Source: Candidatus Marinacidobacterales bacterium (GTDB lineage: Bacteria > Acidobacteriota > Vicinamibacteria > Marinacidobacterales > SMYC01). From it: a stretch of 64,000 bases of DNA. The notes beneath the pieces were generated by a model. The model made no database searches. It saw only the letters and a list, made by a program, of their open reading frames with translations, and was not told where the DNA came from. The stretch's first letter is position 1. The number at the start of each line of letters is the position of its first letter. Shown one piece after another: positions 1-64,000 of this stretch. The position numbers and the translations under genes were made by a program. The stretch covers positions 352,001-416,000 of the forward strand of contig CBDCYI010000005.1 of the NCBI GenBank assembly GCA_965224085.1, given 5' to 3'.

Positions 1-1434
1 CTCCACCGGGCGCCCAACCCGCGTCACGACTACGGCAACCGCGGCGAGGTTTGGGTGATGAACGCCGACGGAACCGAGCCTGTCCAGCTCACCCGCAACA
101 ACGTTCCCGAAGCACCGAATTGTTGCGGAGGAAGCGGGGCGAGGCTTTCTCCCGACAACCGACGGGTTCTCTTCTTGGCGAAGTCGAACGAGAAGTTCGA
201 GTTCCAGTACAAGGCGAGCATCTTCGTGGTGCCGGCGAGCGGCGGCGCGGCTGAACTCCTGCTCCCCGACCTCCCCTATGAGGTGAAACAAGCGAGCTGG
301 TCCATGGAGGGAGACGCGATCTATTTCGTGGCAAACATGGGGGTTCACAGCGAGCTGTTCCGGCTCGAGCTCTCAACTCAAAAGGTCCACCAGCTCACCG
401 ACGCAAAGCACAGGGTTCACAACTGGAACTACCAGGCATCGGCCGACCTCCACGTCTTTGCCATCGACCAGCCCGGGAATCCCGGAGACTTCTGGGTGCT
501 TCCGGCCCTCGGGGCAGGAACTCCTACTCGGGTAACGAAGCGCTTTGACTATCTGACACAGGACTTCGAGCTACCTCGCCAGGAGATGACCGCGTGGAAG
601 GGTGTCGACGGAGTACGCATTGAGGGGATGCTTCACTATCCGCTGAATTACGAGGCCGGAAAGCGATATCCCCTTGTCATGCAGCTCCATGGCGGCATGG
701 GCAGCTCGAACCAGTACGGTTTCGGTGGATGGCGCGATTTTATTGCGATGTTGGCGGCCCAGGGCTACGCGGTCCTGGAGCCAAACTATCGAGGCAGTGG
801 TGGTTACGGTAGCGAGTTCGAGCGCGACATCATGGGGCACTTCTTCAATAACTCACATCTCGACGTCATGGCTGGCGCCGACCATGTGATCGAGATGGGA
901 ATCGCCGACAGCGATCGAATGGTGGTGATGGGCTGGAGCAGTGGCGGGTACCTCACCAACAAAATCATCACCTTCACGGACCGTTTCAAGGCGGCTTCCT
1001 CCGGGGCGAGCGCCGTCAACTGGATCTCCTTTTACTCACAGAGCGACGTTCGTTATTTCCGCACGGCCTACTTCCTGGGAACACCCTGGCAGAAGGACAA
1101 TCCCATTGAGAACTACTGGGAGCAATCTCCCCTCAGCCAGATCGCGAACGTCACCACGCCGACGCTGGTTCTGGTAGGAGAGGAGGATGTGCGGGTGCCA
1201 GCTCCTCAGTCGGTCGAGCTGTATCGGGCGCTCAAGTCCAACGGCGTTCCGACGCGACTTTACATAGCGCCTCGAGAAGGACACGGTTGGAGAGAGCTGC
1301 GCCATCAACTGTTCAAGATGAACGCGGAGTTGGACTGGTTCGAGAAATACGCGATGGGCCGTGACTATACATGGGAAAAGGCGCCCGTCGAAACGACGGA
1401 TGACGAGAAAGGAAAGGGTTCCACCCAACCCTAG
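1..1434 (+). CDS. S9 family (prolyl oligopeptidase/acylaminoacyl peptidase-like) serine peptidase, 5' truncated by window edge
   Basis: Frame is open from base 1 (LHRAPNPRH...EVWVMNADG). Catalytic motifs GWSSGG, EEDVRVP and EGHGW are present. Clear paralog of 15418-17574. Confidence 0.92.
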   Translation, partial: LHRAPNPRHDYGNRGEVWVMNADGTEPVQLTRNNVPEAPNCCGGSGARLSPDNRRVLFLAKSNEKFEFQYKASIFVVPASGGAAELLLPDLPYEVKQASWSMEGDAIYFVANMGVHSELFRLELSTQKVHQLTDAKHRVHNWNYQASADLHVFAIDQPGNPGDFWVLPALGAGTPTRVTKRFDYLTQDFELPRQEMTAWKGVDGVRIEGMLHYPLNYEAGKRYPLVMQLHGGMGSSNQYGFGGWRDFIAMLAAQGYAVLEPNYRGSGGYGSEFERDIMGHFFNNSHLDVMAGADHVIEMGIADSDRMVVMGWSSGGYLTNKIITFTDRFKAASSGASAVNWISFYSQSDVRYFRTAYFLGTPWQKDNPIENYWEQSPLSQIANVTTPTLVLVGEEDVRVPAPQSVELYRALKSNGVPTRLYIAPREGHGWRELRHQLFKMNAELDWFEKYAMGRDYTWEKAPVETTDDEKGKGSTQP

Positions 1435-2501
1435 TGGACTGTAACAGCTGAACGTTTAGTAGTTTTGATGCGCCGTGACGGATCGTTGTAGGTCCACTTC
1501 ACGGGCTTAGGGTCTTTGTTGTACTTGCGAATGTAGCGCATGATCTTGCGGGTTAGGTCTTTGGTGGAGGTGAACACTCCTCGATGGATCAGGTCGCGCT
1601 CGATCTTGGAGAACCAGAGCTCGACTTTGTTCAGCCAGGAGGAGTAGGTGGGTGTGAAGTGCAATTGGAGTTTCGGATTGGCCTGGAGGAACTCGGTGAC
1701 CTTGGCAGTTTTGTGGGCCGAGAGATTGTCGAGGATGACGTGAATTTCACGCTTTCGCTTGTGGCTCGCAACCAGCTGCTCCAAGAAGGCGACAAACTCC
1801 TGGCTGGTATGTCGGCGGACGGTCTTGCCAAAAACTTCCCCCGTCTTCGTGTCAAAGGCGGCGTAGAGAGAAAGCGTTCCATTCCGGACGTACTCGAAAC
1901 CGTGTCTTTCGGCCCGCCCGGGAGACAACGGCAAGATCGGGTCCCGTCGATCCAGGGCTTGGATCGCCGTTTTCTCGTCAATACAAAACACCGCAGCGTG
2001 CTGAGGCGGATTCATATAGAGACCGATGACATCCGCTGCCTTCTTCTCGAAATCCGGGTCGTTGGACGCTTTGTAATATTCAATTCGGTGTGGCTGTAGA
2101 CCGTGTTTTTTCCAAGTACGAGCCACCATCATGTGATGGATTCCCAGTTTCTTCGCAAGTCGGCGCGTGCTCCAGTGAGTCGAGCCGTCGGTCGGGCTCT
2201 TTTGAGTCCACGAAAGAATCCGTGCTTCCATCCGAGGCGTGAGCACCTGAACCGGACGTCCCTCGTGACGCGAGTACAGACCTGCCAGCCGCTCCTCCAA
2301 GAATCGGCGCTTCCACTTGCTGACAAAAGGCGCCGTGCAGCCTACCCACTGCTGCACCTGCGTGTAGCTCGCACCTTCGTCCAACAAGAGCAACACGCGA
2401 GCAATCCGCGCGTCGTCAGCACGACCGCTACGGCTCGAAACTCGTTTGCCAAGTTCCCTACGTTCCGCTCGAGTCAAAACAACGCTGGTCCTCTCTTGCA
2501 T
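1431..2501 (-). CDS. IS630-family DDE transposase
   Basis: N-terminal HTH, THWSTRRLA motif, IDEK...LDNL...ELWF DDE triad. The stop codon is supplied by the target TA. Confidence 0.95.
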   Translation of the reverse strand: MQERTSVVLTRAERRELGKRVSSRSGRADDARIARVLLLLDEGASYTQVQQWVGCTAPFVSKWKRRFLEERLAGLYSRHEGRPVQVLTPRMEARILSWTQKSPTDGSTHWSTRRLAKKLGIHHMMVARTWKKHGLQPHRIEYYKASNDPDFEKKAADVIGLYMNPPQHAAVFCIDEKTAIQALDRRDPILPLSPGRAERHGFEYVRNGTLSLYAAFDTKTGEVFGKTVRRHTSQEFVAFLEQLVASHKRKREIHVILDNLSAHKTAKVTEFLQANPKLQLHFTPTYSSWLNKVELWFSKIERDLIHRGVFTSTKDLTRKIMRYIRKYNKDPKPVKWTYNDPSRRIKTTKRSAVTVH

Positions 2502-2544
2502 GAGAGAAGTATATCACTAAATGCTTATTTGTTACAGTCCACTA
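1432..2544 (-). mobile_element. IS630-family insertion sequence
   Basis: Both ends read TAGTGGACTGTAACA inward (imperfect extension beyond). TA is duplicated at 1432-1433 and 2543-2544, within CTAG. One transposase inside. Confidence 0.95.
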
Positions 2545-2611
2545 GTGCCGTTCCAATGAGTTTCCATCTTAGGCAGAAATAGTTGGAACGCAGCAGAGAA
2601 AAGGATTCGAA

Positions 2612-5104
2612 ATGAAAGCGAAGCTGGTGTGGAGCACGTTTCTTACGTCGATCTCCCTGGTGGTTCTAGCCCCCCCTCGGGCCGTCGCCCAGTCAACGCC
2701 CACGGTGATCAAAGCCAAGACGATCTACACGGTGACAAACGGCACTCTCCAAAACGGTGAGATTCTCATCGAGGCGGGGAAGATCAAACAGGTGGGGTCT
2801 CACGTCGATGCGCCGGCCGACGCTCGCCAGTACAGCGCCGAGGTCGTCATTCCCGGCATGATCGATGCCCACTCCCACATGGCCTTGGATCGATGGAGGG
2901 ATCGGCCTCCCGAACCGGTCACCGCCGAGTGGAAGGCGGTGGAGCATTTCGACCCCACCGATCCGATGATTCCCATCGCTCTCTCCGGAGGGGTGACGAG
3001 CATGATCACCCGTCCGGGCAGCAGCATCGTCAGCAGCGGTCAGGCGGTGGCGGTGAAGCTGAAGGCTGATCCTTCGAAGAACATGATCCTCAAGCCCTAC
3101 GTGGACTTGAAAATGGCCATTCGTCCCTTGATCGGGCTGCGCCCGGGCGAAATCCCGGCCACCATCATGGGTTGGTATGCCAGCGCGAGCGAGTACTTCC
3201 GGCGGGCAAAAGCGTACTTGAAGAATTGGGAGGACTACCAAGCAGGCAAGCGGGATAAACCGGAAGTGAACGAGAGGCTGGAAGCTTTCGCGGCGATTCT
3301 GCGAGGCGACGTCATGGTTCACGTACACGCTCATCATCCAGGCGAGGTGATGATGGCCATGCACCTGGCTCGGGAGTACGGTTTCATCGACCAAATGGCC
3401 CTCAGCCATGTCCAGGACGTCTTCCCCATTGCAGACATCCTCGCCAAGACCAAGATCATTCCCGTCATCGGTCCCGAGTTCATCGTGCAATTCTATGGAG
3501 ATACTCGCTCTCATAATGTGGTGAAGGAGCTCATGGAGGCCGGTGTGGCGGCGAGCATTCAGACGGACACGAGCGCGGAGCAGGCCAAGTGCTTTCGCGA
3601 GTACGGTGCTTTCCACATCCGTCACGGCCTGAAGGAGCAGCATGCCCTCGAGGCGCTCACCATCAACGGGGCCAAGGCGATGATGCTCGATGAGCGCATC
3701 GGAAGCATCGAAATCGGCAAGGACGCCGACCTGGTTCTCATGAACGGTCCACCCTTCGACCTCCATGCCGAGAGGATCGAAAGGGTTTTCGTGGACGGCG
3801 TCCTGGAGTTCGAGCGCACGGAATGGAGGCAAACGGCGGCCCCCACCAAGGTGGGACCGTTCCGGCCGGTCAAGGGCCGATTGCAGCCCCACCAGAAGAC
3901 CTTCGCCCTGACCAACGCCCACATCTTTACCGTGAGTCAGGGAAACATTCCCAACGGAAGAATTCTCGTCGAGGATGGCAAGATCACCGACGTGGGCGCC
4001 GGCGGCAGCGCGCCTCGGGGCGTCCCGTCATTGGACCTCGGCGGACGGATCGTTCTGCCAGGCTTTGTCAGTCCCCGTGCCTTTCCCAACGATTGGATGG
4101 GAGATCTGAAGTGGCAGATTCAAAACGATGAGAACATCGAGCCCATCGTGCCCGAGATGGATGCGCGCTTCGCCTTCGACCCGTGGTTTCCCTCGTTCCA
4201 AGTTATCCGCCAGATCGGTATCACCGCTCAGAACGTGACGCCGGGACACCTCAACCTCATCGGCGGTCGCGGAGTCGTGATCAAGACTCGGGGAATGGAC
4301 GCCGAGATAATGGTGAGAAAGTCCCCGAGCTCGATGGTCTTTTCTCTCGATCCAAGCTCCATTCGCTACTGGGGAAGGGACTCCCAGATCCCCCTCACGG
4401 TGGAGAGGGCCGTTCTGGCGATCCGGACCACCTTGGACGGAGCGAAGGCGTATCTCGAGCAAGGTGACGCCTTTGAGTACAACCAGCGATCCGAGGCGCT
4501 TCGCCCATTGCTTCTGGGAAAAATCCCCGCCATCGTGCGGGCCAGCACCGTGGAAGAGATCCGGGCGGCGATGAAGCTGGCCGAGGACTACCGGATGCGC
4601 CTTCTCATCGCCGGAGCGGTGCAAGCCTACAAGCTAGCAGCCGAGCTGGCGAGAGCGAACGTGGGTGTCATTCTAGGGAGCTCGGGCACCTCATTCAACA
4701 TTCGCGGCGGCGGTGAGGGCTATACCGATGAGAGTCCTGCCCTTTTGAGCCGAGCCGGAGTGAAGGTGTCTTTTTTTGGAGCCAGCGGTAGCCGACGGTG
4801 GATGCCCACCGGCGCGCTGGGGGGCGAGCCCGCATTGAATGCAGCCTGGGCCTTCCGCAACGGGACGCCGGAGCGGGAGGCTCTCCGTATGGTGACCCTG
4901 AACGCCGCGGAGATGCTCGGTATGGGGGACCGCATCGGCAGCATCGACGTTGGCAAAGACGCGGACTTCATGGTGCTGGAAGGACACCCCTTCGATTATC
5001 GCGTGCTCCCCCAGATGGTCTTCATCGACGGGGAGCTCGTGTTCAGTACTCGTCCAGAAGATGGCTTCCTCGAGCGGACTAGCTCCGGAGGGCCCGAGCT
5101 GTGA
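2612..5104 (+). CDS. Exported amidohydrolase with two tandem amidohydrolase domains
   Basis: Signal peptide ending AVA-Q, PGMIDAHSH metal motif, two copies of RIGSI(E/D)xGKDAD. Confidence 0.85.
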   Translation: MKAKLVWSTFLTSISLVVLAPPRAVAQSTPTVIKAKTIYTVTNGTLQNGEILIEAGKIKQVGSHVDAPADARQYSAEVVIPGMIDAHSHMALDRWRDRPPEPVTAEWKAVEHFDPTDPMIPIALSGGVTSMITRPGSSIVSSGQAVAVKLKADPSKNMILKPYVDLKMAIRPLIGLRPGEIPATIMGWYASASEYFRRAKAYLKNWEDYQAGKRDKPEVNERLEAFAAILRGDVMVHVHAHHPGEVMMAMHLAREYGFIDQMALSHVQDVFPIADILAKTKIIPVIGPEFIVQFYGDTRSHNVVKELMEAGVAASIQTDTSAEQAKCFREYGAFHIRHGLKEQHALEALTINGAKAMMLDERIGSIEIGKDADLVLMNGPPFDLHAERIERVFVDGVLEFERTEWRQTAAPTKVGPFRPVKGRLQPHQKTFALTNAHIFTVSQGNIPNGRILVEDGKITDVGAGGSAPRGVPSLDLGGRIVLPGFVSPRAFPNDWMGDLKWQIQNDENIEPIVPEMDARFAFDPWFPSFQVIRQIGITAQNVTPGHLNLIGGRGVVIKTRGMDAEIMVRKSPSSMVFSLDPSSIRYWGRDSQIPLTVERAVLAIRTTLDGAKAYLEQGDAFEYNQRSEALRPLLLGKIPAIVRASTVEEIRAAMKLAEDYRMRLLIAGAVQAYKLAAELARANVGVILGSSGTSFNIRGGGEGYTDESPALLSRAGVKVSFFGASGSRRWMPTGALGGEPALNAAWAFRNGTPEREALRMVTLNAAEMLGMGDRIGSIDVGKDADFMVLEGHPFDYRVLPQMVFIDGELVFSTRPEDGFLERTSSGGPEL

Positions 5105-6322
5105 CAGCCGAGACGCCGGATTCCTCAGTCGTCATTCAGGCCGATCGTTTGATCGATGGTGTCAGCCCCGAGCCTATCTCGCGGGCGGTTATCCGCATTG
5201 AAGGCGAGCGCATCGTCGACGTGGGTCCCGATCTTCCCATCCCTTCCGGTGCCCGCGTCATCGATCTGAGCGGCCATACGTTGCTCCCCGGTCTCATCGA
5301 TGCGCATACCCATGTCTGCTACGCGCCTCTAGACGGCAAGAATCCGGTATTGGAAAAGTCGGTCGCCTTCCGAGCACTGGAGGGAGCTGCGGCGGCACGG
5401 GCCAGCTTGAACGCCGGTTTTACGACTCTGCGCGACACGGACTCCGAGGGCGCCCAATTTGCCGACGTCGCGATTCGAGACGCCATTCGGCTCGGACTCA
5501 TTCCCGGGCCTCGGCTGTTCGTCTCCACCAGGGCTCTGACCATCACCGGCGGTCACTTGAACCACACCGGTCTGGCTCCGGAGATCGATGAGCGCGTTCC
5601 CCAGTTGGGTACGGTGGCGGACACCGTCGATGAAATGATCAAGGAAGTACGGCGCGGACTGGATCAAGGTTTACGCCACCGGCACCACTCGACATATCGA
5701 TCGCAAGAGCTTGGAAGCCCTCCCACAGTTCAACGAGGAGCAGATCCGGGCGGTGGTCACCGAAGCTCGCCGATGGCGCAAGGATGTGGCCGCCCATGCT
5801 TACGGGGGTGAGGGCGCCCGGGCCGCCGTACTGGGAGGGGCCCGCTCCATCGAGCACGGAATGCTCCTCGATGAAAGCATCCTGAACCTCATGGTGGAGC
5901 ATGGCACCTACTTGTGTCCCACTCTTTCGAACTTTACTCCCACCCAGGCTCTCGTGGGATACCCCGAGTCTTTCATCCAAGCCATCATGGCCCGTCACAC
6001 GGAAGCCTTTGAGATAGCGTTGAGACTCGGGGTCAGGATCGCCTTCGGTACCGACGCCGGCAGGGTGCGTCACGGAACCAACGCGGGGGAGTTCGCGCTG
6101 ATGGTGGAGCGCGGTATGGACCCCATGCGAGCCATACAAACCGCCACCTCGGTGGCCGCGGAGCTGCTCCGCATGGAAGACGAGATAGGCGCGGTAAAGA
6201 CGGGGCTTCAGGCCGATTTGGTGGCCGTTGCCGGAGATCCTCTCGAGGATGTGAGCTTGCTACAGGACGTGCCGTTTGTCATGAAGGGCGGCCAGGTTTT
6301 CAAGAGCCCGGAGGGGGAGTGA
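5101..6322 (+). pseudogene. Metal-dependent amidohydrolase (Xaa-Pro dipeptidase-like), frameshifted near 5650
   Basis: PGLIDAHTH in the first frame. GADWIKVYATG, AAHAYG, SIEHG and FGTDAG continue in the +1 frame. Confidence 0.85.
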
Positions 6323-6329
6323 TAGCGGA

Positions 6330-6362
6330 TGGCGCCGTCATGCTTGCCGCACGACGGCGCCA
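6330..6362. terminator. GC-rich hairpin between convergent genes
   Basis: TGGCGCCGTC...GACGGCGCCA stem with additional inner pairing. No long U tract. Confidence 0.5.
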
Positions 6363-6390
6363 GCGCTCCTCCCGCTAGATCTCTCTACAC

Positions 6391-9336
6391 TTAGAACCGA
6401 TAGTTGAACTGCAGTTGCAGCCCGCGAGGTTCCTGTCGGTTCAGGTGTGTCCGGTAGTTCGGATCAAAATTCTTGGTGCCTCCGCGGTAGTTCCACTGCC
6501 AGAAGACATCCGTGTTGAATACGTTGAAGATGCTGGCCGCAATCTCAACCTCTTGGGTGTCGGCGAATCGAAACTTCTTGCCGACCGTCATGCTGACAAC
6601 TCTGATCGTCTCTGCTTGAATCTGAACACCGCGGGTCTCATTGATGATGCGAAGCGTCGTCGACAGCGGGTTGGTCTGGGTGCCGCCTTCCACCGGCACC
6701 CTGGCCGGGCCAAATCGGGTCACGTCCGGGTCATTCCTGTCGAGTCTTTCTATTTCGTACCCCAGCCAGGGACCAGCCTGATTGCGCAGGTTGCCGGACA
6801 CTTGGATCCCACCGGGGGCAAGCCACAACCCGGAGAGTCGTATGGCGTACTTTCTCCACGAGGGGCCATAGCTCGAGGCAAAATTCGAATAACTGTTGTT
6901 GTCGTAGAACCCTCGCGGCTGCGTGATCTGTTTGTTGCTCGGGAATTTCTCGGGCTCGATAAACCCGGCCGGGTCCGTGGGGTTCCAGTCGCCGTCCTTG
7001 TTGTAATGCTGCCATTGACGGTGGATGCCCACGAGGAACTGAAAGTTGTTGGACAAGTTCTTGGTGACCGTGATCTCGAGCGCATTGTATTCCAGCTTGT
7101 TCCAGTCAACGTTGACTAACTGATTCAGAATGCCGCGGGTCGGATCGACCCTTCCAAAGCCGATAAACGGTTGGCCCGGTCCGTCCGGGTAGATGCCATT
7201 GACATCTACGCGGGCGTATCGGTCGTTGACGACGCGGCGGACACCGGCAATATCGAGGGCAATCTCTCCGGGGAACTGCTTGCGGAATCCCACGATATAC
7301 TCGTCGGTAAATGGCTGGTGCAGATCCGAAGCAAACTCGAATCCTGCCAAGCTCGCGTCGAGGATTGGCGTGAGCCTCTCGGTCTCGAAGACACCGTCCA
7401 AGTTATTGTCGTAAATGTCTCGCTGACTCACCCTGCCGCCGCCGGCGCGGGTGCTGCTGGGACCGTCGCGGCCGTTGACCGCCTCGTGGACGCGCCCAAA
7501 GCTGGCTCGCAGAACGTTGCGTGCATCCTCGGTCACCAGGAAGGAGAAGCCCACCCGCGGACCGATAGCGGTGGCATTCATCCGCGTGACGTCAAAGAGG
7601 GAATCGTGTCGCCGGACGAAATCCGCCCGCACGCCGACGCTGATGTTGAGCCGTGCGATGGGCCTCCAGTTGTCTTGCACGTAAACGCCGTAATCGCGGT
7701 CCCGCATCGCAAGCTCGTCTCTCACGATGGGATCTACGAATCTCTGGTGGAAAGCTTGAGTTTCTGCGAATTGATCCTGAAGCTGAGTGCCCGGAAAGCC
7801 CGGAGTCGTCACGACCCGCTCTTCGTAAACGAAGCCATCATTCACATAGTTGACGGTACGGTTATAGTGGAGACGGGGAGCCAAGAAGACCCCGGTCTTG
7901 AACTCGTGAGAGCCGCCCCAGTCCTCTACGTAGCGCGTCACGTCCCCGCGGAAGATGAGCATGGACGATGGCCGGAAGGTGAGTGCCTCTACGTTGCCCC
8001 CATCCCCGACGTTACCGGTTCCTCGGATGATTCCGCCCTGGAGGAAGGTATCGGCGTGAAACCTCAACGCGAGCCCGCTTCCCGGCAAGGCGTCCAGCGT
8101 GGATTGGTCAGCCCCGCCCTTGTTATTGTACGAGACGTTGATCTGCGAGGTCGTTTCGGCGCCCCATACCGATGTCAGCTTTACGCCGAACAAGCTCCCG
8201 CCAACCGAAGATAGACGGATTCGTTCGTAAGAGTCCGCTCGGTTGTTATCCAGGTTGGTCCGGTCGTACTGGTAGTATCCGTTGAGCTGGTGGTTCGGAT
8301 TGAGGTGAGCAGTGATTTTAAAGAAGGGCTGGTGGTTTTTTTGGGCGTTCGTGTACTGTTCCCAACCGGGAACGAGAGCTTCATAGTTCGTCACTTGCGT
8401 GCCGTTGAAGCCGATCTCACCATCCAGGTTCGCACGGCGATAGGCGCCGAAGAACCAGACCTTGTCCTCTTTAATCGGACCTCCGAACGACGCGTCGAAC
8501 TGATAGATCCTGGTTTTCTTCGGAAGGGCGGGATCGTCCTCCGGTACGTTATTGCCGAAGAATGCATCGGGTTGGAGGGTAAAGCCGGCACTGCCGCTGA
8601 ATTGGTTGCCTCCGCTCTTCGTGACGATGTTGATATGGGCGCCGGTGCCCATGGGATGCTCCGCTTGAATCCCAACCAGCTTTACATTGACGTCTTCAAT
8701 TAAGTCCGTGCTCATGGTGATATAGCTGAGCTGGGCATCCGTATAGGCGTTGACGATGTTGCCTTCGATCGCGGGCACGTGCGCGAAAAGATCGGTGGCG
8801 TGGCCGAAATAGAGCAAGCGGCCGGTATTGTCGTCGAACGGCCGCTGGAGCATGCCCGTCGTCATTTCCAAAAAGTCGCTCCAGTTTCTGCGGGCCTGCA
8901 CGGGTATGGACTTCTGGAATTCCCCATCGATGTTGACGGCCAGGGTGGGCGATGTAATTTCAAGCATTGGGCTCTCGCCCGTCACCGTGATGGTCTCCTC
9001 GACCCCGCTCAGCGAGAGCTGGAAATCGACGGCAAAGGAGGCACCCGCGCGCAGGAGGATTTCCTCTTGCTTCAACGATGCAAAGCCCTGAAGCTCGGCC
9101 GTCAGTGCGTACGTGCCCGGCGGCAGATTGACGATTCGATAGTGCCCGGTGCTGTCGGTGACGGCGGTACGCACACCCATGACGGCGGGGCTAGTCGCCG
9201 CCACGCTCACGCCCGGGACGACGCCCCCGGACTCGTCTCGGACGTAGCCGCTAAGGCTACTATCACCACTTTGTGCAAAGGCTCCCGTCGCGACGCAACA
9301 AGCCGCTAACAGGAGTATCCCGATTGATCTGAGCAT
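6391..9336 (-). CDS. TonB-dependent receptor with N-terminal carboxypeptidase-regulatory-like domain
   Basis: Start MLRSIGILL follows an AAAGGGG RBS. Signal peptide, GYVRDESGGVVPGVSV domain, NIVTKSGGNQFSGS plug motif, C-terminal YRF. Confidence 0.92.
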   Translation of the reverse strand: MLRSIGILLLAACCVATGAFAQSGDSSLSGYVRDESGGVVPGVSVAATSPAVMGVRTAVTDSTGHYRIVNLPPGTYALTAELQGFASLKQEEILLRAGASFAVDFQLSLSGVEETITVTGESPMLEITSPTLAVNIDGEFQKSIPVQARRNWSDFLEMTTGMLQRPFDDNTGRLLYFGHATDLFAHVPAIEGNIVNAYTDAQLSYITMSTDLIEDVNVKLVGIQAEHPMGTGAHINIVTKSGGNQFSGSAGFTLQPDAFFGNNVPEDDPALPKKTRIYQFDASFGGPIKEDKVWFFGAYRRANLDGEIGFNGTQVTNYEALVPGWEQYTNAQKNHQPFFKITAHLNPNHQLNGYYQYDRTNLDNNRADSYERIRLSSVGGSLFGVKLTSVWGAETTSQINVSYNNKGGADQSTLDALPGSGLALRFHADTFLQGGIIRGTGNVGDGGNVEALTFRPSSMLIFRGDVTRYVEDWGGSHEFKTGVFLAPRLHYNRTVNYVNDGFVYEERVVTTPGFPGTQLQDQFAETQAFHQRFVDPIVRDELAMRDRDYGVYVQDNWRPIARLNISVGVRADFVRRHDSLFDVTRMNATAIGPRVGFSFLVTEDARNVLRASFGRVHEAVNGRDGPSSTRAGGGRVSQRDIYDNNLDGVFETERLTPILDASLAGFEFASDLHQPFTDEYIVGFRKQFPGEIALDIAGVRRVVNDRYARVDVNGIYPDGPGQPFIGFGRVDPTRGILNQLVNVDWNKLEYNALEITVTKNLSNNFQFLVGIHRQWQHYNKDGDWNPTDPAGFIEPEKFPSNKQITQPRGFYDNNSYSNFASSYGPSWRKYAIRLSGLWLAPGGIQVSGNLRNQAGPWLGYEIERLDRNDPDVTRFGPARVPVEGGTQTNPLSTTLRIINETRGVQIQAETIRVVSMTVGKKFRFADTQEVEIAASIFNVFNTDVFWQWNYRGGTKNFDPNYRTHLNRQEPRGLQLQFNYRF

Positions 9337-9434
9337 TAGTACCCCTTTCTTCACTACTATTAGAGAATCGAGTATAGGAACCGATGCATATGTAGGTTTG
9401 CTGAGTGCGAACATTCCCATTACCTTGATTTGCA

Positions 9435-9451
9435 AGCAACTCGCGTGCCGA
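9435..9451 (-). promoter_or_regulatory. sigma54 (-24/-12) promoter for the TonB receptor
   Basis: TCGGCACGCGAGTTGCT against consensus YTGGCACGNNNNTTGCW, about 100 nt upstream of the ATG. Confidence 0.65.
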
Positions 9452-9572
9452 GTCGTGCCAAAGCGAGTGTTTCGTGTAAACCCTTTTTTTGAAGCCAGTT
9501 GAGAGATCCCCACTAGCCTGAGTGTGGGCCCGACTACACCTTGATATCCCATTGTTTGGATCAAATCTACGA

Positions 9573-9600
9573 ACTATTGGATTGCCACTATTGGATTGCC
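9573..9600. repeat. 14-bp tandem direct repeat (ACTATTGGATTGCC x2), candidate regulator site
   Basis: Two perfect adjacent copies in an AT-richer intergenic region. Confidence 0.7.
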
Positions 9601-9749
9601 ATTTAGGAATCTTCGCGCTCCATCCAATTCGACATCGGACGTCCGAGATACTGACCGGGCCGCGGGGCGTGGGTGCACGCATCGCTCTTGACTCCGGCGA
9701 CCGATTAGGCCCAGCTTCCTGATCGACATCGAAGATCGAGGCCGCGCAC

Positions 9750-9812
9750 AAGCCCAGCCGAGTGAACCGCAAGTACAAGACGAAGGATCGCGTGACTAAC
9801 TGGCGGGAGTAG
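9750..9812 (+). pseudogene. Relic of an IS5-family (IS903-group) transposase N-terminus
   Basis: Translates KPSRVNRKYKTKDRVTNWRE*, resembling the KYKTKYRVxNWxEY start of these transposases. Confidence 0.55.
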
Positions 9813-10004
9813 CCTAAATGCTCATGACGCCAGAGTCGCAACGGACCTCTTCCTCGCAAACCCTCGCGGCAGGCAAGCTCCGTACCAAGTCATTCAGCTC
9901 CGTCTCGATTTCGCCATATCTCCGTACAAGCTCCACCCGCGTCTACGGTAATGATTTGTCGGCACGCGAGTCCAATTGATTTTACTTTTGGGCCTATAAG
10001 CTAG

Positions 10005-12007
10005 CCCATGTTTACCCTTTATGGGCACCCTAACGCTCGTAAGTGACTGAATTCAAAGGAACGGGGGTTGAATTTTGCCCAAAACGTAGAGACAGATATT
10101 GTGCTTTGAGCGCCATTAATACGTTGTAATCGTGGACAATGATATGTAGTATGCGTGAGGACAGGTTATGTTCTTCCGCATCGTTCGGGCCGCAGGCGGC
10201 AAAGGGGTTCAACATGAGTATGTCCGCCTGGTCGAGTCGTATCGGGAGCACGGCAAGCCGAAGCAACGCGTAGTGTGCAACTTGGGGCGCAAGGATCTCC
10301 TAGTTGCCAATCTCGACTCCCTCAATCGGTTGCTTGGGGCCGGTGAACCGGCCGACACCGAGCGAGCAGCCGAGCAGATCGCGGGGGCAGACGCGTGGGA
10401 TTGGGGTCCGATGGTGGTGACGGCGACGCTGTGGCGCGAGCTCGGACTGGAGCAGATTCTCGACCGGCTCGGAGGCCGCGGCAAGCGCGACGGAGTGGCG
10501 CTAAGCGAGCGAGCTTTGGTGCTGGTCGCCAACCGGCTATGTGCTCCGTCAAGCGAGCACGGTCTGGCGCGCTGGCTCGAGACCGACTTCGTCTGCGACC
10601 GGCAGGGGCGGCGGTGGGTGCCGCAGTGGCGCGATGATGGGGAGCGGCGAGCGAGTCGCTCCCCGCGGGTTCGCGTGGAGTTTCGCCAACTCAAGCAATG
10701 GTACCGAACGCTCGACCAGCTGCATGCCCGCAAAGAACAGATCGAGAAAGAGCTGTTTTTGCGCTTGCGGGATCTGTTTTCGCTTGAGGTTGACATGGTG
10801 TTTTACGACCTGACGTCGACGTACTTCGAAGGTCAAGGCCCTCCGGGGCTCGGCGCCCACGGCTACAGTCGCGACCGCAGACCGCGTAACCGGCAAGTGC
10901 TTGTCGGTCTGGTGATGGTGGACGGTTGGCCGATCGCCCACCATGTTTTCGCCGGCAACTGGCGTGACGCGAAAACGGTGCCGCAGGTGCTCAACGATCT
11001 CAACGAACGATTCGGTTTGCACCGCGTGGTTTTTGTCGGCGACCGAGGGATGGTAACGAGCGACAGCCTGGCGGTGGTGCGCTCGCGCAAGCAGGGCTAT
11101 CTCGTCGGGCTGCAAAGACGACGGCGCGAGGAGGTCTATCGTTACATCGAGCGCGCCAGCGGAGAGTGGATCGACTGCCCTGGTGGCATCACGGTGAGCG
11201 AAAAAGCCGAGCCACCTAAGACTCGTGTGCAAGAAGTCCGCTCCGAGCAGTCTGGCGTGCGCATCTTCGTCGTTCACAGCGACGAAAGGCTCGCCTACGA
11301 GCGCGGGCAGAGGCTGCGGGCCATGGGACGTGCCCGTGCGGCATTCGAGGCCCTCGAGCGCCGCGTGCGCGAGGGACGATTGAAAGCCCCCGAGAAAATC
11401 GGTGCCGCCGCCGCGCGCATACAGGCACGCCACCACGGTCACCGTTACTACGACTGGGAGTACAAAAACGCTCGCTTCCGCTTCTTCGAGCACCCGGTCA
11501 ACCTCAAGCGCGAGCAAGCCTACGAGGGTAAGTACGTTATTCAAACCGAGGAGCAAAACCTCTCTCCGGTCGACGCCGTGCGCCTTTACAAGGACCTAAA
11601 CGAGGTCGAGCGAGCCTTCTCATGCCTTAAGGATGTCATTGAGATGCGTCCCGTTTACCACCAGACCGATGAGCGTGTGGAGGCACATCTTTTCGTAGCT
11701 ACGCTGGCCTTCCTTGTGCATCGGGCTCTTGAGAAAAAGCTCAAGGTCGCCGAACTCGACCTGTCCGCAACCGAGGCACTACAAGCGCTACGCTCGGTCC
11801 GGCTCGTCGACTTACAGCTGGGTTCTGGGCGGACCAAGCGCGTCGTCACGCGCGGCACCGCTCGCGCCAACTCGATCCTGACTGCACTCGGAATCGTTGA
11901 ACGCGACCCGCCAGCCTTCTCCGAGGAGGTGCTGTCAGCGTAGAGACAAACCGCGGATCTCAGTCCTTTGTTTATGATGACTTAGAGACCTAAAAGGGAA
12001 ACATGGG
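10005..12007 (+). mobile_element. IS1634-family insertion sequence
   Basis: Terminal inverted repeats CCCATGTTT(A)CCCTTTTA, flanked by CTAG at 10001-10004 and 12008-12011. Confidence 0.88.
10168..11943 (+). CDS. IS1634-family transposase
   Basis: YVRLVESYR N-terminus, FYDLTSTYFEG, GYSRD, VGDRGM, YKDLNEVERAF, RPVYH. Confidence 0.93.
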   Translation: MFFRIVRAAGGKGVQHEYVRLVESYREHGKPKQRVVCNLGRKDLLVANLDSLNRLLGAGEPADTERAAEQIAGADAWDWGPMVVTATLWRELGLEQILDRLGGRGKRDGVALSERALVLVANRLCAPSSEHGLARWLETDFVCDRQGRRWVPQWRDDGERRASRSPRVRVEFRQLKQWYRTLDQLHARKEQIEKELFLRLRDLFSLEVDMVFYDLTSTYFEGQGPPGLGAHGYSRDRRPRNRQVLVGLVMVDGWPIAHHVFAGNWRDAKTVPQVLNDLNERFGLHRVVFVGDRGMVTSDSLAVVRSRKQGYLVGLQRRRREEVYRYIERASGEWIDCPGGITVSEKAEPPKTRVQEVRSEQSGVRIFVVHSDERLAYERGQRLRAMGRARAAFEALERRVREGRLKAPEKIGAAAARIQARHHGHRYYDWEYKNARFRFFEHPVNLKREQAYEGKYVIQTEEQNLSPVDAVRLYKDLNEVERAFSCLKDVIEMRPVYHQTDERVEAHLFVATLAFLVHRALEKKLKVAELDLSATEALQALRSVRLVDLQLGSGRTKRVVTRGTARANSILTALGIVERDPPAFSEEVLSA

Positions 12008-12201
12008 CTAGGGGACGGAGATTTGGCAGTCGCCACGAGCGTCCCGCAACCGATGGTCTTGTGGATTAATTGCTTTACGCACAGCACATTGGGTATGGTC
12101 GTCTCCAGAGAGACGGCTCTGCACAACGTCCCCTACCGATTCCGTCCAAAAACCTGGATCGGTAACGCCTGCCTCCGGCGGGCGAGATCGGGTAAAACGT
12201 C

Positions 12202-15200
12202 CTATCTGGCCGGCAGCGAAAGCGCCTCGTAGTCTTCGAAGAGAGGGAGGCCGGCAGCTTCGACAGCTTCTTGGTAGGCCCGCATGTCTTCGCCGAAGAA
12301 GCGATTGACCTCGGTCAACACTTGTCGGAGCTTGGTCTCAGAATGGCGCAGATAGATTCGCTGGGCTTCGGTGGGCGCTTCCCAACTAGATTGAATCGAT
12401 CGATACACCGAGCGGAGGCGCACACTGACGAGATCCGGATCCGGCCGATTCCCCTGAATCTCGGGTGCGTTGATAAGCTCGACTATCTCCTCGATGGAAA
12501 CTTTGATCGTCTTCTCCTGCCGGTGGATCTCCTGTAGCGCGGGATTCTCTTGGCCCGAGATGCGCTTCGAAATCCTCTCGACCGCTTCTTGGGTGTCGCG
12601 AAGATGGTCCACCGCTTTGGCCGCAACTTCGAGCTGCCGACCGACTCTCAGGATCATCTCTTCTTTAGCGCGCATATCCGCCGCTGAAATTTCCGAACGT
12701 GGATCGGGTAAAACCTCGACCGACTTCGTCTGTTGCTGATCGCCGTAACGGACACGCAACGTGTACGTACCCGGCAGCACCAGAGGACCGGCCGCTTCCT
12801 CGGCGTCGGGACCCGGTGGATCGGCTGAGGGGCTGCGGAATGCTTTTCGTTTGAGTCCCCAAGACGTCCGATTGACGCCGGGCTCGGCCGGCCCCTTTCG
12901 CGTTCGAATGACCTCACCGTCCTTGAGAATCTCCAGAACAACTTCGTCTTTGGCTTCCGATTCCTCGGTCTCCAGAGGATTGACCACGTAGGTGATCAGA
13001 GCCCCGTAGGGCCGGTTCTCACCTTGAAACTCAGCATGGCCCGGTCCGCGCAGTCCCTTGGTCTCCTTGACGACATACTGGATGGCCTCGGGCACCTCGA
13101 ACAGATGTAGCCGCTGGTCGAGGATGTCGGCGCCGCTCCGGGCCAGCGCTCGGAGTGGACGAATGTCGTCCAGCACGTAAATCGCGCGGCCGTGGGTTGC
13201 CACCACGAGGTCGTGATCCCTCGGGTGAACGATCATGTCCTTCGCCGAGGCGGTGGGAAACCCGTGCGTCCACTTGGTCCAGTGTGCTCCGCCATCGATA
13301 CTCACGTACAGACCGAACTCCGTTCCGAGAAACAGGAGATTTCGCTCGACCGGATCCTGTTCGATGACGAGAGCGTAGCCTGAGAGCTCATCCGTGGCCA
13401 GACTCCGCCAAGTTCGACCGAAATCGGACGTCTGGTAAACGTAGGGCGTCCAGTCGCTTCTACGGTGGTTGTCGAATACGAGGAACGCTTCCCCGCTCTC
13501 GAACGTCGAAGCCTCGATGTGAGGAATCCAGGTATTGCGAGGCACACCCTGGATGTTTTCGATGACGTTGGTCCAGGTTTGGCCACCGTCCCTGGTAAGC
13601 TGAACGTTCCCGTCATCCGTGCCCACCCAAATGACGCCGCGCTCCACGGGTGACGGAGCAATGGTCATGATGGTGGTGTGGTTTTCAGCGTTGGAAACGT
13701 CGATGGTGAGCCCTCCGCTGTCCAACTGCATCTGTTTTTCCGGGTCGTTGGTCGTGAGGTCGGGGCTGATGACCTCCCAACTGTCACCCCTGTCGGTGCT
13801 ACGGTGGACGAACTGGCTCCCGTAGTAGACCGTCTTCGTCTCGAAAGGCTCGGCGGCGATCGCCGCGTTCCAGTTGAAGCGCAAATGTACGTCCTCGGCG
13901 TGCGCCGGCCGGATGCTTTTCCTTTCGCCGGTTACCAGATCATAGCGAACCAAGTTGCCACCCTGTGACATGGCGTATCCATAGCGCGGGTCACTCGCGT
14001 CGGGCAGCACCTCGAACCCGTCCCCCGTATTCAACCGGTCCCAGTAGTAGTTGAAGATCCCTCTGAGCGACCACGACTGGCTCGGGCCGCGCCAGCAGCC
14101 GCTGTCCTGCACGCCGCCGTAGACGTTGTAGGGCGTATCCATATCCACGTTGACGTGGTAAAACTGGGCCAGAGGAAGGTTCTGGACGAACCGCCACCGC
14201 TCTCCCCCATCGCGGGTTATCGCCAATCCGCCGTCGTTTCCCGAGACCATGAACAAGGGATTCTCGGGGTGAATCCACAGATCCTGATAGTCGCCGTGAA
14301 TCGTCGCGGAAGGAACGACGCTCTGGAAGGACTTCCCCGCATCCTCGCTCATCATGAGCCGACCGTGCAGCGTGTAGATGCGGTTCTCGTTGTGCGGATC
14401 CACTCGGATGTCGGCATAATAAAAGGGGCGCGGATGGACGTCGTCCGAATCATTGATCAGGCTCCATTCGTATCCACCATCGTCCGAGCGATAAAGAGCG
14501 TTCTTCTCCGCCTCGACCAAGGCGTAGACGACTTGCGGACGACTACGGGAGATGGCCAGTCCGGTACGCCCCAGGTCCCCTTCGGGCAAACCGTCTTCAT
14601 GGGTCCGTTGTGTCCAGGTTTTGCCGCCATCGACCGTCAGGTGAATACCGGAGCCCGGTCCCCCCGACTTGAAAAACCATGGCCAGCGACGGTATTCCCA
14701 CATGGCGGCGATTAGCTTTTGGGGATTGGTTGGATCCATGACCAGATCCGCCGCCCCCGTCTTCTCGTCAACATAGAGGACCTTGTCCCATGTCTGACCA
14801 CCGTCGCTGGTCTTGAAGACGCCTCGCTCAGGATTCTCATCCCAGGTTTTTCCCATGGCCGCCACATAGACGGTGTCCGGGTGGTGCGGATCGATCCGGA
14901 TACGGGCAATACGTTCGGTTTCATCTAGACCGACGTGAGCCCATGTTCTTCCACCATCGGTGCTCTTGTAGACACCGTTTCCGACCGAGGCGGTGTTGCG
15001 CGGATTTCCCTCTCCCGTCCCCACCCAGACGACATCCGAATTGCTGGGATCGACGGCAATGGCGCCGATCGAATGGACCGGCTGATCGTCGAAAACCGGC
15101 TGCCAGGTGATGCCTCCGTTGATGGATTTCCAAACCCCGCCGCTGGCCCCTCCCACGTAGAGCAGGTCCGAGTCGGTGGCCACGCCCACGATAGCGCCGA

Positions 15201-15402
15201 TGCGACCACTCATGCTCGCCGGGCCAATCGAGCGTGCCTTCATCCCGGCAAGCTTCGCGCCCTTCACTTGGGCCAGGGCGGGTGTTGCACCGATGAGCAA
15301 CATGAACGCAAGCGAGATTGGCCACCGCCGCGCGGTGAGGGGTTGTTTGTGATGAGCTGAAGGGAAGTGCTTTCGTTTTAGATGACCCGATCGATCCGTC
15401 AC
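12202..15402 (-). CDS. Exported VPS10/sortilin-like BNR-repeat protein (often annotated glycosyl hydrolase)
   Basis: Signal peptide, RSIGPASMSGRI, many SxDGGxTW repeats, C-terminal beta-sandwich and helical tail. Confidence 0.88.
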   Translation of the reverse strand: MTDRSGHLKRKHFPSAHHKQPLTARRWPISLAFMLLIGATPALAQVKGAKLAGMKARSIGPASMSGRIGAIVGVATDSDLLYVGGASGGVWKSINGGITWQPVFDDQPVHSIGAIAVDPSNSDVVWVGTGEGNPRNTASVGNGVYKSTDGGRTWAHVGLDETERIARIRIDPHHPDTVYVAAMGKTWDENPERGVFKTSDGGQTWDKVLYVDEKTGAADLVMDPTNPQKLIAAMWEYRRWPWFFKSGGPGSGIHLTVDGGKTWTQRTHEDGLPEGDLGRTGLAISRSRPQVVYALVEAEKNALYRSDDGGYEWSLINDSDDVHPRPFYYADIRVDPHNENRIYTLHGRLMMSEDAGKSFQSVVPSATIHGDYQDLWIHPENPLFMVSGNDGGLAITRDGGERWRFVQNLPLAQFYHVNVDMDTPYNVYGGVQDSGCWRGPSQSWSLRGIFNYYWDRLNTGDGFEVLPDASDPRYGYAMSQGGNLVRYDLVTGERKSIRPAHAEDVHLRFNWNAAIAAEPFETKTVYYGSQFVHRSTDRGDSWEVISPDLTTNDPEKQMQLDSGGLTIDVSNAENHTTIMTIAPSPVERGVIWVGTDDGNVQLTRDGGQTWTNVIENIQGVPRNTWIPHIEASTFESGEAFLVFDNHRRSDWTPYVYQTSDFGRTWRSLATDELSGYALVIEQDPVERNLLFLGTEFGLYVSIDGGAHWTKWTHGFPTASAKDMIVHPRDHDLVVATHGRAIYVLDDIRPLRALARSGADILDQRLHLFEVPEAIQYVVKETKGLRGPGHAEFQGENRPYGALITYVVNPLETEESEAKDEVVLEILKDGEVIRTRKGPAEPGVNRTSWGLKRKAFRSPSADPPGPDAEEAAGPLVLPGTYTLRVRYGDQQQTKSVEVLPDPRSEISAADMRAKEEMILRVGRQLEVAAKAVDHLRDTQEAVERISKRISGQENPALQEIHRQEKTIKVSIEEIVELINAPEIQGNRPDPDLVSVRLRSVYRSIQSSWEAPTEAQRIYLRHSETKLRQVLTEVNRFFGEDMRAYQEAVEAAGLPLFEDYEALSLPAR

Positions 15403-15417
15403 GATCTTTCCTCCGAT

Positions 15418-17574
15418 CTACGGCGAGGACGTCCTTCTGTCAACCGCCTCCGGTACCTTCTCCCACTCGTATTCCCGTCCCATGGCGTATTTCTCGAACC
15501 ACTCTAACTCTGCGTTCATCTTGAATAGGCGGTGGCGAAGCTCTCGCCAGCCGTGTGGCTCACGAGGCGCGATGTAGAGCCGGGTGGGAACGCCGTTGAA
15601 TTCGAGTGCGCGGTAGAGCTCGATCGACTGCTCGGGAGGCACCCGAACGTCGTTCTCCCCTACGAAGATGATAGTGGGCGTCTTGACATTGGAGATGTAG
15701 CTGAGCGGCGATTGCTCCCAGAAGTTATCACTGGGGGGATCCTTCTGCCACGGAGACCCCCCCAGCCAGTCATCTCGGAAGTGGCGGATGTCGCTTTGTG
15801 AATAGAAAGAGATCCAGTTCACCACGCCGGCCCCGGAGGAGGCTGCCTTGAAACGGTCGGTGAAGGTGATGATTTTGTTGGTCATGAAGCCCCCCGCGCT
15901 CCATCCTCTCTTGATCAAGCGATCGGGGTCGGCGATGCCCAACTTGATGACGTGGTCCAAGCCCGCCATCACGTCCAGGTGCGAGTTGTTGAAGTAGCGC
16001 CCGATCATGTCGCGCTGGAACGCGTCTCCGTATCCGCCGCTGCCACGATAGTTGGTTCTCAGCACGGCATAACCTCGGGCGGCAAGCACCTGAATGTAGT
16101 TGCTCCACCGCCCAAAGCCGAACTGATCGGAGTTCGCCATGCCGCCGTGCGACTGCACCACGAGGGGATAAGCATTTCCCTCCTCGTAATTCAGAGGATA
16201 GTCAAGCAACCCCTCGACCGTTACGCCATCGACGCCTTTCCATTCGACCTTCTCTTGCCGAGGTAGCTCGAAATCGCGCGCGAGATAATCGAAAACGTGC
16301 GTCACTCGACTCGGCGATGCCTCGCTCTCGCCCACCGGTAGCAGCGAGACGTCACCGGGGTTGTCCGGCTGGGCAAGGGTCAGCACGTGCCGCTCGGAAG
16401 AGAGTGCGAGTGTCCATGACCGAATCGTATGCTTCCCATCAGTGATCTGTCGTAGCTCTTCGGTGGCCAAGTCGAGCTCAAACAGCTCATTGCGCACGCC
16501 CATGTTTGCCAAGAGAAAGATGGAATCTCCTTTCTCCGACCAGCGGGCCGCTCGAAGCTCATAAGGTAGGTCAGGAAGCAAGAGCCGTGCCTCTCCACCC
16601 GAGGCGGGGATCAGGAACAGGCTACTCTTGTAGTAGTAGTCGAACTGCTGGTTGGCCTTCGCCAGGAACAGAACTTGCGCGTTGTCCGGGGAGAGCTCGG
16701 CTCCTCCGGCGCCGCAGCAGGAAGAGCTCTCGGGCACTTCGTTGCGGGTGAGCTGGAGCGCGTTTTGTCCATCTGCGTCCATTACCCAGACTTCGCTCCG
16801 GTGCGGATCCTCGTAAAGCGGGGTGGGTCCGCGGTGATGGGCGATCTTCTTCCCGTCGCGGGAGAGTTGGTAACTGAGCACCGAGTAGTCTCCCTCGGTA
16901 ACCCGCTCGACCGCCCCTTCGGGAACAGTCACCTTCCACAGGTGCCACTGCTTGTAGTTCCTGTTGAACGCAAAGACATCATCTGCCAAAGCGGCGCGCT
17001 GTTTTTCTTCGTCACTCGGCGCATCGGGAGCGAGGAAGTAGATCGCGGTGCTATCCGGCGCCCACGTGATGTTCGACACCGAGGGGGAGCGTGCCGCCAC
17101 CCATCCGGAAACCGAGAGCAAGGAAGGCCTCGGCGACGCGACCTCCAGGTCGGTGATGGGCTCGGCCTCCGGGCCCCCAAGAAGTCTCTCCACGAAAGTG
17201 GGCGGTTCCAAACTCTTGAGATAGATCTGGGGTTGTTTGGATTCCTCGGGTCTGGCCAGATAAGCGATCCATTTTCCGTCGGGAGACCAACGAGGGCTCG
17301 ATCCCGAGCGGCTGGTCAACTGGACCGGTGCCGAGCCATCCACGTTTGCCCGCCAAATGTGACGGGAATAGCCGTTGGCGTCCCAGTCGACTTCCCCCAA
17401 AACGTAGAGCAGTTCCTGGCCGTCGGGCGAAAGCTGAGCGTCGCTCAAGGACGGAACTTCCAGCAGATCGACCATGGTCATCGGTCGTTTAGCCTGCGCA
17501 AGCGCTGCCGAGCTCCCCAGGAGGACGAGGCCAAGCCCCCATCCGAGAAGGGTCAATCGCGGTTTGTTTTTCAT
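15418..17574 (-). CDS. S9 family peptidase with beta-propeller, exported
   Basis: Signal peptide, WSPDG repeats, GWSAGG, ENDVRVP, EPHGW. Confidence 0.93.
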   Translation of the reverse strand: MKNKPRLTLLGWGLGLVLLGSSAALAQAKRPMTMVDLLEVPSLSDAQLSPDGQELLYVLGEVDWDANGYSRHIWRANVDGSAPVQLTSRSGSSPRWSPDGKWIAYLARPEESKQPQIYLKSLEPPTFVERLLGGPEAEPITDLEVASPRPSLLSVSGWVAARSPSVSNITWAPDSTAIYFLAPDAPSDEEKQRAALADDVFAFNRNYKQWHLWKVTVPEGAVERVTEGDYSVLSYQLSRDGKKIAHHRGPTPLYEDPHRSEVWVMDADGQNALQLTRNEVPESSSCCGAGGAELSPDNAQVLFLAKANQQFDYYYKSSLFLIPASGGEARLLLPDLPYELRAARWSEKGDSIFLLANMGVRNELFELDLATEELRQITDGKHTIRSWTLALSSERHVLTLAQPDNPGDVSLLPVGESEASPSRVTHVFDYLARDFELPRQEKVEWKGVDGVTVEGLLDYPLNYEEGNAYPLVVQSHGGMANSDQFGFGRWSNYIQVLAARGYAVLRTNYRGSGGYGDAFQRDMIGRYFNNSHLDVMAGLDHVIKLGIADPDRLIKRGWSAGGFMTNKIITFTDRFKAASSGAGVVNWISFYSQSDIRHFRDDWLGGSPWQKDPPSDNFWEQSPLSYISNVKTPTIIFVGENDVRVPPEQSIELYRALEFNGVPTRLYIAPREPHGWRELRHRLFKMNAELEWFEKYAMGREYEWEKVPEAVDRRTSSP

Positions 17575-17660
17575 TGCGCTCTCCTTAGATTATGAACTTG
17601 TCTGGCTGTTACCTAGCCCCTTCTACCGAGGAATCGCGCGTCGACAACCCCTACAAAACG

Positions 17661-18497
17661 CTACTTCGAGAGGGCACTGCGCATCCGTTTGAGCCTCTCG
17701 TTCAGCTCGTTCCGCAAAATCCCGAAGTCCCAGCCCAGGCTAATCAGCTTGTAACCGGCGTCGACCTTGGCTTTGACGTTGGATGCGTTCGCGTTCGTCC
17801 CGGAGATGACGCCTTGCTCGAGACACATCTGATGTATTCGCTGAGCATCCTGCTCCGAGATGTGTACGGTATGCACGGCCGACAGACCGGGAGTCTCGAC
17901 GATTTCCTTTGCGTTACGGACCCCTTCCTCGGACTCGATCATCGCGACCAGCAACATCTCTCCCTTGGGGTTGAGCGGCCACAGGTCTCGGCGTTCTTTT
18001 GGGATGTTCACGCCTGCCATCGTAGAAGTTTCCGCGTCACGGATTGCGGAGATCGCTCTCTCCACGTCGGCCCGGCTTTCCACAAAGGGGAGCCACATGC
18101 CCATCGACGGACCCACCTTGAGTGAAGTGGCGATTTCGTAACGCGGATCCCACATGCCGCGGTGGCCCAGTTTGATCAGGACGACCGGCGCGGGTCTCGG
18201 CTGGGTCCGATAGCGGTGGCTGAAGTCCTGAACCTCGAGAAGGAACCGATGCAAGGCGTTGAAATCGTAAATATCGTGCTCTACATCGGCGACGATGAAG
18301 TCCAGATCGCTGGTTGCGTGCACTTTCGCAATCCGCGGCGCGGAAAGCGCGCCCGTCCAGACGCCGATCACGGGCTTGCCAGCCTCGAGAAGCGAAATAA
18401 GGGGATTGGCATGGTCATCGGCGGCAGAGGCATTCGCCAAGATCCCCAAGGAAAAAGTCAGCAACAACCCTCGCGTTAGGTTCGTCTTCGGCTTCAT
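17661..18497 (-). CDS. HpcH/HpaI aldolase/citrate lyase-fold protein with signal peptide
   Basis: GAGGAG RBS, MKPKT...ANASA signal, DFIVADVEH and AMIESEEGVRN motifs. Confidence 0.75.
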   Translation of the reverse strand: MKPKTNLTRGLLLTFSLGILANASAADDHANPLISLLEAGKPVIGVWTGALSAPRIAKVHATSDLDFIVADVEHDIYDFNALHRFLLEVQDFSHRYRTQPRPAPVVLIKLGHRGMWDPRYEIATSLKVGPSMGMWLPFVESRADVERAISAIRDAETSTMAGVNIPKERRDLWPLNPKGEMLLVAMIESEEGVRNAKEIVETPGLSAVHTVHISEQDAQRIHQMCLEQGVISGTNANASNVKAKVDAGYKLISLGWDFGILRNELNERLKRMRSALSK

Positions 18498-19119
18498 CTG
18501 CACTCCTCCTCGATTTATTGTGTGCGGAGGCCTGACTTGTAACCGTGGCGAAGGGCTCGGATCAGGCACTCATCGCCGCGCTCGCTTGTTCGACCGCACG
18601 CCTACCGGCTGAGGCGATTGAGAATGTGGGACACGGTTTCTGCGTGCTGGGCCATAGGCCGACTCTGCGAGATAGTGCCTGCCTTCCTGCACTGGTCAAT
18701 CAGACCCTCGGTAACCTACCGCCTCCTATGAGACGAGTCCAATCGATAATTCTTTTGAAGCTATAACGCATAGTGATTGTCATTGGGAGTCATTTCCTGG
18801 AATGCTTGGGTGGAGACTATGGGCAAACACAGCAGAAGCGGCAGGCCGGTCATCGCTCCGTACATGGTTTTTTGTTTGACCGATTTCACATTTACGAAGC
18901 ATTACACCGGATTGACACGGAATTGAAGCTCTTCCGACTGCCCAGAGAGGCGTGTCCGATGGCTTTAATACTTAAGGAACAGGAGGCTGAACCGGTGCAG
19001 CAGTTTTCCGCTGGCACGGAGCCGGGCCGGGCCCCCTCGGCATTGATGGAAGCTCGGGGAGGGGGGAGCATGGGTCACCCCTTCAGTCGCAACGACCAAA
19101 CCATTGAATGGAGGTTGTC

Positions 19120-21256
19120 ATGTTGATTCGTCGATCAGTCCTTTTATGGAGTTTTGTCTTGCTGTGGTGGGCTGGCCTCGAGGCCGCACCGCAGAGGGAG
19201 CTTTTTACCCTCGAGCAGATTCTCAGCGCTCCCTTTCCCACCGGTCTCGTGGCGGCACCCCGTGGAGGTCGGGTGGCCTGGGTCTTCAACGCAACAGGGG
19301 AACGTAATATCTGGGTGGCCGAGCCTCCTGATTACAGAGGACGAGCTATCACTTCCTACCAAGGAGATAATGGTCAGGAAATCAGTGATCTCGAATGGAC
19401 GCCCGACGGCAGCGCCTTGGCCTACGTGCGTGGAGGCCGCAGCAATCGTCAGGGGGAGTATCCCAATCCGCTCAGCGACCCCGGCGGCGTCGAGCAGGCG
19501 GTTTGGGTCATTTCCATCGAAGGCGGGGAGCCCCGCAAGCTCGACGAGGGAAGCTCGCCGTCCGTATCGCCGAAAGGTGACCGGGTGGCTTTCGTGAAGA
19601 AGAGCCAGATTTGGTGGGCGCCGCTCGACGCCAGCAAGCCGGCTTCCCAGCTCATGCACACCCGCGGGGCGCAGTGGATCCCTTCGCTGGTCTTCCGATG
19701 GGTCCCGCCTGGCTTTCGTGAGCAACCGAGGAGATCACAGTTTCGTCGGTGTCTACCATCCGGAGACGAAGGCGCTCCGCTATTTGGAGCCCAGCGTGGA
19801 CAGCGACTCGAACCCCGTTTGGTCGCCCGACGGAGGCCGCCTCGCCTACCTTCGTCGTCCCGCTTCACGGCTTTACGGGCGTTACGGGCCCCACCGCACC
19901 AATGAGCCATGGTCCATCCGAGTGGTGGAGGTCTCCACCGGTCGGGGAAGTGAGGTCTGGAGAGCCGAGGATGGTCGAGGAAGCGTTTTTCGCAACGTGG
20001 CCTCCGACAATCAACTGCTGTGGGCCGCGACCGGCCACATCGTCTTTCCTTGGGAGCGGGACGGATGGACGCACCTCTACTCGGTGCGACCCGAAGGCGG
20101 CGAGGCAAAGCTCCTGACTCCTGGAGACTTCGAGGTCGAGTTTGTGGGATTGAGCCCCGACGGCCGCCGCGTCGTCTTCAACTCCAACCAAAACGATTTA
20201 GACCGCCGCCATCTGTGGGACGTTACGGCAGAGGGAGGCCCGCCAAGACAACTGACCCGTGGCACGGGCATCCAATGGTCGCCTATCGTCACCAGCGACG
20301 GAAAGGCGCTCGCTTTTTTGCGCTCCGACGCCAAACGGCCCGCGCATCCGGTCATTCAGTTGGGCGAAGGCCAAACCCAGGAGCTGGCGCCGGGGACCAT
20401 CCCCGCCGATTTTCCCGCGCAGGCCCTGCTGGAGCCTCAGTCGGTTGTTTACTCGGCGGCGGATGGCATGAGCATCCACGCTCAGCTTTTCCTACCGGGC
20501 GGCACCCGGCAAGGCGAGCGTCGGCAGGCCGTGGTTTTCCTTCACGGTGGCCCCCGTAGCCAGATGCTCCTCGGATGGAGCTACCGCGGCTACTATCACA
20601 ACGCGTACGCGTTCAACCAGTACCTGGCCAGTCGCGGCTACGTGGTGCTTAGCATCAACTTCCGTAGCGGCACCGGGTATGGTCTCGAGTTTCGCGAAGC
20701 CCTCGACTACGGGCCGATGGGCGCCAGCGAATTCAGTGATGTCTTAGGCGCCGGGTTGTACCTGCAGTCCCGAGCCGATGTGGATCCGGAGCGAATCGGG
20801 CTTTGGGGGGGGTCCTACGGAGGCTACCACACGGCGATGGGGCTGGCCCGTGCATCGGACTTGTTTGCTGCCGGGGTGGACCTTCACGGTGTTCACGACC
20901 GAAGAAACAGGGTGATCCGAGAGTATGGTTCTTCTTTCGTGGACCCGGAGGAAAGGCAGGCGGCTCTGAGGCTTGCCTATCAGTCTTCACCTATGGCGTC
21001 GCTTGATAGCTGGAGCTCGCCGGTGCTCTTGATTCACGGCGACGACGATCGCAATGTCCCCTTTCACGAAACCGTCGATTTGGTAGAGGAGCTCAGAAAG
21101 CGGGACGTGGAAATCGAGCAGCTCATATTCCCCGATGAGGTCCATGGGTTCCTGGCTCATGCTCATTGGCTTCAGGCCTACCGCGCGGCGTTCGACTTCT
21201 TCGAGCGACACCTAAACGGGGGCGCGAAAACAACGCGTACTTCTGGAATGAAGTGA
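19120..21256 (+). pseudogene. S9 family peptidase, frameshifted at a G run (19666-19669)
   Basis: Signal peptide and propeller in the first frame. RSGSLRWSSDGSRLAFVSNRGDHSF continues in another frame to GGSYGG, DDRNV and EVHG. Confidence 0.85.
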
Positions 21257-21347
21257 AACCACTCCAACGGAACGCAACCAGGGTGAGAGATCGAGGGTGC
21301 CACAGGGTCGTTCTCGAGCGGATACTCGCGTGCGCGATCGACCCCGC

Positions 21348-23498
21348 CTATCGGAATGGTGGGGGCGTGGCGCTTTGGAGCTCTTTCAGAAGACCCTTGA
21401 CGGATTCCTGGTCGGGATCGAGCTCCAAAGAATTTTCCAAGTACTCCACCGCCTTGTCGTAATTCCCGAGTCGCATGTGCGACACCGCGAGTGCATTGAG
21501 AAGATAGGAAGCGGGCCGCCGCAGGACGAGGGTAGATTCGAATAGCTCCACCGCCCGCGGGTAATTCCCGACTTGGAAATAGGCGTCACCCAGAGTCAGC
21601 GATACTTCCACGTTGTCTTCGTGGTCGGGTTGGACGGGCTCGAGAAGCTCGGCCGCCTCCTTTGGTCTTGCCTCGTCGAGGTGAAAGCGGGCGAGAAGAA
21701 GTCGGGGCGTCAGCAAGCTCGGATCATCGCGGATCGCCTGTTCGCAGAGTTCCATGGCCCTCTGCGTCTGGCCTTTCTCAAGGTGCTGCTTTGCAAGCTC
21801 AACTCTTATCAACCCCTCTTTCTGCCCGTCGATGTTCTCCCGGAGGACCCAAGGCCGCTGGACGATGTTTCGGGGTGTAATATCGAAGTCTTCCCACCGG
21901 CTGGCGATGGCTTGGCCGGACGAATCGAGAAGATCCACCAGCAGTCGATAACGTCCTCCGTCGGCGCCTTCCAAGCTCAGGGTTTCCAGGACGGGAGCGC
22001 CCTGGTAGGTCTTAACCGGAGTCACGTTCGAGACCATCACCTTGGAGACTTCCTCTCGATTCACGAGGCGCAGGGAGAGCCGGTGCTGGTCGCTCGCGTT
22101 TTCGAGCGGAACATGGGCGAGCAAGATGTTTCCCATCGCGTACACGTGTTTGGCGTTGGGCTCGAGCATCAAGGGGCCGACCTGATATGTGCCGTAGGTA
22201 AGCGGTGCTTCCGGGCTCGCCTGTTTCCCGGCAGCGTACAAGAGGACCGGCTTGCCGAGATAAACCGCCTCTGCACTGCGATCGCGCACGAGCAGTGGCG
22301 TTTCGAAAATCGTATACTCACTTCGTGCCCGGTTCTTCAGTACTAACCGGAAGCGATACTCACCGCTCACGAGTGCGAACATGTTCTGATAGGCGAAAGG
22401 ACGGTGCTTGACTCCTTGAAGCTGGGATTCGGTCAGCTGCAAATAAGGCTCCTTGGAGAATTGTAGAACGACTTCCTCACTATTCTCCGCGGTCACCTCA
22501 CCCTGCAGCTCGAAGGTCGTGTAATAGGCGTTATCCTCCTTGGCCAGTGTCAGATGCTGAGGTTCCAGCTCAATACTGTAATGCACAAAGCTAGAGTTGG
22601 CTGGACCGGGAATCACGTTTGCAATTCCGTAACTGGGCACATAGTTGAAAAGGTACGCACTCTCGACCAGACCCCGCGCTTCCCGCGCCGCATCCACATA
22701 GCGCGTGTCGACTCGACGATGGGGAGAGAGCAGGATGTCGGCCAATAGCACCTGAGTATCGAGAGCCGAGCGGTCCGGCTGGACAATGCTGACGTAAGCG
22801 CCCCGATCCGCTCGCATGGTGACTGACGCGTGCGCTAGTTCAGCGGATATTTCCTGAAGCATCTGATACGCATCGAGCCGGTAGCTCGCGCTATCGAACC
22901 GCTCGCCGGGCATGAGTTTCTCCGGCCCATCCAGCGCATGGTTGAACATGCGGTAGGGCCCAGCAAATCCCTCCTGGAAGAAGAGTAGATACAGAGGAGG
23001 CAGACTCTTGTCCTTGTTGGGATCGTAGAACCAGATTTCCGCAGGGTAGAGGAATGGTACGCCAAAGAACGTTTCTCGGTCGCGCGGTTCCCCGAGGATG
23101 ATGTACATCTTGCCCCGGTCCGTCATCCACCCAGGAACAGCGGATTCTCGTCCCAACTGCCGGTTTGCGTGGGCGATTCGGCGATAGTGCTCGTCTTTGA
23201 ACTCATTGGCCGGTGTCAACGGATCGGGATCTCGCCTCCGCCAGAAGGCGTCGATGAACGCTTCCCGCTCGTCCACCGACTCCAGATCCCGAAAAGCTCC
23301 CCGCTCCCTGTCACTGATGATATAGACGACCTCCTCCTCTAGCCATGTACGGTGCTTCTCGGGAAGCTCTTGAGCTGCGCGCGCAAGCGGGCTCGCCAGG
23401 AGGCCGGCGGGTAAAACGAGCGTTAGAAGCGGCAGGAGAAAGCCACCAAGCTTATACAAGCGCGGCCGCGTTTTTTCGGTGGAGGGCAAATCTGTCAT
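21348..23498 (-). CDS. GWxTD domain protein with C-terminal TPR repeats
   Basis: WLEEEVVYII, FWRRRDP and GWMTDRG motifs, TPR helices at the C-terminus. Start uncertain. Confidence 0.88.
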   Translation of the reverse strand: MTDLPSTEKTRPRLYKLGGFLLPLLTLVLPAGLLASPLARAAQELPEKHRTWLEEEVVYIISDRERGAFRDLESVDEREAFIDAFWRRRDPDPLTPANEFKDEHYRRIAHANRQLGRESAVPGWMTDRGKMYIILGEPRDRETFFGVPFLYPAEIWFYDPNKDKSLPPLYLLFFQEGFAGPYRMFNHALDGPEKLMPGERFDSASYRLDAYQMLQEISAELAHASVTMRADRGAYVSIVQPDRSALDTQVLLADILLSPHRRVDTRYVDAAREARGLVESAYLFNYVPSYGIANVIPGPANSSFVHYSIELEPQHLTLAKEDNAYYTTFELQGEVTAENSEEVVLQFSKEPYLQLTESQLQGVKHRPFAYQNMFALVSGEYRFRLVLKNRARSEYTIFETPLLVRDRSAEAVYLGKPVLLYAAGKQASPEAPLTYGTYQVGPLMLEPNAKHVYAMGNILLAHVPLENASDQHRLSLRLVNREEVSKVMVSNVTPVKTYQGAPVLETLSLEGADGGRYRLLVDLLDSSGQAIASRWEDFDITPRNIVQRPWVLRENIDGQKEGLIRVELAKQHLEKGQTQRAMELCEQAIRDDPSLLTPRLLLARFHLDEARPKEAAELLEPVQPDHEDNVEVSLTLGDAYFQVGNYPRAVELFESTLVLRRPASYLLNALAVSHMRLGNYDKAVEYLENSLELDPDQESVKGLLKELQSATPPPFR

Positions 23499-23588
23499 TC
23501 TCTGGCTCCCCGTCACGTCACCAAGGTAGCTAGTCGCTTCTGCAAAAGTCAAACACGTGTCCTCGATACGAAGTCTAACTCGACAAGT

Positions 23589-24013
23589 AACGCGTCGATG
23601 GACGATTTTCTCGACTGGCGCGAGCAAGCACGCTCCTTCGACGTTCTCATCGGCGGCGTCGGTACGTGGGCGTGGGCATTTACGGTGTCATTGCGTTCGC
23701 GGTCAACCAACGCTCGCACGAGATCGGGATCCGGATGGCGCTCGGTGCGAAACCGTCCGGCATTTTGAAGCTCGTCATCCGTCAGGGCGCGGTGGTGACG
23801 CTGATCGGTACGGTGCTCGGGGTGGCCGGGGCCGTCGCTTTCGTACGCTTTCTCGGCGCCGAGCTCGAAGGGATTAACGTCGCCACCGCATCGGGCGCGC
23901 TCACCTATGTAAGCGTCTCGCTCGTGCTGCTATTCGTAGCGAATCTCGCTAGTTTTCTCCCTGCCAAAAAAGCAGTCAACGTCGATCCTCTCGTAGTGCT
24001 CCGATACGAGTAG
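23589..24013 (+). pseudogene. Internally deleted ADOP/MacB-FtsX-type ABC permease relic
   Basis: DFLDWREQARSFD (N-terminal region motif) is joined out of frame to GIYGVIAFAVNQRSHEIGIRMALGA...DPLVVLRYE (C-terminus). Confidence 0.7.
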
Positions 24014-24306
24014 CTCGTCTCCGGAGCCGGCGCTCCGCTGGAATCTCGCGCCATGGAAGCTCATGGAAGGCGCTACAACTGAAACCGCGAGCCGCGCCGT
24101 GGCAGACGATGGTACAGTCCGGCGAGCCGACGCGCTGAAGCGCTGACGGTCAGCGCCCGCGGTGCGGTAGAGAGGAGGCCCGTGCCCCTCCAATTTGAAC
24201 TCATCGAAGAGACGGACTACCTGCGGGTTGTAGTGACTGGCCGTTACGATGCAGTAGACTACAACAGATTTGTCGAGCCAGCTGAACCTGGCTAGGCTTG
24301 GTCCGC

Positions 24307-25572
24307 TCAGCGGCGCTCAAAGAAAGGGTCCGCGGCAGCGTAGGTCGTGGTTCGACGGCCATGCGATCCAAGCTGTTTCGAAGCCGCGGGGAAGACCCGG
24401 TTCCGTCCGTTGCGCTTGGCCTCGTAGAGCGCTTCGTCGGCGGCGCGGATGAGTTCCGTACTCCCGTGGCCGTCTCTCGGATAGTTCGCAACCCCTCCGC
24501 TGAAGCTGAGAATCCCGAGCGGCTGCTTCTCTCGATGGGGAAAGTCGTGTTCGGCAACATGACGCAATATGTTCTCGGCGGCTTTCAACGCTTGCTCGGA
24601 CGTCGCTCCTGGAAAGATCAAAATAAACTCTTCTCCGCCATAGCGTCCGAACACACTGTTCACGCGCGTGTGGTCCGCAACGACTTGAACGAATCTCTTG
24701 AGCAGACGGTCGCCCTCATCGTGGCCGTTGACGTCGTTGTAGTTCTTGAAGTTGTCGATATCCAATAGAAGAATCGAAACCTCCGCGCTCGTCTTCTCAC
24801 TTTCGACTATCTTCTCGGACAGATGGGTCAAAGTGTATGTCTTGTTGTAGATCCCCGTGAGCCCGTCGATCTCCGCGGTCTCCTTCATCGCACCATAAGC
24901 GGTCGCGTGCTGTAGCGCCATAGCGCCGATATGGGCGATGAGGCGAAGGACCGCTTTCGCGCTTTCGGAATGGAGGCTCGGGCGCGACATCGCGAGAAGC
25001 CCGAGGGTGTTGCCATCGAATACCATTGGCGCGACCAGATCGCAGTCGAATCCTTCGATCACGTACCGCTTGAGCTCGGAGCGCACGTGATTCGAAAGCT
25101 TCGAGAAATCGTCGCGGCTCATCACCTGTTGGTTCTCGGCCACCATCCCGAGCTCTCCATGTTCGGACGGAAATTGCATGCCGGCATCGATCTTGTTGTC
25201 CGAGCTCGAGGCCGCCGCGACGATGAACTTGGTTCCATGGCTCGGATCGCCCGTCTTCCGTTTTCTACGAAGCAGTACCATGGACCCCCACGGCTCGAAC
25301 GTTCGGAGCATTATCTTGTTGAGCTCGGCCGGGATATTGCGCGGGTCTACCTTCGAGTGAAGCTCACGCGACAAATGCGGAAACTCTCTCGCGAAGCGCA
25401 CGACGAACTCGCGCTCGCGCGAAGTCTGCGCCGCTGGTCGGATCGTTTCGAGCTTGTCGCGGAGCGTTCGGATCGTCTCGAGCGCTTTCGCATACTCCAA
25501 CCTGAGCGCAAGAAAGGCGCGGCAACCGAAAACGAGCAACGCGACAATAAGCACGATCGCCACTGGTATCAT
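24307..25572 (-). CDS. Membrane-anchored GAF-GGDEF diguanylate cyclase
   Basis: N-terminal TM helix, GAF-like region, DGLTGIYN, DIDNFKNYND, RYGGEEF. Confidence 0.92.
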   Translation of the reverse strand: MIPVAIVLIVALLVFGCRAFLALRLEYAKALETIRTLRDKLETIRPAAQTSREREFVVRFAREFPHLSRELHSKVDPRNIPAELNKIMLRTFEPWGSMVLLRRKRKTGDPSHGTKFIVAAASSSDNKIDAGMQFPSEHGELGMVAENQQVMSRDDFSKLSNHVRSELKRYVIEGFDCDLVAPMVFDGNTLGLLAMSRPSLHSESAKAVLRLIAHIGAMALQHATAYGAMKETAEIDGLTGIYNKTYTLTHLSEKIVESEKTSAEVSILLLDIDNFKNYNDVNGHDEGDRLLKRFVQVVADHTRVNSVFGRYGGEEFILIFPGATSEQALKAAENILRHVAEHDFPHREKQPLGILSFSGGVANYPRDGHGSTELIRAADEALYEAKRNGRNRVFPAASKQLGSHGRRTTTYAAADPFFERR

Positions 25573-25834
25573 GCTGAAATACTCATACTTGCGGGTAGCC
25601 ACCCTCGCCTGGCATCCGCTCACCAGCCTAAAATTGGTTCGATTCCCGGAGAATGGTTGTTGTTGGGATTGATTTACGTATCGTTTATTCTACCGACAAA
25701 ACGGGACATCAGTCCACCGGAAAAGTCAGGGGCCAGATCGTCCCAGAGCGCCACGGCGTCGAGGCGAAAGATCTCGCTGGCCTTCGGGCAGCTCCCAGAC
25801 GACGATGCGGCCTTGCGGGCCGACTCGCTACGTG

Positions 25835-28009
25835 CTATGGCTTCAAGTGACGCTCCATGAACTCGAACACCATCGTCCAGAGATGGATCACTTCGTTCGA
25901 GCCGCGTATCCCGTGCGTCTTGTTCGGATAGAACATGAGGTCGAACTGTTTCTGGTTCTTGATGAGGGCGTCGATCAGCTGAAACGTATTCTGCGGGTGC
26001 ACGTTGTCGTCGTGGCTCCCGTGGATGATGAGCATCCGTCCGTTATAGTTCGAGGCGTCGACAACGGAGGAGGTCCGCTCATAGGCTTTCGGATCTTCCT
26101 CGGGAACGCCCATATAGCGCTCGGTATAGATCGAATCGTAAAGATACCAATCAGTGACGGGTGCCCCCGCGACGCCGATCTTGAACAGATCCGTATGCGT
26201 CATGTGGAATGTGGTCGTGAAGCCCCCGCCGCTCCAACCCCAGACGCCGGTATTCTCACTATCGATGTAGGGCAAGCCGGTGAGGTACTCGACCGCGACC
26301 GCGTGATCTTGGACCGCAAGCGGACCGATATTGTGATCTCCGAGCACCGCATATTTCTTTCCCCAAATCGCCGAGCTTCGATCGTCGATTTGCGCGACGA
26401 CATAGCCCTCCTGGACGAGGAATTGGTGAAATAGAAAGCGGTTCCCTCCCCACGAGTCACGAATGGTCGGCGCCCCCGGCATCCCGTAGACATAGGCGAC
26501 GAGTGGATATTTCTTGCCGGGCTCGATCTCGCGGGGCTTCATCAACAACAACCCGACCTTGTGGCCGTCCGGCGTATCGAGCAAGGTCCGCTGCGGCTCG
26601 ACCAGATCGTAGCCTTCGATCGGCTCGGGCTCGTGAAAGACCGCGGCGCCATCCGAGCCGACATTTCGCAGCGTGGTGCCGCCGGGCTCCGTCATCGAGG
26701 CGAAGCGATCGAGATAAGCTCCTGTCTCCACGTTCAAATTGATCTGATGTGTCCCGATGCCGTCGGTCAACCGCTCGACAGGCGAGCGGTCGAGTTTTAC
26801 CCGGTAGAGGTCGCGGCCGATCGGGTTGTCGCGGTTGGCGGAGAAGTAGACGAGCTCCTTGTCGCCGTCGAACCCGTCGAGCCCGAAGACTTGCCAATCA
26901 CCGTCCGTCAGCTGTTCGAGGACCCTCCCCTGCTCGTCGTCGTAGAGATAGAGGTGGCGGAAGCCCGATCGCTCCGACGTCCAAAGGAAGCGGTCGCCGC
27001 TGAGGAAGGTCAAGTCGTTGGTCAGGTTGATCCAATGCGCGTCGGTTTCCGTCATGACAGTACGCGAGCGGCCGCTTCTGGGATCCACGTAGATGAGCTG
27101 AAGCTCATCCTGGCCGCGGTTCAAGAGCTGTATCGCCACCTTGTCGCCGTCCCTCCAATCGATCCGCGCGATGTACTCGGCGGAGCGATCGATCCAGACC
27201 GTACGGCCGTTTTCCACGTTCACGATACCGGCACGCACGCGCGGGTTCGGATCACCGGGCTTCGGGTACCGCTGAAGATCGACGCTCGCTTGGCGTGAGA
27301 CGATCTCTGGAATCGGGTAGGTGGGCACGAGCGTCTCATCGAGCTCCAGAAACGCGATGCGCCGGCTGTCGGGGGACCAGTGGTAGCCGGTCCTGACATT
27401 CAGCTCTTCGGGGTAGACCCAGTCGAGATCGCCGTGGAGGATCAATTCGCTCCCGCCGAACGTCAGCTGCTTTTCCTCCCCGCCGGCCCCGGAGGCGGGG
27501 ACCACCCAAAGGTCGTGCTCATAGACGAAGGCGATGGACGCTCCGTCCGGGGAGAACTTGGGGTCGTGGACGTCGTTCTTGGACGGAGCGAGGTGCGTGG
27601 CGCCGCCGCTCTCGAGGTCGTAGACGAGGATCCGGCCCGAACTTGCCAGCAGAAGCGAGTTGCCGTCGGGGGACCAGTGATAATCGGGAACGCCGAAGCG
27701 CGTTCGGCGGGTGCGCTCACGCTCCGCGTCTGTCACTTGCGTGGGCGACGGCGCGATATCGCGGAGGATGTCCTCCGACACGATCACGCGTCGCTCGAAC
27801 GTACCGCTGTCGAACAGCCAGAGATCCCTTCCATCGTCCGAGGACAGGAAGTAGCTGAGATGCCCTTCGGGGGTCCAGCGTGTCTGAGAAGGAGCGGGCG
27901 AGGACAAGTCGCCGCCGTAAATGGCTTCGATGGTGAGTTTCTTGGGCTGCGCTTCCGCGAGCGTGAACGGCACGAGCGACACGAGGACGATAGCAATCGA
28001 GCGATACAT
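25835..28009 (-). CDS. Dipeptidyl peptidase IV (S9B)
   Basis: Signal peptide, DWVYPEEL, YPKPG, GWSGGG, YDSIYTERYMG, DDNVH. Confidence 0.93.
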   Translation of the reverse strand: MYRSIAIVLVSLVPFTLAEAQPKKLTIEAIYGGDLSSPAPSQTRWTPEGHLSYFLSSDDGRDLWLFDSGTFERRVIVSEDILRDIAPSPTQVTDAERERTRRTRFGVPDYHWSPDGNSLLLASSGRILVYDLESGGATHLAPSKNDVHDPKFSPDGASIAFVYEHDLWVVPASGAGGEEKQLTFGGSELILHGDLDWVYPEELNVRTGYHWSPDSRRIAFLELDETLVPTYPIPEIVSRQASVDLQRYPKPGDPNPRVRAGIVNVENGRTVWIDRSAEYIARIDWRDGDKVAIQLLNRGQDELQLIYVDPRSGRSRTVMTETDAHWINLTNDLTFLSGDRFLWTSERSGFRHLYLYDDEQGRVLEQLTDGDWQVFGLDGFDGDKELVYFSANRDNPIGRDLYRVKLDRSPVERLTDGIGTHQINLNVETGAYLDRFASMTEPGGTTLRNVGSDGAAVFHEPEPIEGYDLVEPQRTLLDTPDGHKVGLLLMKPREIEPGKKYPLVAYVYGMPGAPTIRDSWGGNRFLFHQFLVQEGYVVAQIDDRSSAIWGKKYAVLGDHNIGPLAVQDHAVAVEYLTGLPYIDSENTGVWGWSGGGFTTTFHMTHTDLFKIGVAGAPVTDWYLYDSIYTERYMGVPEEDPKAYERTSSVVDASNYNGRMLIIHGSHDDNVHPQNTFQLIDALIKNQKQFDLMFYPNKTHGIRGSNEVIHLWTMVFEFMERHLKP

Positions 28010-28397
28010 AGCGCGTGGAACCTCCAAGGCGGCAAGGGTGGCCTGAAAGGTACCAGCCTTGGTCGAACGGTTCAACGTGTAGCCGCTGGCAGCCGCTGCG
28101 CCGCGAAAACCAAGGCGTCCGCGGCGGCTCAGAAAGCGACAACCACGAGTGTGTCTTGATTGCGGAGGCTCCCTCGCATCACGCGCTTGAAGACGTGCGA
28201 GCCGAATCGAACGACACCCTTCGTGTTTGTGTTGTCGAATCCTTGCTTGCCATCGAGCTGAGCGATTTGCTCGCTCAACAGGCGAAGTTCTTCAGGATGG
28301 TTCGTGAACGGCTGTGATCTCGTCGCTGAAAATGCACATCGCGCACCCTCCGGATCCAGTCTAAGACACAGGCCGGAGACTGCAACCGGTCGCGCAG

Positions 28398-29588
28398 TCA
28401 GGGAGCGGGAAGGTTCGACTTTGTAGCGCGTAGAATTTCCGCGCTCACGGCATGCTCCTCGCTCGCCGCCATCTTCATGAGAAGCCGGGCGTAGAGCCGG
28501 TCGCGAACAGACTGTGGGAGACGGTCGAACAAATCGCTGTAGATCATGTAACTCAACGGATAGCGGAAGAGACGCGTCTTCAAATCGAGCTCACGCAATG
28601 ACCGCCCCTCGCGATCGCGCGGCCCCCTTGCAGAAAACGTCTTGGCAAACGCAGAGGCGCTTTGGACCGGCTGTGTCAGCGGGACCTCGTCCTCGAACAG
28701 CATGTAGCTGGCGACCTCTGCGATGCGCGCCTCGAGAGCACCATCTCGCGTGTCGTCCTCGGCCGCGATGCGCGTTTCCCATCCGAGACGGATCAAGAGA
28801 TTCGTCATTTGCGTTTGATGCTCGAGGGTCATGAGAGCGGCGAGGTCGCTCGTGGGCGCCAAGTAGTCGCTCATGTCCAGAGGCAAGCTCACACCCGCTG
28901 GGGCGCCGCCCGTGGGGCTCGAAGATACGGTGTTGCCGCGATGCGCCGCAGCACCCAAATCGCTCACGAACCATCCGCCCCAGCGGTCTTCGAAAGACGT
29001 GCGATGATCAGAAACGATCGAGCCTCGGTAGTCCGGCCGGCCCGTCGGAGATACGTATACCGAGCCGACATAGACGCCGGCCACGCCGAGCGTCGCGGCA
29101 TCGTGGTGACACGCCAAGCAAAGCTTCGATCGATCGAAGCGCGGCGGACCGATCTTCGCTGCGCGCATCGTATAAAAGATCGCGCCCCGGACAGGGTCGA
29201 TCGCGGCGAGCTCGATGACGTTCGCACCCGGCACGAATCCGATTGCCACGTCGTCGTTAAAATAAATTGAACGCGGCGACGTCCGCGAGATGAGCTGTCG
29301 TTGGAGACTCGTCTTCGAGAACACGAGCACCTGTGAATGGACGCTCACGCCGAGTGCCCGAAGAAGCGCCGGGAGGTATCCGTGCCCATCCGCTACGTAC
29401 GCAAGCTCGAGCTCGCCGCGCTCGAGGCGCTCGGCAAGCCTGGTGACGGGATCCTCGAGCGGCGTGTCCCAGTACCGAATGGCGCGATGGTCGAGCTCGA
29501 GATTTTTTTCGTAGATCTGCCCGACCGCCGCCGGCGCAAGCCATATCGTCAGAGCGCCCGCCAAGACCAGCCCACGTTTCGTCAGCAT
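28398..29588 (-). CDS. Exported c-type heme-motif protein of unknown function
   Basis: Signal peptide and CLACH, plus VFSKTSLQ, RWGGWFV and LFRYPLSYMIYS motifs. Confidence 0.75.
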   Translation of the reverse strand: MLTKRGLVLAGALTIWLAPAAVGQIYEKNLELDHRAIRYWDTPLEDPVTRLAERLERGELELAYVADGHGYLPALLRALGVSVHSQVLVFSKTSLQRQLISRTSPRSIYFNDDVAIGFVPGANVIELAAIDPVRGAIFYTMRAAKIGPPRFDRSKLCLACHHDAATLGVAGVYVGSVYVSPTGRPDYRGSIVSDHRTSFEDRWGGWFVSDLGAAAHRGNTVSSSPTGGAPAGVSLPLDMSDYLAPTSDLAALMTLEHQTQMTNLLIRLGWETRIAAEDDTRDGALEARIAEVASYMLFEDEVPLTQPVQSASAFAKTFSARGPRDREGRSLRELDLKTRLFRYPLSYMIYSDLFDRLPQSVRDRLYARLLMKMAASEEHAVSAEILRATKSNLPAP

Positions 29589-29706
29589 GAGTTAACATTA
29601 TTATAGGCGGGGGCGCTCGCGACGCAGTTGCAAATGGTCTCGATATCCAATAAAAATAATCGGGGATCTCGGGGCGTTCATACGGCTGCGGTAGGGCAGA
29701 GGATCG

Positions 29707-32097
29707 ATGAAGAAGTCTTTCTTGGCAGGGGTATACACCCTCACGGCTGCGCTCGCGGCATCTGGCAGCGAGTCACCAGAGTCGGTGGCGGCGCGTGCCG
29801 AGTTCGTTGAAAATTTCTGCTCGACCTGCCACAACGATGCGCTCGAGGTCGGAAATTTCTCGCTGGAGCAGGTCGATCTCGCCCAGCCCGCCCGCCACGC
29901 CGAAGCACTCGAAAAGGTCGTACTGAAGCTGCGTTCCGGAATGATGCCGCCCGAAGGGATGCCCCGACCGGATGCGTCGGAGCTCCATCGTTTCATCACG
30001 GATATCGAGACCGGGATCGACGACGCGGCGAGCGTCCATCCGAATCCGGGCAGGCCGATCCTCCATCGCTTGAATCGCACGGAATACGCCAACGCGATCC
30101 GCGACTTGCTCGCCCTTTCGATCGACACCGAGAAGCTCTTGCCCCCGGATGACATGAGCCAGGGCTACGACAACATGTCCGACGTCTTGACCGTTTCGCC
30201 GACCCTTCTCGAGAGCTACATCCAAGCGGCGGGAAAAATTAGCCGGCTTGCCGTGGGGGATCCGGGCGCGACCCCCATCGTCGAGACCTACCCGATCCCG
30301 CTCAAAGTCTCCCAGCTCCATCACGTCGAAGGAACACCGTTCGGGACACGCGGCGGGCTCGCCGTCACGCATAACTTTCCCACGGACGGAGACTACGTCA
30401 TTCGCTTGAGTCTCTATTTCCGGAGCCTCGGCCCGCTCTTCGGCGACAACAAGCCCGCCGAGGGCGAGCAGCTCGAGGTCGCGTTGAACGGGGAGCGCAT
30501 CGCGATATTCAACATAGACCGGAAGATGAAAGTCTCGGAGATCTTCAAGACGAAACCGACGCCCGTAGAAGCGGGGCCGCAAACGATATCGGCGTCGTTC
30601 ATCCAGCGGGCCGAAGGCCCGGTTCAAGATTTCGTCATGCCGTTCGATCAATCGACCGCGGATCTCACCACCGGCAACGTGCAAGGTTTGACGGGACTTC
30701 CCCACTTGAGAAATATCGGGATCGACGGCCCGTACGACGTCACCGGCGTGAGCGAGACACCGAGCCGCGATAAAATCTTTACGTGCCGCCCCGCCGGAAC
30801 GACCGCTGCGGACGAGCTTGCCTGCGCGCAGGAGATTCTGATGGGTCTCGCGCGGCGCGCTTTTCGCCGGCCCGTGGCGTCTGAAGACATCGCGAATATC
30901 ATGACGCTCTTCGCCTCCGGCCGCGACGGCGCAGATTTCGACGCCGGTATCCGAACGGCGCTTCAAGCCATTCTCGCGGACCCCGAGTTCATCTTTCGTT
31001 TCGAGCGCACACCAGACGACGTCGCTCCGGGAGCGAACTACCCGGTGAGCGAGCTCGAGCTCGCCTCGCGTTTGTCGTTCTTCCTCTGGAGCAGCGGACC
31101 GGATGACGAGCTCATCACGGTGGCGAGCGAGGGCAAGCTGCGCCTGCCCGAGGTCCTCGAAGCACAAACCCTCCGTCTGCTACAGGACCGGCGCGCCTCC
31201 ACGCTCGCGACGAGCTTCGCCTCGCACTGGCTCCATCTTCAAAACCTGGAGGAAATCCAGCCGGACATCTTTCTCTATCCGGACTGGGACTACAACCTGA
31301 CGAAATCCATGCGGCAGGAGACGCTGCTGTTCTTCCACAGCATCGTGCGCGAAGACCGAAGCATCCTCGACCTTTTAACCGCCGACTACACCTTCGTCGA
31401 CCAGCGTCTCGCGCATCACTATGAAGTGTCGAGCGCGCTCGGGAATCGATTTCGCCGGGTCGCCGTCGAAGACGAAACCCGCCGGGGGCTCCTCGGCCAT
31501 GCCAGCATCCTGACGCTCACGTCGCTCTCGAACCGGACGTCGCCCGTCATTCGCGGCGCTTGGATCATGGCCGTCTTGCTCGGCACGCCCCCTCCGAAGC
31601 CGCCAGCCAACGTCCCGCCGCTCAAAGAGAATGAGCACGGCGGACACGTGCTCTCGGTCCGTGAGCGCCTCGAGGCGCATCGGAAGAATCCCGCATGCGC
31701 CGCATGCCACAACATAATGGATCCGATCGGCTACTCGCTCGAGAATTTCGATCCAGTCGGGGCGTGGCGCACCAAAGATAGCGGCTTCGACATCGATCCG
31801 TCCGGGACCTATTTCGACGGCACCGTCGTCGCTGGGCCGGCCGATTTGCGAAAGTTTCTCCTGGAGCGCGAGACGCTCTTTCGGCGGAATTTCACGCGGC
31901 ACCTCTTGATGTACGCGATGGGCCGCGTCATTCAGCACTACGACATGCCGGCCGTGCGCGCCGTTGCTAAAGAGGCGAACGCGCACGGTGACCGGTTCTC
32001 GTCGTACGTTCTCGGCATCGTCCGAAGCACCCCGTTCCAGATGCGACGAATGGTAGAGCCCCGCGCCGCGACCGACGCTGCCGAGTTCCAGCAATAA
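29707..32097 (+). CDS. DUF1592 domain protein (cytochrome c plus DUF1587/1595/1592/1588/1585)
   Basis: CSTCH and CAACH, RLNRTEYANAIRDLL, ELASRLSFFLWSS, RTSPVIRG. Confidence 0.92.
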   Translation: MKKSFLAGVYTLTAALAASGSESPESVAARAEFVENFCSTCHNDALEVGNFSLEQVDLAQPARHAEALEKVVLKLRSGMMPPEGMPRPDASELHRFITDIETGIDDAASVHPNPGRPILHRLNRTEYANAIRDLLALSIDTEKLLPPDDMSQGYDNMSDVLTVSPTLLESYIQAAGKISRLAVGDPGATPIVETYPIPLKVSQLHHVEGTPFGTRGGLAVTHNFPTDGDYVIRLSLYFRSLGPLFGDNKPAEGEQLEVALNGERIAIFNIDRKMKVSEIFKTKPTPVEAGPQTISASFIQRAEGPVQDFVMPFDQSTADLTTGNVQGLTGLPHLRNIGIDGPYDVTGVSETPSRDKIFTCRPAGTTAADELACAQEILMGLARRAFRRPVASEDIANIMTLFASGRDGADFDAGIRTALQAILADPEFIFRFERTPDDVAPGANYPVSELELASRLSFFLWSSGPDDELITVASEGKLRLPEVLEAQTLRLLQDRRASTLATSFASHWLHLQNLEEIQPDIFLYPDWDYNLTKSMRQETLLFFHSIVREDRSILDLLTADYTFVDQRLAHHYEVSSALGNRFRRVAVEDETRRGLLGHASILTLTSLSNRTSPVIRGAWIMAVLLGTPPPKPPANVPPLKENEHGGHVLSVRERLEAHRKNPACAACHNIMDPIGYSLENFDPVGAWRTKDSGFDIDPSGTYFDGTVVAGPADLRKFLLERETLFRRNFTRHLLMYAMGRVIQHYDMPAVRAVAKEANAHGDRFSSYVLGIVRSTPFQMRRMVEPRAATDAAEFQQ

Positions 32098-32112
32098 AGT
32101 AGAGGCCAAACG

Positions 32113-33486
32113 ATGTTTATTACCAAGAAGCACATTTCGAGGCGCGCGGCCCTTCGCGGCCTCGGCGCTACGATGACGCTGCCTTTTCTCGACGCGATGG
32201 TGCCCGCGCTCGCGGCCACGCGCAATAGCGCGGCCAATCCGCGCACGCGCTTCGTAGCACTCGAGATGGTGCACGGCTCTGCAGGCAGCACGGGGGATGG
32301 GACGCGCAAGCACTACTGGTCGCCCGCCACAGTGGGCCGCCATTTCGAGACGACGCCCATCTTGCGCGCGCTCGCACCGCATCAGGACCACATTACGATC
32401 GTGAGCCACACGGATATCGCGCCGGCCACTGCCCAGATCGAGGCCGAGGCCGGCGCCGACCATACACGCTCGTCCGCCGCGTGGCTGACCTGCGCCCACG
32501 CCAAGATGACCGAAGGCGCCGACATCCACAACGGCATCTCGATGGACCAGCTCTATGCGCAGCAATTCGGCCAGGACACGCCGCTGCCGTCGATCCAGGT
32601 CTGCGTCGAGGACGTCGGCTCGCTCACCGGCGCTTGCGGCTACGGCTATAGCTGCGTTTACGCGAACACGGTCTCTTGGGCGTCGCCGACGACGCCGCTC
32701 CCGATGGAGCGCGATCCGCGCGTCGTCTTCGAGCGGCTTTTCGGCGACGGCGCTACGCCGGAAGAGCGGGTCAAGCGGCGCCAGACCAAAGCCAGCATCC
32801 TCGATGGAATTCTCGACAAAGTGAACAAGCTCGAACGCGGCCTCGACGCCGCCGACCGTGCTCGGCTCGAGGACTACCTCGAAGACGTGCGCGAGATCGA
32901 GCGCCGCATCGAGAGGGCCGAGACGCACAATGCCGTCAAGTCAACGACGGCGCTAGGGGCGAGCCCCATCGGCGTGCCGGATACGTGGGCGGAGCACGTC
33001 AAGCTGATGTTCGACCTCCAAATCCTTGCATTCCGAACCGACGCGACGCGGGTCTCCGCATTCAAGATGAGCCGCGACGTGAGCTCGCGTGTTTTCGCCG
33101 GAAGCGACGTGAAGACGCCGTTTCATTCTCTCTCGCACCACATGGACAAGCCGGACAAGCTCGCTGAATTCGCGCGGCTCAATGAGTTCCATGTGAATCA
33201 CGTCGCTGATTTCATCGACAAGATGAAGAACACACCGGACGGCGACGGCAGCTTGCTCGACCATTCGATGGTGCTCTATGGAAGCCCGATGGGCGATGGC
33301 AGCGTGCACAACCATTTGCGCGTCCCGCTCTTCATCGCGGGCCATGCCAATGACACGCTCGAGGGAAATCTTCACGTTCTCTGCGAGGACGGCACTCCCA
33401 TGGCGAATGTGCTCCTAACGCTTCTTCACAAGCTCGGAGTCGAGGTCGATCGCTTCGGCGACAGCAACGGCACGGTGGCGATTTGA
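32113..33486 (+). CDS. DUF1552 (HxxSHH) domain protein, Tat-type leader
   Basis: SRRAALRGLG leader, FHSLSHH, GSLLDHS. Usual partner of DUF1592. Confidence 0.92.
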   Translation: MFITKKHISRRAALRGLGATMTLPFLDAMVPALAATRNSAANPRTRFVALEMVHGSAGSTGDGTRKHYWSPATVGRHFETTPILRALAPHQDHITIVSHTDIAPATAQIEAEAGADHTRSSAAWLTCAHAKMTEGADIHNGISMDQLYAQQFGQDTPLPSIQVCVEDVGSLTGACGYGYSCVYANTVSWASPTTPLPMERDPRVVFERLFGDGATPEERVKRRQTKASILDGILDKVNKLERGLDAADRARLEDYLEDVREIERRIERAETHNAVKSTTALGASPIGVPDTWAEHVKLMFDLQILAFRTDATRVSAFKMSRDVSSRVFAGSDVKTPFHSLSHHMDKPDKLAEFARLNEFHVNHVADFIDKMKNTPDGDGSLLDHSMVLYGSPMGDGSVHNHLRVPLFIAGHANDTLEGNLHVLCEDGTPMANVLLTLLHKLGVEVDRFGDSNGTVAI

Positions 33487-33503
33487 TCGGAAAGGGACGA
33501 AAA

Positions 33504-35069
33504 ATGCTGGGCGGGGAGCTCCTGAGCGTATCGATTCTGATGGCGATGGCGATGCTGGCATCCGCCGACGATACGGATACGTCCACGCGGCTCGCGGAGG
33601 AAGCCAAGAGCGGCCGTGTCGTGAACGTACATGCGCTCTTGCACGAATATGTCGACGTGAACGCCGCTCAGGGTGACGGGATGACCGCGCTCCACTGGGC
33701 CGCCTATAACGACGACGTCGAGATGGCGGAGCTTCTTCTCGGTGCGGATGCGAACTTCGAGGCACGCACGCGCGTGGGCGGCATTACGCCTCTCTTGCTC
33801 GCGAGTAAGAACGGAAGTGCTTCGATGCTCGAAGCGCTACTCGAAGCGGGCGCTAACGCCAACCACGCGAGCGAGACCGGCGCGTCGGCGCTGATGAGTG
33901 CCGCATTGACGGGGAACGTCGGGGCGGTCCAGGTGCTGCTCGATCACGAAGCGGACGTCAATGCCCGTGAGCGCGCCCATGGACAGACGCCGTTGATGTT
34001 TGCCGCGTGGGAGAACCGGCCGAAAATCATCCGAAGGCTCATCGCTCATGGCGCGCATCCAGAGCTCGCCTCGACGGTGCTGCCGCTCAACGAGCAGCAT
34101 TATGACGATAACGGCATGCCCCGCAAGCGCCGCGGCAGTCAGCAATCTGGCGGCAATTCTGCCATGGGCGGAATGACAGCGCTCTTGTTCGCCGCGCGCG
34201 ACGGCCACATGGAAGCCGTCGCGGCCCTTCTCGACGCCGGCGCCGACATCAACCGCGTGAGCGGCGGCGACGCGTCGAGTCCCATCGTTATCGCCATTGC
34301 GAATGGACACTACACGCTCGGGCAATATTTTCTCGACCGCGGCGCCGACCCGAACGTGGCGAATTTGGACGGGGTCGCGCCGCTCTACGCCACCGTCAAC
34401 ATGCGTTACGCCCCGGTCTCCTGGGCGCCCAATCCGCGGATCGACCAAGAGGTCGTCGATTCTCTCGAGTTGATGCAAGCGCTCCTCGAGGCGGGGGCGG
34501 ACCCGAACGCCCAGATCGCGCGCAAGCTCTGGTTCAGCCCAACCTCGCACGATCGCGGATGGATCGACCAAGCGGGCGCGACGCCGTTTTGGCGCGCGGC
34601 GATGTCGACCGACGTCGAAGCGATGAAAGTGCTCGTGGCCGCGGGCGCCGATCCGAGCTTGAAAACGGACGGAGGCGCGACGGCGCTCATGGTCGCGTCC
34701 GGCCTAGGCTGGATCGGCAATTTCAGCCAGAACCCGCCCGATTCGTGGGTGGAGGCTGTCGAATATTGTCTGAATCTCGAAAACGACATCAACGCCGTCG
34801 ACAAAGACGGCTTCACGGCCCTACACGGCGCCGCATCTCGCGGTGATAACGAGACCGTCCAGCTCCTCGTCGACCGGGGCGCACGGGTCGATATCGTCAA
34901 CGAGGACGGCAACTCGCCGGCGGATATGGCCTTCGGCCCGTCGCGCTTTTTCATCCCCAAGCCGGAGACGGTGGACCTGCTCATAGCACTCGGCGCGCCG
35001 TTTTTGGACAATTGCCGCTCGGACCAGTGCGTCGACGGGAAGTTCCTCGGGGGCGCGGTCGCCAAATAG
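33504..35069 (+). CDS. Ankyrin-repeat protein, probably exported
   Basis: Many GxTALHxAA/GADxN repeats and a hydrophobic leader. Start uncertain. Confidence 0.9.
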   Translation: MLGGELLSVSILMAMAMLASADDTDTSTRLAEEAKSGRVVNVHALLHEYVDVNAAQGDGMTALHWAAYNDDVEMAELLLGADANFEARTRVGGITPLLLASKNGSASMLEALLEAGANANHASETGASALMSAALTGNVGAVQVLLDHEADVNARERAHGQTPLMFAAWENRPKIIRRLIAHGAHPELASTVLPLNEQHYDDNGMPRKRRGSQQSGGNSAMGGMTALLFAARDGHMEAVAALLDAGADINRVSGGDASSPIVIAIANGHYTLGQYFLDRGADPNVANLDGVAPLYATVNMRYAPVSWAPNPRIDQEVVDSLELMQALLEAGADPNAQIARKLWFSPTSHDRGWIDQAGATPFWRAAMSTDVEAMKVLVAAGADPSLKTDGGATALMVASGLGWIGNFSQNPPDSWVEAVEYCLNLENDINAVDKDGFTALHGAASRGDNETVQLLVDRGARVDIVNEDGNSPADMAFGPSRFFIPKPETVDLLIALGAPFLDNCRSDQCVDGKFLGGAVAK

Positions 35070-35265
35070 TCTCGAATCCCGCCCCAAACCCTTCCGAAGG
35101 CAATCGGAACCCTTTCCTAACCGCGGTCTAGCGTTAAGCTCGAGACTCCGTCCAGCGCACGACCGAAGTCACGCGCGTCTTGGCGCGCCTCGTTTGCTCA
35201 AGGGGGCTAATTTATCTATCCTTGCGACCCACATGATGAGCACGGCCAAGAAAAGGAGTAGGTCC

Positions 35266-36171
35266 ATGAAGCATTGGAGTATCGTTTTTCTCCTGGCGTC
35301 GTTGTGCTGTCAGCCTGCTGAAGAATCGGCGCCGACCCCGGCCGTCGAATTGGTGGGCTTTGCCAACCCGGACCTTCTCATCGAGACCGATTGGCTAGCA
35401 GAGCACACGGGTGATACGAGAGTCCGAATCGTGGACGCGCGGGCGGCCGAAGCCTACGAAGCGGGCCATATCCCGGGCGCCATCCACATCGCACGCGAAG
35501 ACACCTACGATCCCGACGCCGAGATCCGCGCCACCGTTGGTCCTCCCGAGCAGATCGCGTCTCTGTTCGGCGCCAAGGGCATCGACGAGTATGCACACGT
35601 CGTCGTGTACGACAAGGGCGTCGCAACCAGAGCAGCACGGATCTTCTGGACGCTCGAATATTACGGCCACCCCAACGTCTCGGTTCTGAACGGCGGCTTC
35701 GACAAGTGGCAGGCGGAAGCGCGCGACGTCACGACTGAAGTTCGAGAAGTCGCGCCCGTAACGCTCACGGTTCAGAGGAACGCGAGCGCGCTGACGACCA
35801 GGGATCGGATCCTCGGAGATCTCGACGCGACCGACGCCGTCATCTTGGACGTCCGAACGTCGGAGGAGTTCTCCGGCGAGGATGCGCGCGCCGAGAGGGG
35901 CGGCCACATTCCGGGTGCCGTTCACCTCGAGTGGACCGAGAACTACACGTCGGGCGAAGCGCCGATTCTCAAATCCGCGCTGGAGCTATCGAACATGTAC
36001 GAGCAGGCAGGCGTTACGAAGGACAAACGCGTCCATGCTTACTGACAGGGCGGAGGCCGGTCGTCGGTGACGTACCTCGTGCTTCGACTGTTGGGCTTTG
36101 AAGAGCCTTTGAACTATGACGCGTCCTGGCTGGAGTGGGGCAACGATCCGGATACACCGATAGAGAAGTAG
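35266..36171 (+). CDS. Tandem-domain sulfurtransferase (rhodanese), predicted selenoprotein with UGA at 36043-36045
   Basis: AAGGAG RBS and two GHIPGA motifs. The catalytic loop reads HAY-UGA-QGGGRS and continues in frame to [10 protein letters not shown]...IEK-TAG, the rhodanese C-terminal signature. Confidence 0.85.
36046..36080 (+). promoter_or_regulatory. Candidate bacterial SECIS hairpin
   Basis: Directly 3' of the UGA: GAGG/CCTC lower stem, GTCG/TGAC upper stem, TCGG loop. Folded by eye only. Confidence 0.4.
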
Positions 36172-36197
36172 GTCGCGTCAACAAGCCAAACGAGTGC

Positions 36198-36737
36198 TCA
36201 TCGCCCTAGGGCCATCCCCCCGAGCCCAAAGAAAGCGGCGAGCCAGAAAGCGACGAACAAATACGCGACGAAACCCACGAGGCAAACGACAACCGCTTTC
36301 CCCGTCGATTTGTAGTCGAGCGCTTGCCGAACGGCAACAACCGTCGCCACCAGCTGCCAGATCCATACGACGAAGCGCACCAGCCAGCCCAAGAGCGGGA
36401 CGATGCCAAGAATGTTCAAAATACCCGGTGAGGCGGCGAAGCCTATGGTTCGAAGAAGCTGCCCGAAGTCAGCTTTGGTCGATGGCTCCGGCAGGAGCTT
36501 CGTCCCGACGACGAAAATAATGCCTGCCCAAACGACCCAGCCGACGCCCGCAGCAATGAGCCCACCGACGAGACCCCTAGAGCCGCCGAAACCCGCGGAG
36601 CCAATCCCGGATGCGATGACCGACAGCGCGACGACGGCCATCGCTTGCGGTAGCGCGTTCTCATCGTGCTCAACTTCTTCATAAGTCTTGACGTTCAGCG
36701 TCGCGGCGCCGATCATCCTCTCTGTAAAGCTCGCCAT
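36198..36737 (-). CDS. YIP1 family membrane protein
   Basis: RMIGAATL..TYEEVEHD N-terminus, five hydrophobic segments, AVRQALDY. Confidence 0.85.
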   Translation of the reverse strand: MASFTERMIGAATLNVKTYEEVEHDENALPQAMAVVALSVIASGIGSAGFGGSRGLVGGLIAAGVGWVVWAGIIFVVGTKLLPEPSTKADFGQLLRTIGFAASPGILNILGIVPLLGWLVRFVVWIWQLVATVVAVRQALDYKSTGKAVVVCLVGFVAYLFVAFWLAAFFGLGGMALGR

Positions 36738-36842
36738 CGTACTCCCTCTCCTTCTCGACTAAAAGAGATATCCTCTTGAACTGGATTTGTGAGACGAGGG
36801 AGCGCGCCAGGGCCGTCTGACCCCACTAATAGGCAGGGATAC

Positions 36843-36877
36843 CCGTGACATTTTGTCACGGACGCTGTCACGGACGC
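36843..36877. repeat. Palindrome CCGTGACA-TTT-TGTCACGG overlapping a 12-bp tandem repeat (TGTCACGGACGC x2)
   Basis: Read directly from the sequence. Spans the kinase stop codon. Confidence 0.7.
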
Positions 36878-39298
36878 TGTCCCGTCACGTAAATCCGTTG
36901 GCGCGGTTTCACCTCTATGACTTGCTCGTGCCGCCCTCCATTGGGCCACTCGAAAACGAAGACGTGACGGCCGGCCGCAATAGCGAGACCGGCGATCGGA
37001 GGTGGCTCCGAAGAAATCCCGTTGATGCGCAAGGTGCATCGTTCGGGAAAGGCGCGGATCGAAGCGCTACCGAGCTCCGGTGCGTAGAGCCTCGTCGTCT
37101 GGCCTTGTTCGATCACGACCTCGAACTTCTAATTCAAGAAGACGTCCGGAGCCAAAAGCGTGACTTCGTGACGTCCAGGGCTGAAGGTCGCGACCGGATT
37201 GCGCGTCACTGCCGTAGGTGGCCCGTCGACGGAGCCGATCGAGACTGGGTACGGGCTTCGCGCCAAGAGCGTGCCCGAGATCGGGGCCTCCTCTTCTTCG
37301 GGTGCTGGCGGAGATGGTGGCGCTCCGCTCTCAGCGGGCGCTGCGACCGCGACCTCGCTTTCCGGTGCATCGCTCGCGATCTCTTCCTCCCCAATCTCAA
37401 TGGCCGCGTTGGCTTCCTCGGGCGGAGCCGATACCGGTTCCTCGGACGGGCTCGATGCGTCCTCCTCTTCGATGACGGCGACGGGTGCGCTTGTCTCGTC
37501 TTGTTTTGGCTCGGGCGGCGCCGATACTGATTCCTCGGGGGGGATCGGTGCTTTCAGCTCCTCGGCCACGGTGACGGCCGCATTGGGCTCCTCTTCATCT
37601 GGCTCGGGCGGCGCCGGCTGGCTCGGTATTCCCTCTTCGTCCGTTTCCGGCGGTGCCGAGCTCGCTTCGATCACCTGCTCTGGGATCTCCGGGACGGAAG
37701 CCGTCTCGGCAGAAGCGGCGCCCGGGGAGCCGGAGAGGACCTCTACCGTCGAAACGTCCGGACTGATTGCGCCAGCGGGCAGATAGGCCCGTCCGAGAAG
37801 TGCGGCCCCGATCAGTGCAAGCAAGACGATCGCCACCGCCGCGAGCCTTTTCGATCTCCCTCGTTTTGCAGGAGCGCTTTCGGCGTCGCCCCTGACGGTC
37901 GCGGTCATCGCCTCGCTCGACCCACCGGTCACCGCCACGGTACCTTGCGAGAGCGGAACGGAGCCGACCCTGTCCGAGCTCTCGGGCTCGGCTACGAGAA
38001 ACATTTTCAGCTCGTCCGCAATCTCGGCAGAGTGACGGGACTCTTCTTCCGGAGAGCGCCGGCGGTCTGTCTCCGCCCGGCCCAGCTCGCGGTGAGCCTC
38101 GCGTCGGATGCGCGCCGGAAGGACCAAATCGGGCCGGGCCGCCGACAATTTTTCGGCGAGCGGAAGGACTCGCATCCACTCTCCTTTTCGCTTCAGCTCC
38201 TCGAGACTCGCAAGCTCTCTTTGAAACGCGCGCTTCGGCCGCGGATAACTCTTGCGCACGACTTCGAGGACGGCGTCGAGCTCCCGACTCATCTCCCTGG
38301 CACTCACAAAGCGATCGGGTGTCTTTTTGGCGAGAGCGCGCGCCAGGATGTCCTGGACTTGCTCCGGAAGCTCGGGACGAGAGTCGAGAATCGGCGGCGG
38401 CTCCTCCCACACGATTTTGTAGAGCACGGCGCTCGCTTCGTCTCCGCTAAAGGGAACGCGGCGCGTCAGCATTTCGTACAAGATGCAGCCTGCGGAGAAG
38501 ACGTCCGTGCGGCCATCCAGGGGTTGTCCTTGCACCTGCTCCGGCGACATGTAATGCATCGTTCCCATCAGCACGCCGCTTTGAGTAATCTGAGGAGTGC
38601 CCGCCATTCGGGCAATGCCAAGGTCCATGATCTTCACGAGACCGTTGTCGAGGTAGCGTATGTTGGAAGGTTTCACGTCCCGATGGATGACGTCTCGTTG
38701 GTGCGCGAAGTCGAGTGCCCGGCAAATCTGAGAAACGACATCGAGCGCTTCGGCCAATGGAATCGCGGTGTCTTTTCGGATAACGGAAGTTGAACTAAGC
38801 CGCTCGCGCGGCGGCGGGACCTGCAAGCTCTCCCGAACTGGTGAGCCAAACTGGGGGCATTTTGCCTGCGCCTGAAGGAGGCTTTTCGCCGCAGCCCATC
38901 GCCCTTCCAGGGAATCACGGCGCGCAGGTCGTGTCAAGGGTTTCGCGCGCTTCGCGCGCCGGCTGCGCCGCCCTGGACACGACCTGCGCGCCGTGATGCG
39001 AGTCACTATGGGCGATGGGCGGACGGGTGCCTCCGGCAGGGGCTCCGGACTCCGGGTTTTGCACGGCAAGCCAGCCGCGGTGAACTCACTCGCCTCTAAC
39101 CCGTTTCCCTTGTTTTTCCGGGCCACGGGAGCCAGAAGGGATTAAGGAGGACGGCTTCGCCGTCGTCTTCATTCGTTCGATCTTCGCTCCGGACAACGAG
39201 TCCTGCGTTTCTCGGAACCGCTCTCTCACACATGGCATCATCCCTGTCCCCCGCGGGCGGCGATGGTCGTCGTCTGCTAAATCACTGGAGGAATAATC

Positions 39299-40159
39299 AT
39301 GGGATGCCTTAGCGAAAAAATGCTTGCCGACATGAAACTGAAGGGGTTCGCACGCTCCACGCAGGAGGAGTATCTGCTGCGAGCGCGCCATTTCGCGGCA
39401 CATTACATGCGCTCACCCGCCGAGATGGGCGAGCCGGAGACCCGCGATTATCTGATTCATCTCGTTAACGAGAAGAAGGCCTCTCCGGCCAGCCACCACA
39501 TGTACGTCGCCTCTCTCAAGTTTCTCTACGCAACCACACTCAACCGCCCGGAGGAGGTGGCGAAGATTCCTTGGCCCAAGAAACCTCGCACGTTACCCGA
39601 TATCTTGAGCGGCGAGGAGGTCGATTGTTTGCTTCACTCCGTTAACTCCGTCAAACACCGCGCGATTCTCATGAGCGCCTACGGCGCCGGGCTGCGCGTT
39701 TCCGAGGTGTGCTGTCTGAAGCACTCCGACATCGACTCCAAACGCATGCTCTTGCACATTCGTCACGCCAAGAACTCCAAGGCCCGCTATGTCACGCTCA
39801 GCGAACGTTTGTTGAGCTTCCTGCGCTACTACTGGAAAACCACTCGCCCTCGCGGAGAGTACTTGTTTCCCGGCCGTAATCCTGGTGCCCACATCTCAGA
39901 CGATGGCGTTCGCTGGGCTCTTCGTAAGGCCGTGGCTGAGGCGGGGCTCACCAAACGTATCACTCCTCATTCGCTGCGCCACGGTTTTGCCACACATATG
40001 CTCGAACTGGGTGAAGACATTCGTACCGTGCAGCAACTGCTCGGTCATGCCTCCATCCAGACCACGGCCCGTTACACAAAGGTAACAGCAAAGCACTTGG
40101 GGCGCATCAAGAGCCCTCTCGATTTGCTGGGAACGAAGAAGGGCAAAAAGCTCGGCTAG
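39299..40159 (+). CDS. Tyrosine recombinase/integrase with N-terminal SAM-like domain
   Basis: YGAGLRVSE, HSLRHGFATH, LLGHASIQTTARY. Confidence 0.95.
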   Translation: MGCLSEKMLADMKLKGFARSTQEEYLLRARHFAAHYMRSPAEMGEPETRDYLIHLVNEKKASPASHHMYVASLKFLYATTLNRPEEVAKIPWPKKPRTLPDILSGEEVDCLLHSVNSVKHRAILMSAYGAGLRVSEVCCLKHSDIDSKRMLLHIRHAKNSKARYVTLSERLLSFLRYYWKTTRPRGEYLFPGRNPGAHISDDGVRWALRKAVAEAGLTKRITPHSLRHGFATHMLELGEDIRTVQQLLGHASIQTTARYTKVTAKHLGRIKSPLDLLGTKKGKKLG

Positions 40160-40165
40160 CTCATC

Positions 40166-41413
40166 ATGCAGCCCCATGGGCTGTGTCCTTCCCGCGTCGA
40201 GTCACCACCACGGCCACTGCTCGAGATCGCGGAAATCTTCCGCGAACATGGTCCACGCTTTCGCCAAACCCATGCGCTGACAGCCGAGCAGCGCAAGGTG
40301 ATGTGGGCTATAGAGAACTGTCGCACGGCGGTGCTAGGTGGCCATCTCGACGTGTGTAACGCTTGCGGATACGCGGCGCCTTCGTTTAACTCGTGCCGCA
40401 ATCGGCACTGTCCCAAGTGTCAGAGCCTAGCCCAGGCGAAGTGGATGGAGCAGCGAGCTCAGAGGATTCTTCCGACTCACTATTTCCACGTCGTTTTCAC
40501 CCTCCCGCAGCAACTCAAGCCTCTCGCCCGAGACAATCCCAAGTTCATGTTCAACCTCCTGTTTCGCGCCGCCTCGCGAACTCTATTGGAGTTCGGCCAA
40601 AGCCGGCTCGAAGCTCAACTTGCCTTCACCGCCGTACTGCACACCTGGACCCGGAAGCTCCTGTTCCATCCACACCTGCATTGCATCGTCTCCGGGGGCG
40701 GGCTCAACCACCCTCAGCAGCTGTGGAACGCCGCAAACCCTCGCTTTCTGTTTCCCGTCAAGGCCATGTCGCGGCTTTTTCGCAGCAAGTTTCTCGATGC
40801 CCTTAGGCTCGCTTACGACCAAGATGAGCTTGAGTTGAGCGCAAACGCTTCCCACCTCAGAAACCCACCTCGCTTCCGGGAGCTGAAAGACAAGCTCTAC
40901 CGCATCGATTGGGTCGTTTACAGCAAACGACCCTTCGGTGGCCCAGAGCAGGTTTTCAACTACCTCGGCCGATATACCCACCGGGTCGGCATCTCCAACC
41001 GCCGACTCATTCGCATCGACCACTACGGCGTCTGCTTCGCCACCAAGAATGGTAATACCGTTACCGTCCCCCCAGAGGAATTTATCCGCCGTTTCCTCCT
41101 GCACGTACTGCCGAAAGGTTTCGTCAAGATTCGCCATTTCGGCTTAATGGCCTCCTCCAATGCGACCACCAAGCTCGTAGTCGCGCGCCAGTTGCTCGAT
41201 GAGAAAACAAAACCCACGACCGACGCCGACGACGTGCAAGTCAGCTCGCGTGCCACCGAGGACAAGGACTGGCGCGAGCGGCTCAAGGAGCTCACCGGCA
41301 TCGACCTCACCATCTGTCCCCGCTGCAAGAAAGGTCGCATGCTCCGATGCCCTCTCTCCACGAAGCTTCGACGGATCAACCTCCAGATCCGCTCCCCTCC
41401 AGATGAGTCATGA
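40166..41413 (+). CDS. IS91-family rolling-circle transposase
   Basis: Zn-binding CRT...CNAC...SCRNRHCPKC, HVVFTLP, HUH motif HPHLH, YLGRY, RHFG, C-terminal CPRC. Confidence 0.95.
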   Translation: MQPHGLCPSRVESPPRPLLEIAEIFREHGPRFRQTHALTAEQRKVMWAIENCRTAVLGGHLDVCNACGYAAPSFNSCRNRHCPKCQSLAQAKWMEQRAQRILPTHYFHVVFTLPQQLKPLARDNPKFMFNLLFRAASRTLLEFGQSRLEAQLAFTAVLHTWTRKLLFHPHLHCIVSGGGLNHPQQLWNAANPRFLFPVKAMSRLFRSKFLDALRLAYDQDELELSANASHLRNPPRFRELKDKLYRIDWVVYSKRPFGGPEQVFNYLGRYTHRVGISNRRLIRIDHYGVCFATKNGNTVTVPPEEFIRRFLLHVLPKGFVKIRHFGLMASSNATTKLVVARQLLDEKTKPTTDADDVQVSSRATEDKDWRERLKELTGIDLTICPRCKKGRMLRCPLSTKLRRINLQIRSPPDES

Positions 41414-42220
41414 TCACGATGCTTTCGCTCCGCCTCTCACAACGCCGACCGGTCGTTGAAACGGACTCGTGTGTCTCGTCGCGAACTCATAACGCTACCG
41501 TGGTGGTTACCGCACCGGGTAGGCCCTTCTTCTATCTTCCCCGCCATATCTCTGTCGATTCGCAACTCCCTGACGTCCAACTCCGACTTCCTGTCCGACC
41601 GTCTTCTCACTCCAATTTATGCATAGTTGCCGCTAGCTGGGCGGCTTAGTTCAATTACGGTTTGCACGAATGCTCGCTCTACAAGCATCGTGCCTCGCGT
41701 AACGCCGTGCTTCGCTCGATTCCTGCAAACCGCTATTAAAAAGGTCGAAGCCTTCGAGATATTCCATGACGATGTAGGGCTTTGCCACGCCGTCGAAATT
41801 GCCTAGCTCATGGATGGTGACGATGTTCTGATGTTGCAATCGTGCCGCGGCTCGGGCCTCGCGCTCGAAGCGTCGTCGAGAGTCCTCGCCGGCGAGCTCT
41901 TGCGCGAGGAGCGTTTTGATCGCGACGCGACGATGTAGCGACGTGTCGAAGGCTTCGTAGACCGCTCCCATGCCGCCTCGTCCAAGGCGGCGCACCACCT
42001 TGAATTTGCCGATTTTCAAGTCTTTGGTGAGATGCATAGGAAGCCGGCCCGCATCTCAGATTCTAACTCTCGGGAAGGGCTCGAATAAAGCTCGCGACGA
42101 TGGCTAGGTGTAAGGTAGTTCCTTGACACCGATAGCAACCTGTGTACTTATGTCCGCCGGGAGGCTTGTGTCTATGCTGGTGATCGAGGGATCGGGAGGT
42201 TTTTCTGAGGGGTCACGGCC

Positions 42221-43912
42221 ATGAGCGCGACTTTGCTGGCTGGGCTGGGCTTGAGCGCGCTCTTTCTTGGCTACCGCTTTTACTCCCGCTTCATTGCAGA
42301 AAAGATCTACCGGCTCGATCCTGATTTCACCACGCCGGCTCACTTCAAGCGCGACGATATCGATTACATCCCCACCAACCGATTCGTTCTTTGGGGACAT
42401 CACTTCACTGCTGTGGCGGGCGCCGCCCCCATCATCGGCCCCTCGATCGCCGTCGTGTGGGGATGGTTGCCGGCCTTCATCTGGGTGGTCGGAGGAACGA
42501 TCTTTTTCGCCGGCGTCCACGACTTCGGCGCGATTTGGGCGAGCGTGCGCCACGACGCTCGGTCCATCGGCGCCTTGACACGGGACGCGGTCGGCGCGCG
42601 GGCACAGCACCTTTTCATGATCGTTATTTTCTTTCTTCTCCTGATGGTGAATGCTGTTTTCGCTGTCGCGATCTCAGCCGCGTTGATGGCCTCGCCGAGC
42701 AGCGTGATCCCTGCATGGAGCGCCATCGCCGTGGCGCTCGTCATCGGTGTTCTGATCTACAAACTGCACACTTCGATAGTCTGGCCGACGATCGGAGGAA
42801 CGGTGATTCTCTACGCGATGATCTATGTCGGCGACCGCATTCCCGTGTCACTACCCGACACGTTCCTTGGCCTCGCGCCCGGCCCGACGTGGATTATCAT
42901 CCTGTTCCTCTACGCGATGATCGCTTCACTTCTACCGGTCTGGCTCCTGCTGCAGCCACGGGATTTCATCAACGGCATCCAATTGGCCGTAGGGCTCGTC
43001 CTCTTATATGGCGCGGTGCTCATAGCCAGCCCAACAATCGTGGCACCCGCCTTCAACACGGACGTACCCGGCGGAGCACCACCGCTGGTACCACTCCTCT
43101 TCGTGACGATCGCTTGTGGCGCCGTCTCAGGCTTCCACGGACTCGTTTCCTCGGGCACGACTTCGAAACAGCTCAACAAGGAGACCGATGCGCGTTTCGT
43201 CGGCTATCTGGGCTCGCTGGGAGAAGGCTCCGTAGCCCTCGTCGTCATCATCGCCACGACCGCCGGGTTTGCGACGCTTACGGAATGGCAGGGCCATTAT
43301 GGAGAGTTCGGCGCAGGTGGGATCCCGATGTTCGTGCTCGGTGGCTCGCGCATCGTGTCCGCCGGCCTGGGACTTCCCATCGAATTCTCCGCGACTCTCT
43401 TGACGGTCATGGCGGTTCTCTTCGCCGGCACGACGATGGATGCCGGCGTCCGGCTCCAGCGCTACATCATTCAGGAGTGGGGCGTCATCTACAAGATTCG
43501 GCCGCTTCAAAACGGCTATGTCGCCACCGTGGTGGCGGTCGGCGCTTGTCTTGCGCTCGCGTTCGGAGCCGGCGGCACGGGAGGTGCAGGTGGCATGCTG
43601 CTTTGGCCGCTCTTCGGAACGACCAATCAGCTGCTCGCTGGATTGACGCTTCTCGTCCTTAGCGTGCTCCTGGTCAAGCTCGGCCGACCGAGCCGCTACA
43701 CGCTCGTCCCGATGGTATTCGTTACCGGGATGTCCTTCATCGCCGCTCTTTTTCAGCTGGGAAGCTTGTATCAAGAAGGGAGCTACGTCCTTCTCGTCAT
43801 GGATTCGATGATCATCGTAGCGGCCATTTTCGTGATGCTCGAGGCCGCCTCGGCACTGATGGCAGCAAGAAGCGCACGTGCCAACCCGGCGGCCGCCGAC
43901 GCTAGAGGCTAG
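42221..43912 (+). CDS. cstA: Carbon starvation protein A family transporter
   Basis: GHHFTAVAGAAPIIGP, WLLLQPRDFIN, TIACGAVSGFH, LWPLFGTTNQLLA. Confidence 0.93.
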   Translation: MSATLLAGLGLSALFLGYRFYSRFIAEKIYRLDPDFTTPAHFKRDDIDYIPTNRFVLWGHHFTAVAGAAPIIGPSIAVVWGWLPAFIWVVGGTIFFAGVHDFGAIWASVRHDARSIGALTRDAVGARAQHLFMIVIFFLLLMVNAVFAVAISAALMASPSSVIPAWSAIAVALVIGVLIYKLHTSIVWPTIGGTVILYAMIYVGDRIPVSLPDTFLGLAPGPTWIIILFLYAMIASLLPVWLLLQPRDFINGIQLAVGLVLLYGAVLIASPTIVAPAFNTDVPGGAPPLVPLLFVTIACGAVSGFHGLVSSGTTSKQLNKETDARFVGYLGSLGEGSVALVVIIATTAGFATLTEWQGHYGEFGAGGIPMFVLGGSRIVSAGLGLPIEFSATLLTVMAVLFAGTTMDAGVRLQRYIIQEWGVIYKIRPLQNGYVATVVAVGACLALAFGAGGTGGAGGMLLWPLFGTTNQLLAGLTLLVLSVLLVKLGRPSRYTLVPMVFVTGMSFIAALFQLGSLYQEGSYVLLVMDSMIIVAAIFVMLEAASALMAARSARANPAAADARG

Positions 43913-44271
43913 AGCATTCCTAGTTCAAGCTTCGCTGCTTCGGTCATCTTCTCGGGAGTCCAGACGGGCTCCCAGACGACCTCCACTTTCGCCGAGGTGA
44001 CCTCGTCGAGAGCGGCCACTTTGGACTCGACCTCGGGCGGCAAGGTGCCTGCGACCGGGCACGCCGGGGACGTGAGTGTCATGTTGATCGCGACGGCGCC
44101 TTCCTCGCTGATGTCGATGTCGTAAATGAGGCCGAGCGCGTAGATATCGACCGGGATCTCGGGGTCGTAGCACGTACGGAGCACGTCTTCCACTTTGTCT
44201 CGAAGTGTCGGCTCGCTCGCCGGCGGGTCGGTTGTTCCGGTTGCTTCTTTGTCGAGCTCTTCGTCTTTCAT
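43909..44271 (-). CDS. sufT: SUF system Fe-S assembly protein (DUF59)
   Basis: YDPEIPVDIYALGLIY, MTLTSPACP. Last gene of the suf operon. Confidence 0.88.
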   Translation of the reverse strand: MKDEELDKEATGTTDPPASEPTLRDKVEDVLRTCYDPEIPVDIYALGLIYDIDISEEGAVAINMTLTSPACPVAGTLPPEVESKVAALDEVTSAKVEVVWEPVWTPEKMTEAAKLELGML

Positions 44272-44275
44272 CACA

Positions 44276-44731
44276 TCACTCCGTCGAAACCGCTTCTTCG
44301 GCTTTTGCGAGCGCGGCTTTCAGCGTGTGCCATGCCAGCGTCGCGCACTTCACCCGCACGGGATAATCCCGCACGCCCCCGAAAACGGCGAGCTTGCCGA
44401 GAACGTCGCCATCAGCCTCGGCGCTTTGCCCGGTCACCAAATCGTGGAACGCGCCGAATATCGCTTCCACTTCGGCCTCGCTCTTGCCCTTGAGCGTCTC
44501 GGTCATCATCGATGCCGACGCCGTCGAGATCGCGCATCCGGCTCCTTTGAAACCGACATCCTGGATCACGCCGTCTTCGACCGCGAGGTAGAGCGTGAGC
44601 CGATCTCCGCACAAGGGGTTGTGACCTTGAGATTGATGAGACGCGTCGTCGAGCTCTTTGAAGTTTTTCGGATTCTTGCTGTGGTCGAGAATGACCTCTT
44701 GGTAGAGCTCGCGCAACTCGTCTGTCGCCAT
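44276..44731 (-). CDS. sufU: SUF system NifU-family sulfur-transfer protein
   Basis: LYQEVILDH, NPLCGD, GCAISTASAS, RVKCATLAWH. Confidence 0.93.
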   Translation of the reverse strand: MATDELRELYQEVILDHSKNPKNFKELDDASHQSQGHNPLCGDRLTLYLAVEDGVIQDVGFKGAGCAISTASASMMTETLKGKSEAEVEAIFGAFHDLVTGQSAEADGDVLGKLAVFGGVRDYPVRVKCATLAWHTLKAALAKAEEAVSTE

Positions 44732-45999
44732 CACCTGAAAACCTCCACCACGGTCTCGAGCCCCTGAACGAGGCGGTCGATATCGGCGCGCGTATTGTAG
44801 AGCGCGAGCGAAGCCCGCGCGGTCGCGGCAACGTTGAAGCGGTCCATCACGGGCTGGGCACAATGGTGTCCGGTGCGGACCGCTATCCCCTCTTGGTCGA
44901 GAATGGTGCCGATATCGTGAGGGTGGATGCCCTCGAGCACGAAGGAGAGGACACTCGCTTTGTGGCTCGCTTCTCCAATGATGCGAAGCCCTGGCACGGC
45001 TCGAAGCGCTTCGGTGCCATAGTCCAAAAGCTCTTCTTCGTAGGCCGCGATGGATTCCATCCCGAGCTTGTTCAGATACTCGATGGCTGCGCCGAGCCCA
45101 ACCGCCCCGGCGATGTTGGGAGTTCCCGCCTCGAAGCGGAATGGCAGCCGGTTATAGGTCGTCTTCTCGAAGCTCACGGAGCTGATCATGTCGCCGCCTC
45201 CCTGATAAGGCGGCATCTTCTCCAGGATCGACTCACGCACATAAAGAGCGCCGATCCCCGAAGGCCCGAACATTTTGTGACCCGAGATGGTGTAGAAATC
45301 GCAATCAAGATCGACGACATCCAAGCTGACATGAGGTGCGGCTTGGGCGCCATCCAACAAAACGGGGATGCCCCGCTCGTGGGCGATCTCGATAATCTCG
45401 TTTACTGGGTTGACCGTTCCTAGCGCATTAGACACGTGCCCGAGGGCGACGAGCTTCGTACTAGGGCCGATGAGCTCCTCGAAAGCATCCATGTCGAGCT
45501 CACCCTGGTCGTTGATCGGGCCCACCATGAGACGGGCGCCCTTCTCTTCACAGAGCATTTGCCACGGAACGATGTTCGAATGATGCTCCATCGTCGTGAT
45601 GAGCACCTCGTCGCCTTCGGAGACATTGGCGCGCCCATAGGTCTGCGCCACGAGGTTGATGCCCTCCGTGGTGCCACGAAGGAAGATGATCTCGCGCTCC
45701 GACGGCGCACCCAGGAATCGCTGAACCTTCAGCCGCGCGTTCTCGTAGGCTTTCGTCGCGCGCTGGCTGAGCTCGTGGACGCCGCGATGAATGTTCGCGT
45801 AGTCATGAGCGTAGAACTTCGAGAGCGCATCGATGACTTGCTGCGGCTTCTGGGAACTCGCGGCGCTATCGAGATAGACGAGCGGCTTGTCGTGGACCGT
45901 CTGATGCAAACCCGGAAAATCGCCGCGGACCCGATCGACGTCGAAATCGCGCTTCGAAGCGCTGCTCGTCGAGATTTCTGCATTACTGCTCACGGTCAT
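44731..45999 (-). CDS. sufS: Cysteine desulfurase
   Basis: YLDSAASSQKP, SGHKMFGP, RFEAGTP, RTGHHCAQP. Confidence 0.96.
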   Translation of the reverse strand: MTVSSNAEISTSSASKRDFDVDRVRGDFPGLHQTVHDKPLVYLDSAASSQKPQQVIDALSKFYAHDYANIHRGVHELSQRATKAYENARLKVQRFLGAPSEREIIFLRGTTEGINLVAQTYGRANVSEGDEVLITTMEHHSNIVPWQMLCEEKGARLMVGPINDQGELDMDAFEELIGPSTKLVALGHVSNALGTVNPVNEIIEIAHERGIPVLLDGAQAAPHVSLDVVDLDCDFYTISGHKMFGPSGIGALYVRESILEKMPPYQGGGDMISSVSFEKTTYNRLPFRFEAGTPNIAGAVGLGAAIEYLNKLGMESIAAYEEELLDYGTEALRAVPGLRIIGEASHKASVLSFVLEGIHPHDIGTILDQEGIAVRTGHHCAQPVMDRFNVAATARASLALYNTRADIDRLVQGLETVVEVFR

Positions 46000-46015
46000 G
46001 GCTGTACCTCGAAAA

Positions 46016-47392
46016 TTAGGCCGCGTCCTTGAACAAGAGCCCACGTAGCGCTTTTCGCACGGCGTCGACTCGAATCCGGTCGCTCACATCGGCCATGAAG
46101 CCTTCCGTGAGAATCTTGCGGGCTTCGTCGAGCCCAATCCCACGAGACCTCAGATAGAACAACGCCTCCGCATCGAGTTGGCCGATGGTGGCGCCATGTG
46201 CGCACTTCACGTCGTCGGCGTGGATCTCGAGCTGAGGATTGCTATTCACGAGCGCCTCCTTCGAGAGAAGAAGGTTCTTGTTCGATTGCTTCGCGTCAGT
46301 CTTCTGCGCATCCGCTCGGACGATCACGCGGCCGTTGAAGACACCGCTAGCCTCGTCGTCGAGAATACCTTTATAGAGCTCACGACTGGTGCAATGTGCG
46401 ACTTGATGGTCGATGACCGTGTGATGATCCACATGCTGGCTGCCCCTGACGACGTAGAGGCCGTTGAGCGTCACCTCAGCCCCATCCCCACCGAGCTCGG
46501 CACGGATGTCGTTTCTGGCGAGCGCGGCGCCGAGCGAGAGCGAATAGTTCGAGACCGAAGCACTCCGCTGCTGAGAGAGATCGAGGCTCGCCACGTGGAA
46601 CGCTTGCACGCTTTCGCGCTGCACTTTGTAGTGATCGACGACCGAGCCCGGCTGCGCGACGAGCTGCGTAACCGTATTCGTAAAGTAAATCGAGCCCTCT
46701 ACCCCGGCATAGGTCTCGATGATGCGGGCCTCGCTCTGCTCCCCGGCCACGATCACGTTTCGCGGGTGGTGGACGAAAGGCTCGCCAGTGGGCACGGTCA
46801 GGAACACGCAATGGATAGGCGCGTCGACGACGACGCCTTTACCGATGTGAACGAAGGCGCCATCGGCGACAAAAGCTTCATTGAGGTCGAAAAAGGCGGT
46901 CTCGTCCGCAGGGCTACGACAGAGCACAGGTTGGAGCTGTTCGGTCGAGTGCGACCAAGCGTTCTCGAGGTTCGAGACGACGACGCCGTCCGGAAGATCG
47001 GAGAGCGAGGACAGCTTTTGCGAGAACTTCCCGTTCACGAAAACGAGCTCGTGCCGAGAGAGTGCCTCGAGACCGAGGCTCGCAAGAAACGCGCGCGCTT
47101 CGTCTTCGACTTCAGCCCCACCGCTCGCGAGCTCGAAAGCCCGACTCGCGATAGCGCCCACATTCGTGAAACGCCAGTCTTCGTTCCGTGTCGTCGGAAA
47201 ACCCTTCTCGAGAAAACGCTCGAAGGCGTTTTTGCGCACGAGAGCGAGCCAGCCGGGCTCGCTCTCGCTGCTGCGCTCCGTTGAGCGCGCGAGAAACAAC
47301 GAGCGGAGCTCTGCTTCTAGAAACTCTGGTAGAAACTCTGGTAGAAACTCTGGAGAGGTTTTTGGCGAAGATTCTTGGTCGATCGTGGCCAC
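46016..47392 (-). CDS. sufD: Fe-S cluster assembly protein SufD
   Basis: EDWRFT, PQLEIHADDVKCAHGATIG, FYLRSRGI. Confidence 0.95.
   Translation of the reverse strand: MATIDQESSPKTSPEFLPEFLPEFLEAELRSLFLARSTERSSESEPGWLALVRKNAFERFLEKGFPTTRNEDWRFTNVGAIASRAFELASGGAEVEDEARAFLASLGLEALSRHELVFVNGKFSQKLSSLSDLPDGVVVSNLENAWSHSTEQLQPVLCRSPADETAFFDLNEAFVADGAFVHIGKGVVVDAPIHCVFLTVPTGEPFVHHPRNVIVAGEQSEARIIETYAGVEGSIYFTNTVTQLVAQPGSVVDHYKVQRESVQAFHVASLDLSQQRSASVSNYSLSLGAALARNDIRAELGGDGAEVTLNGLYVVRGSQHVDHHTVIDHQVAHCTSRELYKGILDDEASGVFNGRVIVRADAQKTDAKQSNKNLLLSKEALVNSNPQLEIHADDVKCAHGATIGQLDAEALFYLRSRGIGLDEARKILTEGFMADVSDRIRVDAVRKALRGLLFKDAA
47318..47353. repeat. In-frame 12-bp tandem repeat (TAGAAACTCTGG x3) in the sufD 5' end
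   Basis: Three perfect copies encoding PEFL-PEFL-PEFL. Confidence 0.9.
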
Positions 47393-47395
47393 GGC

Positions 47396-48154
<759 letters not shown>

Positions 48155-48160
48155 AGGTGT

Positions 48161-49615
48161 CTATCCAACGCTTCCTTCCAAACTGACTCCCAATAATTTC
48201 TGGGCTTCGACCGCGAACTCCATTGGGAGATTGCGCAAGACTTGCTTGGCGAAGCCGTTCACGATCATGGAAACGGCGTTCTCGGTGTCGATACCCCGCT
48301 GGTTGCAATAAAAAAGCTGGTCTTCCCCAATCTTTGCGGTCGTCGCTTCGTGCTCCATTTGCGCCGTGGGATTCTTGACTTCGATATAGGGGAAAGTGTG
48401 CGCACCGCACTTGTCACCGATGAGAAGCGAGTCGCATTGTGAGTAGTTGCGCGCGCCTTCGGCACCTTTGAGGATCTTCACCTGGCCGCGATAAGTGTTC
48501 TGGCCGTGGCCCGCGGAGATCCCTTTCGAGATGATGGTGCTTCTCGTATTCTTCCCGATGTGGATCATCTTCGTACCGGTATCCGCTTGCTGGTAATTGT
48601 TCGTCAGAGCGACCGAGTAGAACTCGCCGATCGAGTCATCACCGAGCAGCACGCAGCTTGGATATTTCCAAGTGATGGCCGAGCCGGTCTCGACTTGCGT
48701 CCACGAGATCTTCGACTTGACGCCCGCGCACTTTCCGCGCTTCGTTACGAAATTGTAAATGCCGCCTTTACCGTCTTTGTCGCCCGGGTACCAGTTCTGC
48801 ACGGTCGCATACTTGATTTCCGCGTGGTCGAGGGCGACGAGCTCGACGACGGCGGCGTGAAGCTGGTTCTCGTCCCGCATCGGCGCGGTGCAGCCTTCGA
48901 GATAGCTAACGTAGGCTCCCTCGTCGGCGATGATGAGCGTCCGCTCGAACTGCCCGGTCTCGGAGGCGTTGATCCGGAAGTAAGTCGAAAGCTCCATCGG
49001 ACAACGAACGCCTTTCGGTACGTAGACGAAAGACCCGTCGCTGAAGACCGCCGAGTTCAACGTGGCGAAGAAGTTGTCGCTATAGGGAACGACGGTGCCG
49101 AGATATTTCCGCACGAGCTCCGGATGGTCTTTGACCGCCTCGGAGAAGCTACAGAAAATGATGCCGAGCTCGGACAGCTTGTCCTTGAAGGTCGTGGCGA
49201 CGGAAACAGAGTCGAAAACGGCATCGACCGCGACCCCCGCGAGCCGCTCCTGCTCCTGGAGGGAAATACCGAGTTTTTCGTAAGTGCGCAGGAGCTCCGG
49301 GTCGACTTCATCGAGGCTCTTCGGCTTGGCTTCGTCACTTTCTTGCTTCGGCGCGGAATAGTAGCGCAGGTCTTGATAGTCGATCGGCGGATAGTGGACG
49401 TTCGGCCATGTCGGCTCCGTCATTGTGAGCCAATGCCGGAAAGCTTTAAGACGCCACTCGAGAAGCCATTCGGGCTCTTCCTTCTTCTCCGAAATGATGC
49501 GGACGGTCTTCTCGTCGAGCCCTTTCGGGATGGTGTCTTGCTCGATATCCGTGACGAAGCCATACGCATAGTCGTTGTTGACGAATTCTTTGAGCTTGTC
49601 GGTCGTGGTGCTCAT
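48161..49615 (-). CDS. sufB: Fe-S cluster assembly protein SufB
   Basis: [34 protein letters not shown]...LEGSVG. Confidence 0.97.
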
Positions 49616-49744
49616 CCTATCCTTCTAGTGATTAATGCTCGCTCTCTATTGAACTCTGCGCCGAGCTCGCCCGGCGTGCTGTCGGCCCATTCGGGCCGGG
49701 GGAGCGTTGCGAGCGCAGGGCGCAGATGACTTTTTCAGCACCCT

Positions 49745-50221
49745 CTAGTCCTGGATCACAGGGAGCTTTATATCGTCCGCGATGGCGACATTCGTGCGTT
49801 CCCCGGCAAAAGAGGCGTGGTCGTCATCGCACATTCTGGCGATGGTCACGCGGGACAACATCAGGAGCACTTCGTCGTTGAGCCTTTGCAGCGGGCTCTT
49901 GATGGTGCAAGTATCGAACTGCTCGCATGCCCCCAGATCGGTGAGGCATTGGGTCAAAGACGGCTGCCCTTCGACGACCTCGATCACGCGCGCGACGGTT
50001 ATCGACTCCGCGGGCCGAGCCAAGCTGTAGCCGCCCTTCATCCCTTGGCGGGACACGACGAGCCCGGAACGCGTCAGTTTCTGAAGCACCTTGGCGAGGA
50101 GATCATGCGGCATCCCGTAAATGGTCGCCACCTCGCGGGCCGAAGAAGCACTTTCGTCCTGTTGCGCCAGATGCATCAGGGCAATCAGGGCATAGTCGAC
50201 TTTCTTGGAAAGTTTGAGCAC
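49745..50221 (-). CDS. Rrf2-family (IscR/SufR-like) regulator with three C-terminal Cys
   Basis: LSKKVDYAL, KVLQKL...GGYSLARP, C-x6-C-x5-C. First gene of the suf operon. Confidence 0.92.
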   Translation of the reverse strand: MLKLSKKVDYALIALMHLAQQDESASSAREVATIYGMPHDLLAKVLQKLTRSGLVVSRQGMKGGYSLARPAESITVARVIEVVEGQPSLTQCLTDLGACEQFDTCTIKSPLQRLNDEVLLMLSRVTIARMCDDDHASFAGERTNVAIADDIKLPVIQD

Positions 50222-50236
50222 GTTGCAGCGCCTTTA

Positions 50237-50289
50237 ATTAGGACTATTCTAGTCGGATATATAATAATACTCAGCGAACGCGTTGTCAA
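50237..50289 (-). promoter_or_regulatory. Proximal sigma70 promoter plus Rrf2/IscR-type operator
   Basis: TTGACA-17bp-TATTAT followed by ATATCCGACTAGAATAGTCCTAAT, similar to the IscR type-1 GACT-N5-AGTC site. Confidence 0.75.
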
Positions 50290-50321
50290 AGGCTAAGTGT
50301 CACCAGAATAGGGACATACAA

Positions 50322-50374
50322 TATAGGACTCAACCGGTCCGATATATATTATCCACGCCGGCGGGCCGCGTCAA
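50322..50374 (-). promoter_or_regulatory. Distal sigma70 promoter plus second Rrf2-type operator
   Basis: TTGACG-17bp-TAATAT followed by ATATCGGACCGGTTGAGTCCTATA. Confidence 0.6.
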
Positions 50375-50386
50375 GTCAATGAGGCG

Positions 50387-51985
50387 TCAGGAAAGGCGTT
50401 CAGCCAAACGCTCCAACTCGGAGGTGACGTCCGGGCCAAGATGGGCCCGCAGCACGCGTCGGCCGCGCTCGCGGAGCACTTCGAGATCGCCCTGGGCCTG
50501 AAATCGCGTCAGGAGGCCGAACGTGTAGCGCCGGCCCGGAATCTCGATATCTTGGTTATCGCCCGCAGTAATCTGGAGAAACACGCCCCGATTGGGGCCC
50601 CCTTTGTGGAACTGCCCCGTCGAATGCAAGAAACGCGGGCCGTATCCCAGGGTCGTCGCGACACGCCGCGTGTCCCGCACGCGCATCCGGATGGACTGAA
50701 GAATGGCATTGTTCTCCGGGCTCATATCGACATAGGCCTGGATCGCGAAATAGTCGTCGGGCTCGAGCTGGTCGAGGAAGGCGCGGAGCTCCTCCGCTAA
50801 CGGGAGGGCCCCGTTCTCGGCGGGAAGCTCGCCGGTCTCCTCGTATTGGTCCGACAACACGCGTGTCTTGACTTTGCTCGCTTCGACGTCGGGCTGATCG
50901 AAAGGATCGAGCTCGAGCACAGCGCCGAGCACGGCGGTCGCGAGCTCCCAGCGAAAGAATTCCTGGCCCAAGTCGTCGACCGAGTCGAGAACTATCTTTA
51001 CGCAAGGGTAGCCCGCGGAAAGCTTCAACGGATCGGAGGACAGTGCCAGGTGCACGAAGATTCGATCGTCCCCATAAACGGTCGGAGCCCCGAGCGATTC
51101 GAGAGCGACCGGGAGAACGCCCTTCCCGTGCTTGCCGGTCGACTCGGCGATGAGCTGCTCGAGCCACGCCCCAAAGGAACAGAGAGCCTCTGACGTCACG
51201 ATGGTGACTTTGTCACGCCCTTCGAGCGCGGCTACACCGAGAGCGAGCCCGAGCGCGAGCGCGGGGTTTTCTTCCGGCGCGACGCCGGGCCCACAAGCTT
51301 CGACCATGGCACGAGCACGCGTCAAAAAGGCTATAGGATCGAGCCCCATCACCGCCGCCGGCACCATCCCAAAATTCGAGAGGGCCGAGAATCGCCCGCC
51401 GATCTCGGGCTCTCCTGGAAAGATACCGCGATAGCCCTGAATGCGCGCGAGCTCTTCGAGCGCCGAGCCCGGATCGGTCACGGCGATGAAGCGTTTGCCT
51501 TCTCCCGATCCCGCAAAGAAATATCTCTCGAAAGCGTTGGGCTCCGACGTCGACCCGGACTTCGAGGCGACGATGAAGAGCGTTTCGTCGAGAGCGAGCC
51601 TGCGCTCGAGACTCAGAATCTGCGCCGGCACGGTCGAGTCCAAGATATGGAGCTCGGGAAATCCTGGCTGGGTCGGGAAGGTCCGGCTCAAAACGTCGGG
51701 ACAAAGGCTCGAGCCTCCCATACCGAGCACGACCGCATGACGAAAGCCAGCCTCCACGATGTCCTGTTGGAGCGCCGCGAAAGTCTCCGAGGCGGCGAGT
51801 TGACGATCGATGACATCGAGCCAGCCGAGCCAGCGACCCTCATTGCCTCCCGTCCAAAGGGTCGCATCCCGCTCCCAGAGTCTTTTGACTTTGTTCTTCG
51901 CCCGCCAGTCCTCGAACTGAAGCCGTAAGGCCGCATCGGAAGGACCGAGATCGATGGATTGCGAATTCGGTCGCGCTTCGGTCAT
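50387..51985 (-). CDS. Glucose-6-phosphate isomerase (resembles the PGI half of bifunctional Tal-PGI proteins)
   Basis: GMGGSSL, SKSGSTSE, IGGRFSALS, EQLIAESTGK, PFDQPDVE, HSTGQFHKGG. Confidence 0.88.
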   Translation of the reverse strand: MTEARPNSQSIDLGPSDAALRLQFEDWRAKNKVKRLWERDATLWTGGNEGRWLGWLDVIDRQLAASETFAALQQDIVEAGFRHAVVLGMGGSSLCPDVLSRTFPTQPGFPELHILDSTVPAQILSLERRLALDETLFIVASKSGSTSEPNAFERYFFAGSGEGKRFIAVTDPGSALEELARIQGYRGIFPGEPEIGGRFSALSNFGMVPAAVMGLDPIAFLTRARAMVEACGPGVAPEENPALALGLALGVAALEGRDKVTIVTSEALCSFGAWLEQLIAESTGKHGKGVLPVALESLGAPTVYGDDRIFVHLALSSDPLKLSAGYPCVKIVLDSVDDLGQEFFRWELATAVLGAVLELDPFDQPDVEASKVKTRVLSDQYEETGELPAENGALPLAEELRAFLDQLEPDDYFAIQAYVDMSPENNAILQSIRMRVRDTRRVATTLGYGPRFLHSTGQFHKGGPNRGVFLQITAGDNQDIEIPGRRYTFGLLTRFQAQGDLEVLRERGRRVLRAHLGPDVTSELERLAERLS

Positions 51986-52061
51986 CGCTCGGCTGCTAGT
52001 TTACTCCCGTTTCCCGAACCGGCACCGCTTTGTGTTAGCCTGGCGCCAGAAGGACTTCACG

Positions 52062-53216
52062 ATGCACAGAGCTCCCGCGCCGACCGGTCTTCTGTTGGGT
52101 GCTTTGACCATCATCGCTTCCACTCTTGTCGCACAGCCGACGTTCCAAGCAATCCCCGAAACGACGCTTCTCGCCGGCTCCCCAATCCACATCCCTCTCG
52201 ATGGACAGAATCCGAGCAGCCAAACCTTGAGCTTTACAGCGGTCTCGAGCGATCCGCTCGTCACGCCGACCGTGCTGACCGGCAATCGCAGCCTTCGTAT
52301 TCACGTCGCCAATTACGGTGTCATGGTCTTCGAGCTTTTTGACGGGCGCGCTCGCCGCGCAACGAATCGCATCGTGGCGCTCGGGACTAGCGGTTTCTAC
52401 AACGGGGTCATTTTCCATCGCGTCATCAACGATTTCGTCCTACAAGGCGGAGACCCGACGGGAACCGGAAGCGGCGGCTCGCCCCTCGGGAGCTTCGACG
52501 ACCAATTCCACATCGATCTGCAGCACAACCGAACGGGTCTACTCTCGATGGCTAAATCGAGCGACGATTCGAACGATTCGCAGTTCTTCATCACGGAAGG
52601 GCCGCAGCGTCATCTCGACTTCAACCATTCCATCTTCGGGATTCTGGTGGAAGGAGAGGCCGTCCGTCAGAGGATTAGTAATGTAGCGACCGGTCCAGAT
52701 GATCGCCCAGTTGTGGATGTCGTGATGGAGTCCGTCGAATCTTTCACCGATACCCAAAACGCCGTGCTCATGCTGAAAGCTCCCGAAGGAGCGACCGGGG
52801 CCGTTGACATTACCGTCACTGTTCAAAACGCATCCGGCGCGCAGACGCAGCAAGCCTTCCGCGTGAATGTCACGCCGGACCTCGTCAACAGCCCGCCTTT
52901 TCTCGAAGACATTGCAGACATCAAAACACCGGTGAATACCGCCGTAACCTATCAGCTCACGGCCCGGGATGTTGAAGGAGATCCCGCTCTGTTTCTAGAC
53001 CAGAACAGCATGGCGGCGAACGGGCTACAAGTTCCGGTGGTCGCCAACGAGAACCTGCAATATGTCGTCGACTTCGATACCGGGCTCATGACGGTAACAC
53101 CGACGGGCGGCCTGAGCGGAAGGCATTCGATCTCCGTCGCCACGGCAATGAGTGCAGATGCCGTCGACTATCAAGTGGTCCCAGTCATGATTGGCCCCCC
53201 GCTCGAGAATCCCTAG
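52062..53216 (+). CDS. Exported cyclophilin-type peptidyl-prolyl isomerase with flanking beta-sandwich domains
   Basis: FYNGVIFHRVI, QGGDPTGTGSGG, LSMAK, SQFFIT, HLDFNHSIFG. Signal peptide. Confidence 0.9.
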   Translation: MHRAPAPTGLLLGALTIIASTLVAQPTFQAIPETTLLAGSPIHIPLDGQNPSSQTLSFTAVSSDPLVTPTVLTGNRSLRIHVANYGVMVFELFDGRARRATNRIVALGTSGFYNGVIFHRVINDFVLQGGDPTGTGSGGSPLGSFDDQFHIDLQHNRTGLLSMAKSSDDSNDSQFFITEGPQRHLDFNHSIFGILVEGEAVRQRISNVATGPDDRPVVDVVMESVESFTDTQNAVLMLKAPEGATGAVDITVTVQNASGAQTQQAFRVNVTPDLVNSPPFLEDIADIKTPVNTAVTYQLTARDVEGDPALFLDQNSMAANGLQVPVVANENLQYVVDFDTGLMTVTPTGGLSGRHSISVATAMSADAVDYQVVPVMIGPPLENP

Positions 53217-53312
53217 CCGGCGCCGAAACAAAGGCTCTATCAGCCTTTTCTTGAGAAAAAACAAGTGCTAGCACGCACGTGATGCGAAACCAGTTAGATG
53301 GATCCGTACGGC

Positions 53313-54332
53313 TCAAGTCAACCTCACGTCGCGCCCCCAATTCCCGCGTAAATGACGTCCCCCGAGCAACGATAGTAGCGAATGATAAAGCCAAGTCACG
53401 CCGACAAGCAGGAAGGCGGGTGCGAAGGTCCAGGGTTCGGCGGCAAGGAGGCTCCCCCGTGGCAGATCGGCCAGCATATTGCCCCAACTCGGCAGGGGCT
53501 CGCCGACGCCGAGGCCCACGAAGGAAAGCGTGACTTCGGCGAGCATGTAGGCGGGCACGAGCAAGGTCGCTTGGATCGCTATCGAGCTATAAGCCTGTGG
53601 GAGCACGTGGCGCCGGAGTAGGTGGACGTGCCCGGCGCCGGCGCCCCGGGAGGCATCGACATATTCGCGCGCGCGCGCGCTCAACACGATGCCGCGCACG
53701 ATCCGCGTCGGCGCCGGCCATCCCAAAAGGCCGAGAAGCACGACGACTACAAAAAACGCCGTCCCAGGCGCCATGTCGAGGGGGAGAAAAGCGCGCGCGG
53801 CGAGAAGCATGTAAATCCAAGGCAAGCTCAGGAACACGTCCACGAGTCTCATGATCGCAGAGTCGATGAAGCCGCCGAAATAGCCGGCGAGCGATCCAAG
53901 ACTCAGGGCTGTCGTGAGAGCGAGCGCCGCAGCGACGAAGCCCGCTGACAGCGACACTTGTGCGCCGACGACGAGCCGCGAAAAATAATCGCGCCCGAGA
54001 GCATCGGTACCAAGAAGAAAGACGCGATGAGGCTCATCGACGCCGTAGAGATGTAAGTCCGATCCGAACAGACCCAAAACGGAATATGAGCTACCGCGAA
54101 CGAAGAAGCGAAGCGGCACCAAAGCGCCGCCCGCGAGCGGGCTCTCGACCGAAGGCCGCAGATGCCACGCGCCGCTCCCATCAACCCATCGCAGCTTGGT
54201 CGGCGACGCGAGAGGCACCTCACGATTCTGCTCACGGTAGGAGTAAGGCGAGAAGAACCCTGCGAGGATCGCGACTCCATGAATCGACAGCAAGAGCAAC
54301 AGGAGTGCTGTGAGCTTGGTGTCGTGCCTCAT
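53313..54332 (-). CDS. Peptide/nickel ABC transporter permease (DppC/OppC-like)
   Basis: LGTDALGRD, REYVDASRGAGA, AEVTLSFVGLG, PSWGNML. Confidence 0.9.
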   Translation of the reverse strand: MRHDTKLTALLLLLLSIHGVAILAGFFSPYSYREQNREVPLASPTKLRWVDGSGAWHLRPSVESPLAGGALVPLRFFVRGSSYSVLGLFGSDLHLYGVDEPHRVFLLGTDALGRDYFSRLVVGAQVSLSAGFVAAALALTTALSLGSLAGYFGGFIDSAIMRLVDVFLSLPWIYMLLAARAFLPLDMAPGTAFFVVVVLLGLLGWPAPTRIVRGIVLSARAREYVDASRGAGAGHVHLLRRHVLPQAYSSIAIQATLLVPAYMLAEVTLSFVGLGVGEPLPSWGNMLADLPRGSLLAAEPWTFAPAFLLVGVTWLYHSLLSLLGGRHLRGNWGRDVRLT

Positions 54333-55294
54333 CGCGCCGCCATCCTGGGATCGTTGAGGTAGAGAACGATGTCTGTCAGAAGACCACCGGCGATGACGAG
54401 CACCGCCGAGCACATCACGCCGCCGATAACGACATGGACGTCGCGCGCGCGGATCGCCTCGAGAAGAAACGGCCCTAGCCCCGGCCAGCCCATCACGACC
54501 TCGACGATGAAGGAACCGCTGAGAAGTGACGCGACGGACAGGCCCGCAATCGAGATCAGAGGATTCGCGGCGGGACGTAAGACGTGGTGGAGCACGAGCC
54601 TTCGTTCGGTGACGCCGAGAGCGCGCGCGTTCCAGACGAACGTCTCTTCCATCACGTCTTCGACCGCCGCTTTAACGTGGCGCACAAGCACCGCAAAGGC
54701 GGGGAGTGCTAAGGTCGTAACCGGAAGCACGAGATGCCACAAAAGGTCGCGCGTACGTCCCAAAGTCGAAAGATCGTCGGCGCCGATCGAGCGCATCCCT
54801 CCAATGGGAAAGGCCCCCGACCGCTCTGCGAGCACGAGCAGAGTAAGCCCCAAGATGAGCTCGGGAAAGCCGAGGATGACGGAAGTAAGAAACCCCATGG
54901 AATGAACGGCCGTGCTCCGGCGCGTGGCCCACCACACGCCAACGGGCAAAGCGAGTGCCCAGGCCACGGCGGCCGCGCTCGCGCCGAGCACGAGCGTATT
55001 GATGGCGCGTCCCCACACGAGCGGTGCCACCGCGATGCCGTAAGCGAACGAAAAACCCCACGTGCCCGTGACGACCGCACCAAGCCACGTCCAATAGCGC
55101 TCCACGAAAGGGCGGTCGAGGCCGTATTGAACGCGCATCGCCTCGAGTGTTTCCTGGGAAATCTGCGGGCTGAGCCGCATACGATCCAGATAATCTCCCG
55201 GCGCAAGCTCGAGAAACAGAAACGCCAGGATCGACACCGCGAAAAGCGCGAAAAGCGCTTGGGCTATGCGACCGATCCAGAAATTCACGGTCAC
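54329..55294 (-). CDS. Peptide/nickel ABC transporter permease (DppB/OppB-like)
   Basis: APGD, YGLDRP, NARALG, GSFIVEVVMGWPGLG, LYLNDPR. Its GTG start overlaps the thiolase stop. Confidence 0.9.
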   Translation of the reverse strand: MTVNFWIGRIAQALFALFAVSILAFLFLELAPGDYLDRMRLSPQISQETLEAMRVQYGLDRPFVERYWTWLGAVVTGTWGFSFAYGIAVAPLVWGRAINTLVLGASAAAVAWALALPVGVWWATRRSTAVHSMGFLTSVILGFPELILGLTLLVLAERSGAFPIGGMRSIGADDLSTLGRTRDLLWHLVLPVTTLALPAFAVLVRHVKAAVEDVMEETFVWNARALGVTERRLVLHHVLRPAANPLISIAGLSVASLLSGSFIVEVVMGWPGLGPFLLEAIRARDVHVVIGGVMCSAVLVIAGGLLTDIVLYLNDPRMAAR

Positions 55295-56408
55295 TAGCGT
55301 TCGAGAATCATGGCGCCGGCCATGCCGCCGGCAGCACAAATACTCACAAGTCCCAGGTTCTTGTCGCGGCGTGCCATTTCGTTCGCAAGCGTCGTCACGA
55401 TCCGCCCACCGGTCGCGGCCCACGGATGCCCGATCGCAATCGAGCTTCCGTTCACGTTCACGCGATCCCAATCGACGGGCCCGGTCGGCTCCCCTTTCCA
55501 CCCCTTCTCCCACGCCGCCGCGTTCGCGAGAACTTGAGCGCCGAACGCTTCGTGCATCTCGATCAAGTCGATCTCCGACAGTTTTAGTTCGCTCTGTGAC
55601 AGTGCGCGCGGCACGGCGATGGCGGGCGCCATGAGCAGTCCTTCGGATGGATCGAGTGCCGCGAAGGCCATCGTACGGATGAAAGCAAGCGGCTCCAGGT
55701 TGTCGCTGCGCGCCCTCTCCTCGCTCATCAGCAGAACCGCGGACGCGCCGTCCGTCACCGGCGAGGAGTTGCCCGCGGTGAGCATGCCTTCGGGATCGAA
55801 GACGGGCCGGAGCCCGGCAAGCGCTTCGATCGAAGTATCGGCTCGCGGGCCGGAATCGGCGTCGATGCCGAGCACCGGGCAAATTTCTGCAGCGAGCTTG
55901 CCCCGCGCAGCGACCGCGTGGCGATGGCTCGCGAGAGCAATCTCGTCTTGACGGTCTCGAGAAATGTCCCACGCCTTGCGCGTCAGCTCGGTGTGCTCTC
56001 CCATGCTGAGCCCCGTCGAGGGCTCTTTGAACGTGCTCGGATCCGAGTGATACTGCATCACCGGTCTCCGCACGATTGCGAGCGTGGCCGAAGCCATCGC
56101 AACCGGCCGGATCGCATGCGGTATTGCGGGAGGCGTGGACTCTCTATCTAGGATGAGATCGTTTGCGCTTCGATATGGCTCGGAAGCCCTTCCTCGAAGA
56201 CGATCTCGCGTGCGAGATTGGGCTTGCCTCGTTCGGGAACAACAACGCCGAATGCGAGAGACTCGACGGCTTCCGCGTCGAGGCCTTGCTTGTTTAGGAG
56301 AGCGCGTACCGACTCCCGCGCCAGGCGCAAGGGGCCGAGATCCTTGAACGCTTTTCCCGATTTGACGAACGGGGTTCTCATACCGGAAACGACAGCGACT
56401 CGGTTCAT
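55294..56408 (-). pseudogene. Acetyl-CoA C-acyltransferase (thiolase, FadI-like) disrupted by a ~98-bp internal inversion
   Basis: MRTPFVK...AQTISS on minus. YCITGL...AGGVDSLS lies on the plus strand at 56051-56149. SMGEH, AGNSSPVTDGA, HEAF, GHPWAATG and CAAGG resume on minus. Confidence 0.88.
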
Positions 56409-57755
56409 ACTTGTCTGCTCTCTATTCACACGTTGCTCGGGTCTTTGACCGGCCTTTATATAGGTAAGATAGCGCTCCAGAGAACGGATGCCCTCGGGAA
56501 TCAAAGGACACGTCCTGCGCACGAAGTCTTCTCGTTCGGCTGTCGTCGAAGGCGGGCATCGACGCCACTCGGCAAGAGCGGCGTCCCCATCATAGTCGAT
56601 GTAACTACAGCGGAAGGCAAGCTCGCCGTCATCGAGGAGCAAAGCGCTCCCGGGGAGCATGGCCGTATGCTCCACGTGCAACACATGCTCGGCGACCGCG
56701 GCGCTCGTGTCCAGACCCATCTTCGTGAAAGCGTCGCGGTCACGCCCGAGATCGACGAACAGATAGAAAGCACCTTCGGGCGCGCGTGTTTCGAAGCCGC
56801 CAGTAGAGAAGAGCGCGGACGCGACGCCCGCGACCGCGCGGTTCACCGCTCGGCAATCGCGGATGGTGCTCTCGACGTCGTCGTCGAGCGCGTAGGCATG
56901 GATGGCGGCATGTTGGATGGGTGCAGCAACCGAAGAATAGGTCGCGCCGGCGATCTTCAAGACGTCGCTCAACAACTGCTTCTCACGTGCCGGAAAAAGG
57001 CCGATACCAACGCGATAGCCTCCCGCGCCGCGATCTTTCGAGAGGCCACCCGTGACGATCGTACCCTCGGGATAAACTTCGCCCATGCTCGTGAAAGCTT
57101 CGGGGTCGAACGCTGTCAGCGCATAGATTTCATCAGAAATCACGACAACGCCATGCGTTCGACAGACCTCCGCGAGCGTCTCGAGCTCGCCGCGGGCATA
57201 GACAGCACCCGTCGGATTGTGCGGGTGGTTCAAAATGAGGATCGATGGCGAGCCCGCCGCTTTCTCGATCCCGTGGCCTAGGCGCTCAGGCGTCAGCTTG
57301 AAGCCTTCCGAAGCGTGCAATCGCAACGGAACGATTTCCTTTCGCAATATTGCCGCTTGCGGCATGTAGCTCACCCACGACGGGATGGGCACGAGGACAG
57401 AGCCCTCGAGAGCGGCCAAAAGCATCGCGATCATTTCCTTACTGCCCGGGCTCACGACAATCTGCTCCGGTGCTACCGTCATTCGAAAATGGTGCTCGTA
57501 GTAGCGAGCTATTGTTTCGCGGAGGGCGGGAAGACCTGCGGTCGGTAGATAGCCATGCTCGCCGGCATGTGCCCGCAGTGCTTCAACCACGGAAGGTGGC
57601 GGCGAGAAAGGCGACTGCCCGAAAGCGAAGTGGTGATAGGGCCGTTTGCAGCCCATGCGGCGGCACGCTTCTCGAAATCGCTGAATCTGATCGTTGATGC
57701 GCAGATTAGCTGGAATTTCGACGGCAGCGAGGTGGGCTTCGGTACGCACGGTCAT
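56409..57755 (-). CDS. PLP-dependent aminotransferase class I/II, running in frame into the thiolase without a stop
   Basis: FGQSPF, PGSKE, NHPHNPTG, SDEIY, GGLSKDRGAGGYRVG, GAFYLF. Confidence 0.88.
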
Positions 57756-57816
57756 CTCGATCCTGCCTGTATCATACGACGTCTCGTTGGCCACAATGAT
57801 AAAGTAGTTCACCACC

Positions 57817-59208
57817 ATGCCGGATTCAGAAGCCTACGACGCCATCATCATCGGAACGGGGCAAGCCGGCAAACCGCTCGCCAAATCCCTCGCTAAATCC
57901 GGAAAGAAGACAGCCATCATCGAGCGCGACGACAGGGTTGGCGGCTCCTGCGTCGTCTACGGCTGCACTCCGACCAAGACGATGGTCGCGAGCGCGCGGG
58001 TGGCTCACTTGGCCCGGCGTGCGAGTGATTACGGCGTGCGCACCGGCGCTAGCACCATCAGTGTCGAGCTCGACCGCGTGCGTGAGCGCAAGCGCGCCAT
58101 CGTAGATCTCTTCAGCGACGGTAGCCGCAAAGGTCTCGAGCGAGAAGAGAACATCAAGTTGATCTTCGGCGAAGCGCGTTTTACGGACGCGCACCGCATC
58201 GCGATCGGAGACGAGCTCGAGCTCACCGCTCCTTGGATCTTCATCAATACGGGTACGAAGCCCACGGTCCCGGACATAGAAGGTCTGGCCGATATCCGGT
58301 TTCTGACGTCGGGGACCGTGATGGAGCTAGACACCGTTCCCGAGCACCTCGTCATTCTTGGTGGCGGGTATATCGGGGTCGAGTTCGGCCAGATGTTTCG
58401 CCGCTTCGGAAGTGCCGTGACGATCGTGCAACGCGGCCGTCAGCTCCTCCCGCGGGAAGACGAAGACGTCGCGGATGCGATACTCGAGATCTTTCGCGAG
58501 GACGGCATCGACGTTTTGCTCGAGGCGACCGTCACAGGAGTGGCGCGCGACGGCGAAGGCGCCACTTCGATTACGGTGGAGACCGAAAACGGAACACGGG
58601 TCCTCGAAGCGCCAGAGCTGCTCGTCGCCGCCGGCAGAACGCCCAACACCGGTGCTCTGTCCCCTCGAGCGGCGGGGATCGAGCTCGACGCGCGCGGCTT
58701 CATCCCCGTGAACGACAATCTCGAAACGAGTGTCGACGGGATCTATGCGCTCGGTGACGTGACCGGAGGCCCTGCCTTCACCCATATTTCCTACGATGAC
58801 TACCGCATCGTCGAAGCCAACCTTCTCCATGACGGCGATGCGAGCACAGCGGGACGGCTCGTCCCTTATGCCGTGTTCATGGATCCTGAGCTCGGTCGCG
58901 TGGGCCTGAGCGAGCGCGAAGCCGAGAAGCTCGGCATCTCCTACGAGGTCGTCAAAATGCCAATGAGCCATATCGCCCGCGCGATCGAGATGGACGAGAC
59001 CCGCGGCTTCATGAAAGCGCTCGTCGACCCGAAGACGAAGCAGATTCTCGGCTGTGCCATTCTCGGCATCGGCGGCGGCGAGATCATGTCGGTCCTGCAA
59101 GTCGCCATGATGGGTCAGGTTCCTTACACCTCGATCCAAAACGGTGTGTTTGCCCACCCCACGCTCGCGGAATCCCTCAATAATCTCTTTATGCGGCTCG
59201 GCGGATGA
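57817..59208 (+). CDS. Class I pyridine nucleotide-disulfide oxidoreductase, RclA/mercuric-reductase-like
   Basis: [39 protein letters not shown]. No C-terminal Cys pair. Confidence 0.88.
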
Positions 59209-59302
59209 ATGAACAACGTGTGAAGGCCGCCATAGACGACACACCCCAACTTTTCCGATCATCGATAGGCAGAGGTGATGATGAGGATTGGCTTGGGCGA
59301 TA

Positions 59303-59896
59303 ATGACGGCCGTAGTGAGCGAGAGCGCACCCGTCGATTCAGAGATCAGCGAGCTCATGGTGCACTATCAGGCCGGGCAGCTCAAAGCGTTCGATGCGCT
59401 CTACGCGAAGCTTGCGCCCAAGCTGCGCGGATTTCTGTCGTCTCTCACCTACAACGCTTCCCTGACAGAGGATCTGCTACAAGAAACGTTCTTGCAAATC
59501 CATCGTTCGCGCCATACCTATACGCCCCCACGACCGGTCGGGCCCTGGGCCTTAGCCATCGCGCGTCACGTGTTCCTGATGCATCGACGCGCTTCCGCGC
59601 GCCGGTACAGGGTGGAAACGGGCGCACTCGAGCAGCTCCCCGAAGTGCCGGTGCCGCCCGCCATGGAGCAGCTCGGCTCGCACCGCGACGTGTGGAGAGC
59701 ACTCGCGGAGCTTTCGGACGACCGGCGCGAGGCGGTGTTGCTGCACCACGTCTGGGGATTCACCTTCGGAGAGATCGGCGCCATGCTCGGCATCCGGGCG
59801 GGCACGGCGAAGCTAAGAGCGCATCGCGCGCTCGGCGCGCTGCGGACACTCTTGGCATCTCCGGACGAACGAGGGGCGGCAAGTGATCCAAGATAG
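59303..59896 (+). CDS. ECF RNA polymerase sigma factor
   Basis: EDLLQETFLQIH region 2 and EIGAMLGIRAGTAKLRAHRA region 4. Confidence 0.92.
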   Translation: MTAVVSESAPVDSEISELMVHYQAGQLKAFDALYAKLAPKLRGFLSSLTYNASLTEDLLQETFLQIHRSRHTYTPPRPVGPWALAIARHVFLMHRRASARRYRVETGALEQLPEVPVPPAMEQLGSHRDVWRALAELSDDRREAVLLHHVWGFTFGEIGAMLGIRAGTAKLRAHRALGALRTLLASPDERGAASDPR

Positions 59897-60554
59897 CTCT
59901 TTCGAGAGGATCCGTCGTGAAGTGGCGCAGGACCTGAAGCCGGTGCGCCCACTCCGCCCCGCTTGGGCGAGTGCTTTGATTGCGTTTCCGGTGGCGCTTT
60001 TCTTGTTAAGCCTCGTGCTTATGGTCTACGGGCTTCGCGGCGACGCGGCCGCAATCCGGGCCGTCCCTCTCTGGGTCCCGGCGAGCCTGGCGGTGGCCGC
60101 GGCTTACGCCGTGCTCGTGCTCGCACTCATTCAGCGCGCGCCCGAGTCGACCGTCAGTTGGACTTGGTGGGTCGCGCTCCCGCTCGCCGCCATCGTGTTC
60201 CAGGTCGGAAGCGCTTACTGGACGCTCGCGCATAGCGGCTTCCCAACCTCCGTGCGCTGGCAGGCGGAAGCGATGTGCTTCTGGCGCATCTCGATTCTCG
60301 GTTTGCCGCCGGTGATCCTCGTGCTCGCGCTTTTGTCGCGTGGGTTGCCGCTTCGGCCCAAAGTCGCGGGGCTCCTCGGTGGTCTCGGCGGCGGGTTCAT
60401 CTCCGAGGGTGTCTATCGCCTTCACTGCGGCATGTCTCATCCGGGCCATATCGTGCCGTGGCATACAGGCGCGGTTCTCGTGATGGGACTTCTCGGCCTT
60501 CTCGCTGGCATGTGGTGGGAGCGCCAGCGCCTCCGGAGCGGAGCGGAGAGGTAA
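59883..60554 (+). CDS. NrsF (DUF1109)-like membrane anti-sigma factor
   Basis: DLKPVRPL N-terminus, six TM segments, conserved Cys in AMCF and YRLHC...WH. Overlaps the sigma gene. Confidence 0.8.
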   Translation: MIQDSSFERIRREVAQDLKPVRPLRPAWASALIAFPVALFLLSLVLMVYGLRGDAAAIRAVPLWVPASLAVAAAYAVLVLALIQRAPESTVSWTWWVALPLAAIVFQVGSAYWTLAHSGFPTSVRWQAEAMCFWRISILGLPPVILVLALLSRGLPLRPKVAGLLGGLGGGFISEGVYRLHCGMSHPGHIVPWHTGAVLVMGLLGLLAGMWWERQRLRSGAER

Positions 60555-60598
60555 AACCTCTCCCAGCTTGTTAGAATCCCCTGTACTGGAGGTCCGCT

Positions 60599-61615
60599 GT
60601 GTCGAAACGCTTCACCCCAAGAATCCCGTCTCATGCGGTCACGCCCGAATCGGTCTTTCTTAGTCGGTTCGATCGGCGCCGCTTCATGACGGCCCTCGGA
60701 ATCGGACTCGCAACGGGCCCAAGTCTTTTCGCGGGCGAAAGCGAAGCCGAACTGCTCACACCGCCTTACGAGAACACGGATGTCTTCCCGGCGCCTCGTG
60801 ACGCTTCGTTCAAAGTACCCGAGGCGATCGAGCGCAAGGCGCTCACGGCCCGCGAAGTCGCCGCGTCGCACAACAATTTCTACGAGTTTCTACCCGGACG
60901 CGGCGGCCCCGTATGGCAGCACACGGCGGATTACGAAGTCGTGCCATGGAAGATCGAAGTGAAGGGTGAGTGCGCGAAGCCAGCGACCTTCGACCTCGAC
61001 GACCTTCTCGCTTTCGATCAGGAGGAGCGGATTTACCACTTCCGCTGCGTCGAGCGCTGGGCGATGAACGTTCCCTGGACGGGGTTTCCTCTCTCGAAGC
61101 TCCTGGCCAAAGTAGAGCCCAAAGACTCCGCCAAATATGTGAGCTTCGAGAGCGCGCTCAAACGGAACCAGATGCCCGGCGTCCGCGAAGCGGACTACTA
61201 TCCTTGGCCCTATCACGAGGGGCTCCAGATGGAAGAAGCGATGAACGCGCTCGCCATGGTGGTCACCGGCGTCTACGGGAAGCCTTTGCTCAAGCAGCAC
61301 GGCGCTCCTATCCGCATCACCGTCCCGTGGAAATACGGCTACAAGAACCCGAAAGCCATCGTAAAGATCGAACTCACGTCGAAGGAACCGCGCACGTTCT
61401 GGCAAATCCAGAAGCACGAATACGGCTTTATCTCGAACGTGAATCCCTATATCCCGCATCCGCGCTGGAGCCAGGCCACCTCACACTGGCTCGACAACCG
61501 GGAGCCCTTCCCGACGCCGATTTTCAACGGCTACGAGAGCTACGTCGCCGAGCTCTACCCGGATGAGCCGCGAACGCTTCATGAGCCGTTGAAACCGGGG
61601 CAGACCGCGAGATAA
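60599..61615 (+). CDS. msrP: Protein-methionine-sulfoxide reductase catalytic subunit
   Basis: Tat DRRRFM, NNFYEF, YHFRCVERWAM, WPYHEGL, PWKYGYK, NVNP..PHPRWSQ. Confidence 0.93.
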   Translation: MSKRFTPRIPSHAVTPESVFLSRFDRRRFMTALGIGLATGPSLFAGESEAELLTPPYENTDVFPAPRDASFKVPEAIERKALTAREVAASHNNFYEFLPGRGGPVWQHTADYEVVPWKIEVKGECAKPATFDLDDLLAFDQEERIYHFRCVERWAMNVPWTGFPLSKLLAKVEPKDSAKYVSFESALKRNQMPGVREADYYPWPYHEGLQMEEAMNALAMVVTGVYGKPLLKQHGAPIRITVPWKYGYKNPKAIVKIELTSKEPRTFWQIQKHEYGFISNVNPYIPHPRWSQATSHWLDNREPFPTPIFNGYESYVAELYPDEPRTLHEPLKPGQTAR

Positions 61616-61692
61616 AAACGTCCTAGGCTGTAACCAAAGGCCTCCTCCCGGCAAACTACTCGACGAAAGCCGGATGCCGGCGTTCGGAGGAG

Positions 61693-62382
61693 ATGATGAA
61701 GCTACGACGAATGTTGGGCCTGCGCGATTTCACGTTGTTCGAGGATCTCGAGTCAGAAGAGATCACGGAGCTCGAATCACGCGGCCAGACGCGCATCGCC
61801 GAAAAAGGGCGTCTTTTGTATCTGCCGGGCGACCGTTCCGAGGCCGTCTTCTTTCTCGCCTCCGGACGCGTCAAGATCTCGAGGCTGTCCGACAACGGCA
61901 AGGAGCTCATCCTCGAGATCGTCGAGCCGGGTTCTTTTTTCGGGGAGACCGGCGTCCTCGACGAGGAGCCGCGCGAGACTGTGGCGGAAGTCCTCGAGCC
62001 GTCCACGTTTCACGCCGTGCCGGAAGCGACGTTCCGCTCGATGCTGCGACGCCGTACCAAGCTCTTGATGAAGCTCGCACAGCTGATGGGTCGACGTCAA
62101 AAGAAGCTCGAAAAACGCCTGATGGACGTCGTTTACAAAAATGCGCCGCAACGGCTCGCCGACTTACTGCTCGAGCTCAGCCAAGACTACGGCGTGCGAG
62201 ACAGCCGCGGCATTCTTCTCCGCATCAAGCTGAGCCAATCCGCACTTGGAAACCTCCTCGGCGTGAGCCGCGAGATCGTGAACCACACGTTCTCGGGCCT
62301 GAGGCGCCGGGGCGTCATCATCGTGGCGGAAGGCCGCGTCATCATTCAAGACCCGGATGCCCTCGCCGCACTGGCCGCTTGA
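61693..62382 (+). CDS. Crp/Fnr family transcriptional regulator
   Basis: SGRVKI, FFGE, C-terminal HTH LGVSREIVN. No Cys cluster. Confidence 0.92.
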   Translation: MMKLRRMLGLRDFTLFEDLESEEITELESRGQTRIAEKGRLLYLPGDRSEAVFFLASGRVKISRLSDNGKELILEIVEPGSFFGETGVLDEEPRETVAEVLEPSTFHAVPEATFRSMLRRRTKLLMKLAQLMGRRQKKLEKRLMDVVYKNAPQRLADLLLELSQDYGVRDSRGILLRIKLSQSALGNLLGVSREIVNHTFSGLRRRGVIIVAEGRVIIQDPDALAALAA

Positions 62383-62396
62383 GTTAGAATCCACCC

Positions 62397-62756
62397 GTGT
62401 TTTGGATACGGGTAGGAAGTGCACTCATGTTCTTGGCCGTAGCGCTCGGCGCCTTCGGGGCGCACGGCTTGCAAAAGCGGCTCTCCCCTGACATGCTCGC
62501 CATCTTCGAGACGGGCGTCCGCTACCACGTCTATCACGCACTCGCGCTGCTGGCGGTGGCGTGGGTTGCCGACAAGAACCCGGAAAGCTTCGCGAACGCC
62601 GCCGGCTGGGCCTTCACCCTCGGGATCGCCGTCTTTTCCGGAAGTCTCTACATTCTCAGTATCAGCGGCATACGCTGGCTCGGCGCGGTGACGCCTTTCG
62701 GCGGCGTCGCCTTGCTCGTCGGCTGGGTTTTGCTCTTTCTCGCCGCGGCTCGCTGA
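62397..62756 (+). CDS. DUF423 membrane protein
   Basis: GAFGAHGL, TGVRYHVYH, FSGSLY, GAVTPFGG. Confidence 0.9.
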   Translation: MFWIRVGSALMFLAVALGAFGAHGLQKRLSPDMLAIFETGVRYHVYHALALLAVAWVADKNPESFANAAGWAFTLGIAVFSGSLYILSISGIRWLGAVTPFGGVALLVGWVLLFLAAAR

Positions 62757-62819
62757 GCCCAGCTACGTCCCTGGCTATCGGAGCTCGATGGGCTGGCAGC
62801 TGTAGACCGCGTCCTCTTG

Positions 62820-62864
62820 TTGCCTTATGCCCAAAATGGGCATTATAATGCCCATAATGGGCAT
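62820..62864 (+). promoter_or_regulatory. Promoter with a double palindromic operator for the MNT-HEPN pair
   Basis: ATGCCCAAAATGGGCAT-TATA-ATGCCCATAATGGGCAT, TATAAT at 62844-62849, TTGCCT 18 bp upstream. Confidence 0.7.
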
Positions 62865-63516
62865 ACGAACACGCGGCCAACAGCCGCCACGCCCGCCGGC
62901 CACTCGAGAGGCTGAGCGCGGGCCCGTCGGCCTCGCGGACGCGCTTTTCACGAGCACGCAGCAACGCGTGCTCGGGCTGCTGTTCGGCCAGCCGGAGCGC
63001 AGCTTCTTCGCGACAGAGCTGATCGGGCTGACCGGCTCCGGGTCCGGCGCGGTGCAGAGAGAACTCAAGCGGCTTGCCGCAAGCGGCCTCGTGACGGTCA
63101 CGCGCGTCGGCAATCAGAAGCACTTTCAGGCCAACCACACATCTCCGGTATTCGACGAGCTTCAAAGCCTTGTCACCAAGACTGTCGGCCTCGCCGACCC
63201 AATACGCCATGCCCTTGAACCGCTGGCGGAGAAGATCGAGCTCGCACTGCTCTACGGCTCCGTTCCCAAGGGATCCGATACGGCTAACAGTGACATCGAT
63301 CTGTTGGTCGTTGCCGACGAGCTCGCGCTCGAGACGCTCTATGCGGCGCTCGCCCAGGTAGAAACGCTACTAGACCGCAAGATCAACCCAACGTTGTACA
63401 CTTCGAGGGAATTCAAGAGGCGCCGAAACGCGCGCCATCCGTTTCTGACCCAGGTTCTGAAGGGCAAACACACGGTTCTTCTCGGCGACGACCATGGCAC
63501 ATCCGCAACTCGATAG
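62857..63516 (+). CDS. HTH plus minimal nucleotidyltransferase (MNT) protein, putative antitoxin
   Basis: wHTH GAVQRELKRL and YGSVPKGSDTANSDIDLLVV (GS-x10-DxD). Confidence 0.85.
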   Translation: MGIRTRGQQPPRPPATREAERGPVGLADALFTSTQQRVLGLLFGQPERSFFATELIGLTGSGSGAVQRELKRLAASGLVTVTRVGNQKHFQANHTSPVFDELQSLVTKTVGLADPIRHALEPLAEKIELALLYGSVPKGSDTANSDIDLLVVADELALETLYAALAQVETLLDRKINPTLYTSREFKRRRNARHPFLTQVLKGKHTVLLGDDHGTSATR

Positions 63517-63922
63517 CCTCGTCCAAATCGGACAGCTCAAGGCCGAGCCCCCAGCCGAGAGCGAGAGCGCCGGACTGATACGGTCCGGCCTCGTGCGCCT
63601 GAACGACGCCGAGCGCGAAGACCTCAGCTTGGAAAGCCGTTTCGACCTCGCCTATAACGCCGCCCACGCGCTTGCCCTCGCAGCTCTGCGGAACTTGGGT
63701 TATCGGTCCGAGTCGCGGTACCTCGTTTTCCAGTGTCTCCCGCACACACTCGATCTGCCCAAAGAGCAATGGCGGGTACTCGACGAGGCGCATCGCAAAC
63801 GCAACCTGGCCGAGTACGAAGGCGATGTGGACTTAGACGAGCAGTTGGTGGCTGCCCTTGTGCGGGTTGCGCGCGAAGTCGCTAAGCGCCTTCAGACCAG
63901 TGGAGAGATTGGCACCGAATAG
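63494..63922 (+). CDS. HEPN-like protein, putative toxin partner
   Basis: Overlaps the MNT gene. RFDLAYNAAH and HRKRNLAEYEG. Confidence 0.7.
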   Translation: MAHPQLDSLVQIGQLKAEPPAESESAGLIRSGLVRLNDAEREDLSLESRFDLAYNAAHALALAALRNLGYRSESRYLVFQCLPHTLDLPKEQWRVLDEAHRKRNLAEYEGDVDLDEQLVAALVRVAREVAKRLQTSGEIGTE

Positions 63923-63969
63923 CGTTAGGTTCGGGCTCCGCTGTCAAACTATTTTCGAGGAGGTCGCGC

Positions 63970-64000
63970 ATGACGGAAAAGAGCTTTCAAGAGCTCTACC
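63970..64000 (+). CDS. Start of the next gene (MTEKSFQELY...), possibly a PaaI-type thioesterase, cut by window edge
   Basis: GAGGAGG RBS and ATG. Only 10 codons are visible. Confidence 0.35.
   Translation, partial: MTEKSFQELY

Follow-up and report, generated by a model that had tools for sequence, protein, structure and literature searches.

A probable selenocysteine-containing rhodanese with a lipoprotein-type signal in an uncultured marine-type acidobacterium

Introduction

The window (the whole 64-kb stretch of DNA that was analysed) contains an open reading frame at 35266-36171 on the + strand that is interrupted by a single in-frame TGA at 36043-36045. Does this codon end the gene, or is it read as selenocysteine (Sec)? 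Under translation table 11, the frame that starts with ATG at 35266 terminates after ...KDKRVHAY. A first-pass annotation had taken the interrupted frame for a hidden selenoprotein, a rhodanese with a lipoprotein-like N-terminus, and had stated that Sec rhodaneses were predicted computationally. This statement was correct and covers the very architecture seen here: a "rhodanese-related sulfurtransferase" selenoprotein family (COG2897/cd01449) was predicted in 2005 from the Sargasso Sea metagenome (Zhang, Fomenko & Gladyshev, PMC1088965) and again in 2008 from the GOS metagenome (PMC2398784). A review lists the rhodanese selenoprotein as "form 4" with the motif UxxG.

Results

Gene layout and predicted fold

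The ATG at 35266 was favoured over an upstream TTG at 35194 because homologues begin at the same MKHW... sequence. When the TGA was translated as U, 41 further conserved codons followed before a TAG at 36169-36171, the continuation that had been read at first pass (Table 1). The read-through protein contained two Rhodanese (PF00581) stretches (E 1.2e-40), and full-length read-through matches were present in two same-genus genomes, with 94% and 91% identity. No promoter-like site was found in a scan of 35000-36300, and the one terminator-like site in that interval lay on the minus strand and was at chance level. The gene neighbours encoded an ankyrin-repeat protein, DUF1552, Yip1 and a Ser/Thr kinase; their conservation is within-genus only, and we therefore drew no functional link from them.

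Table 1. Features of the gene and its surroundings (positions in the window)
Feature	Positions	Strand	Basis or remark
Shine-Dalgarno-like AAGGAG	35253..35258	+	Read from sequence; 7 nt 5' of the ATG
Complete gene of the predicted selenoprotein	35266..36171	+	301 codons including Sec260, then TAG
Predicted signal peptide and lipobox region	35266..35310	+	Contains Cys15, at the conserved lipobox Cys column
Non-catalytic N-terminal rhodanese domain (residues 41-151)	35386..35718	+	Best Pfam stretch; model shows the fold
C-terminal, putatively catalytic rhodanese domain (residues ~179-295)	35800..36150	+	AlphaFold model
UGA almost certainly read as Sec, residue 260; catalytic loop U-Q-G-G-G-R-S	36043..36045	+	
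Extended lower stem, includes G and A of the UGA	36044..36092	+	MFE fold; predicted only
41 sense codons 3' of the UGA	36046..36168	+	Synonymous:nonsynonymous comparison
Core SECIS-like hairpin	36058..36077	+	7 bp here, 8 bp in relatives; bulged U on 3' side

The AlphaFold model of the read-through protein (pLDDT 92.1, pTM 0.87) placed U260 between a strand (255-259) and a helix (261-275). Its closest folds were the tandem rhodaneses of Thermus thermophilus (1uar; TMq 0.84, sequence E-value 4.3e-45) and Azotobacter vinelandii (RhdA, 1e0c; TMq 0.83, E 8.5e-47), with an rmsd of 1.8. The two crystallised chains share 36-38% identity with the protein; they carry Cys, not Sec, and have no signal peptide or lipobox. 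In the N-terminal domain, Asp116 occupied the place of a catalytic Cys, and a segment of this domain aligned with vvyddegggwagr of RhdA. Sequence and model together point to a tandem rhodanese protein of the RhdA/COG2897 type with a predicted inactive N-terminal and a putatively catalytic C-terminal domain. No NCBIfam model attained its cut-off: the best match was of the SseA type (3-mercaptopyruvate sulfurtransferase, NF008557; 143 bits, cut-off 250), and the second best was ExtH (NF040901; 64.6 bits, cut-off 200), which covered residues 48-175 only, a region in the N-terminal domain.

The TGA stands at the catalytic cysteine column

In a 35-row protein alignment, all truncated homologues (18/18) ended at H[A/G/T]Y, immediately before the catalytic column, and all full-length homologues (16/16) had Cys at that column in the context Y/H-C-Q-x-x-x-R, bearing out the first-pass placement of the UGA at the active-site Cys of two-domain sulfurtransferases. 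The Cys/UGA pairing proposed there as a check was also found at the nucleotide level: over 174 related loci the column held TGC 131 times, TGT 37 times and TGA 18 times, the last representing 16 distinct genes. At each TGA locus the tblastn alignment continued past the stop. A sample of the phylum added three more TGA genes in other acidobacterial genomes, so that the TGA was kept in 19 distinct genes with protein identities of 38-94% from at least two phyla. The tree contained at least 5 switches between Sec and Cys. In A. vinelandii RhdA, the loop CQTHHRS aligned with the UGA column, and U260-QGGG-R265 formed a six-residue loop ending in Arg, UQGGGR here matching CQTHHR in 1e0c.

A conserved hairpin follows the TGA

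The hairpin noted at first pass downstream of the UGA (36058/9-36077) was a recurrent element. It starts 13 nt after the UGA and presents an apical GGU loop (36066-36068) 21-23 nt after it, and the same 20-nt core was present in 14 of the 19 distinct Sec forms. Three hairpin types were seen in all (14, 3 and 2 of 19), all equally far from the UGA and each with GG in its loop. The predicted lower stem varied by lineage, with GGAGG/CUUC here and CCAG/CUGG in relatives L032 and L110. Across the core hairpin, 98.1% of cells were paired, compared with 26-64% when the partners were slid.

When the full 66-68 nt that follow the UGA were folded, stability was no better than that of shuffled sequences (z -0.84 and +0.31), and Sec and Cys forms were therefore compared over a fixed 28-nt span. 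The folding energy of nt 13-40 had a median of -8.5 kcal/mol in 16 Sec forms and -4.0 kcal/mol in 164 Cys forms (one-sided Mann-Whitney p 9e-8, with rows that are not independent). Values at or below -8 kcal/mol were reached by 14/16 Sec forms; since 21/164 Cys forms reached them as well, folding energy alone is not diagnostic. Codon choice in the stem differed in the same comparison. The stem Arg codon was AGG in 12/13 Sec forms versus 3/113 Cys forms, the Thr codon ACG in 10/10 versus 13/49, and the Tyr codon TAC in 13/13 versus 44/82, and the first synonymous site beyond the stem varied freely. Synonymous sites of the stem are thus frozen in Sec forms and variable in Cys forms. Covariation in the core was weak, with one pair changed on both sides (a compensatory G-C to A-U change in relative L118) and 75/500 shuffles equalling it, a test that is uninformative because the core element is nearly invariant. 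An Rfam scan of 35900-36250 with E up to 10 returned no family, the only match being a chance one to Xist_exon4.

The downstream frame is selected and the TGA is reproducible

Decay of the sequence after the UGA, which the first-pass annotation had listed as evidence against recoding, was looked for and none was seen. Among four same-genus genomes, the synonymous:nonsynonymous codon differences 3' of the UGA were 6:1, 4:1, 5:1, 6:0, 6:0 and 3:0, demonstrating that these codons are under purifying selection, and indels began directly after the TAG. The TGA was in frame in two same-genus genomes; in a third (G003) it lay behind a 1-nt deletion that shifted the frame 24 nt 5' of the TGA, reflecting either an assembly error or the beginning of decay.

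Reads or close relatives with TGC or TGT had likewise been named as counter-evidence; instead, the TGA stood in independent assemblies and in same-genus genomes. Contigs from three studies (runs X1, X4 and X7) had it unchanged, although X1 may be the source sample. No difference at 36043-36045 was among those listed for the runs of the three studies, and X4 record 20 and X7 record 32 had 0 other letters. In run X10, parts of the gene were without cover, and no RNA data set was among those listed for the sequence. Elsewhere in the window TGA is an ordinary stop, closing 20 of the 44 long frames, both flanking genes included.

The genome encodes the selenocysteine machinery

The search for Sec machinery suggested at first pass recovered all four genes, selA (457 bits), selB (365 bits) and selD (280 bits) over their curated cut-offs and selC as a tRNA-Sec (aragorn tRNA-SeC, anticodon tca). 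An in-frame TGA was also carried by further genes of the genome, fdhA for formate dehydrogenase (1339 bits) and a DsbA-like gene. The latter is related to the DsbA/DsbG-like (seleno)lipoprotein family NF041057, which resembles the rhodanese in being exported and in having UGA at a redox-active Cys; it differs in its thioredoxin fold and UxxC chemistry and has no sequence relation to rhodanese. With a DsbA-like exported selenoprotein in the same organism, Sec proteins do go to the envelope here.

The N-terminus carries a probable family lipobox, in an atypical form in this genome

The N-terminal letters were as given at first pass, and the Cys15 column was 90% conserved in the 35-row alignment; the part of the lipoprotein claim that concerns this genome's own lipobox stood less well. 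The lipobox consensus is [LVI][ASTVI][GAS]C, and S-L-C-C of this genome fails it, the Cys at -1 being atypical. Among relatives, canonical lipoboxes included LSLSC, LLGC, FGAC and LGGC, and congeners have a canonical S-L-S-C; lipidation of this copy is accordingly a prediction. Residues 1-28 had low pLDDT. A strict lipobox rule called at least 28/39 truncated (Sec-type) and at least 36/82 other stored proteins, both lower bounds since the rule misses several evident cases, among them LSLSC and SFAC of close relatives; this genome's copy was not called by it. A lipoprotein signal is thus characteristic of the family and is also present in Cys homologues.

The first-pass view that an envelope location would be unusual for such a protein was not upheld, because Cys homologues carry the same lipobox and because rhodanese-like lipoproteins (Geobacter ExtH) and exported selenoproteins are already known.

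Discussion

The preferred reading and a proposed mechanism

The apparent stop codon almost certainly encodes Sec at the catalytic site, and we hold with high confidence that the locus is an intact gene for a Sec-recoded, exported rhodanese of the RhdA type. The protein of this uncultured marine-type acidobacterium is most likely exported and lipid-anchored. A role in sulfur transfer in the envelope, taken by itself, is somewhat favoured. From the comparisons above we infer the actual incorporation of selenium, the lipidation, the cell compartment, the substrate and the acceptor; for the last two the guide is homology, since no operon partner was conserved beyond the genus.

During translation, SelB-GTP-Sec-tRNA(Sec) would bind the hairpin that starts 13 nt after UGA-260, and Sec would therefore be inserted rather than translation terminated. 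The 41-codon C-terminal part would then be made, completing the catalytic domain, and the mature enzyme would be tethered to a membrane via its N-terminal Cys and a linker of ~15 residues. Sec260, the presumed sole redox-active residue, would lie in a cradle-shaped loop of the CQxxxR type. Thiosulfate, polysulfide or a similar donor may supply it with a sulfane sulfur (or selenium) atom, giving an enzyme Se-S(-) intermediate, and the bound atom would be handed on to a thiophilic acceptor. Compared with Cys, Sec would be more nucleophilic and a better leaving group.

Alternative readings

A pseudogene, with the TGA as a nonsense mutation and with a 259-residue protein without an active site as its only product, if any, would explain why table 11 closes the frame at VHAY, why public pipelines call a truncated protein and why one relative (G003) has a frameshift nearby. 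Such a mutation would hardly recur as the same TGA in 19 distinct genes of such varied identity and in at least two phyla, and it is at odds with the purifying selection on the downstream frame, with the conserved hairpin and with the presence of the Sec machinery; given the comparative data, this reading is very unlikely. Still less credible is that TGC or TGT was turned into TGA by an error of sequencing or assembly. One base change would be enough, and assemblies of metagenomic genomes do err, as the 1-nt deletion in G003 may illustrate, but contigs of three studies agreed at the codon among the differences listed, and two genomes of the genus, along with many metagenome contigs, also had the TGA. 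As improbable as such an error is a genome-wide reassignment of TGA to a standard amino acid (e.g., code 4 or 25) in the absence of Sec. Such codes do leave the frame open; against this, TGA closes many long frames of the window and both flanking genes, homologues have Cys at the column and not Trp or Gly, and a complete Sec machinery is encoded.

The remaining alternative accepts a real Sec lipoprotein and assigns it a different job, in which it handles selenium in the envelope instead of transferring sulfur. Selenite would be bound or reduced by the protein, or selenium would be passed on as enzyme-bound Se-Se or Se-S, as proposed for ExtH. We consider this unlikely, though far less so than the three readings above. 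ExtH was the second-best NCBIfam match, it is a rhodanese-like lipoprotein tied to selenite uptake according to a review (PMC8981825), and the organism invests in selenium use, having sel genes, tRNA-Sec and fdhA. The match, however, was far under its cut-off and confined to one region of the N-terminal domain, no ext-like porin or cytochrome genes adjoin the gene, and the nearest structures are thiosulfate sulfurtransferases.

Relation to known proteins

As a Sec-recoded rhodanese, the gene is a further member of the previously predicted Sec family, a sound and unsurprising assignment that does not overturn current understanding. The published COG2897 Sec family, in the descriptions available in part, shares the two-domain SseA/TST-type organisation, Sec at the catalytic Cys, widespread Cys homologues, the motif U-x-x-G, which reads UQGG in our gene and UQTG in relatives, and a hairpin whose small apical loop contains G. 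The identity of the clade is suggested by these descriptions rather than by comparison with the example records AACY01016424 and MCY3690685.1. The same partial descriptions differ from our gene and its relatives in giving no lipoprotein signal, no Acidobacteriota or Chloroflexota hosts and no set of three hairpin types. A literature search found no paper on a selenocysteine rhodanese with a lipoprotein signal, and in the available parts of the literature the Sec rhodanese of the RhdA/COG2897 type appears as a prediction, with none characterised. Geobacter sulfurreducens ExtH, an outer-membrane protein, is similar in being a lipoprotein of the envelope with a rhodanese domain and a link to selenium chemistry (PMC8981825); it differs in its low match score and in belonging to an ext gene cluster, which is absent here.

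The Sec/Cys pair offers a clean way to learn what selenium contributes to sulfur-transfer chemistry when a single residue carries the persulfide. An exported location, probably with a lipid anchor, enlarges the small set of envelope selenoproteins, and three alternative hairpins at one position are natural variants for studies of SelB-SECIS recognition. A wider scheme can be drawn up as a speculation to which we give little credence. Marine-type Acidobacteriota and some Chloroflexota might run an extracytoplasmic, selenium-based relay of sulfane sulfur, in which the membrane-tethered Sec rhodanese draws on thiosulfate or polysulfide for sulfur (or selenium) and passes it to other exported redox lipoproteins with Sec or Cys, the genome's own Sec DsbA-like protein being one example. 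The family would have acquired Sec several times, with a different SECIS solution on each occasion.

At least three Sec forms stand in public records as a "sulfurtransferase" of 268-279 residues, cut at the UGA. Because records are cut in this way and no NCBIfam model matches at its cut-off, the active site of these proteins is systematically missing from databases.

Reading frame and catalytic column

The ORF, the in-frame TGA and the downstream frame of the hidden selenoprotein proposed in the first-pass annotation were all present in the sequence, at the same coordinates. When the TGA was read as U (residue 260), translation continued for 41 further sense codons and gave 301 residues; two Rhodanese stretches (PF00581, E 1.2e-40) were found in the ORF with Pfam.

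Genes and codons of the rhodanese locus (window coordinates) and other Sec-related genes of the source genome (G000)
Feature	Position	Strand	Remarks
Rhodanese gene start ATG	35266	+	preceded by AAGGAG at 35253-35258
In-frame TGA	36043-36045	+	table 11 frame ends there, after ...KDKRVHAY
TAG stop	36169-36171	+	reached with TGA read as U
selD	G000:C5:1545162-1546073	-	locus L010, 280 bits
Formate dehydrogenase alpha	G000:C5:2096968-2099964	-	L194, 1339 bits; one in-frame TGA
Second molybdopterin enzyme gene	G000:C4:1100993-1101556	+	L195; one in-frame TGA
DsbA/DsbG-like gene	G000:C11:1545926-1546399	-	L190; one in-frame TGA

A collection of 5.8 billion proteins was searched for homologues and the best 120 matches were used. 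By our own C-terminus rule, the gene calls of 39 of the 121 stored proteins were cut at the catalytic column. In a 35-row alignment, the truncated homologues (18/18) ended in H[A/G/T]Y immediately before this column, and the full-length homologues (16/16) had Cys there, within Y/H-C-Q-x-x-x-R. The best solved relative was A. vinelandii RhdA (1e0c, E 8.5e-47), whose loop hCQTHHRS aligned with yUQGGGRS of the window protein. In the AlphaFold model (pLDDT 92.1, pTM 0.87), U260 followed strand 255-259 and preceded helix 261-275, at the classical rhodanese active-site turn, and the model's best folds in Foldseek were the T. thermophilus rhodanese 1uar (TMq 0.84) and RhdA 1e0c (TMq 0.83). Alignment, loop and model thus bore out the claim that the UGA stands at the active-site Cys column. 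Domain 1 had Asp116 at the place equivalent to the catalytic residue, like other tandem rhodaneses. The mature protein had no further Cys, and Sec260 would therefore act alone, as the catalytic residue does in persulfide-carrying rhodaneses.

Sec and Cys forms among relatives

DNA of relatives was taken from same-group genomes, GTDB species genomes and a sample of metagenome contigs. Across 174 sampled loci (L016-L189), HSPs spanning residue 260 had TGC (131), TGT (37), TGA (18) or TAT (1, in an HSP of 26% identity that is gapped at the catalytic column), confirming the expected Cys/UGA pairing; two loci ended with the contig before this column. After removal of records reached twice (L017=L030, L018=L031), 16 distinct TGA genes were left, with 39-93% identity to the window protein. 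In a phylum sample of 401 genomes including the source genome, 25 had a homologue (26 matches, E <= 1e-50), and five of the 26 matches were flagged with one TGA. The TGA was at the catalytic column in genomes G439, G109 and G170; the homologue of G197 (G197:C37:11891-12712, L214) had TGC there and its flagged TGA elsewhere. Census and phylum sample together gave 19 distinct Sec-type genes, hosted, by record title, by Acidobacteriota MAGs (including 'Candidatus Marinacidobacterales') and Anaerolineae/Chloroflexota MAGs. Like the homologue of G197, that of G004 (G004:C13:46538-47371, L029) was a more distant rhodanese; it was flagged with an internal TAG.

FastTree was run on 173 rows, of which 159 were Cys and 14 Sec; these were HSPs covering residues 45-290 or more, with at least 30% identity and at most one stop; the duplicates L030 and L031 were excluded. 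On this quick tree, in which several long branches were flagged, the Sec label needed seven changes, at least five of them forced by starred branches. The window protein grouped with Anaerolineae and metagenome sequences in a clade of six, all of them Sec, with support 99. One Chloroflexota MAG locus (L036) had two adjacent Sec-type copies (3001-3801 and 4220-5090), and another (L032) had a Cys-type copy (about 142-1314) upstream of a Sec-type copy (3001-3879).

Sec decoding and the nature of the TGA

The search for selA, selB, selC and selD suggested by the first-pass annotation was positive throughout: selA (457 bits), selB (365 bits, cut-off 242), selD and one tRNA-Sec (anticodon tca) were all found in the genome. 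At 774 residues, the open frame around the selD match was over twice as long as SelD usually is, which suggests a fusion protein.

The TGA is very unlikely to be an error, the mark of a pseudogene or a sign of a changed code. The TGA and the entire 301-residue read-through were kept in two same-genus genomes (94% and 91% identity), and Logan contigs from runs of three studies spanned 36043-36045 with no difference among those listed (52 lesser differences lay outside those listed, and run X1 may be the source sample); pieces from runs X4 and X7 had 0 other letters. The TGA thus held up across independent assemblies. Decay after the UGA, which would also have spoken against Sec, was not seen: synonymous changes dominated the 41 post-TGA codons in pairwise comparisons of four same-genus genomes (synonymous:nonsynonymous 6:1, 4:1, 5:1, 6:0, 6:0 and 3:0), and indels started immediately 3' of the TAG. 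In the window, 20 of 44 long frames terminated with TGA, both flanking genes among them. In the same-genus genome G003, the TGA, hairpin and downstream codons were intact; one A of an AA pair was missing 24 nt before the TGA (L019, G003:C1, about 2259 in locus coordinates; orthologous to window 36019-36021), which shifts the frame and reflects an error of long-read assembly or else decay of very recent date. The stored protein P0011 ended in the same shifted frame.

SECIS-like hairpin

Folded as a whole, the 66-68 nt after the UGA reached an MFE no better than that of shuffles (z -0.84 and +0.31); therefore, global folding proves nothing. The hairpin noticed after the UGA was nevertheless a recurrent element: columns 16-35 (U of UGA = 1) held the same type-1 hairpin in 14 of 19 Sec forms, whose 8-bp stem (7 bp in the window genome, where column 16 is C) has a U bulged out of its 3' arm and is capped by an apical GGU loop. 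In three Sec forms (L117, L124, L125), columns 15-29 instead formed a 6-bp hairpin whose loop was GGC, and a third type, rich in G+C and also with GG in its loop, was present in those of G109 (L213) and G170 (L215). Sequences and peptides differed, and what was kept was thus a small loop with GG in it, equally far from the UGA; the Sargasso Sea study names this feature as one that bacterial SECIS elements share (PMC1088965). The differing hairpins of distant Sec forms suggest SECIS turnover or independent Sec gains.

Median fold energy of nt 13-40 was -8.5 kcal/mol in 16 Sec forms versus -4.0 in 164 Cys forms, and -8 kcal/mol or lower was reached by 14/16 and 21/164, respectively (one-sided Mann-Whitney p 9e-8 for related, not independent, rows). 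Type-1 Sec forms were frozen in their choice of stem codons; in Cys forms encoding the same residue the choice was free.

Codon use in the hairpin stem
Residue and codon	Type-1 Sec forms	Cys forms
Arg as AGG	12/13	3/113
Ser (second) as TCG	13/13	23/58
Val as GTG	13/13	21/39
Thr as ACG	10/10	13/49
Tyr as TAC	13/13	44/82

All four bases occurred in Sec forms at the third position of the Leu codon, just beyond the stem. Within the genus, 0-1 synonymous changes fell in codons 2-16 versus 3-6 in codons 17-42. Hairpin cells were paired in 98.1% of cases versus 26-64% with partners slid. Formal covariation was weak: a single pair had changed at both positions, and 75 out of 500 shuffles did equally well; this change (G-C to A-U in L118) combined a synonymous Ser change with a Thr-to-Met change. 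No family was matched in an Rfam scan around the hairpin.

Export signal

The N-terminus opened with a few charged residues, followed by a hydrophobic stretch and the conserved Cys. As for the proposed lipoprotein signal, Cys15 was 90% conserved in the 35-row alignment and relatives had canonical lipoboxes (LSLSC, LLGC, FGAC, LGGC, LAGC). The window protein has S-L-C-C, with Cys at -1 where its congeners have S-L-S-C, and this copy is therefore only presumed to be processed. Our own lipobox rule, deliberately strict, built on a consensus and escaped by evident cases in the closest relatives, was satisfied by 28/39 truncated (Sec-type) and 36/82 other stored proteins. Cys forms, those of Bacillaceae isolates among them, also carried the signal; export is thus a trait of the family and not the unusual location first supposed. 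Residues 1-28 were of low confidence in the AlphaFold model, as would be expected of a signal peptide plus tether.

Family assignment and function

The locus is well supported as a true selenoprotein gene of the Sec/Cys-pair type, with a recognisable SECIS and in an organism that decodes Sec. It adds a member to a kind first predicted in 2005, when 'Rhodanese-related sulfurtransferase' (COG2897, 3 sequences) appeared among the 15 new selenoprotein families of the Sargasso Sea study, with a SECIS shown for one sequence (PMC1088965). The forms given in the GOS study are cd01449, with 8 sequences, and COG2897, with 1 (PMC2398784); related COG0607 forms are in a 2022 review. Matched by family description, the window protein (two domains, UQGG) fits the published form 4 (UxxG). 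No NCBIfam model scored above cut-off against it. Sec forms NIO00128.1, MFQ6058365.1 and HIC89472.1 are filed at NCBI as 'sulfurtransferase' of 268-279 residues ending at the UGA, so that the active site is missing.

Insertion of Sec at the catalytic position would depend on SelB, the product would be a sulfurtransferase of the thiosulfate/polysulfide type that is exported and probably lipid-anchored, and an enzyme Se-S intermediate would form at Sec260. Rhodanese-like lipoproteins are known, for example ExtH of Geobacter (PMC8981825); the main functional rival, a role in handling selenium such as has been proposed for ExtH, seems improbable. Full-text literature searches found no description of a lipoprotein Sec rhodanese. 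The sulfurtransferase is of modest interest: for annotation, for comparing Sec cleanly with Cys in sulfur transfer, and for the three natural SECIS variants.

The neighbouring genes encode DUF1552, a 528-residue ankyrin-repeat protein, a convergent Yip1-domain membrane protein and a Ser/Thr kinase, and their conservation was limited to the genus. The upstream DUF1552 (HXXSHH) and ankyrin-repeat genes (window 32113-35069, +), a pair kept within the genus, overlap by 4 nt at the ankyrin gene start, and the N-terminus of the ankyrin-repeat protein is hydrophobic.
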